Source of the DNA: Tolypothrix carrinoi HA7290-LM1
Lineage (GTDB): Bacteria > Cyanobacteriota > Cyanobacteriia > Cyanobacteriales > Nostocaceae
Assembly (NCBI GenBank): GCA_019358935.1
Contig: JAHHIK010000028.1
Span: 9,186 to 73,185 of the forward strand
Length of the DNA: 64,000 nt
Reading direction: 5' to 3'
The notes under the pieces are model-generated. The model saw only the letters and a list, made by a program, of their open reading frames with translations. It did no database searches and had not been told where the DNA came from. A program made the position numbers and the translations under genes. This document shows, in pieces, positions 1-64,000 of the stretch. The first letter of the stretch is position 1, and the number at the start of each line of letters is the position of its first letter.

Positions 1-43
1 CAACAAGTGCGATCGCTTATCGAAGCTGTTCAAGAAGAACAAG

Positions 44-280
44 GGAGTGGGGACTAGGGACTAGAGGGAGACAAGGGAGACAAGGGAGACAAGGGAGACA
101 AGGGAGACAAGGGAGACAAGGGAGATGGGGGAGATGGGGAAGACAAGGCAGACAAGGCAGACAAGGGAGATGGGGAAGACAAGGGAGAAATTTTTTCTTG
201 TCCCCCTTGTCCCCCTTGTCCCCCTTGTCCCCCTTGTCCCCCTTGTCCCCACTCCCCACTCCCCACTCCCCACTCCCCAC
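44..280. repeat. STRR-type short tandem repeats (GACAAGGGA / CCCCTTGTC / CCCCACT tracts)
   Basis: Tandem 7-9 bp units in inverted blocks; they explain the spurious low-complexity ORFs here. Confidence 0.9.
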
Positions 281-288
281 TTCCAGTC

Positions 289-801
289 TTAAGGTATATT
301 CAAACGCTGTCCAGAACGGTCATAGACAGAAATATCCCACTGTCCATTGAGAGTAGACTCAAAGGAGATTCTACTTGCATCAGCGCTGATTGTCGGGTTG
401 CGGACTTCCGCTTGAAGATTAGCAGTTAAATTGCGCGATTGTCGCGTTTCCCGGTCATAAAGAAATATAGCCGATCGCCCTTGACGAGAAGCTGCAAAGA
501 CAATAAAACGACCATTATCGTCAACACTAGGATGAGAAGCGATCGCATCCAAAGAATTTAAACCAGGCAAATCAATTAAATTGCTAGTCACCATATCAAA
601 CATATACACATCCTGGCTGCCCCGGCGATCGCTAGTAAAAACAATATACCTACCCGAAATTTGCGGATTTAATTCCGAAGCTGAACTGTTAAAACTTCTA
701 CCCCCCGGATCAAAAGGGTAACTTAACAAGCGAGGATAGCCAACACAGCCACTCAACAAGCCTGTTAATGCCAACACAGGTATAAAAATAGAGCGTTTCA
801 T
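289..801 (-). CDS. TolB-like (PD40 repeat) lipoprotein
   Basis: Lipobox LSGC; PD40-like motifs (PQISGRYIVFTSDR, PTISADASRISF). Confidence 0.85.
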   Translation of the reverse strand: MKRSIFIPVLALTGLLSGCVGYPRLLSYPFDPGGRSFNSSASELNPQISGRYIVFTSDRRGSQDVYMFDMVTSNLIDLPGLNSLDAIASHPSVDDNGRFIVFAASRQGRSAIFLYDRETRQSRNLTANLQAEVRNPTISADASRISFESTLNGQWDISVYDRSGQRLNIP

Positions 802-933
802 ATATTAGTCAAAAGTCAAGAGTTAGGAGTTAAGAGTTAGGAGTTAGGAGTTAAGAGTTAAGAGTTATTCTCCCTTGTCTCCCTTGCCCCCTTGTCTCCC
901 TTGTCCCCCCATCCCCCCATCTCCCCCTCCCCC

Positions 934-1491
934 TCAAGGTGCAGGCACAGTTGCACCATTAGGAATATCTAACTCAATATTTGGTCCCCGGTCTAGTACT
1001 TCAATATCCCACTGACCGCGACTGGCAGTTTCAAATACGACATAACGTCCGTCTGGGCTGAGATGAGGATTTCTGAGCCAGCCGCGATAGATTGGGGTGA
1101 GGATTTGCGATTGTTGCGTAGCGCGATCGTAAAGTGCCACAACTGGTCTACCTTGGTCGCTAGTAATGTAAGCAATATAACGCCCTGTGTAGCTCAGACT
1201 TGGACTTTCAGCAATTGTATCTGCTCGATTTAAACGCGGTGTGGGAATAAACTGTTGCTGTTGCAAGTCATACACCAATAGTTGGTGAACACCATTGCGA
1301 TTTGAGACAAACGCTAAAAAGCGACCATTTCCACTCAAAGTCGGTTGCTCTTCAGTGTAGCGACTGTTGAGGGAATTGGAAGCAAAGGGGATAACGCCGG
1401 AATCACAGGATACAAGTAAGCTTGTGAAGCTATAGATAAAACTCCAATAAAACGGTCTTTGGAGCCAATTTTTAGGTGTAAATTTTGTCAC
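934..1491 (-). CDS. TolB-like (PD40 repeat) protein, paralog of 289..801
   Basis: PTLSGNGRFLAFVSNR, PHLSPDGRYVVFE; shares GQWDI motif with neighbour. Confidence 0.85.
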   Translation of the reverse strand: MTKFTPKNWLQRPFYWSFIYSFTSLLVSCDSGVIPFASNSLNSRYTEEQPTLSGNGRFLAFVSNRNGVHQLLVYDLQQQQFIPTPRLNRADTIAESPSLSYTGRYIAYITSDQGRPVVALYDRATQQSQILTPIYRGWLRNPHLSPDGRYVVFETASRGQWDIEVLDRGPNIELDIPNGATVPAP

Positions 1492-1538
1492 CTCAAATGT
1501 TTTTCATCGCAATTTTTGCGACATTCACCTAAGCTTTA

Positions 1539-2486
1539 TTAAATATCATCAAATTTAGTCGAATTATCGGACTCTTCATCTGGCTGTTCCAGAGGTTTGT
1601 AATCTACGTATTCAGTTGGTGTTGCATCATCTTCGCGTTCTCTACGCACAGGTGAGTCATTAGGCGTTAGCGTTCGCGTAGCGTCTTTGCCAGGAGAAGC
1701 TCCTCCTCCGGAGGCTCGCCTTCTTCTGGCTCTGGGAGTCTCATCTTCAGTGCGAGTTTCCGGGCGGGAATTAGCATTACCACCACGACGCGCAGGTTTT
1801 CTCACCTCACCAGTATTGTCCCAGTCATCAACTTTTTGCCGAGAAGAAGAACTCCATTCATCATCCTCAGTTCTTTCTGGGGTACGATTTACAGTCCGCC
1901 GCGAACTAGGACGACGCGGTTTGTCTGTGGTTTCTGGTCTTTCGCGAGTATTACGGCGTTCCGAACGACGTGGTGCTTCATCACTGTAATAATCATCGTT
2001 TCTAGAGCGATCGTCCCTACTACCCCGAATCCGAGCGCGTGGGCGTTCCGTCTCATAATCATCATAAGGCAGTGGTTCTAGCTCTGCATCCACCTCAGCC
2101 TTATAGCGCCGATTATAAGAATAGTTATCGCTGACATCTCGACCATCATCGACAATTTTCGTATTCCGCTTGGCTTGCTCAGTCGCAATACCCCGCAAGC
2201 GAATACTTTCAACTGCAAAAAACACAGTTGTACCAACCAAAAGTAGCTGACCAAATTGCAAAATCGGGTCTAATCGCCATCCTTGGAAGATAAGAATAAA
2301 ACCGCACAGCAAGCCCACCGCTGCAAAAAAGATATCTTGGTCTCTTGACAGTTCTGGACGCACAGAGCGGAGAAAATACAGAGCTGCCCCAGCCACAGCC
2401 AGGAAAATTCCTAGGAAAGTGGCTGGAGTTGCTCCCACATTTACCTGAGCCAGGAAACTGGCTGAGTTCAGCCCAAAATTTATCAT
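1539..2486 (-). CDS. ycf66: Ycf66 family protein
   Basis: LYFLRSVRPELSRDQDIFFAAVGLLCGFILIFQGWRLDPILQFGQ signature; long charged C-terminal tail. Confidence 0.9.
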   Translation of the reverse strand: MINFGLNSASFLAQVNVGATPATFLGIFLAVAGAALYFLRSVRPELSRDQDIFFAAVGLLCGFILIFQGWRLDPILQFGQLLLVGTTVFFAVESIRLRGIATEQAKRNTKIVDDGRDVSDNYSYNRRYKAEVDAELEPLPYDDYETERPRARIRGSRDDRSRNDDYYSDEAPRRSERRNTRERPETTDKPRRPSSRRTVNRTPERTEDDEWSSSSRQKVDDWDNTGEVRKPARRGGNANSRPETRTEDETPRARRRRASGGGASPGKDATRTLTPNDSPVRREREDDATPTEYVDYKPLEQPDEESDNSTKFDDI

Positions 2487-2734
2487 TGGTATTTTCCTAA
2501 TATCACATCTATGTTAGCGATTAAAATCACTACTCTAATCAGGGACAAAATATTAATGTAGAGACGCGATCAAGTCACGTCTCTACATTCAGAATATGTA
2601 TCTGCTAGCTAAGTATACCTTTGACTAGCATTTAAGGAATCAATGTTCCGATTGCAACCAGGTATTTCGCTAACAAATAATTGCTTGTGAGAGTAAAGAC
2701 GCGACCGGTCGCGTCTCTACTCCTGCAAGTGTTC

Positions 2735-2851
2735 TTAACGCTGGATTTTATCTTTTTGGCTAATAAAAATCAGACCAACAGTCGCCGGAACAACGACAAT
2801 TACTGTACCCAAGACAAGACTCCAAAGGAAATTTGCTAAAGAAGGCGTCAT
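2735..2851 (-). CDS. psbX: Photosystem II reaction centre protein X (not in the ORF track)
   Basis: Manual translation [38 protein letters not shown]; lies directly upstream of ycf66. Confidence 0.93.
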
Positions 2852-3219
2852 AGATTTCAACATGAATTTACACTCTTCATCATAATTCTAATGTTGTATC
2901 AGTTCCTTGAAAAGCCTCCAAGCATTAACTCCTAAACTTAGTGACGAAGTTAACAAATAATTAAATCAACTGCGCTAGCATGTTCGGTTATCTAACCACG
3001 CGGACGAGTCAAAGCTTGTGGTTATGGCGCTTTGGATTTAGATAAAATATCATAAACACGACTAGCAGCACGCAATCAACTGAGTATCCATTAGGGCTTT
3101 ACCATTACAAACTCAGAGTAATTTAGTATAAATCCCTCTCAGTGATTGAAATAAAATTATAAACAGTGCTTTACAAAGCTTAAAATTTTTTCTTTCTGCA
3201 CGGAGAGTAGCTCAAACCG

Positions 3220-3510
3220 ATGACTGGTGTTAACCTTACTGATTTGATTCTCAGTCTACTATTGGGACTGATGATATTGTTGTTTATTTTCCGGATAATT
3301 CTTACCTGGTATCCCCAAGTAGATTTAAATCGTTTGCCCTTTAATCTGGTTGCTTGGCCCACCGAACCGTTCTTAGTGCCATTGCGTCATATTGTACAAC
3401 CGATCGGCGGAGTAGACATTACGCCGATCATCTGGGTAGGAATTCTCAGTTTGTTGCGAGAAATTCTTCTAGGTCAGCAAGGGTTGCTGACCATGATGTT
3501 TCGTGTATAG
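3220..3510 (+). CDS. YggT/Ycf19 family membrane protein
   Basis: RIILTWYP...TEPFLVPLR..VQPIGGVDITPI motif. Confidence 0.9.
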   Translation: MTGVNLTDLILSLLLGLMILLFIFRIILTWYPQVDLNRLPFNLVAWPTEPFLVPLRHIVQPIGGVDITPIIWVGILSLLREILLGQQGLLTMMFRV

Positions 3511-3656
3511 TCGAAAATTGGGCATGGGGCATGGGGCATTGGGCATGGGGCATTGGTAATTATTTTTATTCCCCATTCCCCATTACCCATTACCCATTAC
3601 CCATTCCCCATTACCCATTCCCCATTACCCATGCCCCATGCCCCATGCCCCATTCC

Positions 3657-5003
3657 CTAGCTATTATTCATCTCCTGGATAAAATTGGTATAAACATTAC
3701 CTGACAAAAACTGGGGAGTTTCCATAATTTTTTGATGAAAGCCGATAGTTGTAGGTAATCCGGTAATTGCACATTCGCGTAATGCGCGTTTCATGCGGTT
3801 AATAGCTGTTTGGCGGTCTGGTCCCCAAACAATTAATTTGCCGATAAGCGAATCGTAGTAGGGAGGAATTTGGTAATCGGTGTAAACGTGGGAATCAATG
3901 CGAACACCGGGACCTCCAGGGGGGAGATAGCCGCTGATACGTCCGGGGGCTGGGCGAAAGTCATGGTCGGGGTCTTCAGCGTTGATGCGACATTCGATCG
4001 CATGACCTCGCAGAACTACTTGCTCTTGATTAATCTTGAGTCTTTCCCCTTGAGCAATCCGAATTTGTTCGCAAACCAAGTCTATGCCGGTAATCATCTC
4101 CGTAACTGGATGTTCAACTTGAATCCGGGTGTTCATTTCCATAAAGTAGAATTTACCGGATTTATCCAAGAGAAACTCGATTGTACCTGCTCCAGTGAAG
4201 TTGATAAACTGGGCAGCTTTGACGGCAGCTTCTCCCATTTTTTCTCGCAAATCTGGGTCTAAAGCAGGGCTGGGAGCTTCTTCTAGTAGCTTTTGATTGC
4301 GACGCTGAATTGAGCAATCCCGTTCGCCTAGGTGGATGACATTACCGTAATTATCCGCCAGAATTTGAAATTCAATGTGGCGCGGACGTTCGATAAATTT
4401 TTCTATATAAACGCCAGAATTACCAAAAGCGGCTCCGGCTTCGCCTTGTGCTGCTAGAAAAAGTTTGACAAATTCGCTTTCATGTTGTACCAAACGCATA
4501 CCGCGTCCACCACCACCAGCTGTGGCTTTAACCATCACTGGATAGCCAATATGTGAAGCGATCGCTAATCCTTCTTCCTCAGACTCTACCAACCCGTCAC
4601 TTCCCGGTACAGTCGGAACCCCGGCTTTTTGCATGGTTTCTTTTGCCGTTGATTTATCCCCCATTAAGCGAATCGCTTCCGCAGATGGACCAATAAATGC
4701 AATATGATGATCTGCACAAATTTCTGCAAACCTGGCATTTTCTGACAAAAAGCCATAACCCGGATGAATCGCAGTAGCATTGCGCGTCAGTGCCGCAGCA
4801 ATAATATTGGGAATATTCAAATAACTTTTACCGCTGGCAGGTTCGCCAATGCAAACCGCTTCGTCGGCAAGCTGGACGTGGAGAGCATTACGATCAACTG
4901 TAGAGTGAACTGCAACAGTAGCAATCCCCATTTCCTCACAGGCACGGAGAATGCGAAGTGCAATTTCTCCTCGATTGGCAATTAATATTTTATCAAACTT
5001 CAT
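3657..5003 (-). CDS. accC: Acetyl-CoA carboxylase biotin carboxylase subunit
   Basis: [43 protein letters not shown]. Confidence 0.98.
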
Positions 5004-5139
5004 CTTCTAGCTTCGATATCAGTACCAGTAGATTGACATTCTCTCCTATTCAATTTGAAACAACGCTTTCGTGTTATTGCAAATTATGACAAGAGATTCC
5101 CAAGCCTCATTCATAGTGAGCGTTGCGAGAACGATGAGG

Positions 5140-5330
5140 CTGACTACCTCTACGGGTCTTAACTAGACTAGCAACACGAATGTTATTAATCTATGTCAGT
5201 TTGCCGAGTCAAGGCAGTAAAAGCAAGCGTTTTTTGTGCGGTTCCGCTTCCCGGTGGAAGCTTCTTGGCAGCACTTCTCTATCGCACCCCATTTAATATC
5301 TCTTGTGCAACTGCTAAATTTCTGTCAGTC
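5140..5330 (-). ncRNA. ssrS: Probable cyanobacterial 6S RNA (6Sa); ends approximate
   Basis: Minus strand reads GCGATAGAGAAGTGCTGCCAA..CCACCGG..CGGAACCGCAC..GCTTTTACTGCCTTGACTCGGCAAAC, resembling the recalled cyanobacterial 6Sa core; the 5' and 3' arms can pair into a long rod. Confidence 0.7.
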
Positions 5331-5452
5331 TGATATCCGCATTCGGAAAATTTTTGAATCCGTACACTTAAATAAATTAAATTTTTGGGAAATTAGCTCT
5401 TACTTTACTATATTTGTTTTTTTATGCTATATTCTATCTTCAGACAACTTAT

Positions 5453-5535
5453 GCGGATGTGGCGGAATTGGTATACGCGCACGCTTGAGGTGCGTGTGGG
5501 CAATGCCCTTGCGAGTTCGAGTCTCACCATCCGCA
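5453..5535 (+). tRNA. trnL: tRNA-Leu(GAG)
   Basis: Acceptor stem GCGGATG/CATCCGC; D arm GGAATTGGTATAC; anticodon arm CACGC-TTGAGGT-GCGTG; long variable arm; GTTCGAGT T-loop. Confidence 0.96.
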
Positions 5536-5748
5536 TTTTTTCATATGAAGTTAGGAGTTGTAGAGACGTTCCAGTGGAACGTCTGTACGGGAGGCGCGGA
5601 GGCGCGGAGTTATTACTCCCCCTTGTCCTCCTTGTCCCCTTGTCCCCCTAGTCCCCCACTCCCCCCACCTCCCCACCAGGGCGGTGGTTTTTTTATGCTT
5701 TTGTGTTTTTTATGCTTTTATATAGATAGGTGAAGTTTTGTAAAAACG

Positions 5749-6375
5749 TTGACTGCTACTTTTAAATCGACAAATAACTTAACAATACCCGCAGGATGGC
5801 ATCGCCTCTCCCCCATTTGGCAAGGTGACGCACAAGCCATTCAAAAAGGTCTACCTCACACTCAGCTAGCACCAACTTGGCAAATGCTACTTTTGGGTGA
5901 CGGTTCCCCCACACGGCACTTAGAATTGCTTACAGGTGAGCCAACGGAAGTGGATGTAATTGACATGTCATTAGTTGGCATGGACTTGGATAATGCTCCC
6001 GACTTAATTGAAGCTGTCCCAGGACCTAGACTGCGGCGACAAGTTTGGCTGCGTACCGCTTCTGGTCAAAGATTGGCGTATGCTACCTCATGGTGGGAAG
6101 CTTCTCACGTAGATGAGTATTTGCAAAACCGTTCATTACCTATTTGGGCTAGTTTGGCTCGTCTCCGCACAGAGTTATATCGCGATGTGCAAGGAGTTTA
6201 TTACGGTTACTCAGATGCGCTACAGTCAGGTTTTGGTGTCAATGGACCTTTTTGGGGTCGTCACTATTTGTTTTGGCATCACGGACAGCCTCTGACTTTA
6301 ATTTATGAAGTTTTTTCGCCTTACTTAACAAAATATTTGGGATCGATGCAGGTGACTGCTAATGGTAAGGTTTAG
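5749..6375 (+). CDS. Chorismate lyase-like protein (UbiC/Ycf21, DUF98)
   Basis: LLLGDGSPTRHL, RRQVWL, YATSWW, LIYEVFSP. Confidence 0.88.
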   Translation: MTATFKSTNNLTIPAGWHRLSPIWQGDAQAIQKGLPHTQLAPTWQMLLLGDGSPTRHLELLTGEPTEVDVIDMSLVGMDLDNAPDLIEAVPGPRLRRQVWLRTASGQRLAYATSWWEASHVDEYLQNRSLPIWASLARLRTELYRDVQGVYYGYSDALQSGFGVNGPFWGRHYLFWHHGQPLTLIYEVFSPYLTKYLGSMQVTANGKV

Positions 6376-7098
6376 TGCTACGCAGGTGGAGAATTAAAAA
6401 TTAAAAATTATTTTGGCGTCGCTAATTTCTTCTTTTCTAGCGAATCTTGGCAATATATGATATAATAAGCGCCTTTAATTAGTGATAAGAAAAGATTTTT
6501 GTAGTAAGGACTGAAGTCCTTATCTTAGAAGATGAGGACTTCAGTCCTCACTACGAACTCATCAAAGCAATTTAGGGATTATTTCTGGGAAAATTATTCT
6601 ACAAGTAATGAATATTTAATTTTTGATGATTTAAAAATAATTGCTAGTTATCACCAAAAAAATCAGGCTGGTTTGGGATATGCGATCGCTCAATACTAAG
6701 ATATATGAGCAAAAGTCAGTTCAGATTCGCAAAAAGAGAGGAAATGGCTTTTGGTAATTGTAAACAACTCAAGTCAGAGTGAGTTTTCAAAGCTTTTGAA
6801 CAAAAAGCTTTTCAGACAAGGGTTATTTCAGCAGCGCATTATCTACGATTGCTATCTGTGATACAAAGAATTGAGGTGAAGAGCGATCGAAGAGTGATAA
6901 ATTTAACGCTAAAAGTCACACTGACTTACAGGTGATTCAACCAGTTGATAACACTGTTTATTTCTTTACATGGTAAAATTTTGTCAGTGATGGTGTAAAC
7001 GTCAATTAATAATTTGACTACCTAATAAATTTTTGGGGCACGTATAATATATTATATGCTCTTAAACAATAACGTAGGAAGTGACATAAATTAAACTT

Positions 7099-7851
7099 AT
7101 GCAAATAAACAACTCAGACAAAAATGACGATTATAAATACTATAGCAATACTCATCTTGAGTATGTAAACAATAATATTAACACTGAATCAAATTATTTT
7201 TCTTGTGTCTGGGATGAAATTTTAAGAGATATTAATATTCATAATTTATTAGATATGGGGTGTGGTACAGGTATATTTTCTTGTAATTTAAAGTCGAGAA
7301 TATCAGGAAAATTAATTGGTGTTGATGGCAGCAATTATGGTTTGGAAAAAGCAAAAGAAAAAGGGTTTGATGAACTATACAGAGTTGAAGACTTTTGTAG
7401 CCAGTCATTGCCTTTAGCAAACGAGAGTGTTGATTTTGTGCTGTGTAAAGATGTTTTTGAACATCTTTTAGATCCCCTTCATTTATTATTAGAAATTCAG
7501 CGTGTTTTAACGCCGGGAGGTTATCTTTTAACACATGTACCTAATCACTTTCCTATTAATGGTCGTTGGAAGTTTCTATTTACTAATAAAATAGACACTT
7601 TTAACTATTTCCCTGGCTCAAATGCTTGGAATTTTCCTCATATAAGATTTTATAATTATGAAAGTCTTTTAGATTTTTTGGCACAGGCTAACTTGAAATT
7701 GGTTGAAAATTATAGTGGATTTTTTCCGAAGCTTCCTATATTAGATAAATTATTGCGGTATGTTATACCAAAATATTTAACAAGAAAGCTGGTAAATAGT
7801 AATCCTTCGCAGTTTGCTGAAGGCTTAACGGTACTTGTTAAGAAAGAGTAG
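7099..7851 (+). CDS. Class I SAM-dependent methyltransferase (Methyltransf_11/23 type)
   Basis: LLDMGCGTG motif I, DVFEHLLDP, LTPGG; very AT-rich. Confidence 0.85.
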   Translation: MQINNSDKNDDYKYYSNTHLEYVNNNINTESNYFSCVWDEILRDINIHNLLDMGCGTGIFSCNLKSRISGKLIGVDGSNYGLEKAKEKGFDELYRVEDFCSQSLPLANESVDFVLCKDVFEHLLDPLHLLLEIQRVLTPGGYLLTHVPNHFPINGRWKFLFTNKIDTFNYFPGSNAWNFPHIRFYNYESLLDFLAQANLKLVENYSGFFPKLPILDKLLRYVIPKYLTRKLVNSNPSQFAEGLTVLVKKE

Positions 7852-8707
7852 GCTTGTCTGCATTACTGAGAATTTTTTGCAATAACTTTCAATAATTCGC
7901 AACAAGTAGCCAAGCTAGAAAACGTCGAATTTAGCAGATGTGGCAGCTGGCTTTTCACTTTTATGTGGAAAACTCAGAGTGGTTCGCGAATAATATCCGC
8001 AAACAAAATTACTACTCATCTTTATATTTATAAGTATCTTCGACTAAATCTTTTAAACAGTTGACAGTTTCAATTGAAAGGTCTAGCGCTTCGATCTGGC
8101 ATTCAAGTTAGCTTTAGTACCAGCGTTGCCTAAAAGCTTATATCAAGAATTGCCATTAGCCTTAGTGGTGAATATTCGTTCAAAAGCTTGTATTTTCTAA
8201 TACTAAGAAACAGACCTATAAGTAAAAGTTCCCGGTAATATCAGATAAGTTCCAATACAACCAACGAAAAGTTATGTCAAAATAGGGCGTGAGGCAGCTA
8301 AACACTTGCAGCTTTGTCAAGTTAAGTATATCTTCATAGTGCTTGACGTGACGAATTTATCGCCCGGACACTTTCTAATGGCTCTCACCGTCCAATCTAC
8401 GAGAATCTACCTGTTGTCGGGGTGAAAGCTGCTTTCACGCTTTGTGCGGGCATCGTCGGGGTAAAAAGCGCAACCGTCGTCCAAAATTAAGCGCATACTG
8501 TAAAAAAGGGTAACTCGCTACAAAAGCACCACTAATGAAACAGTAGTAATTTGAGAAAACAATGCTTTATGTCGATTACCAAAGTATTAATAACTCTCAG
8601 TAAAGAGAAACCAATGTAATTAACTGTCCTGAAGAAGAGTAAACCTTTTAGTTTACTGTACCAATCAAGCAAATAATGAGTTCGCAATTATGAGGTGTTA
8701 GGTTTCA

Positions 8708-10441
8708 ATGGCACTACCTGTTGTATCTGTCTTATCAACGCAGAAAAAAAAGAAACCGTCTTTAGTGCTGACGCTTTCATCTGCCGGGTTGTTGATTGGT
8801 GTGGGGAGTGCAGCATTCTGGCTTTTAACTCAGGGAAAATTATTTTCCAGAGATTTGCCAGTGGGTGCAAATATTATCCCTCAAGATGCCTTATTTGCGG
8901 TTTCTTTAACCACCGATGCCAGTCAATGGCAGAAATTGCGCTCTTTTGGCACAAAAGAAACCCAAGGAGAACTAGATAAGTATTTAGTGGAGTTGCGCGA
9001 TCGCTTTCTCACTAATAACGGCTACGATTTCCAAAAAGATATCAGTCCTTGGGTAGGCAATGAAGTCACAATTGCCATTCTTGCCCCAGACATGAAAAAA
9101 AATGCACCTACTGATGGAAGTGGTGCTACTAAAGAACAGTCGATGGTGATGGTTTTGCCAATAAAAAACCCACAAAGTGCTAAAACCATCTTGGCACAAC
9201 CCAAAATGCTCAAAGGTGGCAAATTAGTCGATCGCACCTATCAAGGAATTGCCATCAAACAAACTGAAGGGCAAAGTAAAGAAAACTTTTCCGCTGCCGT
9301 ACTAGATCAACGTTTCTTAGTCATCACTGATAATCCTAAAGCCACAGAAAGAGCGATTGATGCTTATAAAAATAAAACAACACTCGCTACAACAGGCGGT
9401 TTTGCAGATAATTTCCCGAAAATCGCTAACTACCAACCTTTCGCCCAGTTTTATGTAAATGTGCCGATAGCTGCTAAAATAGCAGCCGCTTCTCCAAACC
9501 GTCCTTTACCCGCTCAAGTTTTGGCTCAACTTCAGAACAACCAAGGTTTAGCGGGGACAATTACCTTAGAGTCAGAAGGAATACGCTTAAAAGGTGTTTC
9601 TTGGCTAAATCCGAATAGTCAACGTACCCTAGCGGTAGAAAACAACGCTGGGAATATGCAAAACCGCTTACCAGCAGAAACTTTAATGATGCTTTCTGGG
9701 GGTAATCTTAAACGGTTGTGGGCAGATTATGTTTTAACATCTCACTCTAATCCAGTTTCGCCCATACCACCAGAAGCACTTAGAAGTGGAGTGAAATCAC
9801 TCACCAATAATGAACTTGATTTAGATCGGGATTTATTAAGTTGGATGGGTGGTGAGTTTTCGGTTTCGGTGATGCCATCGATTGCGAAAGAAGGTTATAA
9901 AGAAGATTTTCGTGCGGCATTTGTATTCATGGTACAAGCAAGCGATCGCGCTTATGCTGAAGCATCAATAAAACGTCTGGATGACATCATAAAAAATCAA
10001 TATCAATTCCAAATTCAACAAAACACAATCGCAGGTAAACCTGCTGTCAACTGGATTGCACCTTATGGAACCTTAACTGCTACCCACGGTTGGTTAGATA
10101 ATGATGTCGCTTACTTAGTTATGGGTGCCCCTGTTACCAATAAAATTGTTCCTAAACCCAACAATACATTAGCTAGTACTTTCCCATTCCAAAAAACAGT
10201 TCCCTCAGATCCTAATCCGACAAACGGTCAGTTTTTCTTAGATGTGGAACGCACGGTGAAAAATTTTCCTTTACCGACGTTGTTCTCCAATCAAGAAACT
10301 GTACTCGAAGCAACGCGCTCAATTGGCATAACATCTGCCGTCAGTGACAGTCGTAGTAACCGCTACGACATTTTTCTCGAATTAAAAAAAGGTGATAAAC
10401 CAGCACCTCTTCCGACTCCGACAATTACACCCACTCCGTAA
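8708..10441 (+). CDS. DUF3352 domain protein
   Basis: N-terminal transmembrane segment; GANIIPQDALF, DISPWVG, LDRDLLSWMGGEF motifs. Confidence 0.8.
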   Translation: MALPVVSVLSTQKKKKPSLVLTLSSAGLLIGVGSAAFWLLTQGKLFSRDLPVGANIIPQDALFAVSLTTDASQWQKLRSFGTKETQGELDKYLVELRDRFLTNNGYDFQKDISPWVGNEVTIAILAPDMKKNAPTDGSGATKEQSMVMVLPIKNPQSAKTILAQPKMLKGGKLVDRTYQGIAIKQTEGQSKENFSAAVLDQRFLVITDNPKATERAIDAYKNKTTLATTGGFADNFPKIANYQPFAQFYVNVPIAAKIAAASPNRPLPAQVLAQLQNNQGLAGTITLESEGIRLKGVSWLNPNSQRTLAVENNAGNMQNRLPAETLMMLSGGNLKRLWADYVLTSHSNPVSPIPPEALRSGVKSLTNNELDLDRDLLSWMGGEFSVSVMPSIAKEGYKEDFRAAFVFMVQASDRAYAEASIKRLDDIIKNQYQFQIQQNTIAGKPAVNWIAPYGTLTATHGWLDNDVAYLVMGAPVTNKIVPKPNNTLASTFPFQKTVPSDPNPTNGQFFLDVERTVKNFPLPTLFSNQETVLEATRSIGITSAVSDSRSNRYDIFLELKKGDKPAPLPTPTITPTP

Positions 10442-10755
10442 GGGAAGAGTTCTTGAGAGGGGGATGGGGAGAGAGGGGGAGAGGGGGAGCCAGCGCGTTG
10501 CGGAGGTTCCCTCCGTTGTAGCGACTGGCGTGGAGACAAGGGAGATGGGGGAGACAAGGAAGACGAAAAGACAAACTCCCCCTTGTCCCCACACCCGTCG
10601 CCCCCTGTCCCCACACCCGTCGCCCCTTGTCCCCACACCCGTCGCCCCCTGTCCCCCTGTCTCCTTCTCTCCTTGTCTCTATATTCTCCAGAAACAGATA
10701 GGATCAATAAAGTCAAAATCCATTTTTTATTTGAATCCACTGGGGAGAACACTGT

Positions 10756-11802
10756 ATGAATCTGGTTGTACTCCAGAACTGGCTGGACAATGCCTCCTTT
10801 GCCGTTTTATTTCTCACAATGCTGGTTTATTGGGCTGGGGCAGCTTTTGGGAATCTGTCCGCAATTGCCGCTTTGGGGACAGCTGGTATGGCGATCGCTA
10901 ATTTGTGTATAGCCACGCTACTAGGAGCGCGATGGATCGAAGCTGGTTATTTTCCTTTGAGCAATCTTTATGAATCGTTATTTTTCTTAACTTGGGGAAT
11001 TACTACCGTCCATTTAATTGCGGAAAACACTAGCCGCAGCCGCTTGGTAGGGGTTTTTACAGCACCTGTGGCGATGTGTATCAGCGCTTTTGCTACCCTG
11101 ACACTGCCTTCAACAATGCAATCAGCCGAACCGTTAGTGCCTGCACTGAAATCTAATTGGCTGATGATGCACGTTAGTGTGATGATGTTAAGTTATGCGG
11201 CTTTGATGGTAGGTTCGCTGTTAGCGATCGCCTTTCTTTTCGTTACTGGCGGTCAAAATATTCAACTACAAGGTAGTTCTGTCGGTACTGGTGGTTATCG
11301 CAGCAACGGCTACCGCTTGCATAAAGCTGGTGAACTAGTTTCTGTACCAACTCCCGCTGCGGAAAATAATGGTTTTGCTCGTAATGAGCGTAATACCAAC
11401 GGCAACGGCAAAACAGCAGTTTTGGATACAGTACTCGCAACACCAATCCCAAATTCCGAACAAACCCTTACACCCCAGCGCCTCAGCCTTGCCGAAACCT
11501 TAGATAATGTCAGTTATCGCATCATTGGGTTAGGATTTCCCCTGCTAACAATTGGCATTATTGCTGGTGGAGTTTGGGCAAATGAAGCTTGGGGTACTTA
11601 TTGGAGTTGGGACCCGAAAGAAACTTGGGCGCTAATTACTTGGTTAGTGTTTGCGGCATATCTTCACTCTAGAATTACTCGTGGTTGGCAAGGGCGTCGT
11701 CCGGCAATTTTAGCTGCTACTGGCTTTGTTGTTGTTTGGATTTGTTATTTGGGTGTGAATCTTTTGGGTAAGGGTTTGCATTCTTACGGTTGGTTTTTTT
11801 AA
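10756..11802 (+). CDS. ccsB: Cytochrome c biogenesis protein CcsB/CcsA (system II)
   Basis: [15 protein letters not shown] and [18 protein letters not shown] (WWD domain). Confidence 0.96.
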
Positions 11803-11814
11803 GAATGTTATTGT

Positions 11815-11847
11815 TTTTCCCCTCTTTTGTGAGAGGGGAAATTTTTA
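11815..11847 (+). terminator. Intrinsic terminator after ccsB
   Basis: TTCCCCTCT-tttgtg-AGAGGGGAA followed by ATTTTTT. Confidence 0.7.
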
Positions 11848-12015
11848 ACGTAGACGCGTTCGCCCTTGGCGTTGCCGCAGGCTAGCGGCTTGCCGCAGGC
11901 TACCGCAGAGAACGCGGAGGACGCGGAGGAAGAGAAGAGAGAGGGAATTTGGGAGTTGTTTTTGGGATTAACTTTTATCTTTTGGGAATTATAGATTTAG
12001 TTCCAGGAGATTGTT

Positions 12016-12321
12016 ATGGGAAATGGATTTGAGGGGCTGAGTCCGGATGATGTTGTGTCTATGACTTATGGGGAAATTCTAATTCCTCACCATACGTTCA
12101 AAGTGGGTGAATTCAAAGCAAAAATGAAGGAAGTCTTGCCAGGAAACAATCAACTTAAAGATAAGTGGTTGACTGAAGGACAATCTTGTGAAATCTTAAA
12201 ACCTGGTGCTAAAGGTTGGCAAAAGGGAAAAGTCCGCATCACTTTAGAATTCTGCCCCGATGAACCTGAATCACCGCTTGATGACCTTCGCCAGCAACTC
12301 AAACAAATTCAACATCAATAA
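12016..12321 (+). CDS. KGK domain protein (copy 1)
   Basis: CEILKPGAKGWQKGKVRITLEFCPDEPESPLDDLRQ. Confidence 0.9.
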   Translation: MGNGFEGLSPDDVVSMTYGEILIPHHTFKVGEFKAKMKEVLPGNNQLKDKWLTEGQSCEILKPGAKGWQKGKVRITLEFCPDEPESPLDDLRQQLKQIQHQ

Positions 12322-12557
12322 TATTGCAAAAATTTCATAACGCCTTAACGAACCGCACCAGAAGCTAGTGCGTTGCGTATTTTCCACTCGTCACGTTTTC
12401 GCTCTTAAGCTTCCCCCGAAAAGCTGCCGAGAAAGTTGTAGCAACTGGCGCGATGCGGAGAACGTGGAGGAAGAGAAGAAAAAGGGAATTTGGGAGTTGT
12501 TTTTGAGATTAACTCTTATCTCTGGGGAATTATAGATTTAGTTCCAGGAGATTGAAT

Positions 12558-12914
12558 ATGAATGATGAATGGCAGCTGCTAAATCAAATAGAAGATGTTC
12601 TGCTTTTTAGGAACAATCGGTTTGATAATTTACACCTTACTCAAATAGTGTGTCAATTTTTAAATGAAATTAAGTCCAAGTGGTTGAACGCTGTCTGTTT
12701 ACAGCAATTGCTTGGAGATGGATTTGAATGTGAAGTATTAATGCCTGGTAAAAAATGGCGAACAGGCAAAATTAGAATGCGACTTTGCTTTGATTTCTGC
12801 CCTGATGTACCTGAAATCGACGAGAAAGCGGAAAATAATCAGCTAGATATCAGTCAACCAGCCTCTCCACTTGACGACCTTCGTCAGCAACTCAAACAAA
12901 TTCAACATCAGTAA
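12558..12914 (+). CDS. KGK domain protein (copy 2)
   Basis: CEVLMPGKKWRTGKIRMRLCFDFCPD...SPLDDLRQ; AGGAG RBS upstream of ATG 12558. Confidence 0.85.
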   Translation: MNDEWQLLNQIEDVLLFRNNRFDNLHLTQIVCQFLNEIKSKWLNAVCLQQLLGDGFECEVLMPGKKWRTGKIRMRLCFDFCPDVPEIDEKAENNQLDISQPASPLDDLRQQLKQIQHQ

Positions 12915-13082
12915 ACCGCGAAAATTTCAGTACGAGCAAAGCCCAACTGCGTGTGCCAAATGCTTTTTTATGTATAGCAGTTTTTATCAAAGTCTTTTAA
13001 TTGGCGTTCTTCTTTGCGCCTCTGCGCCTTTGCGTGAGACATAATATCTATATACGAAATCTACAATCTAAAAATTACTTTG

Positions 13083-13270
13083 ATTTAGTCCGCGTAGGCG
13101 GACTTCGTTTGTGTAGCCGAGCCAGTGCGTAGGCATCGGCAGCGCGGTCTTGGGGAGGCAGTGCGTTGGGCGGCTCCGCCGACTTGAAGCATCTGCCGTG
13201 GTTCCCCCCATGAGCGACTGCCGCAAGGGTTTCCCGGCAGCCGCGCATCTGGCGTGCGATTTTAATCGTC
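13083..13270. repeat. Nested small palindromic dispersed repeats
   Basis: Outer CCGCGTAGGCGGACTT..GTGTAGCCG/GCGATTTTAATCG unit interrupted by several GC-rich hairpin units. Confidence 0.7.
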
Positions 13271-13285
13271 CGGTATTAATAAACA

Positions 13286-14338
13286 ATGAGCCGCTCTTCT
13301 TGGACTCCTCTCCATGCAAAAATACATCGCACCATTGGATCGCGTCATCTATTTGAACGCAACCAACGCTTATTAGTTGCGGTTTCCGGTGGGCAAGATT
13401 CTCTGTGTTTAATCAAATTACTGTTAGATTTACAACCAAAATGGGGATGGCATTTAGGTATCGCTCACTGCGATCATCGCTGGCGTGCTGACTCGCAAGC
13501 TAATGCACAGCATGTAAAAAATTTAGCCGAAAGTTGGGAAATATCCTTTTATTTAGAAACCGCTAACGAACCATTAAATAGTGAAGCGGCTGCACGAAAT
13601 TGGCGGTATCAAGCTTTGAATACGATCGCACTTGAACATAATTACAACTATATTGTTACAGGTCACACAGCAAGCGATCGCGCTGAAACTCTTCTTTACA
13701 ACTTAATGCGTGGTACTGGTGCTGATGGTTTGCAAGCTTTAACTTGGCAACGCTTATTAACCGATAATATTCTACTAGTGCGTCCACTTTTAGAAATCAC
13801 TCGCGCCCAAACGAAAGATTTTTGTACAGACTTTCAACTACCAATTTGGGAAGATTCTACCAACGAAGATTTGAAGTACACCCGTAACCGCATCCGCCTA
13901 GAATTATTACCATATTTGCAAGAAAATTTCAACCCCCAAGTTGAATCAGCTTTAGCTCAAACTGCCGAACTTCTGCAAGCCGAAGTGGAATACTTAGAAC
14001 AAGCAGCCGATCGCTTGCGCGAAGAGGCAATGGGGGAGGGAGATGGGGAGACAAGGAGACAAGGAGACAAGGAGACAAAAAGACAAGAGGAGATACTTCC
14101 CTCCCCCTTTGCACTCCCCCTAAAACTCAATCGTCGCATTTTGCAGAAAGCACCATTGGCGTTGCAACGTCGCGTCATGCGTTACTGTTTACAACAGATA
14201 CTTCCATGTGCCCCTAGTTTTGAGCAAATCGAAAAACTAACAGCTTTAATTACAGCACCAAACCGATCGCAAACCGATCCATTTCCAGGGGGTGCGATCG
14301 CCAAAGTAGAAAACGATTGGATTTATGTTAGTTGTTAG
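13286..14338 (+). CDS. tilS: tRNA(Ile)-lysidine synthetase
   Basis: AVSGGQDS PP-loop, AARNWRY, TGHTASDRAET, RNRIR. Confidence 0.96.
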   Translation: MSRSSWTPLHAKIHRTIGSRHLFERNQRLLVAVSGGQDSLCLIKLLLDLQPKWGWHLGIAHCDHRWRADSQANAQHVKNLAESWEISFYLETANEPLNSEAAARNWRYQALNTIALEHNYNYIVTGHTASDRAETLLYNLMRGTGADGLQALTWQRLLTDNILLVRPLLEITRAQTKDFCTDFQLPIWEDSTNEDLKYTRNRIRLELLPYLQENFNPQVESALAQTAELLQAEVEYLEQAADRLREEAMGEGDGETRRQGDKETKRQEEILPSPFALPLKLNRRILQKAPLALQRRVMRYCLQQILPCAPSFEQIEKLTALITAPNRSQTDPFPGGAIAKVENDWIYVSC

Positions 14339-14529
14339 TTGTTGGTTGTTGGTTGTTGGTTGTTAGTTGTTAGTTGTTGGTTGTTGGTTGTTAGTTGTTG
14401 GTTGTTAGTTGTTGGTTGTTGGTTGTTAGTTGTTGGTTAACAGTTATCGACTATCCACTATCCACTATCGACTATCCACTATCTACTATCTACTATCCAC
14501 TATCCACGCTCCTCCGCTCCTCCTAACTT

Positions 14530-16284
14530 TTAAGACGCTAACAATTCTGGTTGAATCAAACTTAAAATAGTTTGACGCATCTGGGTAATAGTCTGAAGTT
14601 GATAATCACCAGTTTCCTCTACTGTAGCCAAAGATTCAGCTATGCCTTGCAGCTTGTGGCGTAAACCGTCCAAGGAATCCTGAATTGGTTGTAGCGTTTC
14701 TTGATAAACATTAACTTTAGCTGAATATTCAGCAGTGGCTATTCGCAACAGTTGCAAATTTTCTTCCAACACTTTTAGTTCTTGGTGCTTTTCTTCTTGC
14801 TCTTGGATTTGATTATTGAGCGTTTTCTCGGCTAGCTCAATTTGAGAACGTATCTCTTCAATCTCACGTTCTAAGTTTTGTAGTTCCTCCGACTGTTGTT
14901 GTTGCTGCGCCTCCATTTGTCGCAAAATTGGTACTAAATCTATTTTTTGATCGTCTTCATTGGCAGATGAATGTCCTTGTCGCCGATGCAATACCGCTTG
15001 GTGTTGTTTAAAAGACTCTTGCCGCTGTAATAAACTGCGGCGTTGTCCCACCAATGTTTCATTCAACATCTGGTATAAGTCTTTTTCATCTGCCAATTCC
15101 ATTTCTAAGTTGATATGGTCATTGTCAGATGCTTGATTTAACTTATTTTGCAATTCGTCTATAGTGTCTTGTTTGAATTTAAGTTCAACTTCTTGCTCGT
15201 GGACAAAGCTAGAGTCAATTTGCAACTTTTCGTGCAAGTCCTGCACTGTTTGTTGCAGTTCTTCTAGCGGCATTTTCTCCAAAGCTTCGACATTAACTTG
15301 CTCGCCAAGAACTACATCCCCAGAAATAGCCACCAAAAATTGAATCTGCTGGTGTAAATCTTCTTGGTGTTGTAACTGCTGTTTAAGCATCCGAGCGCAC
15401 TCTTGTTTACTAGCAAGAGATGCTGTATTCATTTTCAAATCTGCTGTTTGCTGCAAGACTGCATTTTGGGTTTGTTGCCATTCACAAGCGCGATCGCACT
15501 TTGTTTGCTCTAGCTGGTCAAGTTCCTCTTGCTGTTGAATAGCCGCAGTTCTGAGAAATTCTAATTGTTGCCAGTGTGGATTAAGAGTAGCTTGCTGGTT
15601 TTCCACCATTTCTAAGGCAAAATTAAGATGCTCGCGCACTGTTACGTTTGGATCAACTTGACTCGAAAGGCGATCGAGCAACTCGCTCAACACCCGGCTT
15701 TGCTCCTCATCCAAAACATTTCCTTGCTGGAATTCTAATTGATGTTCCTCCAAACGGCGTTGCTCACCGCGCAAATGCTCCCAAGCACCTTCTAGTTCGT
15801 GACGATTGCGCTCAAATTCTTCTCGCAACCGTTCTACTTTTTGTTTTGATGTATCAACTTCTTGCTTTTCGGCTTCCAGACGTTGAAAATCATCATCCAT
15901 TTGTTGCAGTTGTTCCGCACGCGCTTCCATTTCCATTTCGCGGCGATTTAACTCTTGTGCTTGAAATGTCAGTGACTCTTTCCACTGGTCAATTTCTTCT
16001 TCTTTGAGCTTAAATTTTTCTACTTGACGAGAAAAATTCTGCAAAATATTAACTAGCGGACGCCCTGCTTCTTGAATTCTCTGCACTTGACGTTGAGGAT
16101 TCAATTCAACCAGCACCAGTGCGCCGTCGTTTAATTTGCTTGCGTCTTCAGCCGCAATCACTTCTTCTGAAACATTACTCCAATTTTGGTCTGTCCGTTG
16201 ACAAGCCAGTAATTTCAGTTCTGTTTTAGAACCACCACCGAGTAAGCCGCCTTTTTGTTTTTGTACTTCTGCTAAATACAGCAC
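14530..16284 (-). CDS. hmpF: Pilus motility/taxis coiled-coil protein HmpF
   Basis: MLYLAEVQKQKGGLLGG N-terminus; long coiled coil; divergent from the hmp chemotaxis-like cluster. Confidence 0.9.
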   Translation of the reverse strand: MLYLAEVQKQKGGLLGGGSKTELKLLACQRTDQNWSNVSEEVIAAEDASKLNDGALVLVELNPQRQVQRIQEAGRPLVNILQNFSRQVEKFKLKEEEIDQWKESLTFQAQELNRREMEMEARAEQLQQMDDDFQRLEAEKQEVDTSKQKVERLREEFERNRHELEGAWEHLRGEQRRLEEHQLEFQQGNVLDEEQSRVLSELLDRLSSQVDPNVTVREHLNFALEMVENQQATLNPHWQQLEFLRTAAIQQQEELDQLEQTKCDRACEWQQTQNAVLQQTADLKMNTASLASKQECARMLKQQLQHQEDLHQQIQFLVAISGDVVLGEQVNVEALEKMPLEELQQTVQDLHEKLQIDSSFVHEQEVELKFKQDTIDELQNKLNQASDNDHINLEMELADEKDLYQMLNETLVGQRRSLLQRQESFKQHQAVLHRRQGHSSANEDDQKIDLVPILRQMEAQQQQQSEELQNLEREIEEIRSQIELAEKTLNNQIQEQEEKHQELKVLEENLQLLRIATAEYSAKVNVYQETLQPIQDSLDGLRHKLQGIAESLATVEETGDYQLQTITQMRQTILSLIQPELLAS

Positions 16285-16901
16285 ACCGCTATTCCTTTTG
16301 ATGCACTTAACGCCCTGTATTGGGCTATACGTTAAATAATTGCGTAAATTTGTCTTACTTCACCTATTTAGGAAAATAAGACAAACAAAACTATTTATAG
16401 ACGCGAGATTTCGTCTTGATATTTATAAAATCAACTTGTCGCGTCTTTACATTTTGTACTGATGGCAGTTGTGATGACTACCGTGTTATCACTAGCATTG
16501 TAAAAGTATATTAAACAAAGTTAAGGTTTGAAGTTAGGGTATCGTTTTCTAATGTGTTCTTTCTATACATGAAGCAGAGTGCGATGTCTTTTGACAAAAA
16601 GTCAGCGCATCTACGCCCAAAAACCGAAATTCATGAAAATTTCTCGACCCAGATTAATGTAATGCCCGTCTAAATGCTGTATTAGGACAACACAGCACAA
16701 AAGCGCTTCTTTTTTCAGTCTGTTTTAGGAATGAGCGCAAAAATAATTGTAAGGCACATTATAAAGTAGCGGTAATTCATGAATTACCGCTACTTACGAC
16801 ACGGCGTTATTATTGCGTAAGTCCTGTGTTTGAAACATTGAAAAAAAGGGCAAAATTAACATTGAATGTAAATAAAATGACTTGGAGCGCCTTTTAGCTA
16901 A

Positions 16902-18167
16902 ATGTACGGAAATTTAAATGAAATTGATATTCGTAGTATTCTCCAATTGATTGAGTTGGGGCAGCGAACAGGGCAATTATTTGTAGAAGCCCGTAGTCAC
17001 AATAGCAACAAACTTAGTGTAGATGAAGTAATTAGACAGCGTTCTTGGTCTGAGTTTAAACAACAGTCTTGGTACGTATTTTTTCTCAATGGTCAAATTA
17101 TTTATTGCCAAGATAGCGACAGCAGTTTGACAAGAATTGCCGATTACTTGCGTCATTACCGAGTTCAGACACGGCTTGACAAAGTACAACTTGCTTACCT
17201 AGAAACCCTAAATGCTCCAGAGTACGGCTATCTTTGGACGCTTTTAGAGCGGAATATTATTCAACCAAAAGTGGCGCAAACTATTATTCACCGCTTGGTG
17301 CATGAGACTTTGTTTGATTTACTGAGTTTACATCAAGGTAACTTCATTTTCGATTTGGGTTCGGCATTTGCCCCGCAATTAACTACCTTAGAGATTGCTC
17401 CGCTTGTCACCAAAATTATGAAGCAGGTGCAAGAGTGGAAGTTGCTTTATCCGCATATTCAATCTCCCGATCAATTTCCGGTGCTTGCTGATATAACTGA
17501 ACTACGCTCCTCACTGCCGGCAGCAACGCTAAATAAGTTACAGCAGTGGGTGGATGGTAAAACATCTTTGCGTCAATTGGCTCGGTATCTGAATCGAGAC
17601 GTTTTGACAGTTGCTAAAGCAATATATCCATACGTGCAACAAGGTTGCGTGCATTTAGTATATTCAAGTACATCTACGGATGCACAAATACAAAAGAGTC
17701 AACAAGAGTTATTACAAAAGACACGCATAGTCTGTATTGACGATACGGCTACGATTTGTGAAACTGTAGAGTCTATTTTGAAACCACTTGGTTATGAAGC
17801 GATCGCCTTCACCAATCCCCTAGAAGCGATTAGCCGCATTTTTCAAATCAAGCCAAATCTAATTTTATGCGATATAACCATGCCAGAGTTGGATGGTTAC
17901 GAAATTTGTGGAATGCTGCGACATTCAACAGCATTTCGGCTCGTGCCGATTATCATGCTAAGTAGTAAAAATGCATTTATCGATCGCGTTAGAGCAAGGA
18001 TGGTTGGGGCATGTGATTATTTAACAAAACCATTTACAGACACAGAATTGCTGATGCTTGTAGAAAAATATCTCAACTATAGTGTTGTTTGGCGACACAA
18101 CCAAAACGTAAGACTTGTTGATCCCATCCCAGATCGAGTAAAAGATAATATCACAGAATCAGCTTGA
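16902..18167 (+). CDS. hmpA: PatA-type response regulator (PATAN + receiver), HmpA/PilG
   Basis: GNLNEIDIRSILQLIELGQRTG PATAN N-terminus; C-terminal receiver CDITMPELDG. Confidence 0.85.
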   Translation: MYGNLNEIDIRSILQLIELGQRTGQLFVEARSHNSNKLSVDEVIRQRSWSEFKQQSWYVFFLNGQIIYCQDSDSSLTRIADYLRHYRVQTRLDKVQLAYLETLNAPEYGYLWTLLERNIIQPKVAQTIIHRLVHETLFDLLSLHQGNFIFDLGSAFAPQLTTLEIAPLVTKIMKQVQEWKLLYPHIQSPDQFPVLADITELRSSLPAATLNKLQQWVDGKTSLRQLARYLNRDVLTVAKAIYPYVQQGCVHLVYSSTSTDAQIQKSQQELLQKTRIVCIDDTATICETVESILKPLGYEAIAFTNPLEAISRIFQIKPNLILCDITMPELDGYEICGMLRHSTAFRLVPIIMLSSKNAFIDRVRARMVGACDYLTKPFTDTELLMLVEKYLNYSVVWRHNQNVRLVDPIPDRVKDNITESA

Positions 18168-18479
18168 CTGGGGAATGGGGAATGGGGAATGGGGAGATGG
18201 GGAGACAGGGAGACAAGGGAGACAAGGGAGACAAGGGAGACAAGGGAGACAAGGGAGACTGGGGACTAGAAAAATAATTACCACCAATTACCAACAACTA
18301 ACAACCCTTCGGGTTCACCACTTGCGCGGCTGTCGGCAGAGCGCGATAGCGCAGTGGTTCACCAACAACTAACAACCAACAACTAACAACTAACAACTAA
18401 CAACTAACAACCAACAATTCTCAGTTAAATTAGTGAAAAATAGAATAAATTTATACACGAAATGCTTGCGGGGAAGTCA

Positions 18480-18488
18480 GGGAATGCT
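18480..18488 (+). promoter_or_regulatory. Putative SigJ-type promoter box (GGGAATGCT) upstream of hmpB
   Basis: One mismatch to the GGGAATACT J-box known from Nostoc punctiforme motility genes; 43 nt before the hmpB ATG. Confidence 0.55.
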
Positions 18489-18531
18489 CCAGATAGGGAA
18501 ACGTCTACATCAGGAGGTAAATTAGGCATTT

Positions 18532-18897
18532 ATGAGTACAGTTCTGATTGTGGAAGACAGTGTGGCACAAAGGGAGATGATTACAGACCTCCTAAAAGCG
18601 AGTGGCTTAACAGTCACCCATGCCAGTGACGGATTAGAAGCGTTAGAAGCAATTCAAACCACAGCTCCGGATCTAGTGGTATTAGATATTGTCATGCCCA
18701 GGATGAATGGCTACGAAGTTTGTCGTCGGCTAAAGTCAGATCCAAAAACCCAAAATGTCCCTGTAGTCATGTGTTCTTCCAAAGGTGAAGAATTCGATCG
18801 CTACTGGGGGATGAAACAAGGCGCCGATGCCTACATAGCTAAACCGTTTCAGCCAACCGAGTTGGTAGGAACAGTCAAACAACTGCTGCGAGGATAA
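18532..18897 (+). CDS. hmpB: CheY-like response regulator HmpB/PilH
   Basis: Single receiver domain VEDS..LDIVMPRMNGYEVC..KPF. Confidence 0.9.
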   Translation: MSTVLIVEDSVAQREMITDLLKASGLTVTHASDGLEALEAIQTTAPDLVVLDIVMPRMNGYEVCRRLKSDPKTQNVPVVMCSSKGEEFDRYWGMKQGADAYIAKPFQPTELVGTVKQLLRG

Positions 18898-18910
18898 GGA
18901 TGGAAAAAAC

Positions 18911-19441
18911 ATGGTTAAGTTACCGGACTTTTTAGGAGGCAGCGGTCAAGACCACTTCCGTCCTGAATTTCAAGTAGAAAGTCCTGAAGGTGAGTTACAT
19001 TTACGGTTTTACATTCCCTCGCATCAGGAGTTTGCACTACCAGCCACAGGCATCCGCGAGGTAATTGAACTAAGTCCCGATAGAATTACTCCAATTCCTA
19101 ATGCTTCTGGTTTACTTTTGGGTACTCTAAATTTACGAGGTCGAGTAATTTGGGTGGCTGATTTGGGTCAATTTTTAGGAGAAGTAACTCCGTTAAATAC
19201 CGACAAAGCAGAAATTCCGGTGATTGCTATAGAAGAGCAAGACACAATAGTCGGTTTAGCAGTAGAACAAATTGGTGGCATGGACTGGCTTGACGTGCAG
19301 CATCTAATCGCACCAAATAACGTGCCAGATGCTATGGCTCCCTTTTTGCGGGGAGAGTGGTTATTAGATGCTCAAAAAAATCAGTGTCTGCGACTGCTAG
19401 ATCAAATGGCTATTTTGCGGAGTGCGCGGTGGGCAGGATGA
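18911..19441 (+). CDS. hmpC: CheW-like protein HmpC/PilI
   Basis: ITPIPN..LLGTLNLRGRVIWVADL. Confidence 0.9.
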   Translation: MVKLPDFLGGSGQDHFRPEFQVESPEGELHLRFYIPSHQEFALPATGIREVIELSPDRITPIPNASGLLLGTLNLRGRVIWVADLGQFLGEVTPLNTDKAEIPVIAIEEQDTIVGLAVEQIGGMDWLDVQHLIAPNNVPDAMAPFLRGEWLLDAQKNQCLRLLDQMAILRSARWAG

Positions 19442-19458
19442 AATAAAAGAGGCAGGAA

Positions 19459-22254
19459 ATGGAAGCAAATATAGACGAATACTTAGAAATTTATAAACAA
19501 GCTTGTACGGCATACGCGCAACAAAATTATGAAGTTGCCGCGACTTTAGTTGACTCTGTGGTAGAAAATTTACCCGATGATGCTAACTGCCATTTGTTGC
19601 GGGGTCACGTTTACTATGTTTTACAACAATACGATGTGGCATCATCAGAATACCAAAAAGTTTTGCAGTTGACGAAGGATGAAGAAATTATTAGTTTTGC
19701 TCGTAATGGTCTTGAAAATGTCAATCAATACCAACAGCAAGAAGAACAAATCGCCGAGGTAGATAATCAGCCTCCCAATTCTAGCGAGCCTGAGGCTATG
19801 ATGGGCGCAGGCAATGAAGATAATAACTTTGATTTCAGCTCTGATAGTGAGCATCCGCAAGCTGTGGACGTAATCGAAGAACTATCTTTCAGCAGCCCAT
19901 TTGAAATGCCCACAGATAGTACTGTATTTGGTACGTCACTAGAATCAACAAATGATAGCGCTGACAGTAATCCTTTTGCCTTGAATGCAGAATCACAATT
20001 AGATTCAAGTAATTGGGAGGAAGAATCAAAGTTAGATTTGCCAGCTTTCTGGCAAGAAGATATCTCCCAAGCTAGTGAAGATTATACTGATAAAAATTCC
20101 CCACTTAACAGCAATAACAATAGCGGTTCGCCTTTTGAATTTGTGCCATCAACAGGCAATAGCTTAGAAAAACCTCCGGATTTTTTGATTGAAGTTGAAA
20201 GTTCCCAAGGATTAATAAGTGAAGAGTTTAAGTCTCAACTAAATAATGTTGAAGATGAAACTTTATTTTTGAGCGAAGTATCCAGCAAAAATAAGTCTAA
20301 ACCAACAAATAATTCGGGATACAGCAGTCAAGAAAAGAATTTGAAAAGTTCATCATTAAATGGGAATTTTGCTTTTGAGGAATCTGAGGATTTAGACTCA
20401 ACTGACAAAAAGCAAAACGCATTAGAGGATGACGATAGTTTTGACTTTGAAGCTTTTGAGTCTGCCTTTGGCTCAGATGCGTTAACAGATGAGGAAGATA
20501 CAAACAGTATAATTAGTGGAAATACTTCCAAAAGCAATAACATCGAGTTTTTAGACGATTTTGATGCCTTTGACGATTTAGGAAACATTCCTGGTTTTGA
20601 TATCACAGGAGGAAATTCTAGTTTCAGCGATGTGTCAATACCTTCTGGTTCATTAGATACCAGTAGTAAAATAGGCAAAAAAGTTTCGCAAGTTCCGCCA
20701 ATTGCGGAAAATAGCGATCGCGATTCGGAACTCTTCAGTATGACTGGTTCGCAAGAAGCAGTCCCCGTCTTTACCCAAACAGATGTCTCAAAAGTAGAAC
20801 CTGTTGTTAATGTCGAGCAAGGCTTATTAGCACCATTAGAAAATGCTCCCCTGGAACAAAAACAATGGATTATCGCTGGAACTGTCGGTATTGTTTCGGC
20901 TGTAGTTGTCGCTGTAGTTAGTTTCAGTGCGGCTAATTTGTCAGCCCCGCAACAACGGGAAGGAGTGCGAAATACAGGCTGGGCAATGGCTCTAGCTGCC
21001 GGACTTGCAAGTTTTGGTACAGCCAGCTTTATGGGAAATCTTACACTCAAACAAATTCGCCGCACAACTAACGATCTGCAAACTCAGTTTGATGCGGTGC
21101 GTCAAGGAAATCTCAATGCCCAAGCCACGGTATACTCAGAAGATCAATTAGGACAATTAGCCGCTGGCTTCAACGAAATGGCTAAGGTAATTTTCACCAC
21201 CACAAATGAAGCTCAACGCAAAGCTGATGAGCAAGAGGAGGCAAAAGAAAATCTCCAACGCCAAGTAATTCGGCTGTTGGACGATGTGGAAGGAGCTGCG
21301 AGGGGAGATTTGACGGTACAAGCTGAGGTGACGGCTGACGTATTGGGAGCAGTTGCGGACGCTTTTAACTTAACAATTCAAAATTTGCGGGATATCGTCC
21401 AACAGGTGAAAGTGGCAGCGCGGGAAGTGACAAAAGGAGCAACCAATTCAGAAACTTTTGCTAGAGCATTATCTAGTGATGCTTTGCGACAAGCTGAGGA
21501 GTTGGCAGTAACTTTAAATTCCGTGCAGGTGATGACAGACTCGATTCAGCGGGTAGCGGAAGCAGCGCGAGAAGCGGAAACTGTCACCCGTGAAGCTAGC
21601 GCTTTTGCACTTAAAGGTGGGGAAGCGGTAGAAAACACCGTGGCGGGGATTTTGGAAATTCGCGAAACAGTAGCAGAAACTACCCGAAAAGTCAAGCGTT
21701 TGGCGGAATCTTCCCAAGAAATTTCTAAAATTGTGGCTTTGATTTCGCAAATTGCTTCTAGAACGAATCTGTTAGCGCTGAATGCTAGTATTGAAGCAGC
21801 ACGAGCCGGAGAAGCTGGAAGAGGATTTGCGATCGTTGCAGATGAAGTGCGTCAGCTTGCAGATAGATCGGCTAAATCTTTGAAAGAAATTGAAGAAATT
21901 GTCCGGCAAATTCAGAGCGAAACTAGTTCTGTAATGACGGCAATGGAAGAAGGTACACAACAGGTTATTCAAGGTACAAAATTAGCCGAAGAAGCCAAGC
22001 GATCGCTTGAAAATATCATTCAAGTCGCAAATCGCATTGATATTCTTGTGCGTTCTATCACCACCGACACTGTAGAACAAACGGAAACTTCTCGCGCTGT
22101 CGCTCAGGTAATGCAGTCTGTGGAACTCACAGCGCAAGAAACCTCCCAAGAAGCACAGCGAGTTTCTGGTGCTTTACAACACTTGGTAGGTGTATCCCGC
22201 GACTTAATCTCCTCCGTTGAACGTTTCAAAGTGGAAACACTTGAAACAAGGTAA
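19459..22254 (+). CDS. hmpD: Methyl-accepting chemotaxis protein HmpD/PilJ (TPR, acidic linker, HAMP, MCP)
   Basis: [32 protein letters not shown]-terminal TPR. Confidence 0.93.
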
Positions 22255-22392
22255 AAAAGTTAGGAGTTGTAGAGACGCGATCGGTCGCGTCTGTACGGGA
22301 GTTAAAAGTAAAAATTACCACTCATAACTCATAACTCATAACTCATAACTCATAACTCATAACTCGTAACTCTATTCTCCTAACTTTGTAGT

Positions 22393-25300
22393 ATGCTGCC
22401 GGAACAACAACAGCGCATTTTAGGTTACTTTATTGAAGAAGCAAGAGACCACCTGAATACGATTGAGCAGGGGTTGTTAAATCTCCAGAGTACCCTGAAC
22501 GACCCGGAAATGATTAACGAAGTTTTTCGGGCAGCTCACTCTATCAAAGGGGGAGCGGCGATGCTTGGTCTGAGTAGCATTCAGCACACGTCTCACCGTT
22601 TGGAAGACTGTTTCAAAATTCTCAAAGAGCATCCGGTTCAAATTGACCAAAAGTTAGAATCTTTGTTTCTCGGTGTTTCTGATACTTTGAAAGCGCTGTT
22701 AGAGCATTTGACTGGACCTTTTGGTTTAACAGAAGATGCTGCTAACACTTTGATGTCAGAAACCGAGCCGGTCTTTGAATGGTTGAACGAGCATTTGTCC
22801 ATGCTTGTACAACAAAGTAGCAATCAAGCAACAAGTAATACAGAAAGAACTGCATCAAATAACAAATTTCAACCGCAGGAAATCTCGACATTACATGTAG
22901 CACCGGAAATTAAAAGTGTGGGTGAGTTTCAAACTCAGGTGCTGCAAAAACTACGCGATATGTTGCAATTATTTAAGCGAATGCCAACACAAGAAACTCG
23001 ACAACAACTGCAAGATTGCTGTTATGAGTTAGCGAGATTCGGTGAGTCGTTGAATTTTTCAAATTGGTCTGGTTTGTGTCGTGACGCTGGAAGTGCGATC
23101 GCTAATCCCAAAAACAGCTTTCTAACTTTAGCAAAAACTGTTATTACCGAAATTAAACAAGCTCTGGAATTAGCTACACAAAACAGAGACTCAGAAATTG
23201 CCATCAGTCCGCAACTAAAAGCACTCTTGAGTGTCTTAGAAATTGACTTATTAGAAATAAGTGATAATTTTATTGCCGAACCATCGACAGATAAAAATTT
23301 AATATTAGCTAGCACTATCAGCACTAATAATCTTGATATAGCCGCACCGACAGAAAATAATTTTGCTGATTTAGAGTTGGAGCCACAAGACACTATAAAC
23401 AGTTTAACTGAGTTATCGACACCATTAAACTTTAATAGTGAAGACGCTATCAGCAGTTTAACTGAGTTATCGACACCATTAAACTTTGGGAGTGAAGATA
23501 CTATCAGCAGTTTAAGTGAGTTATCGACACCATTAAACTTTGACAGTGAAGACAGCATAACTAGCTTAACTGAATTATCCGCATCTGCGAACCAAGACCA
23601 AGATAATTTTGCGGATATATTTTCAAGCGATCGCAAACTAAGTCAAGACGACAAACTGCTGAATAATAAAAGCATTGATTTGAATGGACCAGAGGTAGGA
23701 ATAGCTGAGTTAAATGCTCTTGCGGACTTTTTTGAAGGTGAAACTCCAGACTTGGATGAAACCTGGCAAAAAGTAGAAATTTTAGATGATACTTCAGATA
23801 ATGAATTGTCAATTGATATCAGCAACGACACTGAAGATGCTGATAACGATTTTGCAGATTTACTTTCCTTTGAAAAAGAACCTAGCAGCAATTACCAAAC
23901 AAATATTACTGCAACCGAAGATTTAACTCTTTTGCAGTTATTTGACGATAACTTACCAGAACAAGCATCGCTATTTCCAGAAACAGCTATTACAAACCTA
24001 GAATTGAGTGATAATTCTAATTGTGAGGAAATGCCAGAACTTGCAACTAGTTCTGATGATATTGCCTTGAATAATGAATTACCATCAGATGTGGTAGACG
24101 ATTTCTTGGCATTAACACTCAATGAAAATGAATTATTTTCTCTAGGAGAAGTAACTCAACCAGAAGCTGAGAATATCAATGCAACTTTTACCTCAGCGAA
24201 AACTTCCTCCTTGAATGACCTTGATAGCATAGAAGAACTATCCCCCGAGCAAGATAATAATTTTGAGCAGGTTTTTCCAGAAACAGCGAATGCAAATTTG
24301 GTAGAGGAAATTCCTTTAACTAATCATCTCCCAGAAATTACTCAAAGCCAAGAAGAAAGCTTTTCTTTAGATAGTCTGTTTGCTGCGGAAGAAGAGACAA
24401 TACCATCTACGACAAAATCAGAATCAAGCGATTTATTTGATTTTTTAAACTTTCCAACAGCCGCAGAAATTTCTCAATCAGAAGAGGATTTAAACGACTT
24501 TTGGAGTCAGGAACCCGAAGAAGAACTTCATCAAAAATTTCATCTGGAAGTTGAGCTGGATGCAGTCAGAGCGTTAGAAGCAAGTTTGTTTGCTGCTGCT
24601 GCTTCCGGTGACATTTTTGGTAGCAGCGAGCAAGCGTCAGAAGAAAATTTTGATATCGAAGATATAGATATCAGTTTCCTACAGTCAGATTTGATATTTG
24701 CATCGGATGTGGATGATGATTTCTTTGCTCAATTTACATCAACCGAGTCAGGGGATCTATTTAGCGATCGCGAATCTCCCCAAGATATTCACAACCTCCC
24801 CCAACAGCATACCACCCAATTGCAGCCAGAAAACTTATCGGACGCGATGCTTCCCGAAGCTGTAGAAGCGCAACCCGAATTTACTAAATCATTTGAAGAG
24901 GAAACTAATTTATTAGATACTGCTTTTGATGAAAATAACAATGATACGCTAAATATAGAAGATACACCAAAAATTGACACCACAGAAAGTTCTTTAGTAG
25001 CACAAGATTTATTGAAGAGAGAAATCGCAATAGATATCAATGCAGAAACTTCTGAACCACAGCTAGAGACACAAGAAGTTGCACCAAAGGTAAATAATAG
25101 CTTCCAAGCTGCCTTGAACTTCACAGAAACACCTTTTTATCAAGATGAAAATTTAGCCGAGTCAGAACTGAATTTAATTAATGATTTATTTTCTGGAGAA
25201 AATTTCCTGCTAGAGGCAAATCAGGAATTTATACCAGAAACGGTAGTAGAAAGTGATAATAATGATTTACTTGCCACAGAAAATTTACTTGTATCAAATC

Positions 25301-27918
25301 AAGAATTTCTCCCAGAAACGGTAGTAGAAAGTGATGATAATAATGATTTACTGAAGACAGAAAATTTACTTGTAGAGGAAAATCATGAATTTCTCCCAGA
25401 AACGGTAGTAGAAAGTGATGATAATAATGATTTACTGAAGACAGAAAATTTACTTGTAGAGGAAAATCATGAATTTCTCCCAGAAACCGATATTGAAGAA
25501 AGTACATTTGAAGCTGTCTTGGAAGTAGCAGACGATGAAGATTTGTTGGAAATACCAGAATCTTCAGATGCTTTTAATGAGCCAACTTCAGAAGTTGAGA
25601 TAATCGAGAATGAATCTGCTGCTTTAGAGTATATCAGAGCAGAAACTAAAGCTATAGAAGATGCAGATACGGCAAATTCTGCCTCTGTTTTAGATGAATT
25701 TGCCGACTTGGAAGCACTGCTAGAAGAGGAAGTAACATCTACTCCTGATATCGAAATATCAGACATAGATTTTGCTGACTTGGAAGCGTTGCTGGGTGAG
25801 GAAAAAGCATCAACGGTAACACCGACTGTTAATAATGTCACAAGGTTAGCTGTATCCTCCGAACTACCAAATGAATTTGGTGATTTAGAGAAACTACTGA
25901 AAGAAGCAGATCAAACGATATCGCATTCACCAACGGTAACATCAAGCACTAGCAAAAATCAACGTCAGCCGCGTCGCGGTGCGAGATTTGAAGAAACAAT
26001 GCGCGTCCCGGTGAAGCATCTGGACGATATGAGTAACTTAGTTGGAGAGTTGGTAGTAAATCGCAACACCTTAGAAGAGGATCAGGGACGACAGCGACAA
26101 TCCTTAGATAATTTGTTGCATCAGATACAACAGCTTTCGGATGTGGGAGCGAGAATGCAAGAATTATACGAGCGATCGCTTCTGGAAGCTTCTTTATTAG
26201 CCAGTCGCAAATATAAAGAATCTCTTCCCCTAGTTAGTGATTCAAATACAGACAGAGGATTTAGCGAACTAGAAATGGATCGCTTTACTCCCTTCCACAC
26301 GCTTTCTCAAGAAATGATTGAATTGATCGTGCGAGTGCGAGAGTCAGCCAGTGACATTGACTTTGTTACCGAAGAAACCGAACGGGTAGCGCGACAGTTT
26401 CGACAAGTAACTACTCAATTGCAAGAAGGACTGACAAAAGCGCGAATGGAACCTTTTTCTCAAGCTACCGATGGTTTGCAACGAGGAGTGCGCGACACCG
26501 CGATCAAGCATGGCAGACAAGTAGAACTTGTAATTGAAGGTGGAGACACTTTCATCGACAAGATGATTGTAGAGCATTTGAAGACTCCTTTAAATCATAT
26601 GCTCAATAATGCGATCGCTCACGGCATTGAAACCCCAGAAATCCGTCAACAGCAAGGTAAATCACCTGTGGGAACAATTAGCGTCCGTGCTTTCCACCAA
26701 GGAAACCAAACGATTATTTCTGTTAAGGATGATGGTGCAGGTATCAATACAGATCAAGTGAAAGCAAAAGCGATCGCTAAAAATTTAATTAGCACCGAAA
26801 AAGCCAAAAGCATGTCTCCCATTGAGGTGTATGACTTGCTGTTTGAACCGAATTTCAGCACCAAAGACGAAGCTGATGAATTATCAGGTCGCGGTGTCGG
26901 TATGGACGTAGTTCGCACTTCGATCAGCGAAATTCGCGGCACAATCACTACTGATTCTACCATCGGCAAGGGAACTACTTTCACAATTCGTTTGCCGCTG
27001 ACTTTGAGTATTTGTAAAGCTTTGTGCTGCGTCTCCGACAAAGCGAGAATTGCCTTCCCGATGGATGGTGTGGAAGATACTTTAGATATACCTGCGAAAA
27101 ATATTCAGACAAATGCCGAGGGACAATCATTTATATCTTGGCGCGATACAATGTTACCATTCCGACCGCTGAAAGAACTTTTAACTTTCAATCGGTTACT
27201 CAGCCGAGGTAACGTTTACGGCGGAAATCGCGACGATGATATGATTTCTGTGATTGTCGTGCGATCGGCAAATACCTTGATTGCTCTGCAAATAGATCAG
27301 GTACTCAGCGAACAAGAAATAGTTATCAAGCAGTTTGAAAGACCGGCACCAAAACCGATTGGTGTAGCTGGTGCTACCGTCCTCGGTGATGGTCGAATTA
27401 TGCCGATCGCTGATGTGCTAGAAATAATTGACATCTTCCAAGGACGCACGGTCAAACAAAGTAATCTCTGGGAACAAAAAAATACTTCCGCTACCGCAGA
27501 AACACCTGCTACGAAAATTGACCCGACAGTGTTGATTGTCGATGACTCAATTACAGTCCGCGAGTTGCTTTCTCTCACCTTTAACAAAGCCGGTTATCGC
27601 GTAGAACAAGCGCGTGATGGTCAGGAAGCTTGGGATAAACTGCGTTCCGGTCTCCCCTGCGATATCGTATTTTGCGACATCGAGATGCCCCGCTGCGATG
27701 GTCTGGAGTTGCTTTCTCGCATCCAGAAAGATTCTACCCTTAACCATTTACCGATCGCCATGCTTACTTCGCGTGGTGCAGATAAACACCGACAAATGGC
27801 AGTGCAACTAGGTGCTAGTGGCTACTTCACTAAACCTTATCTGGAAGAAGCTTTACTCGAAGCTGCTTCGCGGATGCTCAAAGGAGAAAAGCTGGTTAAC
27901 AGTGCTAATAACGCTTAG
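22393..27918 (+). CDS. hmpE: CheA-like hybrid kinase HmpE/PilL (Hpt, HATPase, CheW, REC)
   Basis: FRAAHSIKG Hpt, NAIAHGIE, SGRGVGMDVV, C-terminal receiver. Confidence 0.93.
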   Translation: MLPEQQQRILGYFIEEARDHLNTIEQGLLNLQSTLNDPEMINEVFRAAHSIKGGAAMLGLSSIQHTSHRLEDCFKILKEHPVQIDQKLESLFLGVSDTLKALLEHLTGPFGLTEDAANTLMSETEPVFEWLNEHLSMLVQQSSNQATSNTERTASNNKFQPQEISTLHVAPEIKSVGEFQTQVLQKLRDMLQLFKRMPTQETRQQLQDCCYELARFGESLNFSNWSGLCRDAGSAIANPKNSFLTLAKTVITEIKQALELATQNRDSEIAISPQLKALLSVLEIDLLEISDNFIAEPSTDKNLILASTISTNNLDIAAPTENNFADLELEPQDTINSLTELSTPLNFNSEDAISSLTELSTPLNFGSEDTISSLSELSTPLNFDSEDSITSLTELSASANQDQDNFADIFSSDRKLSQDDKLLNNKSIDLNGPEVGIAELNALADFFEGETPDLDETWQKVEILDDTSDNELSIDISNDTEDADNDFADLLSFEKEPSSNYQTNITATEDLTLLQLFDDNLPEQASLFPETAITNLELSDNSNCEEMPELATSSDDIALNNELPSDVVDDFLALTLNENELFSLGEVTQPEAENINATFTSAKTSSLNDLDSIEELSPEQDNNFEQVFPETANANLVEEIPLTNHLPEITQSQEESFSLDSLFAAEEETIPSTTKSESSDLFDFLNFPTAAEISQSEEDLNDFWSQEPEEELHQKFHLEVELDAVRALEASLFAAAASGDIFGSSEQASEENFDIEDIDISFLQSDLIFASDVDDDFFAQFTSTESGDLFSDRESPQDIHNLPQQHTTQLQPENLSDAMLPEAVEAQPEFTKSFEEETNLLDTAFDENNNDTLNIEDTPKIDTTESSLVAQDLLKREIAIDINAETSEPQLETQEVAPKVNNSFQAALNFTETPFYQDENLAESELNLINDLFSGENFLLEANQEFIPETVVESDNNDLLATENLLVSNQEFLPETVVESDDNNDLLKTENLLVEENHEFLPETVVESDDNNDLLKTENLLVEENHEFLPETDIEESTFEAVLEVADDEDLLEIPESSDAFNEPTSEVEIIENESAALEYIRAETKAIEDADTANSASVLDEFADLEALLEEEVTSTPDIEISDIDFADLEALLGEEKASTVTPTVNNVTRLAVSSELPNEFGDLEKLLKEADQTISHSPTVTSSTSKNQRQPRRGARFEETMRVPVKHLDDMSNLVGELVVNRNTLEEDQGRQRQSLDNLLHQIQQLSDVGARMQELYERSLLEASLLASRKYKESLPLVSDSNTDRGFSELEMDRFTPFHTLSQEMIELIVRVRESASDIDFVTEETERVARQFRQVTTQLQEGLTKARMEPFSQATDGLQRGVRDTAIKHGRQVELVIEGGDTFIDKMIVEHLKTPLNHMLNNAIAHGIETPEIRQQQGKSPVGTISVRAFHQGNQTIISVKDDGAGINTDQVKAKAIAKNLISTEKAKSMSPIEVYDLLFEPNFSTKDEADELSGRGVGMDVVRTSISEIRGTITTDSTIGKGTTFTIRLPLTLSICKALCCVSDKARIAFPMDGVEDTLDIPAKNIQTNAEGQSFISWRDTMLPFRPLKELLTFNRLLSRGNVYGGNRDDDMISVIVVRSANTLIALQIDQVLSEQEIVIKQFERPAPKPIGVAGATVLGDGRIMPIADVLEIIDIFQGRTVKQSNLWEQKNTSATAETPATKIDPTVLIVDDSITVRELLSLTFNKAGYRVEQARDGQEAWDKLRSGLPCDIVFCDIEMPRCDGLELLSRIQKDSTLNHLPIAMLTSRGADKHRQMAVQLGASGYFTKPYLEEALLEAASRMLKGEKLVNSANNA

Positions 27919-28114
27919 TTGTCATACCATAAATCTTTTTTTCTTTAATTTAGCCTTTCTGGGATTGATTCGTGCCTCTCTACCAGACGCGTTGCGCGTT
28001 CGCAATGACTATAATATTTTGTCATTGCGGGAACAAACTGAAGTGTTCAAAGCAGCGTGTCGCAGACAAGCGATCGCTTTCGTATTGGGATTGCTTCGTG
28101 CCCCGCTTCGGACA

Positions 28115-28693
28115 TTATCCCCAAATTCGTTGCAGATTGAGTACAAAACCAGGTAAAACATTTAAGGCGGAAATAGTTTGAGGAAATTTTAAAATTTCCA
28201 CATCTTGTCCTGGACGATAAATTTCTACTTCCTGTTTTTTTCGGTTGATCAACCAACCAAGACGACACCCATTTTTCATATATTCATCCATTTTGTCTTG
28301 AACTTTTTTCAAAGTGTCGGATGGTGACATTATTTCAATGACAAAATCAGGACATAGGGGAATAAATTTTTCTTTTTGCTCTTTAGTCAAAGCATCCCAA
28401 CGAGATTTTTCTACCCAAGAAACATCTGGAGAACGGTCAGCCCCTGAAGGTAAAGTAAATCCAGTTGATGAATCAAAAACTTCGCCCAATTGATTTTGTT
28501 CATTCCATGATGCTACTTGAAGAATTAAATTAACATTACTTCTCCCTGTTTCTCCTCCCGTAGGTGGCATTATAATCAATTCTCCTTGGGCATTGCGTTC
28601 TAATTTTAAATCGGGGTTTTCTTCACACAATTGATAAAACTGCTCTCTTGTCAGTTTAATTACAGAATTGAGGTTTAATGTAAGTGCTGTCAT
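28115..28693 (-). CDS. Uma2 (DUF820) family endonuclease, copy A
   Basis: FDSSTGFTLP, SPDVSW, CPDFVIEIMS, LGWLIN. Confidence 0.92.
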   Translation of the reverse strand: MTALTLNLNSVIKLTREQFYQLCEENPDLKLERNAQGELIIMPPTGGETGRSNVNLILQVASWNEQNQLGEVFDSSTGFTLPSGADRSPDVSWVEKSRWDALTKEQKEKFIPLCPDFVIEIMSPSDTLKKVQDKMDEYMKNGCRLGWLINRKKQEVEIYRPGQDVEILKFPQTISALNVLPGFVLNLQRIWG

Positions 28694-28774
28694 AACAACC
28701 TCTAATTAACTCATCTATTATCAAAAATAGCATCGGCGACTTCTAGTCGCGGCGTTGCGCGTACAAAGTCCGCT

Positions 28775-28836
28775 AGCATTTACTATGCAAGGGCGAAAAA
28801 TACCTGACTTACCCATCCAGCCTGAAGAGCGATCGC
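28775..28836 (+). pseudogene. Duplicated 5' fragment of the prolyl oligopeptidase gene
   Basis: cgaaaaatacctgacttacccatccagcc..agcgatcgc matches 31288-31329. Confidence 0.8.
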
Positions 28837-28895
28837 AACGGCTAGAAATTAATATGTGCCTCTCTACGAGACGCGTTGCGCGATCGCTTCGGACA

Positions 28896-29474
28896 TTATC
28901 CCCAAATTCGTTGCAGATTGAGTACAAAACCAGGTAGAATATTTTCCCCGGAAATAGTTTGAGGAAATTTTAAAACTTCCACATTTTGTCCTGGACGATA
29001 AATTTCTACTTCCTGTTTTTTTCTGTTTATCAACCAACCTAGACGACAACCATTTTCGATATACTCTTGCATCTTGTTCTGAGTTTTTTTCAAGCTGTCA
29101 TTAGATGACATTATTTCAATGACAAAATCAGGACATAAGGGAATAAATTTTTCTTTTTGCTCTTTAGTCAAAGCATCCCAACGAGATTTTTCTACCCAAG
29201 AAACATCTGGAGAACGGTCAGAACCTGAAGGTAAAGTAAATCCAGTTGATGAATCAAAAACTTCGCCCAATTGATTTTGGTCGTTCCAGAACCATATTTG
29301 AGCGTTAATAGTAGAATTACTTCTCCCTGTTTCTCCTCCCGTAGGTGGCATTATAATTAATTCTCCTTGGGCATTGCGTTCTAATTTTAAATCGGGATTT
29401 TCTTCACACAATTGATAAAACTGCTCTCTTGTCAGTTTAATTACAGAATTGAGGTTTAATGTAAGTGCTGTCAT
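28896..29474 (-). CDS. Uma2 (DUF820) family endonuclease, copy B (tandem duplicate, 781 bp offset)
   Basis: Near-identical to copy A, including about 80 bp of upstream sequence. Confidence 0.92.
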   Translation of the reverse strand: MTALTLNLNSVIKLTREQFYQLCEENPDLKLERNAQGELIIMPPTGGETGRSNSTINAQIWFWNDQNQLGEVFDSSTGFTLPSGSDRSPDVSWVEKSRWDALTKEQKEKFIPLCPDFVIEIMSSNDSLKKTQNKMQEYIENGCRLGWLINRKKQEVEIYRPGQNVEVLKFPQTISGENILPGFVLNLQRIWG

Positions 29475-29737
29475 ATCAACCTCTAATTAACTCATCTATT
29501 ATCAAAAATAGCATCGGTGACTTCTAGTCGCGGCGTTGCGCGTACAAAGTCCGCATGACAAGGACTTAAGAAAAGTTGAAACCCGCGTAGTAGGCGGGTT
29601 TAGTCTGTGTAGCTGCGATTTCAATTGCCCAGTACTGCAAAGCCTCAGCCCCGACGATATACCGCGTCATCTGCTTGATTTCCTTGTTATTGATGATGTG
29701 GGCTTACGCACTGTCAATATTTGCGAAGATTTAGTCT

Positions 29738-29845
29738 TGTTCTATCTTAGAACTATGTCACGAAAAAATTAGCATTTACTATGACCAGCGAAAAACACCT
29801 GACTTACCCATCCAGTCCGAAAAGCGATCGCGTTGATAACTACCG
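29738..29845 (+). pseudogene. Second duplicated 5' fragment (upstream region plus first codons) of the prolyl oligopeptidase gene
   Basis: gttctatcttagaactatgtca...atgaccagcgaaaaacacctgacttacccatccag..agcgatcgcgttgataactacc matches 31234-31342. Confidence 0.85.
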
Positions 29846-29977
29846 CAGTTCGTTTTTCCATACGCTTTTAGCAGAATGCAATCCACCAAGCTTGCTCTTG
29901 GTGACCTCGTTAATGATACGGTAATACTCAATTGAAGACTCCCAACTCATTCCCCCGATTAGCCCAATTGTTTTCAC
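29840..29977 (-). pseudogene. Truncated aspartate/glutamate racemase (YgeA/RacX-like); relic of second integron cassette
   Basis: GAGGAG RBS then GTG; translates MKTIGLIGGMSWESSIEYYRIINEVTKSKLGGLHSAKSV, then stops after a few unrelated codons. Confidence 0.85.
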
Positions 29978-30079
29978 GATGGCTCCTCAAATGACTAAGA
30001 CGATTGCTTGCCACTTCACAGTTTAATTGAACTTCTCACAGGTGACTTTGAAGTACTGTCCTAACCCAGAATAGGAGCC

Positions 30080-30163
30080 GTATAACGACCAGGGTAAGCG
30101 GCGATGAAAGAATTATAAACGAAGCGAGAAAACTTTGTTCGCCGCTCCAACTACTTGTTAGCT
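30080..30163 (-). mobile_element. Integron attC site (84 bp)
   Basis: Minus strand AGCTAAC-aagtagttgg-AGCGGCGA...TCGCCGCT-taccctggtc-GTTATAC, i.e. R''/L''..L'/R' layout, 41 bp after the MOSC stop codon. Confidence 0.8.
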
Positions 30164-30204
30164 TGCGATACTATACGACGATGCTGGTTCAGGATCAATT
30201 AGTG

Positions 30205-30756
30205 TCAGACCCGATCAAGAGCTTGGTGTGGTTCCGGTGGTAGTTCGATTCGGATTGAGTTGCCAGGGCGTATCTCGCCGCCAACCATAACGATCCCCAT
30301 GACCCCAGCCTTACGAATGAGTTTGCCGTGTTCGTCACGTCCCAACACTGCCGCCATCAGTCCCGACTGGAACTGATCTAACTGGGCGCAGGGATTTCTC
30401 AACCCCGTCAACTCGACAACTGCCGTGTCCCCTAGATATAGCTGTGCGCCCGTCGGCAAACTCAACAGATCAATACCGCGTGTCGTAACATTCTCACCCA
30501 TTTGCCCGGCTGACACCTCAAAGCCAAAAGTTCGCAATTCATCATGCAGTTCAGCGTGAATTAAATGCACTTGGCGTAAATTCGGCTGCGTTGGATCAAC
30601 CGCCACTCGCGATCGATGCTTGACCGTCTTGCCCATGTGTGAATCACCTTCAACACCTAGCCCAGCTAGAAGTTGAATACTCTCCTGATTTAGTTTAGTA
30701 AATGTGTGTGTTGTACTGCGGCTGACTGCTATCACTACACCACCCATCTCCATCAC
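30205..30756 (-). CDS. MOSC domain protein (integron gene cassette)
   Basis: GLGVEGD, RQVHLI, MGENVTTRG, LRNPCAQLD, GVMGIV..GGEIRPG; GC-richer than its flanks. Confidence 0.9.
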   Translation of the reverse strand: MMEMGGVVIAVSRSTTHTFTKLNQESIQLLAGLGVEGDSHMGKTVKHRSRVAVDPTQPNLRQVHLIHAELHDELRTFGFEVSAGQMGENVTTRGIDLLSLPTGAQLYLGDTAVVELTGLRNPCAQLDQFQSGLMAAVLGRDEHGKLIRKAGVMGIVMVGGEIRPGNSIRIELPPEPHQALDRV

Positions 30757-30877
30757 CTCACTGTTTCTAAATCACAAATCCCATTCTAAATCTGACCTCT
30801 GCCAGTCGCTCTATCTTCACTGAACTTTCAACATCAACAAATAACCTTCAAAAGACTGCCACCACCCGTAAACGAAG

Positions 30878-30915
30878 CCGCATAACTATTTATTATACAT
30901 AAAATTACCGTCTAA
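30878..30915 (-). mobile_element. Putative attI site
   Basis: Minus strand TGTATAATAAATA-GTTATGC (core 30880-30886), located between the first cassette and the divergent intI relic. Confidence 0.6.
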
Positions 30916-31112
30916 TTACTCAATTTGGGGTAGTTATACAGAATTTTTCCATCTAATATCCCTATTTGGACACTAGACGGAAATTGTCCGTATATTTACC
31001 CTAATTGAGTCTGTATGTGGCATTCTTGCGTATATCCTCGGCTAATAGCCAGAATTTTTCTGGATGTTATCCAAATCAGGACATGAGACGGAAATTTCCT
31101 TGATATTTTTCT

Positions 31113-31229
31113 CTGGAAAAACGCCCAAAAAAGTTGTTGAAACAGGTTCAGGACGCAATTCGGCTCAAGCATTATTCTTACAATACAGAAAAAAGCTACA
31201 TTGACGCGGATGTGCTCTCAACCCCTTAG
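31113..31229 (+). pseudogene. intI: Integron integrase N-terminal relic
   Basis: (L)EKRPKKLLKQVQDAIRLKHYSYNTEKSYID resembles the IntI SAM-like N-terminus (LLdQVRdAIRLKHYSxRTExxY); start codon is CTG and similarity ends after about 31 codons. Confidence 0.82.
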
Positions 31230-31278
31230 CAAGGTTCTATCTTAGAACTATGTCAATAATGGATTAGCCTCTAACATT

Positions 31279-33345
31279 ATGCCTGCCGAAAAACACCTGA
31301 CTTACCCATCCAGCCCTTATAGCGATCGCGTTGATGACTACCACGGTACCACAGTTACAGATCCTTACCGCTTCTTAGAAGACCCGGACTCAGAAGAAAC
31401 CAAAGCTTGGGTTGAGGCACAAAATAAAGTTACCTTTGGCTACTTGAACGAAATTCCCGCAAGAGAAAAAATCAAGCAACGCCTCACCAAATTGTGGGAT
31501 TATGAAAAATATAGTATCCCCTTTCAAGAAGGCGAAAACTACTTTTATTTCAAAAATGACGGACTGCAAAACCAAAGCGTCCTCTATACCCTGAAAACTC
31601 TCGACGGTGAACCGAAAGTTTTACTCGACCCGAACAAACTTTCAGCAGATGGTACTGTTGCGCTTTCCGGTTTATCTATCAGTGAAAACGGTAAACTTTT
31701 AGCATACGGTTTATCCTCATCTGGTTCTGACTGGCAAGAATGGAAAGTCCGAGATGTGGAAACAACTGAAGATTTACCAGACCATTTAAAGTGGATTAAA
31801 TTCTCTGGTGCATCGTGGACAAATGACAATCAAGGCTTTTTCTACAGCCGCTACGATGAACCAAATGAAAAAACCAAATTAGAAGATGTCAACTATTATC
31901 AAAAGCTTTATTACCACAAATTGGGTACATCCCAATCAGAAGACACATTAATTTACCAACGTCCCGACCAAAAAGAATGGGGATTTGGTAAAGCTGTCAC
32001 AGAAGATGGACATTATTTAGTAATTTCCGTTTGGTCAGGAACTGACTCGAAAAATCTGTTTTTTTACAAAGATTTGACTAACCCAAATGCAGAAGTAGTC
32101 GAACTAATTAAGGAATTTGAAGCCGATTATAGCTTTATTGATAATGATGATAGCGTCTTTTATTTTCGTACAGATTTAGATGCACCCCGCGCTAGAGTTA
32201 TTGCCATTGATAGTAAAAATCCTGACAAATCAGCTTGGCAAGAAATAATTCCCCAAGCTGCGGAAACTTTAGAAAGTGTCGGCATCCTTAACAATCAATT
32301 TGTTGCTGATTATCTCAAAGATGCTCACGGCAAAGTCAAAATTTTTGACCTCAACGGCACTTTTGTCAGAGAGGTAGAATTACCCGGACTTGGTTCAGTC
32401 GGAGGCTTTAACGGCAAACGTCATGATACCGAAACTTTTTATAGCTTCACTAGCTTTACCACACCGCCAACTATTTATCGCTACGACATAGTAAGCGGAA
32501 AAAGTCAAGTTTTTCGACAGCCTAAGGTAGATTTTAATCCTGCTGATTATGAAACTAAACAAGTTTTCTATCGCAGCAAAGATAATACGCAAGTGCCGAT
32601 GTTTATCACCTATAAAAAGGGGATTAAACTTGATGGAAATAATCCCACATATCTGTATGCTTATGGCGGTTTTAATATCTCTCTAACTCCGAGTTTTTCT
32701 GTCAGTAGCTTAGTATGGCTAGAAATGGGTGGTGTCTATGCTGTGCCCAATTTACGCGGTGGTGGTGAATATGGGGAAGAATGGCATCAAGCGGGAATGA
32801 AGCTGAAAAAGCAGAATGTTTTTGATGACTTTATTGCTGCTGCCGAGTGGTTGATTGGCAATGGGTATACCAAGAGTGATAAGTTGGCGATCGCTGGTGG
32901 TAGCAATGGCGGATTATTAGTTGGTGCTTGCATGACTCAGCGTCCCGATTTGTTTGGTGCAGCTTTGCCAACAGTCGGGGTGATGGATATGTTGCGCTTT
33001 CATAAATTTACCATCGGCTGGGCGTGGATTTCTGAATATGGTTCGCCGGATAATCTAGAAGAGTTCAAAGCGCTTTATGCTTATTCCCCACTGCATAACC
33101 TCAAACCCGGTACAGCTTATCCAGCAACGATGATTACCACAGCCGATCATGACGATCGCGTTGTCCCTGCTCATAGTTTCAAATTTGCCGCTGCTTTGCA
33201 AGCCGCACACACAGGTGAGAATCCTGTATTAATTAGAATTGAGACGAAAGCGGGACATGGTGCAGGTAAACCTACAGCTAAAATTATCGAAGAATCCGCA
33301 GATAAGTGGGCTTTCTTGGTGCGTACCTTGGATATGAAAGTTTAG
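31279..33345 (+). CDS. Prolyl oligopeptidase (peptidase S9A)
   Basis: GGSNGG nucleophile, DDRV, AGHG triad motifs; beta-propeller N-terminal region. Confidence 0.96.
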   Translation: MPAEKHLTYPSSPYSDRVDDYHGTTVTDPYRFLEDPDSEETKAWVEAQNKVTFGYLNEIPAREKIKQRLTKLWDYEKYSIPFQEGENYFYFKNDGLQNQSVLYTLKTLDGEPKVLLDPNKLSADGTVALSGLSISENGKLLAYGLSSSGSDWQEWKVRDVETTEDLPDHLKWIKFSGASWTNDNQGFFYSRYDEPNEKTKLEDVNYYQKLYYHKLGTSQSEDTLIYQRPDQKEWGFGKAVTEDGHYLVISVWSGTDSKNLFFYKDLTNPNAEVVELIKEFEADYSFIDNDDSVFYFRTDLDAPRARVIAIDSKNPDKSAWQEIIPQAAETLESVGILNNQFVADYLKDAHGKVKIFDLNGTFVREVELPGLGSVGGFNGKRHDTETFYSFTSFTTPPTIYRYDIVSGKSQVFRQPKVDFNPADYETKQVFYRSKDNTQVPMFITYKKGIKLDGNNPTYLYAYGGFNISLTPSFSVSSLVWLEMGGVYAVPNLRGGGEYGEEWHQAGMKLKKQNVFDDFIAAAEWLIGNGYTKSDKLAIAGGSNGGLLVGACMTQRPDLFGAALPTVGVMDMLRFHKFTIGWAWISEYGSPDNLEEFKALYAYSPLHNLKPGTAYPATMITTADHDDRVVPAHSFKFAAALQAAHTGENPVLIRIETKAGHGAGKPTAKIIEESADKWAFLVRTLDMKV

Positions 33346-33470
33346 CTTCGCGCAAAGCCAGTAGGGTGTGTTACCGCGAACGCGGTAACGCACCTAAAAC
33401 GGTAACAGTTTATCTTTGCATGTTGCTACTAGTATTGATAAAACGCACCAATGATGATCGGGATTTGGAT

Positions 33471-34556
33471 ATGAAACTTGATTGCGAACCTTACTACAAA
33501 ACAATATTTGGTGCTGCTTATTTGGGAAACAGCCTGGAATTAATGGCAGATATCAGTAGCGAAAGTATCGACCTAATTTGTACGTCTCCACCATTTGCAC
33601 TGGTTCGTAAAAAAGAATACGGAAACGTTGATGCCGACGAATATGTAGAATGGTTTAAAGATTATGCGGCACAATTTCACCGTATTCTGAAACCAACAGG
33701 TTCACTGGTTATTGATATTGGTGGCAGCTGGATTAAAGGAATGCCAGTTCGTTCTCTTTACCACTTTGAATTAGTTGTTGCTCTGTGCAAAGCTAAAGAA
33801 AAAGGCGGACTTGGATTTTATCTAGCACAAGAATTGTATTGGTATAATCCAGCTAAACTCCCCACCCCGGCTGAATGGGTAACAGTTCGCAGGGAAAGAG
33901 TTAAAGATTCGGTAAATACAATTTGGTGGTTGTCAAAAGAACCGCATCCTAAAGCCAACAATAAAAGGGTTTTAAAGCCTTATAGCGATGCAATGAAGAA
34001 CCTGATCAAGAATGGGTATAAACCCAAAGTCAGACCATCTGGTCATGATATTTCCGATAAATTTGCAAACGATAGAGGAGGGGCTATTCCCCCAAATATT
34101 ATTGATGGACGTTGCAGTGCAGACAATGAAGTTATAGGACAACCAGTTCTTTTACAAGAAGTTTTATTTGAAGATTTAGTTCAACCCGTAAATGTGATTT
34201 CCGCCTCAAATACTGCTTCTAACGATTATTATCAACGACGTTGCAAAGAAGAAGGTTTTAAACCACACCCGGCAAGATTTCCTCAAGCTTTACCTGAGTT
34301 TGTCATCAACCTTTGTACAGAACCAGGGGATATTGTTTTAGAACCTTTCGCCGGTTCTAACATGACAGGTCGGGTTGCAGAAAGTTTACAAAGACGCTGG
34401 TTAGCTTTTGAGATTGATGAAGACTACATCAAAAGCTCAAAACTAAGATTTGAAGAAAATGCTCCTTTGGTTGTTGAACCTCTAGCAGATTTACCACTAA
34501 TAGCATCAGAAAATGCCGATCAAAACCACCAGGGAGTACAATTAGGACTGTTTTAA
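33471..34556 (+). CDS. Orphan N4-cytosine (beta-class) DNA methyltransferase, M.PvuII-like
   Basis: TSPPF motif IV, HPARFP, EPFAGS motif I near the C-terminus; likely start ATG 33471. Confidence 0.88.
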   Translation: MKLDCEPYYKTIFGAAYLGNSLELMADISSESIDLICTSPPFALVRKKEYGNVDADEYVEWFKDYAAQFHRILKPTGSLVIDIGGSWIKGMPVRSLYHFELVVALCKAKEKGGLGFYLAQELYWYNPAKLPTPAEWVTVRRERVKDSVNTIWWLSKEPHPKANNKRVLKPYSDAMKNLIKNGYKPKVRPSGHDISDKFANDRGGAIPPNIIDGRCSADNEVIGQPVLLQEVLFEDLVQPVNVISASNTASNDYYQRRCKEEGFKPHPARFPQALPEFVINLCTEPGDIVLEPFAGSNMTGRVAESLQRRWLAFEIDEDYIKSSKLRFEENAPLVVEPLADLPLIASENADQNHQGVQLGLF

Positions 34557-34563
34557 ACAAATT

Positions 34564-34977
34564 TCAATCCTCGATGTTTCCTCTAATGGATTTAAGCTGT
34601 CCTCGCTTGCTTTTGCTATCGAGACGTTTTCTCACAGAGCTGCGAGTCGGTTTGGTTGGTTTGCGTTTTCGGGGTAACACTGCGACGCTTTTAATGAGTT
34701 CTTGAAGTCGTTTCAAAGCCTCCTCTTTGTTCTTCTCCTGGGTTCGGTGTTCTTGGGCTTTAATAACAATAACTCCCTCCTGAGTGATGCGTCGATCGCT
34801 GAGTTTCAAAAGTTGTTCTTTATAAAAATCGGGTAGGGATGAAGCATTAATGTTGAAGCGCAAGTGTATAGCGGTGGAGACTTTATTTACATTTTGACCT
34901 CCTGCTCCTTGGGAACGAATAGCACTAATCTCGATATCGCTATCAGGGATAATTACTTGGTTGGAAATTTGCAGCAT
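34564..34977 (-). CDS. arfB: Alternative ribosome rescue factor B
   Basis: GAGGQNVNKV; basic tail KPTKPTRSS..RL..K. Confidence 0.95.
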   Translation of the reverse strand: MLQISNQVIIPDSDIEISAIRSQGAGGQNVNKVSTAIHLRFNINASSLPDFYKEQLLKLSDRRITQEGVIVIKAQEHRTQEKNKEEALKRLQELIKSVAVLPRKRKPTKPTRSSVRKRLDSKSKRGQLKSIRGNIED

Positions 34978-35166
34978 TGTTTATATTTTGCTTAGGACAG
35001 CTTTGCATAAGTTTGTAGGTTTTTTTAACGCAGAGAGAAGTTTGAGCGGAGGTTTCCTCCGATCAAAGCTTCGGTGGGAGCGCGGAGGTAAGCGCAGAGT
35101 GACGCAGAGTTTTTGTGATAAATTTTCGTCATGAATATTATGCAATATTGTACTTAGGAACGTGGA

Positions 35167-35598
35167 TTATCGCTTTCCCATCTCTCGTAGATAAGCGGGT
35201 CGAGGTGTGAGTTGCTTCACAAGTGCTGCATCCGCCGGACAAAACTCCGCAGATATACTCTCAGCGCAAGCTAAAAATGCGGCATCATACAGCGTAGGTA
35301 ACTTATATTGCTCGGCAATTTCCCAGGTTTTTGCGCGAATTTCTTCAACTTCAATGTAATCAATGGGAAGTTCGCAGAAGTCCTCAAAAAAACCTTGTGC
35401 TTCCTCTGTGGTGATGACTTGCATCCGGGTTTTTTTTCGCAACACAGATCCAACTTCTGCCCAAGCAAAAGCTGGAGCCACCAACTTAAGATTAAGGCTT
35501 AATGCTTCTTCTACAACAATTCTGGCTTGTGGTTGATAAATTTCTGGTACAAGGTAGCAAATCCAAATGCTAGTATCTAAGCACAATACTCTAGTCAC
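35167..35598 (-). CDS. PIN-domain VapC toxin
   Basis: LDTS..AEV..LYDA..AD acidic residues. Confidence 0.85.
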   Translation of the reverse strand: MTRVLCLDTSIWICYLVPEIYQPQARIVVEEALSLNLKLVAPAFAWAEVGSVLRKKTRMQVITTEEAQGFFEDFCELPIDYIEVEEIRAKTWEIAEQYKLPTLYDAAFLACAESISAEFCPADAALVKQLTPRPAYLREMGKR

Positions 35599-35847
35599 GC
35601 CGCTTTTCTTTTTCTCTGAAACTGCGAATCAAATCCCCAGAATTAGGTTGTATTTCTGTTTTGGCTTTGACGGTTTCGCTGCGGGCTATAATGCGTACAG
35701 GAGCTGCCCATCCCCTCCGGCGTCGCACTTCGTTTTCCAAAGCCTCAACTACTAAATCATTCAAGGATTCGAGCCACGAATTTTAGTTTCTTGGCTAAAG
35801 CCAAGCAGGTCAGCCGGAAAACGGATTGTTACGGCTTCGCGTTCCAT
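35591..35847 (-). pseudogene. Frameshifted ribbon-helix-helix antitoxin overlapping the vapC start
   Basis: MEREAVTIRFPADLL / AKKLK / ESLNDLVVEALENEVRRRRGWAA...KRRD* spread over three frames; length 257 bp (3n+2). Confidence 0.75.
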
Positions 35848-36086
35848 TGGAATATTTACAACCAAATAGTGATACCATTTATTGTAACTGCTATTTGATT
35901 TGCTATAAGACTTACGGAGAATCATGAAAAAACTAACCGCAGAGAGCGCAGAGGACACAGAGAAATAGATTTTTGGAGAGTTTTTGCGTAAGTCATATGC
36001 TATTTTATAAGCGATCGCATAAATGCATTTAGATGCAAATTGCTATTATTTGATAATTCCCTATACAAGACAGATAAATAGGAGTA

Positions 36087-36509
36087 TTGAGCGTGAATGC
36101 ATCTGAACAGGCAACAAACGTTGAACTTGCGAGCAACATTGCGACGGTAGTTAACTTGTTCAAATTTGAGTTTCCTGATGCGAAATCGGATCTCAAACCC
36201 TGGAAAAATGACCCAGAAACCAGGGAATTAGTCGATCCAGACTCAATAGATATCGGCTTTCACTTTCCTGGTATCAGCAAATCTTGGCGCAGTCGCAGTA
36301 TACTAATTCAAATCCGATTTTATCAAGATCCGATAAATAACTTGCGTCGAGCGATCGGTGTCGAGGTAGCAGGATTTGACCATCGCGGTGAAGTATGGCG
36401 ACTTTCTACGGTGGATAATTGGAGTTGTGTTGGTACATCTGAACCTTCCCCAGAAATAGAGGAAAAGCTAAAACAGTTTTGCCGACACATTTTAGAAGTC
36501 TTCAATTAG
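36087..36509 (+). CDS. Conserved cyanobacterial hypothetical protein
   Basis: AGGAG RBS; globular sequence DLKPW..DP.T...DPDSIDIGFHFPG. Confidence 0.75.
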   Translation: MSVNASEQATNVELASNIATVVNLFKFEFPDAKSDLKPWKNDPETRELVDPDSIDIGFHFPGISKSWRSRSILIQIRFYQDPINNLRRAIGVEVAGFDHRGEVWRLSTVDNWSCVGTSEPSPEIEEKLKQFCRHILEVFN

Positions 36510-36574
36510 CAAACTGATACTTTGTAGTTAGTTCGTAGTGAGCGGTTCACCGCTCATAAACTAACAATCAGCAA

Positions 36575-36979
36575 CTATTTTTGACAGCTACCATCAACGC
36601 AATATGCTGATTGATATGTGCTAGAACGCTTGCCAAATATGGTGTAGCGGTTATCGCGAATTTGTTCGTAAAAGCGATCGCCTACCCATTTCACTCCCGG
36701 TAATGCCCGATAAGCATCCACAAATACGCTACCTAACGGCAATAATCGTCCAATCTCTTCCGCTGCCGCAGTTCCTTGCCAGCGTGTTTGCGGTGCGTTT
36801 CCATCGATCAAAATCATTCCCTGTTCGCAATCAATAGCGGTAATTCCCCACTTTTGAAGTGTTTGCTCATCTTGCATGGAGATATAGCGAAACAACTTGC
36901 CTTGATCTAAAGTTTCTAACAATTGCACTAAAGTAACGCAAAGATTGCAATTACCGTCGTAGATAACATAATAATTCAT
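36575..36979 (-). CDS. DCC1-like thiol-disulfide oxidoreductase (DUF393)
   Basis: YDGNCNLC motif; RDNRY. Confidence 0.88.
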   Translation of the reverse strand: MNYYVIYDGNCNLCVTLVQLLETLDQGKLFRYISMQDEQTLQKWGITAIDCEQGMILIDGNAPQTRWQGTAAAEEIGRLLPLGSVFVDAYRALPGVKWVGDRFYEQIRDNRYTIFGKRSSTYQSAYCVDGSCQK

Positions 36980-37129
36980 AAAAGTTGCAGATTGTTTTTT
37001 ATATACAGTCTATGTTTATATTTATGAACTGACGAAATTCTGTCAATATTACCTAAGTATGAAAATTATTTACTGATTAATCTCCCCCCAGAAAGCAAGA
37101 TTTTGATATTTTTAGCAAGAATTTGCAAG

Positions 37130-37509
37130 ACAATAGTATGGGTCATCAACGAACAGGGACGATTGGCAAGTCCGGAAAAAGGAAATATTCCGGAACGCAG
37201 TGAGTGCGATCGCCGAAGTCGTGACTCAAGTTGCCCAAGAAATTGGACACACACCTTCACAAGTTGCACTGGCTTGGTTACGTCATCAAAGTGGTGTGAT
37301 TATCCCGATTGTTGGTGTCCGCAAGTTAACCCAATTTCAAGATAACTTAGCCTGTCTGGATGTCAGTTTATCACCAGAACATTTGCAACGTCTAAACGAA
37401 GTCAGTCAAATTGAACTTGGTTTTCCTCATGACTTCAAAGCACAGCGACACGATCCGCGATCGCCTTTTTGGTGGTACATTCAGCACTATTGAAAATCAT
37501 CGTCATTGA
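37130..37509 (+). pseudogene. Aldo/keto reductase C-terminal fragment, frameshifted
   Basis: PSQVALAWL..VIIPIVG.RKLTQFQDNL..LGFPHDF; tail IRDRLFGG is in another frame; no N-terminus. Confidence 0.8.
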
Positions 37510-37649
37510 GCAAGCTAATTCCAGGTTTAGAAATTTTGAATAAAAGTAACAATAATTTACAAACCGATTAATTCCATCTATCGGTAGAGAGTTTCGTGCC
37601 CTTAGGTAGTAGCTGTAGACTAGTTTTATCGACCCAAGAAAGTAAAACC

Positions 37650-38240
37650 ATGAGCGACAACAATCTATCATCTCGTCTTTACCCCACCCGTATTGATATT
37701 CCTGCTGAAGCGCGATCGCAGATCGTTGTATTACTCAACAAAACTTTGGCAGCTACCTCAGACCTAAAAACCCAGGTAAAACAAGCGCACTGGAACGTCA
37801 AAGGAACTGATTTTTATCAGCTACACGAATTATTTGACGAAATCGCCGGCGAACTGGAAGAATTTGTTGATATGTTTGCGGAACGGGTAACAGCTTTAGG
37901 TGGATATGCAATGGGAACCGCTCGCATGGCAGCTGCCAATTCGATTTTACCAGAATATCCTACCGATATTTTGGCAGGAATGGAGCATGTGACAGCTTTG
38001 GCAGATCGGTTTGCACCTTATGCCAAGCATTTGAGAGAAGCGATCGCTAAAACTGACGACTTAGGCGATCTTGACACCGCAGACCTTTATACTGAAGTTT
38101 CTCGCACCATCGACAAAAGACTGTGGTTCTTAGAAGCTCATCTGCAAGCAGCAGTAGTTACAAACACAGAAAATGGAAATGGAAATGGTAACGGTGTTTC
38201 AGCTACTACTAAAACTCAACAAACAGTTCTTGCTGGATAA
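37650..38240 (+). CDS. dps: Dps DNA protection/ferritin-like protein
   Basis: KQAHWNVKG..FYQLHELFDE..DMFAER. Confidence 0.94.
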   Translation: MSDNNLSSRLYPTRIDIPAEARSQIVVLLNKTLAATSDLKTQVKQAHWNVKGTDFYQLHELFDEIAGELEEFVDMFAERVTALGGYAMGTARMAAANSILPEYPTDILAGMEHVTALADRFAPYAKHLREAIAKTDDLGDLDTADLYTEVSRTIDKRLWFLEAHLQAAVVTNTENGNGNGNGVSATTKTQQTVLAG

Positions 38241-38620
38241 GTTGAGTGGGAGCGTTGGAGCGTGGGAGCGTGGATAGTGGATAGTGGATAGTGGTTAGGA
38301 GTTAGGAGTTAAGAGTTAAGAATAATTAATTTGTGACACCCAACAACTATCAACCAACAACTAACGACTAACAACCATCAACTATCAACCATCAACTATC
38401 ACCCATCAACGCTCCAACCATCAATTATATACAGTATCCTTTTGGTAAGTACGTTACTTTTAAGTGCGTACTTTTCATTTTATATATACATCCGTTACTA
38501 TTGAGATAGTTAACAACCGGGTTAAAAAAATCTCAATTCCAAGACTTAGCTGATACGTGAGTTGTTAACTAAAAAGCTTGTTTTTTAAATATAAATAACC
38601 ATCAAAAACGAGGTAGATGT

Positions 38621-39337
38621 ATGTCTCAAAATACTGTTACCCATCTAATTCACGATAGAAACGCACGCGGTCAAACTAAAATTGGTTGGTTGGATAGTTA
38701 CCATACATTTTCCTTTGGAAATTTTTCCGATCCGAATCGCATGGGATTTCGCTCTCTGCGGGTAATTAATGACGATCGCGTTGTTCCTGGTGCTGGATTT
38801 GGTACTCACGGTCATCGGGATATGGAAATTCTTACATATGTCCTCGAAGGTGCGCTAGAGCATAAAGACAGCTTAGGTACGGGTTCGGTGATTCTTCCCG
38901 GTGAAGCGCAAGTTATGAGTGCTGGTACTGGTATCACTCACAGCGAATACAATCACTCACAAACTGAGCCGGTACACTTTCTGCAAATCTGGATTCTTCC
39001 CGATCAGCAAGGCTTAAAACCAAGGTATGAACAAAAAGCTTTTCCTATTGAAGAAAAGCGCGGAAAACTACGCTTAATTGCTGCCAAAGATGGACGCGAT
39101 GGTGCTGTCACAATTCATCAAGATGTTAATTTGTACACATCTGTTTTAGAACCGGGTGATGTGGTAAATTATCACGTTCAACCACATCGTTATGCTTGGT
39201 TACAAATAGCGCAAGGTATAGCAACCTTGAATGGTGAAGAACTTAGAGCCGGCGATGGTGTACAAATTAGCGTTGAAGAACAACTCGAAATTAGCACCCA
39301 AGTAGGTGCAGAAATCTTGCTTTTTGATTTGGGTTAA
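38621..39337 (+). CDS. Pirin family protein
   Basis: WLDSYHTFSF, GFGTHGHRDMEI, HKDSLG, MSAGTGITHSE, LQIW. Confidence 0.94.
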   Translation: MSQNTVTHLIHDRNARGQTKIGWLDSYHTFSFGNFSDPNRMGFRSLRVINDDRVVPGAGFGTHGHRDMEILTYVLEGALEHKDSLGTGSVILPGEAQVMSAGTGITHSEYNHSQTEPVHFLQIWILPDQQGLKPRYEQKAFPIEEKRGKLRLIAAKDGRDGAVTIHQDVNLYTSVLEPGDVVNYHVQPHRYAWLQIAQGIATLNGEELRAGDGVQISVEEQLEISTQVGAEILLFDLG

Positions 39338-39374
39338 TGTCAAAAATAGGGTAAGGGTTCAGAAGGGTTGCAGG

Positions 39375-39558
39375 TTTAGGGTGTAGGGTGTAGGGACCCA
39401 CGCTTAAAAACGTGGGATTGAAATAAGGACGCGCTCATTTCATCGCACTGCGTGTCTCGTAAGGACATCTTTTTTTACGCTCGCTTAAACCCAGAACTAA
39501 AGTTTTCTCTCCATCCCCCACACCCCACACCCCGCACCCCACACCCTGCTTTTTGTAA
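39375..39558. mobile_element. MITE-like element, copy 1 (copy 2 at 57188..57388)
   Basis: GGGTGTA-repeat left arm, ACCCACG..AAAACGTGGGATTG core, CACACCC-repeat right arm. Confidence 0.7.
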
Positions 39559-40136
39559 AGGGAAGAAATATTTTATTTTTTAACTCTTCTGCTTGCCCCT
39601 TTTCCTAAATTATGAAATAAGTTAGAACTTACGCATTGACAGAAAGTTGAGCATGTGCATTCAAGCCCACCTTTTGTGAAGATGTTCCAGAATGAAATCA
39701 CGAGCAATCAATAATGTCCTAACCTAATCAGTTCAGAAATACGCTGCTCGAATAGGTCGCTTCTTTCCCGGCTTTGGGGGGAGCGAGTATGAATGTAGGT
39801 TGCGATCGCTCTCACCATAACGTTGAAACTTTCTAAGATTACTGAGGCTCAAACAAATCATTTCCGATCCAATCAATACGATCGTTATCTCACAACAAAT
39901 CCCCTTTGATTGTTTGCAGTCTAAATTCCCAATATTGGGCATCTGCAAAGCGCAAAAATCAATTCAGATGTTTCAAATTGGCAGACGATTTAATAGTTTT
40001 TTAGTAGACAATTCTAAAACTTTCCTCTCTCTACGGGGCTAAGTTGAAGTATAGAATTGCGATCGCTTTAAGCAACAGCCACGTATAAATCAGCTTGTGC
40101 TTCTTGCCAGAGCTATGGCTAAAGTCGAATTTAATT

Positions 40137-40353
40137 AGCAAAATGGCATTTGACTTACTCAAAATGAACTTTTGCTTTCTCATTTTGGTGTTTTCCGCAA
40201 GCAAAATGGCATTTGACTTACTCAAAATAAGCTTTTGCTTTCTCATTTTGGTGTTTTCCGCAAGCAAAATGGCATTTGACTTACTCATTTTGGTGTTTTC
40301 CGCAAGCAAAATGGCATTTGACTTACTCATTTCAGTGTTTTCCGCAAGCAAAA
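40137..40353. repeat. Tandem repeat built from 21-bp modules (63, 63, 42, 42 bp units)
   Basis: GCAAAATGGCATTTGACTTACTC recurs four times. Confidence 0.9.
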
Positions 40354-40475
40354 CGCGCTGGCTCCAATTTCGCGTCTCTACAATTAGGACTCATATTTGA
40401 TTTTTGAAATATACGTAAAAGCCGCCTAGAATCATCTAGACGGCGTTTAATTGAGTCTAAAATTGGAAATGGCTA

Positions 40476-41270
40476 TTAACCGGTACGTGGGATGCGCTCA
40501 ATCTCAGCATAACCACTAAAAATCAACTGTTTCCCTTCAGTTTCTAAACGGTTAAGCCGCATTTTTACTCCATCCAAGTCAAAGCGATCTAAATCGACCA
40601 TATTATCCAAAATATCTGCTAGTGCTACGCTCAAGGTTCTAGATATTTCCTTTTGCGCTTCTGGTATCGAGTCAAGTTCAATTTGCGGATCTTTAAAAGA
40701 AACACGCCGACGCCTTTCAATAGCTATAGTTACAGTCATATCCAAAGGCACAAGTTCGCTGTCACCTAAATCTGCCTTTGCGAAAATCCGCAGGCGATTT
40801 TCTGGCAATAATTCTACCTGGATTTCTGGAAAAGATACTGGATTACCGCCTGATAATTGAGTTAAGGCAGGTACAGTGAGGTTTAACAGACGTTTTTTAA
40901 CAAGTTCTGCCTTAAAAGAGTAGTTAATGCCTTCTTCTGATAAAACGACTTTAGCGATCGCTTGAGTTGGTTGCTTGAGAGTTAGTTTACCACCCAAAAC
41001 CGAGCCAAAATCAATCGATACAGCATCGGTTTCTACAGAAATTTCGTCTGCGGGGAAATCTTTGCGAATCACTACGCCACTTGCGTTCATTTTAAAGCTA
41101 TCAATGCTGCCTTGCAACAGTTTGCTGGAGGGATAGCAGCGCACAAAGACTTCTACTGATTCGCTTTGGCTAAACAGATGGCGAATCGTTTGGCTAGCTA
41201 CAGTATTGAGCATCCGCTCTCCCCAATCTGTGCCTTTGGGATCTTTTAAACCAGTAATTCCGCCGAACAT
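40476..41270 (-). CDS. DUF2993/LmeA-like phospholipid-binding protein
   Basis: PSSKLLQGSIDSF..VSIDFG..LKQP. Confidence 0.75.
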   Translation of the reverse strand: MFGGITGLKDPKGTDWGERMLNTVASQTIRHLFSQSESVEVFVRCYPSSKLLQGSIDSFKMNASGVVIRKDFPADEISVETDAVSIDFGSVLGGKLTLKQPTQAIAKVVLSEEGINYSFKAELVKKRLLNLTVPALTQLSGGNPVSFPEIQVELLPENRLRIFAKADLGDSELVPLDMTVTIAIERRRRVSFKDPQIELDSIPEAQKEISRTLSVALADILDNMVDLDRFDLDGVKMRLNRLETEGKQLIFSGYAEIERIPRTG

Positions 41271-41513
41271 GTGGTTTTGCGTCTCTAGAAGTTATTTGTA
41301 TTTTTGTAACAAATTGTGAATATTATTGCAACTATCAGTTTATAGGTTGTGCTGATGATGATGTCGGGGATCGCTAATAATGGCGATCGTCTGCTTCTAG
41401 TCTAGACTTTAGTTTTCAAATTTTTCTGCAAAAAACGCAGCCAATCGTGCAGCATTGATACTTCCTGCTGTTTATGCTATCTTTAGATAGCATTAAAAAG
41501 AAAGTTTAGAGTT

Positions 41514-42548
41514 GTGATGAAATTAGCTATCAATAAAATTCATCTTGGCGATGCACGCGATTTGTTAGCTAAGGTGGAGTTAAACTCTATTGCTTGCAGT
41601 GTGTGGTCTCCACCTTACTTTGTCGGGAAGCAATATGAAAAATATTTGTCTTATGAAGAATGGATTTCGCTACTGAGAGCAGTGATTCGCCACCATCAAT
41701 TTCTGCTTAAACCAGGGGGATTTTTAGTTATTAATATTGCTGATATCCTCTGCTTTGCAGATGAATCAATGCCTCGAATTCAAGCACAGAATATAAGACG
41801 ACAGCGATGTACTGTTACCCGCGAAGATGTACTTCAGGCTAAAGCGCATCATCCAGACTACAACCGATATGATCTGGCAAAACTTCTTGGTTGCAGTGAA
41901 CAAACTATTGATCGTAGGCTAAACGGTAATAATATTCGAGGTGGAAAGTATAATACCCAGACACGAGTTCATCTAGTAGGTAGCATCATTGAGAGTGCGG
42001 CAACAGAAGCAGGTTTGTACCTTTACGATCGCCGCGTTTGGGTGAAGGATGCAGCGTGGGAAAACTCTAAATGGCATACTTTGTCTTACAGATCCGTCGA
42101 TGAGTTTGAGTATCTTTATTTTTTCTGGAAACCTGGTGAAACAGTTGTAGATCGTCACAGGCTAACGCCAGATGAGTGGGTAGAGTGGGGATCTCGTGGC
42201 GTGTGGAATATTCCCTCTGTTCGTGCCAACAATGACCACGAAGCGAAGTTTCCCATCGAGCTGCCCCGACGTATCATCAAGCTTCTAACAGATCCAGGAG
42301 ATATCGTACTTGATTGTTTTATGGGAAGCGGTTCAAGTGCTGTAGCTGCGATCCGAGAGAAACGAAATTATATCGGCATTGAGCTTGAGCCAAAGTACGT
42401 TGAAATAGCTACTAGGTCATGTGTACAAGAAAGCGAGAAGATGGCATTATTTGCCCAGAGCAACATTAATAAAGGCTCTCAACCAAATGAACATACTGCC
42501 ATACAGTTAAACGGACACAAACAGCTTTCTTTATTAAACGAGGTGTAG
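41514..42548 (+). CDS. N4-cytosine DNA methyltransferase, M.BglI-like
   Basis: WSPPY motif IV, HEAKFP, DCFMGSGS motif I; convergent with the endonuclease gene. Confidence 0.9.
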   Translation: MMKLAINKIHLGDARDLLAKVELNSIACSVWSPPYFVGKQYEKYLSYEEWISLLRAVIRHHQFLLKPGGFLVINIADILCFADESMPRIQAQNIRRQRCTVTREDVLQAKAHHPDYNRYDLAKLLGCSEQTIDRRLNGNNIRGGKYNTQTRVHLVGSIIESAATEAGLYLYDRRVWVKDAAWENSKWHTLSYRSVDEFEYLYFFWKPGETVVDRHRLTPDEWVEWGSRGVWNIPSVRANNDHEAKFPIELPRRIIKLLTDPGDIVLDCFMGSGSSAVAAIREKRNYIGIELEPKYVEIATRSCVQESEKMALFAQSNINKGSQPNEHTAIQLNGHKQLSLLNEV

Positions 42549-43406
42549 TTACTTCATTGGCAGACGAGGGACGACTTTCCACTCATCATCGCTTAGTATA
42601 ATCTTCTGGCAACGCCATCCATCACTAATAGATGCCAGGGGATCAAGACGCACACGTATTCGTTTAACGTGTTCGGGAGTATCTTTAGTGTCTTTCCCTG
42701 GAATTAGTAAACCAGGCGTTCGAGCATACATCAGTCCATCAAACATCAACAATCCATTGGGAACACACACTACTTCCAGGTAATGCAACGGCTGTACGCC
42801 AAAATCCTCAACAACATAAACAACCTTAAGAAAGTACGTCAGGCAGAGTCTCTCGGTTCCATCCAAGACATAAAACGGTGGTAACTTAGGTTGAAAGATA
42901 ATGGATCTGCGCTTGCCGACAACAGGAAAAGGCTTGTTTAGCATCCCAGTATCCCAAAAAGCACCGTCCCCGGATATTTGTTGTGGAGGAACAACAACTT
43001 CATCAGTGTTGTCATTGGGTCCGGTCATCTTGACATCAAAATGAATGAGCGCATCTTCAGTTGCAAAGCGGACATCACCACCGAATGGAAGACCAGGAAA
43101 AGTAATGGCTATATGAGTTTGAGAGATGGCACGCACAAGATTAAAACTGAGTGACTTCTCACCCACCTCGCTCCAAGGAATAGATTTTCCCGTCGGTTTT
43201 CTGCCACGTTGTCTCGGAGCATAGTCTATCCAGAACGGTAAAAGGTCATTCGCTCTACCAAAATCGTTGTACAAATTACTTGCAGCCTTGAGGGTAACGC
43301 CCACTAAAAAATCCATGTATTTCTGTTCTTGGGCGATAATATCATCTTGCTTTAGGAGTAACTTCGAGCGAATAGCAGCACAATCAGCTTGGGTCAACAC
43401 GATCAA
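42549..43406 (-). CDS. Type II restriction endonuclease, BglI family
   Basis: PFWIDYAPRQRGRKP..IPWSEVGEK, GLPFGGD.R, DVKMTGP.D, QISGDG, VPNGL, PGKD..KRIRV align with the recalled R.BglI sequence. Confidence 0.85.
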   Translation of the reverse strand: MIVLTQADCAAIRSKLLLKQDDIIAQEQKYMDFLVGVTLKAASNLYNDFGRANDLLPFWIDYAPRQRGRKPTGKSIPWSEVGEKSLSFNLVRAISQTHIAITFPGLPFGGDVRFATEDALIHFDVKMTGPNDNTDEVVVPPQQISGDGAFWDTGMLNKPFPVVGKRRSIIFQPKLPPFYVLDGTERLCLTYFLKVVYVVEDFGVQPLHYLEVVCVPNGLLMFDGLMYARTPGLLIPGKDTKDTPEHVKRIRVRLDPLASISDGWRCQKIILSDDEWKVVPRLPMK

Positions 43407-43620
43407 GTTCCTGAAAAAGTTGAGCTAATGTTAACCCAAGTGCCTGGGCGATTTTATTTGCTGTTTCAATGGTGATCGTTTTTTCGCCACGCTCAATAAA
43501 GCCTATGTAAGTACGATGTAACCCACATAAGTCTGCAAATTCCTCCTGTGACATTTTGGTTTGAAGGCGAAGTTGTCGAATCAGAATACCTAGCCTTACA
43601 GCTAGGGGTTTTTCTTCCAT
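43384..43620 (-). CDS. R-M controller (C) protein, XRE helix-turn-helix
   Basis: SQEEFADLCGLHRTYIGFIERGEKTITI; overlaps the endonuclease start. Confidence 0.9.
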   Translation of the reverse strand: MEEKPLAVRLGILIRQLRLQTKMSQEEFADLCGLHRTYIGFIERGEKTITIETANKIAQALGLTLAQLFQELDRVDPS

Positions 43621-43645
43621 AATGTTGAGAACATAAGGGAGAGTA

Positions 43646-43671
43646 AGTTAAAGGTCTACATACTATAGATA
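43646..43671 (-). promoter_or_regulatory. Degenerate C-box operator
   Basis: TATC-TAT-AGTA-TGTA-GACC-TTT-AACT versus PvuII-type GACT-nnn-AGTC-TGTA-GACT-nnn-AGTC; 25 nt upstream of the C gene ATG. Confidence 0.55.
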
Positions 43672-43732
43672 GCATTAATTGGTACATAACACTTGGTTGG
43701 ACTCTTCACGCCCTGCGATCGCGCTTCTTTCA

Positions 43733-46700
43733 TCAGTTCCACCTTTTGAAATTTTTCCGTAAATAACGCAACCGCATTAAGACAGGCTTTGCCCACTTCC
43801 CAGGTTGAAATTCATGCAGGAGAATGTACAAACAAGGGATGATAAATAAAGTCATCAAAGTAGCGATCGCCATTCCAAAGAAAACGACAATCCCCAACGG
43901 TTGCAAAAACTCTGAGCCTTCGCCAATGCCCAAAGCTAAAGGAAACAGTCCTAAAATGGTAGTGACTGTAGTCATCATAATCGGGCGCAAGCGTTGCGGA
44001 GCGGCTTTGAGGATGGCGATTTGACGAGTACAATTTTCTTCTTCGCGAATTTGGTTCGCTGATTCCACCATCAAGATACCCGCATTTACCACAATTCCCA
44101 CTAGCAAGACTACACCAACGATTACCGTAGCACCAATCGCAGTTTTAGTAATGTAAAGTCCAAAAATCCCGCCGGCTAACGCTAGCGGTACAGTAAACAT
44201 GATTACTAACGGATCGAGCAGCGAATTGTATTGTACAGCCATAACGACGAAGATGAGGAAAACTGCTAAAGCTCCTAAAGTTTTCAAAGCATCTTGAAGT
44301 TGTTGATTAGTTTCTTGAGCGGAACTAGGAACAATCGAAACGCCTTCAGGTAATTTTATACTTTGGAGTACTTGATTCACTTCGGCGAGCGCTTCACCAA
44401 GACTCGCTTCCTCGCTCAGGTTGCCTGCAATAATAAAAGCTTGACGTTGATTAATTCGCTGCACTTCACCAGGAGCTTGACCTTCTTCAATTCGGGCAAC
44501 ATCCAAAAGGCGAATTTGTTTGTTATTTTCTGTAAATAGCGGTAATCCTTCGAGCTGAGAGGGACGCTGAATTGCTTCAGTATTTAGTTGCACCCGCACA
44601 TCAACCAAACGGTTGCCGCGTTGAATTTGCGTGGGAACTGAACCTTCAATTGCTGTCTGAATGGTTGCACCAATTTGTTGTGCCGTCAGTCCTAGGTCTG
44701 CAACTCGTTCCCAATCGGGACGAATTTGTATTTCTGGTTGCCGGGGATCGGCATCTGGTCGGAATTTAGCTGATGTTGCTTTTTCTTCTAAAGCTTGCAG
44801 GACTTGAGCGCCAGCTTGTCGTAATTTTTCTTCATCTTCACTTTGCAGGATAACATCAATTTCCGATCCTTGCGCTGGGGTATTACTCAAGATTAAACCG
44901 CGCACCTGACCGGGACTCAGACGCAAGAGAATTCCTGCCAAGTTGAGTTTGTTTAATTGCTGAGTAACTTTTTGAACGTACTTTTCTACATCTGTGCCTT
45001 CTTTAAGATTGATGGTGCTGCTTGCCCGTAAAGGATTTTCGCTAGTATTATTACCAAATAAAGAACCGCCTACTGTGGTGAAAGCATACTCAGTTTCTGG
45101 TTGTTTCATCAAAATGTCATCGACAACTTGCATCACTTTTTGAGAAGTTACCAAAGGTGTACCGGGTGGAAACTGCGCTCTCAAGTTGGCTTGTCCGGTA
45201 CTGATGCGGGGTAAAATTTCTTGGGGAATTTGACCAACCATGAAAAAGCTGCTACCACCGAGAATCAGCAAAGCAGCGGTGACTACAATTAAGCGAAAGC
45301 GTAAAATCTTTCTTAAAAAGCTGGCGTACAAGCGCGTAGCATCTTCAAAACGGCGATTAAACTGTCTAAGCAGCCAAAATTTACTTATACCACTAGACCA
45401 ACGGATTGCCAGCAGTCGAGAAGTTAGCATTGGGACGACTGTAACAGCAACGACTAGGGAAGCAGCTACGGCAAAGGCAATTGTCAGAATCAGTTCATTA
45501 AATAATAGTGAGATAAAGCCACCAATTAAGAGAAATGGTACGACAGAAACCAAGTTAGCGGCAGTAGCAGCAACTAACGCCGATTCTACTTCTTGGGAAG
45601 AAGCGATCGCACTTTCAATAAAGAATTTTGAATTCTCCTTGTCCCCAAGTCTCCTTGTCTCCTTATCTCCCTCTCTCTGGTTGGGAGTTTTGCCGGCTTT
45701 TTCGGAAATATTTTCTAAAATGACAACCGATGTATCAATTGCTTGACCAATTCCTAAAGTCAGACCTGCTAAACTAAATACATTTAAACTCAAGCCAAAC
45801 AATTTCATCATGGCGATCGCTGCTAAACTACACAGCGGAATTGCCAGACTAATAATAAATGTTTGTCGTAATGACCCCAAAAATAACAGCACTGCTGCTG
45901 CTGCCAACAATGCTCCAGAAATCGCATTAAAAATTACATCATTTAAAGAATTGCGGATGAAGCGAGATTCATCTGTGGTGGCGGTCAAAACCATATCCGC
46001 TGGGATTAACCCTGACTGTCGCAGTTGTTCAATCCGCTGCTTCACGCCATCTACAACCGTAATTGTGTTAGCATCAGGCTGCTTTTGGACGGACAATTTC
46101 ACCGCTGGCTGACGGTTGAGGTAGACAGATACTCGTTGGTCTTCTGTGCCGTCAATTACCTCGGCAAAGTCTCGCAGATAGACGCGACGGGAGGGAGGAG
46201 GGGGAGTGGTGGAAGTGGGGGAAGAGACTTCAAGCGAGAGGTTTTCAATTTCCTTAGCATCTCGGAATCTGCCGACGGTGCGCGTTAATGGCTCGGAATT
46301 CTGCCCCAAAATCCGACCGCCAGAAGTATCTTGGTTACGCTCTGTTAGTTCATCGAGTACATCGGTTAAGCCAATATTTAATGCTTGTAGACGGTTTAAG
46401 TCAACCAGCACTCGCACTTCTTCTTCTGCCGCACCAGATACATCAACTGCGGCGACTCCTGGTATAACACTGAGTTCCCGCGATAATTCTTCATCGGCAA
46501 ACACGCGTAAATCTTTACCTTGAAGTGAGGTAGATGTCAGTGCTAATTCGTAAATTGGTAATTGGGAGGGATCGACTTTAAATAAGCGTGGCTCTTCGAT
46601 GGTCTCTGGTAACTGTCCTCTGCCTCGGTTAAAAGCTGCGGTAGCATCGTTGAGAGCCTGGTCAATATCGCCTCCGGGTTCAAAGAATAAATCGAGGCTG

Positions 46701-46990
46701 ACCTGTCCTTCACGAGTGCGGGAAAAAACTTGTACTACATTCTCGGTTGCGGATAAAGCTTCTTCTAGGGGTCTGGTGATTTCATCTACTGCTACTTCGG
46801 GGGAAATACCCGGTGCTTCTAGCCGCACACCAATTCGCGGGTAGGTAATTGCTGGCAAAAGGTCTACTTGGATGGTTGTCATAAAGTATATCCCCATGAC
46901 AATCACTGCTAGGGTGAGCATGAGTGTGCCGATATGTTGGCGGATAGCGATCGCGCTAATACTTAATCCGCTTACTTTAGCTTGCTGCAT
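43733..46990 (-). CDS. RND efflux permease (AcrB/AcrD/AcrF family)
   Basis: 1085 aa; VDLLPAITYP, RLRPIMMT..PLALGIGEGSE..PL. Confidence 0.95.
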   Translation of the reverse strand: MQQAKVSGLSISAIAIRQHIGTLMLTLAVIVMGIYFMTTIQVDLLPAITYPRIGVRLEAPGISPEVAVDEITRPLEEALSATENVVQVFSRTREGQVSLDLFFEPGGDIDQALNDATAAFNRGRGQLPETIEEPRLFKVDPSQLPIYELALTSTSLQGKDLRVFADEELSRELSVIPGVAAVDVSGAAEEEVRVLVDLNRLQALNIGLTDVLDELTERNQDTSGGRILGQNSEPLTRTVGRFRDAKEIENLSLEVSSPTSTTPPPPSRRVYLRDFAEVIDGTEDQRVSVYLNRQPAVKLSVQKQPDANTITVVDGVKQRIEQLRQSGLIPADMVLTATTDESRFIRNSLNDVIFNAISGALLAAAAVLLFLGSLRQTFIISLAIPLCSLAAIAMMKLFGLSLNVFSLAGLTLGIGQAIDTSVVILENISEKAGKTPNQREGDKETRRLGDKENSKFFIESAIASSQEVESALVAATAANLVSVVPFLLIGGFISLLFNELILTIAFAVAASLVVAVTVVPMLTSRLLAIRWSSGISKFWLLRQFNRRFEDATRLYASFLRKILRFRLIVVTAALLILGGSSFFMVGQIPQEILPRISTGQANLRAQFPPGTPLVTSQKVMQVVDDILMKQPETEYAFTTVGGSLFGNNTSENPLRASSTINLKEGTDVEKYVQKVTQQLNKLNLAGILLRLSPGQVRGLILSNTPAQGSEIDVILQSEDEEKLRQAGAQVLQALEEKATSAKFRPDADPRQPEIQIRPDWERVADLGLTAQQIGATIQTAIEGSVPTQIQRGNRLVDVRVQLNTEAIQRPSQLEGLPLFTENNKQIRLLDVARIEEGQAPGEVQRINQRQAFIIAGNLSEEASLGEALAEVNQVLQSIKLPEGVSIVPSSAQETNQQLQDALKTLGALAVFLIFVVMAVQYNSLLDPLVIMFTVPLALAGGIFGLYITKTAIGATVIVGVVLLVGIVVNAGILMVESANQIREEENCTRQIAILKAAPQRLRPIMMTTVTTILGLFPLALGIGEGSEFLQPLGIVVFFGMAIATLMTLFIIPCLYILLHEFQPGKWAKPVLMRLRYLRKNFKRWN

Positions 46991-47042
46991 CTGTCGCTCC
47001 GCTCCAATTCAAAATGCAAAATTCAAAATTCAAAATTAATTT

Positions 47043-48557
47043 TTAATTTCTTTTAGCGCTTGATGGTTTCTCGGAAATAATCGAAATCCGCACATCTTGC
47101 CCATCTTTTAACGGATTACCACTCCGCACCACATAAGATTCTCCCGGTTTTAAGCCGGATAAAATTTCTACTTTGCTGTCGGCTCTTTCTCCTAGCGTCA
47201 CGGTTCTAGCTGTAACTTTTGGTTTACCATCTGTGTTATTTATGACAAATACTGTACCGTTGCGATTTTGGTTTGGGGTTTCTCTGTTGGTGGGAGAGGG
47301 CGGGGAAACCCCGCCGCTACGTTGTGTTTGTGCGTTTTGTTGTGCCTGAATCGCTGTTTGGGGTATGACTACTCGCTGTTGTGCGGTGCTTTGAAAATTC
47401 ACCCGCGCTAGCAATCCGCTGCCAATTTTGCCATCAGTGTTGGGAATTTCCACCTCAACTGGCACTAAGCGAGCTGTTACATCTGCGGCTGGGGAAATGC
47501 GTATTACTCGACCGGTGTATTTTTTATTTGGAAAGGCATCTAAACTGACTTCCACAGATTGTCCAAGTTGAATTTTTCCCAGTTCTAATTCCGAAACTTG
47601 AACGACAACTTTCGCACGGCTAAAGTCACCTATTTTCAAGATTTCATTCCCAGGTTGAACAAGATTGCCCGGTTCTGTGACTTTTTCTGTGATTACGCCG
47701 GCAATGGGAGATATCAGCTTTGCATAAGACCGGCGCTCTTTGGCTTCAGCAACTAATGCTTGTTGGGCAACAACTCGACCTTGAGCTGCGGCAACGGCTT
47801 GCTGTTCTGTCCGGACTTGCTCAGTAGCTGCACGGAGTACTTGGGCAGCAGTTCGCGCTTCTGTTTGTGATTGTTCGGCGGCTTGTAGGGCGATCGCTCC
47901 TTCTTTTAATAGCTTCTGTTGCCGTTGTGAGTCTGCTTGTGCTTGTACTAATACTAGTCTTAATCGTTCTACTTCTGCACGCGCATTACTTACCTGAGTT
48001 CTCGCTCTTGCTACTTCTGATTTTAAAGATGCTAATTCCGCTTCTGCTTGCTTTAATGCTGTTAATAATAAGGCATCATCTAATTGTCCGATGACTTGCC
48101 CGCTTTTGACGGCACTGCCAATATCTACATTTAATGCTAAAAGTCGTCCTTCAACTTGCGATCGCAGCGACACAACCCGAAATGCATTCGTAGTGCCTGT
48201 ATACTCTGGTTGTTGTCGCAGCAATTCTGTGCGGGCGATCGCTACATCTACTGCCGTTGCATTATTACCCTGTTCCTTACCACTACCACGCTGAGATTGT
48301 GCGTCAGCCGACTCTTTGGGAAGTGAGCCGCAACTCATCGTTAACAGTCCTACTCCTAACACACAGGCAATTAATTTGATAGAGGATACGGGAGAATCGG
48401 GAGAAAGAGTTATCTGTTTACCTCCTTGTCTCCTTGTGTACTTATGCGGCATATTTCTGTCCAAAATCAATTTTTTGCTATATTGGGGCGGTTTTAAGCT
48501 AAGACAGCCGTTTATTACCAAGTAATCTTGATATATATCACTTATAAAAAAAGGCAA
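47043..48557 (-). CDS. RND periplasmic adaptor (membrane fusion protein); start uncertain
   Basis: Lipobox-like LTMSC, lipoyl halves (SQVEGRL; SPIAGVI), coiled coil, VEILSGLKPGE. Confidence 0.9.
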   Translation of the reverse strand: MPFFISDIYQDYLVINGCLSLKPPQYSKKLILDRNMPHKYTRRQGGKQITLSPDSPVSSIKLIACVLGVGLLTMSCGSLPKESADAQSQRGSGKEQGNNATAVDVAIARTELLRQQPEYTGTTNAFRVVSLRSQVEGRLLALNVDIGSAVKSGQVIGQLDDALLLTALKQAEAELASLKSEVARARTQVSNARAEVERLRLVLVQAQADSQRQQKLLKEGAIALQAAEQSQTEARTAAQVLRAATEQVRTEQQAVAAAQGRVVAQQALVAEAKERRSYAKLISPIAGVITEKVTEPGNLVQPGNEILKIGDFSRAKVVVQVSELELGKIQLGQSVEVSLDAFPNKKYTGRVIRISPAADVTARLVPVEVEIPNTDGKIGSGLLARVNFQSTAQQRVVIPQTAIQAQQNAQTQRSGGVSPPSPTNRETPNQNRNGTVFVINNTDGKPKVTARTVTLGERADSKVEILSGLKPGESYVVRSGNPLKDGQDVRISIISEKPSSAKRN

Positions 48558-48955
48558 GAAAGCATAAGTCTGCTATCGTACTTCATTTTGTAGGAGAAAT
48601 CACTGCTTTTTGCAAAACAATGTTTCCATTAATACATATTTTTATGGGAACTAGAAAAAATAGATTCTAGATGAATTTATGCATTTACTGGCTAATTATA
48701 AAGATTTTTTAACTAAGCTTTACTCTGCCCCTAGTTAGAAAACTCTAACTACTGATTCGTGACTTTTTTCACTTCTATCTTTTGGCTTAAACTACTAGAA
48801 ATTTTTTATTTCTCGCGTTGTAGCGAAACTATCAGTAATTCTCGGATAATAGTGTTTAAATTAAGAAAAGTAAAGAAGTTAGATATTTAGTCCAAACATA
48901 ATGTAGTTGTCTGGACACCTGATTGTATATTGACATTGCGCGAGGAAGGCAACCT

Positions 48956-49492
48956 GTGACATCACCGCTATATTTTGCACAAACTGCTGAAGAATCCCAG
49001 ATTACAGAGTTTTTTATGGAATCGGTGGGACAGTGGCGTTCTGAACGGCGCTATTATACTCTCCCGGAGGGAGAAACAAAGGAGATGGTGAGTATAATTA
49101 CCATCCGTTTTTTAGAGCCGGGATGTGACGAGTTGCTTCATCTGGCGAGGATGCATAATTTGCCAGATATCGCAAGTTTAATTTGCGGTACGCACGTCAG
49201 TTGGGATACAAATTCAGTGACGGGAAAAAAGGAATCTAAAGGTTCAACGCTGTTTGGTGCTTTAGGAAGCACTTTATATCGCGATCGCGGTTTTGCCACA
49301 TCCAAACCAGTTACCGCGCAATATTATTTCCCCAACCCGAAAACTTTATGTTTGCGAACCGAGTACAATAATTCAGTATTCGAGGAAGAATTAAAGCTAA
49401 TTGGTGAAAAATACCGCACACGTCAATCAATTATCTCTCGTGCAGGTGAACAATTGATGATTGGGCAGTATTTAGAAAAAAGAATTGATTAA
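48956..49492 (+). CDS. CpcS/CpeS-family phycobiliprotein lyase (CpcV-like)
   Basis: FFMESVGQWRSERRY..LYRDRGF..EE..RTRQS; GTG start after GAGGAAGG. Confidence 0.85.
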   Translation: MTSPLYFAQTAEESQITEFFMESVGQWRSERRYYTLPEGETKEMVSIITIRFLEPGCDELLHLARMHNLPDIASLICGTHVSWDTNSVTGKKESKGSTLFGALGSTLYRDRGFATSKPVTAQYYFPNPKTLCLRTEYNNSVFEEELKLIGEKYRTRQSIISRAGEQLMIGQYLEKRID

Positions 49493-49579
49493 CGTAGTAG
49501 AGACGTTCCACACCGAACGTCTCTACTCGTGGTATGTTTAGTCTTTGACATAAGCGATGAATCGCTTACTACGAAAAAA

Positions 49580-50146
49580 TTATGCGCTTGTAGCTTCAGA
49601 TTGATTTAGTGCCGAACGCGCATTCAATGACAATCCGACGCGGGAAACACCGGTGAAGAGAACGCTGACACCGACAAGCGTACCGATGAGCCAAGGTGCA
49701 TTGAAGGGCCATTGGAACCAAATCATTGCGCCTAATATCAAAGTGATGATACCATCACCAAGTACCCAAGTCCAGTTTTGTTGCGGACGCAAGCGGAATG
49801 CAAGGATTAGCTCGAATACGCCTTCAGTTAACAAAAAGCTACCTAATAACAGAGTTAATGTGAGAATACCATTGAGAGGGTAAACAAACAGCATTATACC
49901 TGTGGCAATGTAAAGTCCGCTCAATAAAAGCTTCCAAACAAAGCCTCCTTGATTGCGAGTTTCAGTAGCGTAGACTAGTTTGGCAAATCCTGAAGAGATG
50001 AGAATCAAGGCAAACCAAGTCTCAGCGAAAATTGTTGAGACAGTAGGTAAAGCGATCGCCACAATTCCTAAAACAATTAAAAGAACGCCAATTACTAGCG
50101 ATCGATTAACATTCTTTTTGACATCACCAGAAACGTTGGTTGTCAT
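49580..50146 (-). CDS. HdeD/DUF308 family membrane protein
   Basis: Six hydrophobic segments; WP..APWLIGTLVGVS. Confidence 0.88.
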   Translation of the reverse strand: MTTNVSGDVKKNVNRSLVIGVLLIVLGIVAIALPTVSTIFAETWFALILISSGFAKLVYATETRNQGGFVWKLLLSGLYIATGIMLFVYPLNGILTLTLLLGSFLLTEGVFELILAFRLRPQQNWTWVLGDGIITLILGAMIWFQWPFNAPWLIGTLVGVSVLFTGVSRVGLSLNARSALNQSEATSA

Positions 50147-50245
50147 ACAATTTTTTCCCTGTGTTTTGTGTTGATACAATTAGGCTAGGGAATTTCTGAA
50201 CAACTTACGACAACCCTAAGATATACGTCATTTAGTTTAGATGTA

Positions 50246-50590
50246 TTGACACTCTCCGACCTGAAGGTACGGAGATTCTTGCTTCATCCGTCCTCCCTAG
50301 GTATCAAAGTCCGAAAACCTAAATACCCCCGTTTAGATACGTCCACAAGCGCACACGGACAAGCCACTCCCTTGCGGGGGTTCCCCCCGTTGTGGGAAGT
50401 GGCGCTGCCCGACCGCGTTTGGAATGATTTAATCGATTCTTTTTCCTCTTTCCTACACTATGTCGCACGCAGCTGAGCATTGTAGTCGGGGAGTACCCAA
50501 TCTTGGCTATCTAGGCGTATTATCGCATTGCCAACTTGATTCTAGCACAAAACCGGTACTAAAGGACGGGGCTTTAAACCCATTTTTTCG
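50246..50590 (-). mobile_element. Non-autonomous IS200/IS605-family (IS891-like) derivative
   Basis: Minus strand: TTAC target then CGAAAAAATGGGTTTAAAGCCCCGTCC left end; right end AGAATCTCCGTACCTTCAGGTCGGAGAGTGTCAA (hairpin plus TCAA); no transposase ORF. Confidence 0.8.
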
Positions 50591-50674
50591 GTAAACATTA
50601 AATTGATGTAGGGTGCGTTACTACGTTAACGCACCCTACTACTACTACAATATGTGTGAATTGTTCAAAGGCAC

Positions 50675-51247
50675 TCAGGGCAATTCTAGTTGTAGTTCAA
50701 AACCGGGCAAAACCTCTTCACCCGAAAGCAGTGCTGGAAGTTGAACTATTTCTACAGGCTGATTTTGTCGATAAATCTCCACTTGCCGATCTTGAAAATT
50801 AATCAACCAACCTAAGCGCAAGCCATTTTCCAGGTATTCTTGCATTTTATCTTGCAGACGTTGGAGGCGGTCAGTTTCCGAACGAAGTTCTATGATAAAA
50901 TCTGGTATAATCGGGGGGAATTTTTTGCGTTCATCTGAAGTTAGTGCTTCCCATCGCTCTAATTTTACCCAAGCGGCATCAGGCGATCGCTTTGCCCCAT
51001 TCGGAAGCCTGAAGATAGTCGAGGAACTGAAAACCTTTCCCAATCTGGTTTGACGGTTCCAATTATTCAAGTCTGTAATGAAGTCCGCTTCTTTATTTCC
51101 GCTTTCTCCTCCGACTGGTGGCACAATAATTAATTCTCCTTTTGCATTCAATTCCAGGTTCAACTCTCGGTTTGCGGTGCAAAGTTGATAAAATTGCTCA
51201 TCATTTAGGTGAACAATTGGTTCTAGATTTAGGACAATTGTGTTCAT
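50675..51247 (-). CDS. Uma2 (DUF820) family endonuclease
   Basis: FSSSTIFRLPNGAKRSPDAAW, PDFIIELRS, LGWLIN. Confidence 0.92.
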   Translation of the reverse strand: MNTIVLNLEPIVHLNDEQFYQLCTANRELNLELNAKGELIIVPPVGGESGNKEADFITDLNNWNRQTRLGKVFSSSTIFRLPNGAKRSPDAAWVKLERWEALTSDERKKFPPIIPDFIIELRSETDRLQRLQDKMQEYLENGLRLGWLINFQDRQVEIYRQNQPVEIVQLPALLSGEEVLPGFELQLELP

Positions 51248-51477
51248 TGAACTACCTTTGCGTATAGCAGTAACTGAGATTATTTATATATAGCAATCAT
51301 ATTTGAGTTGAAATTTCGGAAAATCAAACCGCATTAATATCGCCCTCAGGCTGGAAGCCGCTGGCTATACAAACGAAGCCCGCCTTCGCGGGCTTTAATC
51401 TCATAGCCCGCGAAGGCGGGCTTTGTTCGTGTAGCGTCACCCTTCTAGGGTGATGGCGATATGTTGCAAAATGTGTA

Positions 51478-53190
51478 TTAATAATGACTTCCCGATTTCC
51501 GATGATGCACGGCGGTTACACCATCTTGATTTAGCACTTTGCCGTTTTCCACAGTTGCATAAAGCAACCAGTGATCGCCGGCTTCCATACGAGTTTGCAC
51601 TGAACACTCTAAATAAGCTAAAGCATCAGTAAGAAGGGGTGAGCCATTTTCTGCTTCTGACGCAGCGACATCAGCAAAGCGGTCTTGTCCTGGTTCAAAG
51701 GGTTTGAGGAAATGCTTCATTAAACCCAGGTGATTGCCTTCTTTGAGGATATTAAGGTTAAATTTGTTTCCGGAATGCGTCAGTGGTTCTACGGCGCGGT
51801 CTTTGGCAACGGCAATTGTTAAACCTGGGGGATTAAAGCTTGCTTGAGATACCCAAGATGCTAACATTCCACTAGATACATCACCTTGCTTTGCTGTGAG
51901 AACGCACAGAGAACCGACAATTCGACCAACCGCTTGTTCAACGTTGGTCGCGGGTTGTCGCGGTGCCCGAACTTTTGTTGCTCTTTTTAGCGCTTGGGCA
52001 AAGTCGGTTCCAGCTTCTTCGCAGGTTTGTAAGGTAAGATCGTTGGGTTTGAATTTGACGCGGATGGTGTCAAATCCAAAGCGATAACCAGCGTCTTTTA
52101 ATTTACCTTCGATTAAATCAACTGCTTCACCACTCCAACCAAAGGAACCAAAGACACCGGCGAGTTTGTTGTTAGTGGCAGTGGAGAGAACTATACCTAA
52201 AGCTGTTTGTACGGGGGTGGGTGCGTGTCCACCTAGGGTAGGGGAACCGATGACAAAGCCTGCTGATTTTTCTACAGCGGTACGAATTTCTTCGGGGTCA
52301 GCAAATTCGCAGTTAATTGATTCTACACTGACACCGGCTTTGGTGATGCCGCGAGCGATCGCAGAAGCTAAAGTTGCCGTATTTCCATATGCGGAAGCAT
52401 AAATCAACGCGACTGTTGTATCCGCAGATGTTTGTTGCTGACTCCATTGGCGATAAGCGTGTGTTAATTCAATTAAACCGTAACGCACTAAAGGTCCGTG
52501 TCCGGTAGCATACAATCTCACGGGCAAGTCGGAAAGTTTATCCAGCGCTGTTTCCACTTGACGGGCATGGGGAGCCATGAGACAATCGAAATAATAGCGC
52601 CTGTCTTCGTTAAACGATTCCCAGCCTTCATCAAAAACTTGATCGCCGCAGATATGCGCCCCAAATAGCTTATCTGAGTAGAGAATTTCCGTTTGCGGAT
52701 CGTAGGTGCAAAGTTCGTCAGAGTAGCGCGGATTTGGTGTAGGAATAAATTCTAAGTGATGACCTTTGCCTAAATCGAGAGTTTCTTCGCCGCGTTTGAC
52801 GAGAATTGGCAAATCTTGATTTTCCAGCGCCGCACGCAGATTTATCGCTCCTGGATTAGAACAAACAAAAGTTATCTGCGGTGCAAGTTCTAATAAAGCT
52901 TTGATAGTTGCAGCGCGATTGGGATTGACGTGACCAAGAATCACATAATCAATATCTTTGATATTAAACCGCTGTTGCAACGCTTGCAGATAAATTTCTG
53001 TAAACGTTTCTCCCGGAGGATCGATTAAAGCGGTTTTATCACCTTGAATCAAATAAGAATTGGCAGTTGTACCTTTGGCAAGTGCGTATTCAATTTCAAA
53101 TCTTAACCTTGTCCAACTGCGCGATCGCATTACTGTTGTATCTGTACCAATCGGGAGAACTTGAACGTCACGGGGTTTATTTGTTTGCAT
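51478..53190 (-). CDS. flv1A: Flavodiiron protein Flv1 (A-type)
   Basis: True start MQTNKPRDVQ; beta-lactamase-like domain lacking canonical ligands (GHVNPNR), flavodoxin and flavin reductase domains; the upstream ORF extension is STRR artefact. Confidence 0.88.
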   Translation of the reverse strand: MQTNKPRDVQVLPIGTDTTVMRSRSWTRLRFEIEYALAKGTTANSYLIQGDKTALIDPPGETFTEIYLQALQQRFNIKDIDYVILGHVNPNRAATIKALLELAPQITFVCSNPGAINLRAALENQDLPILVKRGEETLDLGKGHHLEFIPTPNPRYSDELCTYDPQTEILYSDKLFGAHICGDQVFDEGWESFNEDRRYYFDCLMAPHARQVETALDKLSDLPVRLYATGHGPLVRYGLIELTHAYRQWSQQQTSADTTVALIYASAYGNTATLASAIARGITKAGVSVESINCEFADPEEIRTAVEKSAGFVIGSPTLGGHAPTPVQTALGIVLSTATNNKLAGVFGSFGWSGEAVDLIEGKLKDAGYRFGFDTIRVKFKPNDLTLQTCEEAGTDFAQALKRATKVRAPRQPATNVEQAVGRIVGSLCVLTAKQGDVSSGMLASWVSQASFNPPGLTIAVAKDRAVEPLTHSGNKFNLNILKEGNHLGLMKHFLKPFEPGQDRFADVAASEAENGSPLLTDALAYLECSVQTRMEAGDHWLLYATVENGKVLNQDGVTAVHHRKSGSHY

Positions 53191-53494
53191 AGCTTTGTAG
53201 GGAATGGGGAATGGTGAGTCCAGCGCTGCGGGAGGGTTTCCCTCCGCAGGCGACTGGCGAACCCGAAGGGGGAATGGGGAATGGGGAATGGGGAATGGTG
53301 AGTCCAGCGCTGCGGGAGGGTTTCCCTCCGCAGGCGACTGGCGAACCCGAAGGGGGAGTGGGGAATGGGGAATGGGGAATGGGGAATCGGTAATTGCTAC
53401 TCTCCTCCCTTGTCCCCCTTGTCCCCCTTGTCCCCCTTGTCCCCCTTGTCCCCCCACTCCCTACTCCCTACTCCCCACTCCCCCACTTTCTTCT

Positions 53495-55216
53495 TTAATA
53501 ATGGTTTCCAACTTTTCTATGATGTACTGCTGTCAAGGAGTCTGGCTTGCTGACGCGACCGGCATCAACGGTACAGTAAACTATCCAATGGTCGTTGACT
53601 TCCATCCGACTATTGACTTCACACTCAATGTATGCTAATGCATCAGTTAAGATTGGGGAACCGTTTTCAGCGGGCTGAGTTTTGACTCCTTCAAAACGAT
53701 CCGCACCTGGGGCAAACCGTTTCAAAAAGTGCTTCATCAGCGGTTGATAATTGCCTTCTTCCAAAACGTTTAAAACGAAGCGATCGCCTACTTGCATGAG
53801 TGATTCTATCGCTCTATCTTTGGCTACGGCAATGCTTAATCCCAATGGTTTGAAGCTGGCTTGACTTACCCAAGAGGCAAGCATGGCGCTTTTGACATCG
53901 CCTTTTTTTGCCGTAATGATGTATAATCCTCCTGAGATTCTTCCTAATGCTTTGTCTAAATCAGCAGCGAGGGATTTCATCGCTTTGATGCTGCGATCGC
54001 GTGTTACCCATTGTCCTAAGTCTGTTCCTGCTTCTTCACACAGCTTGTAGGTATTTTCGTTGGGTGTTTCTTTAATCCGAATTCCTGGAAAGGCTACTGT
54101 TAAACTTAAATTGCGGAATTTGTTTAGTAGAGGATCGATCGGTTCGTCATTGCCACCACCTGATTCAAATATCCCTACAGCTTGTTTTTCTTTGGCAGAT
54201 CCTAAAATAGTGCCGAGGGCTGGTTGTATATTAGCAGCATCAGCAGGAGGCATTCCTACCACAAGTCCGGTACAACGGCTGACAAGTTCCTGCAATTCTT
54301 GTAAGTCTGTTGCCGATCGCAAGTCTACCATTTCCACCGCAACGCCGGTTTTGGTGATACCTGTGGCAATTGCTTGGGCAAGGCGATCGCTATATCCGTA
54401 ACCGGAAACGTAAAATACGGCAACGGTAGTTTCTGCTTTTGTCTGAGTTTTGCTCCAATTGCGATAACGCCCGGTTAATTCCTCAACGTTGTGGTATAAT
54501 AGCGGTCCATGACCGGTGGCGATCGTCTTGATGTTTGGCAGTTCATCCATACGCTTGAGTGCAGAAAGTACTGACCGCGCATTTGGTCCCATCAAACAGT
54601 CGTAGTAATATTGATAATCTGCTTCAATCGCTGCCAAATCATCATCAAAGGTGCTATCTGTGCAATAATGTAAGCCGAAAGCATCGCAAGTAAAGAGAAT
54701 TTGGGTTTTGTGGTCGAAGCTGAACATGGTATCGGGCCAGTGTAAATTGGGTGCTATCACGAATTCAAGTTCGTGTTCGTTGCCCAAATCTAGGCGATCG
54801 CCATTTTTCACAATCCGTCGTTTAAATGGACTGTGTACCATATCCTCTAGAAACTGAATTGCCACCTTAGAACCGACAACAGTGATTTCTGGAGCGATTT
54901 GTAACAAATCTTTAACTAAGCCGCTGTGGTCTGGCTCGGTATGACTGATAATTAGATAATTAATTTCAGTTGGGTTAATCAGTCCGGTGAGGGTATCGAA
55001 GAACAGCTGACGAAACTTTTCATGAGACGTATCAACTAAAGCCGTTTGTTCACCGCGTATGAGAAACGAGTTGTAGGTAGTACCGTTTTGCAAACCAAAC
55101 TCGATATCAAAGCGATCGCGATCCCAATCCAAAGACCGAATTGCCGTAGTTTGGTCAGCAATATCGGCAGTCTGCATAGTCAGTTTCTTTTCAGTTCTTT
55201 CGGTGAGTGCTACCAT
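53495..55216 (-). CDS. flv3A: Flavodiiron protein Flv3 (A-type)
   Basis: HTEPDHSG, PNLHWPD, CDAFG canonical diiron ligands; C-terminal flavin reductase. Confidence 0.9.
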   Translation of the reverse strand: MVALTERTEKKLTMQTADIADQTTAIRSLDWDRDRFDIEFGLQNGTTYNSFLIRGEQTALVDTSHEKFRQLFFDTLTGLINPTEINYLIISHTEPDHSGLVKDLLQIAPEITVVGSKVAIQFLEDMVHSPFKRRIVKNGDRLDLGNEHELEFVIAPNLHWPDTMFSFDHKTQILFTCDAFGLHYCTDSTFDDDLAAIEADYQYYYDCLMGPNARSVLSALKRMDELPNIKTIATGHGPLLYHNVEELTGRYRNWSKTQTKAETTVAVFYVSGYGYSDRLAQAIATGITKTGVAVEMVDLRSATDLQELQELVSRCTGLVVGMPPADAANIQPALGTILGSAKEKQAVGIFESGGGNDEPIDPLLNKFRNLSLTVAFPGIRIKETPNENTYKLCEEAGTDLGQWVTRDRSIKAMKSLAADLDKALGRISGGLYIITAKKGDVKSAMLASWVSQASFKPLGLSIAVAKDRAIESLMQVGDRFVLNVLEEGNYQPLMKHFLKRFAPGADRFEGVKTQPAENGSPILTDALAYIECEVNSRMEVNDHWIVYCTVDAGRVSKPDSLTAVHHRKVGNHY

Positions 55217-55339
55217 ACTCCCCTCCTTACGCAAATGAGTATTTTCCCTCTGGTTTTATTGTGACACGAGTTAATTGTTAATTTTTTTTAAAAAATCTAT
55301 GGTTGACTTAAGAAAGTTAAAAGTGTGAAACCATAGAAT

Positions 55340-55620
55340 CGGGAATGGGGAATGGGTAATGGGTAATGGGTAATGGGGAATGGGGAATGGGGAATGGGGA
55401 ATGGGGAATGGGGAATGGGGAATGGGGAATGGGGAATGGGGAATGGGGAATGGGGAATGGGGAATGGGGACGCTTAAAAAGAATTATTACCAATGCCCAT
55501 TGCCCAATGACGGCAGGTGCTCCACTTGGGGAGACCCCAAGACCGCACTGCCTCCCCAATGACCAATTACCAATGCCCAATGCCCAATGCCCAATTCGCA
55601 ATGCCCAATGCCCAATTACC
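55340..55620. repeat. STRR tracts (GGGGAAT)n and (CCCAATG)n with an embedded hairpin repeat
   Basis: Heptamer arrays; similar tracts at 3519-3656, 14326-14505, 18168-18415, 22318-22372, 38273-38420, 53200-53485, 59380-59506. Confidence 0.9.
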
Positions 55621-55621
55621 A

Positions 55622-56434
55622 ATGTCAGAAAATCTTTGGCTAGCTTTAGAAATTGGCAATTCTCGCTTACATTGGGCATTATTTGCAGGTGAGAAACTTT
55701 GCAAAGCTTGGGATAGTGTCTATCTTCGTGCAGAAACCGTAGAACAATTAGCCCAAAAAGCAACTTTAGGTAATTTACTGTCTATAATTTCTCCCCCTGC
55801 CCCCCCTGCCCCCCCTGCCTCCCCTGCCCCCTCTCCCCCCCTCCTCCTCTCGTCCGTTGTTCCCAGTCAAACGCAGATTTGGCAAAGTTACCCTAATGTT
55901 CGCGTTATTACTTTAGACCAAGTACCTTTGAAGGGTATGTATCCGACATTGGGAATTGACCGTGCCTTGAGTTTATATGGTGCTGGAAGGACTTTTGGCT
56001 TTCCGATGTTAGTTATTGATGCAGGGACAGCACTGACATTTACAGGTGCTGATAGTAACAAAAATATAGTTGGGGGCGCAATTTTACCAGGATTAAGTTT
56101 ACAGCTTGCGAGTCTTGCTCAAAAAACCGGACAATTACCACTTGTGGAGTTACCGCAAGAACTACCTCGGAGGTATGCTCTAAATACGCAAGAGGCGATC
56201 GCTAGTGGGATAATTTATACGTTAGTAGCGGGAATCAAAGACTTTGTTGAAGCGTGGTTGCGCGATTTTCCTGAAAGTAAAGTTGCGATCAAAGGAGGCT
56301 CAAGCACGTTAATAGTAAATTATATGCGATCGCAGTATCCGGAGATTGCAGCGCGGTTGATTGTGGAACCGAATTTGATATTTTGGGGAATGCGATCGCT
56401 ATTTTTAGGGCTTACGCAAAGCCCCCCTTTATAA
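55622..56434 (+). CDS. coaX: Type III pantothenate kinase
   Basis: [28 protein letters not shown]. Confidence 0.9.
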
Positions 56435-56448
56435 GGGGGTTGGGGGGA

Positions 56449-57195
56449 TTTGCAACGGTAAGAACACCTGCAATGCAATCTGAAGGATTTGAAGCTAAAT
56501 CTGAATCAGAATGGGAAAATGAATTGCCAGCAACATCAACCGCAGAAGATACAGGAGAAAGCCAAAAAGATTTATTTAAGAAAGCTAATTCGGTTTTATC
56601 TGAACAAATGCAAGCGATGAAACCAGATTATCAAAAAATCTTGTTTCTCTATTACGGTTTCAGTTTCAATCAAAAACAGCTAGCAGAGAAGTTGGGAATT
56701 AATCAAAGTACAATTTCTCGCTATTTAGCAAAATCCACAATCAAATTATTGGAAACTTTAGCCAGAACTTCGCAACCTCAAGAATGGGTGAAACAGTATG
56801 TAGTACGATGGTTGGAGAGAAATTATCAAGCACCTTTGCACTCAGATTTGATTCAAGCGGCTTTGATATCAGCTATCAAAAAATTAGCAGTTGATGAACG
56901 CGAGGTTTTACAACTTTATTACGGACAGCAGATGGAAGAGATAAAAATTGCTTCTCACTTAGGTATTAGTCATGCGGAAATAACTGCGAAGCTTTCCCAA
57001 GCGATAAATCAGTTACAAGAAAAGTTGATGGCTGAGATAAATATTTGGATTAAAGAATATGTGGAAAAATGGTTGATAAGCTACTATAAGTCAGTTTTGA
57101 AGGCTGTTTCTAAGTCTAGCAGTCAAAAACTAGATTTAGAAGACAAAATATTGTTAGTGGAAGGATATATTCAAAAAATAATTCAAAGGGTGTAG
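56449..57195 (+). pseudogene. C-terminal fragment of a sigma70-region-4-like protein with tandem helix-turn-helix domains
   Basis: ILFLYYGFSFNQKQLAEKLGINQSTISRYL and VLQLYYGQQMEEIKIASHLGIS; no region 2; begins right after a repeat at the coaX end. Confidence 0.65.
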
Positions 57196-57388
57196 GGTGT
57201 AGGGGGTAGGGTGTGGGGTGTGGGGAACCCACGTTTTAAAACGTGGGATTGTAACAAGGACACTGTTTTTCTCGCGCTTTGCGTCTCGAAAAACATCTTT
57301 TTTTAAACTGAGCTTTAAACCCACAAAGTAAGTTTTTATTTAAACCCCTACACCCAACACCCCACACCCCACACCCTGTTTTTTTGTA
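57188..57388. mobile_element. MITE-like element, copy 2
   Basis: Homologous to 39375..39558. Confidence 0.7.
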
Positions 57389-57574
57389 AGTAGGAAATTA
57401 CATGTGGTCGTTATTAGAGAAAAACGAACCGCAGAGACGCAGAGAACACAGAGGAATGAGGAGGAGAGAGAGTTTTTGTGTAAGTCGTATTTTTCTGACT
57501 ATGTTCAATCGTAATGAGTGATGTTTGATTGTAGCGAGTTATTTATCAGTAATTTTCTTAATGAGGTGAATATC

Positions 57575-58327
57575 ATGTTGAGTTTATCAGATTTTGTAAA
57601 TATTGACACGAAGTCTATTTGGTTGCTCTTAGAAACAAGCGAACAAGAAGAAGCATGGCAGCTTTCTGGGCGTCACTCGAATGCGATCGCCTGTTATAAT
57701 GCTTTTCTTAATCGCATTTGCACAGCAAACATGCTCAAGTGGTTTGAAGAGTGGTTGAGAGAAGAATCTAGCTTACATGCAGAGGTGTTTGTTAGTCAAG
57801 AAAGTTTATATAGTATTTTAGAACTAGTTAATGGTACGGCAATTAAAATAGGTGAATCTCGGATAGTGTTGGTACCCACTGAAACAATCGATTTAGAAGA
57901 ATTGTGCGTACCGCAAGAGTGGGTGGATATTCACGGTTGGGCAGGTGATTATTACATCCCGGTGCAGATAGACTTGGATGGAGATGATGATTGTTGGATG
58001 CGAGTGTGTGGGTTTGCTACACATCTTCAATTGAAGAATCAAGGGAGATATAATCAAAGCGATCGCACGTATTCTTTGCCCATAGAACAGTTAACTGAAA
58101 ATTTCACCTTGTTGTTTGCTACACTAGGGCTGCGTTTACAAGAAGAACTTACACCTGAAGTCACTTTGTCAGAGGTAGAAGCTGAAAGTTTGTTACAGAT
58201 GTTAAGTGATGCATCTATTTATTCTCCCAGATTGCGTTTGGATGTACCATTTTCTCAGTGGGCAGCACTCATTGCTAATGAACAGTGGCGACAACGACTG
58301 TACAATCAACGTTTAGAAGCAAGATAA
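57575..58327 (+). pseudogene. DUF1822 family protein, C-terminally truncated
   Basis: ELVNGTAI..RIVLVP..EELCVPQEWVDI..WAGDYY..W.RVCGFATH; ends at a deletion junction. Confidence 0.75.
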
Positions 58328-59337
58328 AATTGTATTAGAGAAATTATCTCATGCGATCGCCGTATTTTTAGTAGAACCTTCACGTCAAGAGTTAGATAAA
58401 TGGCTTTGGGATAAACAAGGATGGGATATTCTCTTTTTTGCCGGACATAGTGACAGCGTTGGTGATACAGGTCAGATATATATTAATCAAAATAATAGTT
58501 TAACAATTGCTGAGTTAAAAAATGCGTTAAAATATGCGATTTCCGGAGGGTTGAAAATGGCGATTTTCAACTCTTGTAATGGTTTGGGATTAGCACGTCA
58601 ATTAGCGGATTTGCAGATTCCGCAAATTATCGTTATGCGAGAAAATGTACCAGATTATGTTGCACAAGAGTTTGTCAAACATTTTCTGGAAGCTTTTTCT
58701 CATGGTGAATCTTTTTATTTAGCAGTGCGTTATGCACGTTCAAGATTGCAAGGTTTGGAGGATGATTTTCCTGGTGCTTCTTGGTTGCCTGTGATTTGCC
58801 AAAACCCAACTTCAGATCCATTAACTTGGGAAGAATTACGCGGTAAAACTAACAGACTTCCTACCCGAAAATTAGGTGTGGGAATGCAAACAGCATTAAT
58901 AGCAAGTGTGGTGATAACTAGTTTGGTTGCGTGGGTGCGATCGCTTGGCTTGATGCAACAATGGGAATTATCAGCTTTTGACCAAGTATCGAATTGTTCT
59001 CATCGGGGTTGATGCCGAAAGTGTCAAAGATACCTTTCTCACACCATACAGTACTGGGGCGACATCCCGCTCAGAAGTTCCAGGAGTTGCGATTCACGCA
59101 GAGATGGTGAGTCAAATTCTCAGTGCAGTTTTGCAACACCGACCGCTGTTATGGGTCTGGTCTGCTTGGGGTGAAGTTCTCTGGATTTGGAGTTGGTCTT
59201 TAGTCGGAGGAATAATAGCTTTATATCATTTGCGATCGCAATTAGCACTATTTATCGGTGCTGCACTGATGATATACGCATCCTGCTTTATCTTGTTGCT
59301 GTACGGCGGTTGGATACCACTTGTACCTTCGGGTTAG
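58323..59337 (+). pseudogene. CHAT plus CHASE2 protein remnant (internal deletions)
   Basis: WDILFFAGHS and AIFNSC (CHAT His/Cys), SWLPVICQN; then ELSAFDQ joined out of frame to RIVLIG..D.F.TPY..PGV.IHA (CHASE2). Confidence 0.8.
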
Positions 59338-59510
59338 TGGGAATTTGAAGAAGGGGAAAGGGAAAAGGGGAAACAATTATTACCAATGCCCAATGCCTAA
59401 TGCCCAACAACTATCAAGCAACAACCAACAACCATCAACTATCAACTATCAACCAACAACTATCAACCAACAACTATCAACCATCAACCAACAACTATCA
59501 ACTAACAATA

Positions 59511-59723
59511 TTATTTGTTGTCTTTTTTCTGTTTATCCTGCAAACTGCTGGCTTGTTTCAGCACCGGGATGCACTGATTAATCATCCACATCAAAACCTC
59601 GATTGGTGAGTCTCCCTGCTGAATGCGGTTTTCGGCTTGGATGCCAATTAGTGTTGTTTGTAGAATTAGCAAGAAAGCGATCGCTCTTTGAGTTGCACTT
59701 TTACCAGGTTTTTTCGCTGACAT
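59511..59723 (-). CDS. Small hypothetical protein divergent from the NACHT gene
   Basis: 70-aa ORF with AAGGTG RBS-like sequence and a hydrophobic segment. Confidence 0.4.
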   Translation of the reverse strand: MSAKKPGKSATQRAIAFLLILQTTLIGIQAENRIQQGDSPIEVLMWMINQCIPVLKQASSLQDKQKKDNK

Positions 59724-59894
59724 CTGAATTCACCTTGTTTTTGGGTTGACAAGGTGAATTATTTTTTTGGGTGTTTGCCCAGACACATTCCCCACGCAAT
59801 GTCTATAATGCTTGTATCATCAGGTTTTGCGGTTTGGGGAAGCTTGTTTGTTTGGGTAAGTCAAATTTCTTAAGATTTTCTTGATATTTAACTG

Positions 59895-62870
59895 ATGCCG
59901 AGGCATATTCGTTGGGATGAATTAACTTTAGGGAATGTACTAAGTCTGGTAGAAGCATTGCTGCAACTGTCGGAACAGCAAGACTGTGAGTCAAAACTTC
60001 CACTTTGCGTTGTCTGGGAAGGTAATAAGCTGCGAATCACAGGATATAAAAGCGAACAGACAAGAGGAAACAGAACCAAAACAACTGAAGTTGGTACAAA
60101 GCAGGAATATTTACTCAAGCAGATTAAAAATGCTGGCAAAACTGTAAAACTTCCCCAGCCAAAAGCAGAATCTAGCGTTAGTCACAAAGAAAGAGAATTA
60201 CAAGAGGTTCAAGCTGCACTCGACTGCTTGAAAGAGTTGGGAGTGCGAGAAGACGAAAAAGCCGCAAAGAATCAAGGCTATTGGAAATTTATTCTCACGT
60301 TGAAACATCAGACGGCAACAAGAGAAGAAAATCTAGAGGTGGTTAAGCAGAAGTGGAAGCAACACCCAAAGACAAATTCTTCAACAGTATCTCAGATACA
60401 AACAGCAGATAAAAGCATCGATTGGCAAGAAATCTGCCGCACGATGCTGGAAAAGCACAAGCGTCTCACCACAAATGAGTTGCTGTTTGCTGATGAAGAG
60501 ATGAAATTTGAGGTAAAGGAAATTCATGTCCCTTTAGCATTGGTGGAGCGTACCAAACCGAAAAAGTGCAGGGAGGATATTTTAGCAGAACAAGGTTCGC
60601 GACTTTACGAACCGAGTTATGAAGAGAAGCAGCGGTTTGAACATCAGGCTTTTTTAGGGCAAATTATCCGTGATGGTGTTGGTAAAACGCAAGGACACCG
60701 CATCGCTTTAATTGGGGAACCGGGTGCGGGAAAAACTACTCAGTTGCAAACTATAGCTTTTTGGATATTAAACAACAATCTCGGTTTACCAATTTGGATT
60801 TCTTTGGCAGACTTGCAAGGAAAGAGTATAGAAAATTATCTGCTGCAAGATTGGCTGAAGAATGCTTTAGAAGTGGTGCGTGTAACAGAAGAACAGGAAA
60901 AGGCTTTTGCAGATTTATTCAAGAATAATTCTGTGTGGTTGTTGTTGGATGCAGCAGATGAAATGTCCTCACTCCAACCATTAACTGAGATTTCCCAGCA
61001 GTTGACGGGATGGGTGAAAAATGCGCGGGTTGTGCTGACTTGTCGGTTGAATGTTTGGGAAGCAAACGCGAACCCTTTAGGAGAGTTCGAGATGTATCGG
61101 TTACTCAACTTTGAATATCCGCAACAGGTGCAAAAATTTATTCGGCGTTGGTTTGACAACTTTGATGCAGACAAAGGGCAAAGATTATCAAAGGAACTAG
61201 ATAAAGCTGAACGTCAGCGCATCCAAGATTTAGTGAAAAATCCTTTGCGGTTAGCGCTGTTGTGTAGCACTTGGCAAAGTTCCGATCAAGGTTTACCGGA
61301 AACTAAAGCGGGACTTTATCAGCAGTTTGTGGAAGAGTTTTACAAGTGGAAAGAAAACCGCTTCTTTATCACCGAACAGCAGCAAGAAGAATTAAACGCT
61401 GCGCTGGGACGTTTAGCAAAACGGGCAATTGATCAAGAAACGTCACGGTTTCGGCTACGTCATGAGTTTGTGCGTGAGGAATTAGGTGATGCAAAACAGC
61501 AAAATTCTCTATTTTGGTTAGCGTTACAGTTGGGATGGCTAAATGAAGTTGGACTGGCTGCGGAATCAGCAACGAAAGAGAAAGTTTACGCTTTCTACCA
61601 TCCCACATTTGAGGAATATTTTGCAGCGTTGGCGGTTGATAATTGGCGCGAAGATTTTCTGAATCATCCCCCACTCCCCACTTCCCACTCCCCACTCCCC
61701 ACCTCCGGCGTTTATCGCATTTTTGCCCCGCAGTGGAAAGAGGTGATTTTGCTGTGGTTGGGACGTGAGGATGTGGAGAAGGAGGAGAAAGAGGAATTTA
61801 TTCAGGCTTTGGTAGAATTTAAGGATGGGTGTGGAGAATTCAGAGCTATTGATAAAGTCAGAAGGGGATTTTACGAGTTTCGCGCTTATTTTCTGGCTGC
61901 TGCGGGGGTTGATGAGTGGAAAAATTCTGGCAACGCAGATGCTATTGTGGCGGAAATCGTTAAATGGGGCTTTGGTGAGTTTAAAGTTGAACAAAACAAG
62001 TGGGTAGAATTTCTCTACACAATTCCAGAGGGAGCAAAGACAGCACTATCTCAGACAAATCGCATAAAAGCGATCGCTGCTTTGGTGGAGTTAATCGCCA
62101 AACCACAACTGCATGATTCTACCTTCAGGCTAGCGGCATCTAGCTTAGGGCAAATTGACCCAGGCAACGAAAAAGCGATTGATGCTTTGGTAGAGTTAAT
62201 CGGCAAATCACAACTGGATTATTTTACCCGATGGCAAGCGGCATCTAGCTTAGGGGAAATTGGCTCTGGCAACCAAAAAGCGATCGCTGCTTTGGTGGAG
62301 TTAATCGGCAATCCACAACTGGATTATACTACCCGATGGCTAGCGGCATCTAGCTTAGGGAAAATTGACCCAGGCAACGAAAAAGCGATCGCTGCTTTGA
62401 TGGAGTTAATCGGCAATCCACAACTGGATTATACTACCCGATTGCTAGCGGCATCTAGCTTAGAGAAAATTGACCCAGGCAACCAAAAAGCGATCGCTGC
62501 TTTGGTGGACTTAATCGGCAATCCACAACTGGATGAACATACCCGATGGCAAGCGGCATCTAGCTTAGAGAAAATTGACCCAGGCAACCAAAAAGCGATC
62601 GCTGCTTTGGTGGACTTAATCGGCAATCCACAAGTGGATGATTCTACCCGAACAGAAGCGGCAATATTCTTAAGGCAAATTATGTCAGAGGAACAGATGC
62701 CGAGTGTTGTCACCAGGCTAAAGAATTGCTTATCACCTGAAACTTACAAAAATCACTTGCAGCGATTTTATAATTGCTACATAGTTATCTGGAAGTGTGC
62801 CCAAAGTATGCCCTACCCCGCTTTTTATCAAGCTTGGCATCAACAAGAGAAAGTGAAAGATGGAGAGTAG
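59895..62870 (+). CDS. NACHT NTPase with C-terminal HEAT (PBS-lyase-like) repeats
   Basis: GEPGAGKTT Walker A, WLLLDAADE Walker B, NPLRL, FYHPTFEEYFAA; six 35-aa repeats. Confidence 0.92.
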   Translation: MPRHIRWDELTLGNVLSLVEALLQLSEQQDCESKLPLCVVWEGNKLRITGYKSEQTRGNRTKTTEVGTKQEYLLKQIKNAGKTVKLPQPKAESSVSHKERELQEVQAALDCLKELGVREDEKAAKNQGYWKFILTLKHQTATREENLEVVKQKWKQHPKTNSSTVSQIQTADKSIDWQEICRTMLEKHKRLTTNELLFADEEMKFEVKEIHVPLALVERTKPKKCREDILAEQGSRLYEPSYEEKQRFEHQAFLGQIIRDGVGKTQGHRIALIGEPGAGKTTQLQTIAFWILNNNLGLPIWISLADLQGKSIENYLLQDWLKNALEVVRVTEEQEKAFADLFKNNSVWLLLDAADEMSSLQPLTEISQQLTGWVKNARVVLTCRLNVWEANANPLGEFEMYRLLNFEYPQQVQKFIRRWFDNFDADKGQRLSKELDKAERQRIQDLVKNPLRLALLCSTWQSSDQGLPETKAGLYQQFVEEFYKWKENRFFITEQQQEELNAALGRLAKRAIDQETSRFRLRHEFVREELGDAKQQNSLFWLALQLGWLNEVGLAAESATKEKVYAFYHPTFEEYFAALAVDNWREDFLNHPPLPTSHSPLPTSGVYRIFAPQWKEVILLWLGREDVEKEEKEEFIQALVEFKDGCGEFRAIDKVRRGFYEFRAYFLAAAGVDEWKNSGNADAIVAEIVKWGFGEFKVEQNKWVEFLYTIPEGAKTALSQTNRIKAIAALVELIAKPQLHDSTFRLAASSLGQIDPGNEKAIDALVELIGKSQLDYFTRWQAASSLGEIGSGNQKAIAALVELIGNPQLDYTTRWLAASSLGKIDPGNEKAIAALMELIGNPQLDYTTRLLAASSLEKIDPGNQKAIAALVDLIGNPQLDEHTRWQAASSLEKIDPGNQKAIAALVDLIGNPQVDDSTRTEAAIFLRQIMSEEQMPSVVTRLKNCLSPETYKNHLQRFYNCYIVIWKCAQSMPYPAFYQAWHQQEKVKDGE

Positions 62871-62960
62871 GAAAGAAAAATACTTCCTCCAGCCAAAACC
62901 GAAATCACGCACATCTCACGTCGCGGTAAGTTTTGCTCCACATTACATTCCTTTAACCTG

Positions 62961-63132
62961 ATATCTTGCACCAATACCAACAACCGCCTTAGAATGAATT
63001 CTAAGGCTAATAGCTAAAGTCGTCTAAAGACGACTAGATAAAGGTTTTAGTCCACTTAAGTGGACTTAAGCTATTAGCCCTGAGTTTTAACTCTGGGCGG
63101 GTCTGGACGCTAATTGAGAATAGTGCAAGATA
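62961..63132. mobile_element. MITE-like element with terminal inverted repeats and internal hairpins
   Basis: ATATCTTGCAC ... GTGCAAGATAT ends; internal palindromes GCCTTAGAAT-g-AATTCTAAGGC, AGTCGTCT-aa-AGACGACT, AGTCCACTTAAGTGGACT. Confidence 0.65.
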
Positions 63133-63167
63133 TTAGTTTAAGCGCACTCTTCACTTTTTCACTAATT

Positions 63168-63405
63168 CTCGAAGTTTCACCTTCTGAGGCTCAAGTTTGA
63201 CCTTCTGAAGCTCAACTTTCACCTTCTGAGGCTCAACTTTGATGTTCTGAGGCTCAACTTTGACCTTCTGAGGCTCAACTTTGATGTTCTGAGGCTCAAC
63301 TTTGACCTTCAGAAGCTCAACTTTGATGTTCTGAGGCTCAACTTTGACCTTCAGAAGCTCAACTTTGATGTTCTGAGGCTCAACTTTGATGTTCTGAGGC
63401 TCAAA
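63168..63405. repeat. About 11 tandem 21-bp repeats
   Basis: CTCAACTTTGATGTTCTGAGG and CTCAACTTTGACCTTCWGARG variants. Confidence 0.9.
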
Positions 63406-63563
63406 TATAGCGCTTTTTGTTTGTATACAATACAATCTGACCTCTCTCCAAACCTTTCTCCTGCAAGGAGAGAGGCTTTGATGCTTACTCCCCTTCCCTT
63501 GTAGGGAAGGGGTTGGAGGTTAGGTCTTTATTGGACTCAACTGAAACCGCTATAATACAGAAT

Positions 63564-63875
63564 TTATCGTATCTTCGCCTTTTGAAAGACTTGCTCAACA
63601 GTAAATTCTAATCCCGCAAACAGCGAATCTGTAAGCAATTCATCTCCCATATAAGTCTGCGGCGCCGCATCTGGATAAAAAACAGTGATGCTTCTCGCTT
63701 TACTATCTACCACCCAAACCCGCTGCACTTTAGCGTCTAAATAGTATGATTGCTTTTGCTGCCATTTGTCCAAAGGTTTGTCCTGGGGAAATAATTTCAA
63801 TTACCAAATCAGGTGGAACAGGACAAGCTTCGTCTTCATCCCAATCGGCGGGTAAACGTTCATTAGAAATGTACA
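63564..63875 (-). pseudogene. Uma2 endonuclease 3' half, frameshifted and interrupted by an IS
   Basis: YISNERLP..PPDLVIEIISPGQ..AAKA, then YLDAKVQRVWVVD in another frame. Confidence 0.85.
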
Positions 63876-64000
63876 TTGACACTCCCCTGATTGTACAAAT
63901 TTCGCTATCGCTCATTTGTACAGAAAATCAGGGGATTCTACATTCTTCCTAGTTACTTGCTCTACTAGGGTTTCCCCAAGTAGAGTAGAGGTCACTAGTC
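63876..64000 (-). mobile_element. Right end of an IS200/IS605-family (tnpB-type) element, continuing beyond the window
   Basis: Minus strand ...LVTSTLLGETLVEQVTRKNVESP-like TnpB tail, AGAATCCCCTGATT..TCAGGGGAGTGTCAA end. Confidence 0.8.

Follow-up and report, generated by a model that had tools for sequence, protein, structure and literature searches.

The locus examined here raises the question of whether a single MOSC gene in Tolypothrix carrinoi HA7290-LM1 sits in the remains of an integron and, if so, whether any of that integron can still move. The window—that is, the whole 64,000-nucleotide stretch of DNA analyzed—corresponds to positions 9186–73185 of contig C28 in the assembly (G000; 7.96 Mb, 184 contigs, completeness 99.65%). 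The original prediction of a decayed integron was upheld, with its intI relic, attI, MOSC cassette with attC, and racemase gene start all lying where they had been placed, including the cassette limits of 30086–30885. It is highly probable that the locus is a dead chromosomal cyanobacterial integron, consisting of an intI stub, attI, one complete MOSC cassette whose attC is worn, and a racemase cassette that has been truncated, and that it is likely frozen, because a working integrase was not found in the genome.

This layout is not an assembly artifact, because a single contig of X1, which may be the source run, crosses 29525–32000 with zero differences and run X2 matches 30723–31988 with 7 differences. 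Neighbors of the relic are a tandem pair of Uma2 genes and a gene for prolyl oligopeptidase; another is, judged by its sequence, presumably a cheA-like chemotaxis gene. An Rfam scan of the whole window returned a tRNA as the sole match. Elsewhere in the window (40031–40400), tandem low-complexity repeats give rise to overlapping repetitive ORFs on both strands.

Integrase stub, attI, and attC

Beside attI and divergent from the cassettes, the plus strand carries codons 1–31 of an integron integrase gene (31113–31205), reading LEKRPKKLLKQVQDAIRLKHYSYNTEKSYID. The claimed IntI-like N-terminal peptide was borne out by profile searches, in which every library match was of integrase type: PF13495 was the sole Pfam match (E = 2.3e-4, below the cut-off), and NCBIfam returned only the integron-integrase models PRK15417 (E = 0.0095) and TIGR02249 (E = 0.041). 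These E-values are modest because the peptide is short; identity to the IntI N-termini in relatives' loci reaches 67%–83% across 29–31 residues, with 80% against full-length IntI. DNA homology with complete integrons of the family is unbroken from the attI core, where its left end is the crossover, to intI codon 31, and the profile matches together with this homology establish intI ancestry. At its right joint, the stub meets the upstream region of the prolyl oligopeptidase gene through an imperfect microhomology of ~11 bp. No protein is expected from the stub, which starts with CTG where relatives have ATG and whose frame continues into unrelated oligopeptidase-upstream DNA to a stop at 31227–31229.

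The attI simple site (30880–30898, minus strand) comprises an L-like GTATAAT, a 5-bp spacer, and the core GTTATGC (30886–30880), which directly follows the 12-mer GTATAATAAATA and is crossed over after its first base, between 30886 and 30885. A scan of 19 relatives' loci located GTATAATAAATA followed by GTT in 6 loci, at 7 sites in all, four of them adjoining a full-length intI, with close variants in other loci. Sequences diverge after GTT at these sites, as they do at 30898–30884, and the predicted core is thus common to complete family integrons, with homology stopping at the crossover. The exact attI 15-mer also occurs once on contig C33, where it has no integron context. Although attI is unknown for most integrons, according to PMC4889954, and annotation tools usually cannot search for it, the cyanobacterial site could be located by comparison. 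The site contains TATAAT; a promoter scan gave 2 sigma70-type sites against 3.1 expected, none directed into the MOSC gene.

Between attI and the stub lie six degenerate 21-bp palindromes of the type TATACGGAA-N-TTTCCGTATA (30894–31105, starting at 30894, 30935, 30974, 31014, 31046, and 31085), mostly spaced ~40 bp apart. Non-overlapping matches numbered 7 against a shuffle mean of 0.48, and none of 2000 shuffles reached 7, a test that speaks to repetition rather than function, the consensus having been derived from the same regions. Each of the 11 further attI regions inspected has this array between attI and intI, and relatives (L073–L087, L103, and L201) carry 3–6 palindromic 21-mers at a ~40-bp period. 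These palindromes would likely be protein-binding sites; because each half resembles the GTTATAC core, our guess is that they serve as accessory IntI sites, operators being the alternative. An apparent 30-bp deletion in the attI region, relative to family integrons, was considered as a sign of decay and dropped, as L103, L081, and contig C12 share the compact 40-bp spacing. Our literature search, thin on subscription journals, turned up no publication that describes this locus or a repeat array at a cyanobacterial attI.

The 84-bp attC-like palindrome (30080–30163, minus strand) reads, by boxes, R'' AGCTAAC, L'' GTTGGAGC, L' GCTTACC, and R' GTTATAC. It was scored with a home-made covariance model rather than that of IntegronFinder, built from 35 attC sites in relatives' arrays with the window site left out. 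In this training set, 89.8% of cells pair, changes on both sides occur in 83 cells compared with 27 in shuffles, and pairing falls to 24%–54% in slid controls. The predicted site passes the model, though degenerate, with 34 bits (E = 3.2e-5 in 96 kb; E = 0.0027 genome-wide), and is the sole match in the window and the lowest of nine in the genome, the other eight scoring 46.7–84.3 bits. A sequence-only HMM gave it 12.9 bits (E = 0.87 in the genome), and plain folding was not significant (z = −1.66 and −1.68; 12 and 15 of 200 shuffles fold equally well).

Decay is evident in the L box, whose 7 positions give 5 Watson-Crick pairs, against 6–7 in 28 of 35 relatives, and in the second extrahelical A, an alignment gap here that is filled in 34 of 35 relatives; extrahelical bases of attC contact the integrase, as described in PMC11641012. 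Two contigs of run X6 carry a near-identical site with a fully paired L box, so the decay is likely recent and particular to this lineage. The cassette start GTTATGC forms 4/7 pairs with R'' AGCTAAC, a value found in 4 of 27 cassettes of relatives, while 16 of 27 pair fully (7/7). HIP1, discussed below, often stands directly 5' of R'' (GCGATCGC plus one base; L074, L075, L078, and L080), and the window has a degenerate look-alike at this position.

Cassettes of the relic and supply of integrase

Cassette 1 spans 800 bp (30086–30885, minus strand) and holds a leader, an intact single-domain MOSC gene (30205–30756; 183 aa from GTG, or 180 aa from ATG at 30747), and the attC. The single MOSC ORF, as had been claimed, matches PF03473 well above the curated cut-off (38.8 versus 22.7 bits; E = 1e-9). 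Its residue C123, in an RNPC motif and kept in 10 of 10 close sequences, is likely the Moco-binding cysteine. The match to the YiiM model is weak (E = 0.012), and a sequence search of the PDB returned no structure of a relative at E ≤ 0.01. According to PMC5818509, N-hydroxylated base analogues are reduced by YiiM and YcbX via an invariant cysteine. With these enzymes and mARC, the product shares PF03473 and a similarly placed cysteine (C123 versus C119/C120; PMC5818509), but it belongs to a short stand-alone subfamily. By family analogy, its likely role is that of a molybdenum-cofactor reductase acting on N-hydroxylated compounds; the genome also carries moaA and two other MOSC genes.

Comparison with nine close homologs gave dN of 0.07–0.15 and dS of 0.8–2.0 (one saturated), and 13 synonymous against 7 non-synonymous changes are private to this copy (p = 2e-4). 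These substitution patterns show purifying selection on the gene, a signal drawn from a long branch and perhaps older than the gene's entry into this genome. The MOSC gene would be the sole part of the relic still able to work and, as had been suggested, may still be expressed; a look through the sequencing runs brought up no RNA run, which is neutral as to expression.

The closest named relatives of the gene are cyanobacterial. We fetched 80 MOSC relatives and scanned their loci with a cyanobacterial attC HMM. Phormidesmis priestleyi ULC007 (L103) was found to carry a 325-aa intI, attI, and the same MOSC cassette in first position, with an attC of 65.6 bits; it aligns with the window from crossover to crossover, and its start, GTTAGCT, forms 7/7 pairs with R''. 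The same cassette is preceded by an intI stub in L105 and by an attC in L100, and has a decayed attC behind it in L101; L100 and L105 likewise begin with GTTAGCT. The MOSC family is mostly not cassette-borne, because the remaining loci gave no clear match to the HMM (L102 a partial one only). The idea that the cassette is a fusion of two, suggested by the 4/7 pairing between its start and R'', was excluded by the end-to-end homology with L103. In an Acidobacteriota MAG (L108), a MOSC homolog (4001–4540) lies between hairpins that look attC-like by eye, which suggests cassette status in another phylum; the cyanobacterial model does not match them.

Cassette 2 is a stub (29862–30085, minus strand) with a cyanobacterial-type leader and ~39 codons of an Asp/Glu racemase gene, whose predicted start was confirmed (GTG at 29977; PRK10200, E = 3e-16) and which is cut at 29862. 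Its leader is homologous to the sequences after GTT in L183 and L184, and run X2 has an intact racemase copy with the same leader. The closest intact gene, 94% identical to the stub, occurs in genome G360 and has no attC match, so cassette status rests on position and leader. That intact gene (L180:1400–2260) lies inside a direct repeat of ~26 bases beginning at a HIP1 or HIP1-like site, possibly another HIP1-linked insertion. Unrelated cassettes share the leader GCTTCGTTT..GGT..GGCAG..TTTGAAG right after GTT, in the window (30830–30885 and 30030–30085) as well as in L076, L077, L079, L080, L183, and L184; this leader looks like the loop part of the attC consensus and is perhaps a vestige of cassette-making.

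We looked for a full intI, and none was detected in the assembly: the TIGR02249 search gave no match at the cut-off (best 53.8 versus 265 bits), and in a tblastn search with seven IntI proteins the stub was the sole IntI-like match above 45% identity with a good E-value, although an unassembled intI is possible in an assembly of this many contigs. The eight best-scoring other tyrosine recombinases in the genome lack the ~36-residue IntI insertion (67–73 versus 108 residues). At E ≤ 1e-30, TIGR02249 matched in none of the 11 genus genomes (this one and 10 others, two of them <80% complete), and 13 of 301 family genomes scored above the cut-off, one with a GC-rich, foreign-looking gene and several with stops. 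Five weak IntI-tail matches at contig ends (E ~5) were set aside; the three inspected are one shared repeat, which we take to resemble the end of a group II intron. Excision of the MOSC cassette is unlikely, because no intact intI was found in this genome or the 10 others and the attC is the weakest of nine; the predicted excision by an intact IntI from another place in the genome is thus unsupported.

Eight more solitary attC sites lie on eight other contigs of the assembly, as located with the covariance model (C96:2864–2951, C43:13383–13469, C12:53175–53262, C90:18120–18206, C9:26366–26446, C2:153885–153968, C59:36292–36379, and C6:71995–72081). All 11 genus genomes have solitary attC sites (1–9 each, 45 in total), none with an intact intI match. 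A second attI relic was seen at C43:10466–13469, with an inserted element, presumably IS607-like, inside its first cassette, and a third, with two cassette starts, at C12:51727–53262. A shorter second intI start stub lies near a very decayed attC at C140:4417–4477. Genome G009 holds a second relic (L201:8112–9496, its contig C120), 13 kb from its intI stub, comprising attI, a fragment from inside intI, a single cassette gene of 279 aa, and an attC scoring 67 bits.

Oligopeptidase 5' copies and HIP1 around the relic

The relic is bordered on both sides by prolyl oligopeptidase sequence. On the left is a duplicated 5' end of that gene (29739–29862, plus strand), whose homology runs to 29844, with HIP1 at 29824, and which ends in an 18-bp linker common to G009. 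On the right are a native-type upstream region and the intact gene (31207–33345, plus strand; gene at 31279–33345). A third, shorter 5' copy (28774–28838, plus strand) ends at HIP1 between the tandem Uma2 genes, so that the window holds this 5' end three times, at 28774–28838, at 29739–29844, and in the working copy. HIP1 is GCGATCGC, with 7884 copies in the genome (~1 per kb).

The two Uma2 (PF05685) genes (28115–28693 and 28896–29474, in the region 28104–29554) are 92% identical and 781 bp apart; genus relatives have 0–2 copies. Extra truncated oligopeptidase copies occur in 4 of 8 genus relatives examined, where they bracket Uma2 genes or a two-gene pair that we assume to be a DUF433/DUF5615-like toxin-antitoxin module. 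Five of 7 truncated copies end at HIP1 and the other two 13 bases beyond it; by junction sequence, the seven represent ~4 independent events, 3 of them at HIP1. In genome G010, the junction of one copy lies at HIP1, and beyond it comes the same sequence that, in the window, stands after another HIP1 (position 28070), as a HIP1-to-HIP1 crossover would give. Published support for a role of HIP1 in recombination is no more than suggestive (PMC4390886; 10.1101/2024.09.10.611283).

The joint at the intI stub is common to G009 and X6, and that at the racemase stub is common to X4, so both predate this strain and the modules have been reshuffled. In run X4, identity ends 4 bases beyond the crossover of the attC, and 1081 other letters stand in place of the MOSC gene, attI, and the intI stub. 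X6 also has a joint of 31131 to 30040, in one 297-bp contig. Metagenome contigs were scanned for the exact patterns of the left joint and of the racemase stub, with no match to either.

Origin, class, and meaning of the relic

On the account we favor, a cyanobacterial-type IntI would have inserted the racemase cassette at attI and then the MOSC cassette. Two illegitimate joints would have followed, one removing intI after codon 31 and fusing the remainder upstream of the oligopeptidase gene at the short microhomology, the other cutting the racemase gene at codon 39. The leftover 1.35-kb block would then have been carried as one cargo module among several between repeated oligopeptidase 5' ends, probably moved by host recombination rather than by IntI while its att sites decayed. 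This order of events is drawn from few relatives.

That the att-like sequences resemble att sites by accident, in AT-rich DNA between genes beside an ordinary MOSC gene, might seem to follow from the folding z of only −1.7, the attI 15-mer on C33 outside any integron, and the many MOSC relatives among the 80 (most of them) without a cyanobacterial-type attC; yet the end-to-end homology with the first cassette of L103, the five parts in the right order and strand, and the covariance match (E = 3e-5) refute this reading, and we give it practically no credence. Improbable, but far less so, is a dormant platform, in which attI and attC remain usable and an IntI supplied in trans, from an unassembled gene or incoming DNA, excises the MOSC cassette or adds others. 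In its favor stand an intact attI core, the existence in the family of complete integrons that carry this attI, and the replacement by 1081 letters past the attC crossover in X4, which may record an earlier cassette exchange. Nevertheless, searches of this genome and 10 others of the genus turned up no intI, two L-box positions of the attC are mismatched and one conserved extrahelical base is missing from it, and with a single attC, excision requires attI × attC, which is the less efficient reaction. Mobilization in trans has been proposed for the cassettes of CALINs, according to PMC4889954.

The trimmed relic may alternatively have entered as a block by natural transformation from a relative, with the oligopeptidase homology as an anchor and an illegitimate left joint creating the 5' duplication, a serious contender to which we lend somewhat less than even weight. 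Identity to the working 5' end in genus relatives is 89%–94% for the left 5' copy and 82%–87% for the copy behind the stub, which is of the type of the stub-linked copy in G009 and of another genus; the overlap at the left joint is only 1–4 bases; and HIP1 in homology arms raises integration, as reported in 10.1101/2024.09.10.611283. Against this, an allele switch was sought inside the oligopeptidase gene and none was clear, both joints are older than the strain (the stub joint being in G009 and X6 and the racemase joint in X4), and duplication followed by deletion in one lineage yields the same picture.

As to class, the dead cyanobacterial integron described here is best called an integron relic, as it departs on one tested feature each from a complete integron, a CALIN, and a SALIN. 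It shares with integrons an attI with a GTT crossover upstream of intI, attC boxes, unpaired spacer, and extrahelical bases (degenerate), and a MOSC cassette present in other integrons, but instead of a full intI with the IntI-specific insertion it has 31 codons without ATG, and none was found elsewhere in the assembly. Complete cyanobacterial integrons (L073, L074, L076, L078, and L103) share its IntI N-terminus, attI core, repeat array, 84–91-bp attC type, and cassette leader, and L103 the same MOSC cassette, whereas the relic has an intI of 31 codons lacking a start, a decayed attC, and only 1.3 cassettes. Cyanobacterial integrons and a cyanobacterial attC model have already been published (PMC4889954, PMC8352920), and published IntegronFinder tables may list cyanobacterial loci of the same kind.

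The locus had also been called CALIN-like, which holds insofar as CALINs and SALINs likewise have attC sites without a working integrase (PMC4889954; 10.1101/2022.09.11.507474); however, a CALIN is defined in PMC4889954 by two or more attC sites, and the 64-kb window has one, together with attI and the stub. A SALIN, as described in 10.1101/2022.09.11.507474, is a single attC with no other att site or integrase gene nearby, whereas here attI and the stub lie 0.7–1 kb away. SALINs are proposed in the same source to arise via attG insertion, and the presence of attI and the intI stub indicates that the relic, by contrast, arose by decay; a scanner missing the stub would label it a SALIN. With the Xanthomonas integrons described as having a dead intI (10.1101/2025.06.18.660453, PMC8618304), it shares a truncated intI, retained attI and cassettes, and a frozen array. 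Unlike those, as far as these sources describe them, it is in a cyanobacterium, has one attC left and a second cassette that is cut, and occupies a cargo site at duplicated gene starts rather than a conserved genus integron site.

Integrase-dead integrons and cyanobacterial integrons are both already known, and the relic is in this respect of an ordinary type. The MOSC gene was, however, seen to travel between cyanobacterial families as an integron cassette, and the site offers a natural locus for studying HIP1-ended junctions, bearing on the question of the role of HIP1. We tentatively raise, while doubting it ourselves, the idea of a capture array without an integrase, built on a repeatedly duplicated oligopeptidase start, often HIP1-ended, and carrying the relic as cargo. 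If so, each repeat would bracket a swappable module, be it the Uma2 genes, the toxin-antitoxin-like pair, or the integron wreck, and HIP1-guided recombination would build a cassette-like array and spread pieces of dead integrons across genomes that have no IntI.
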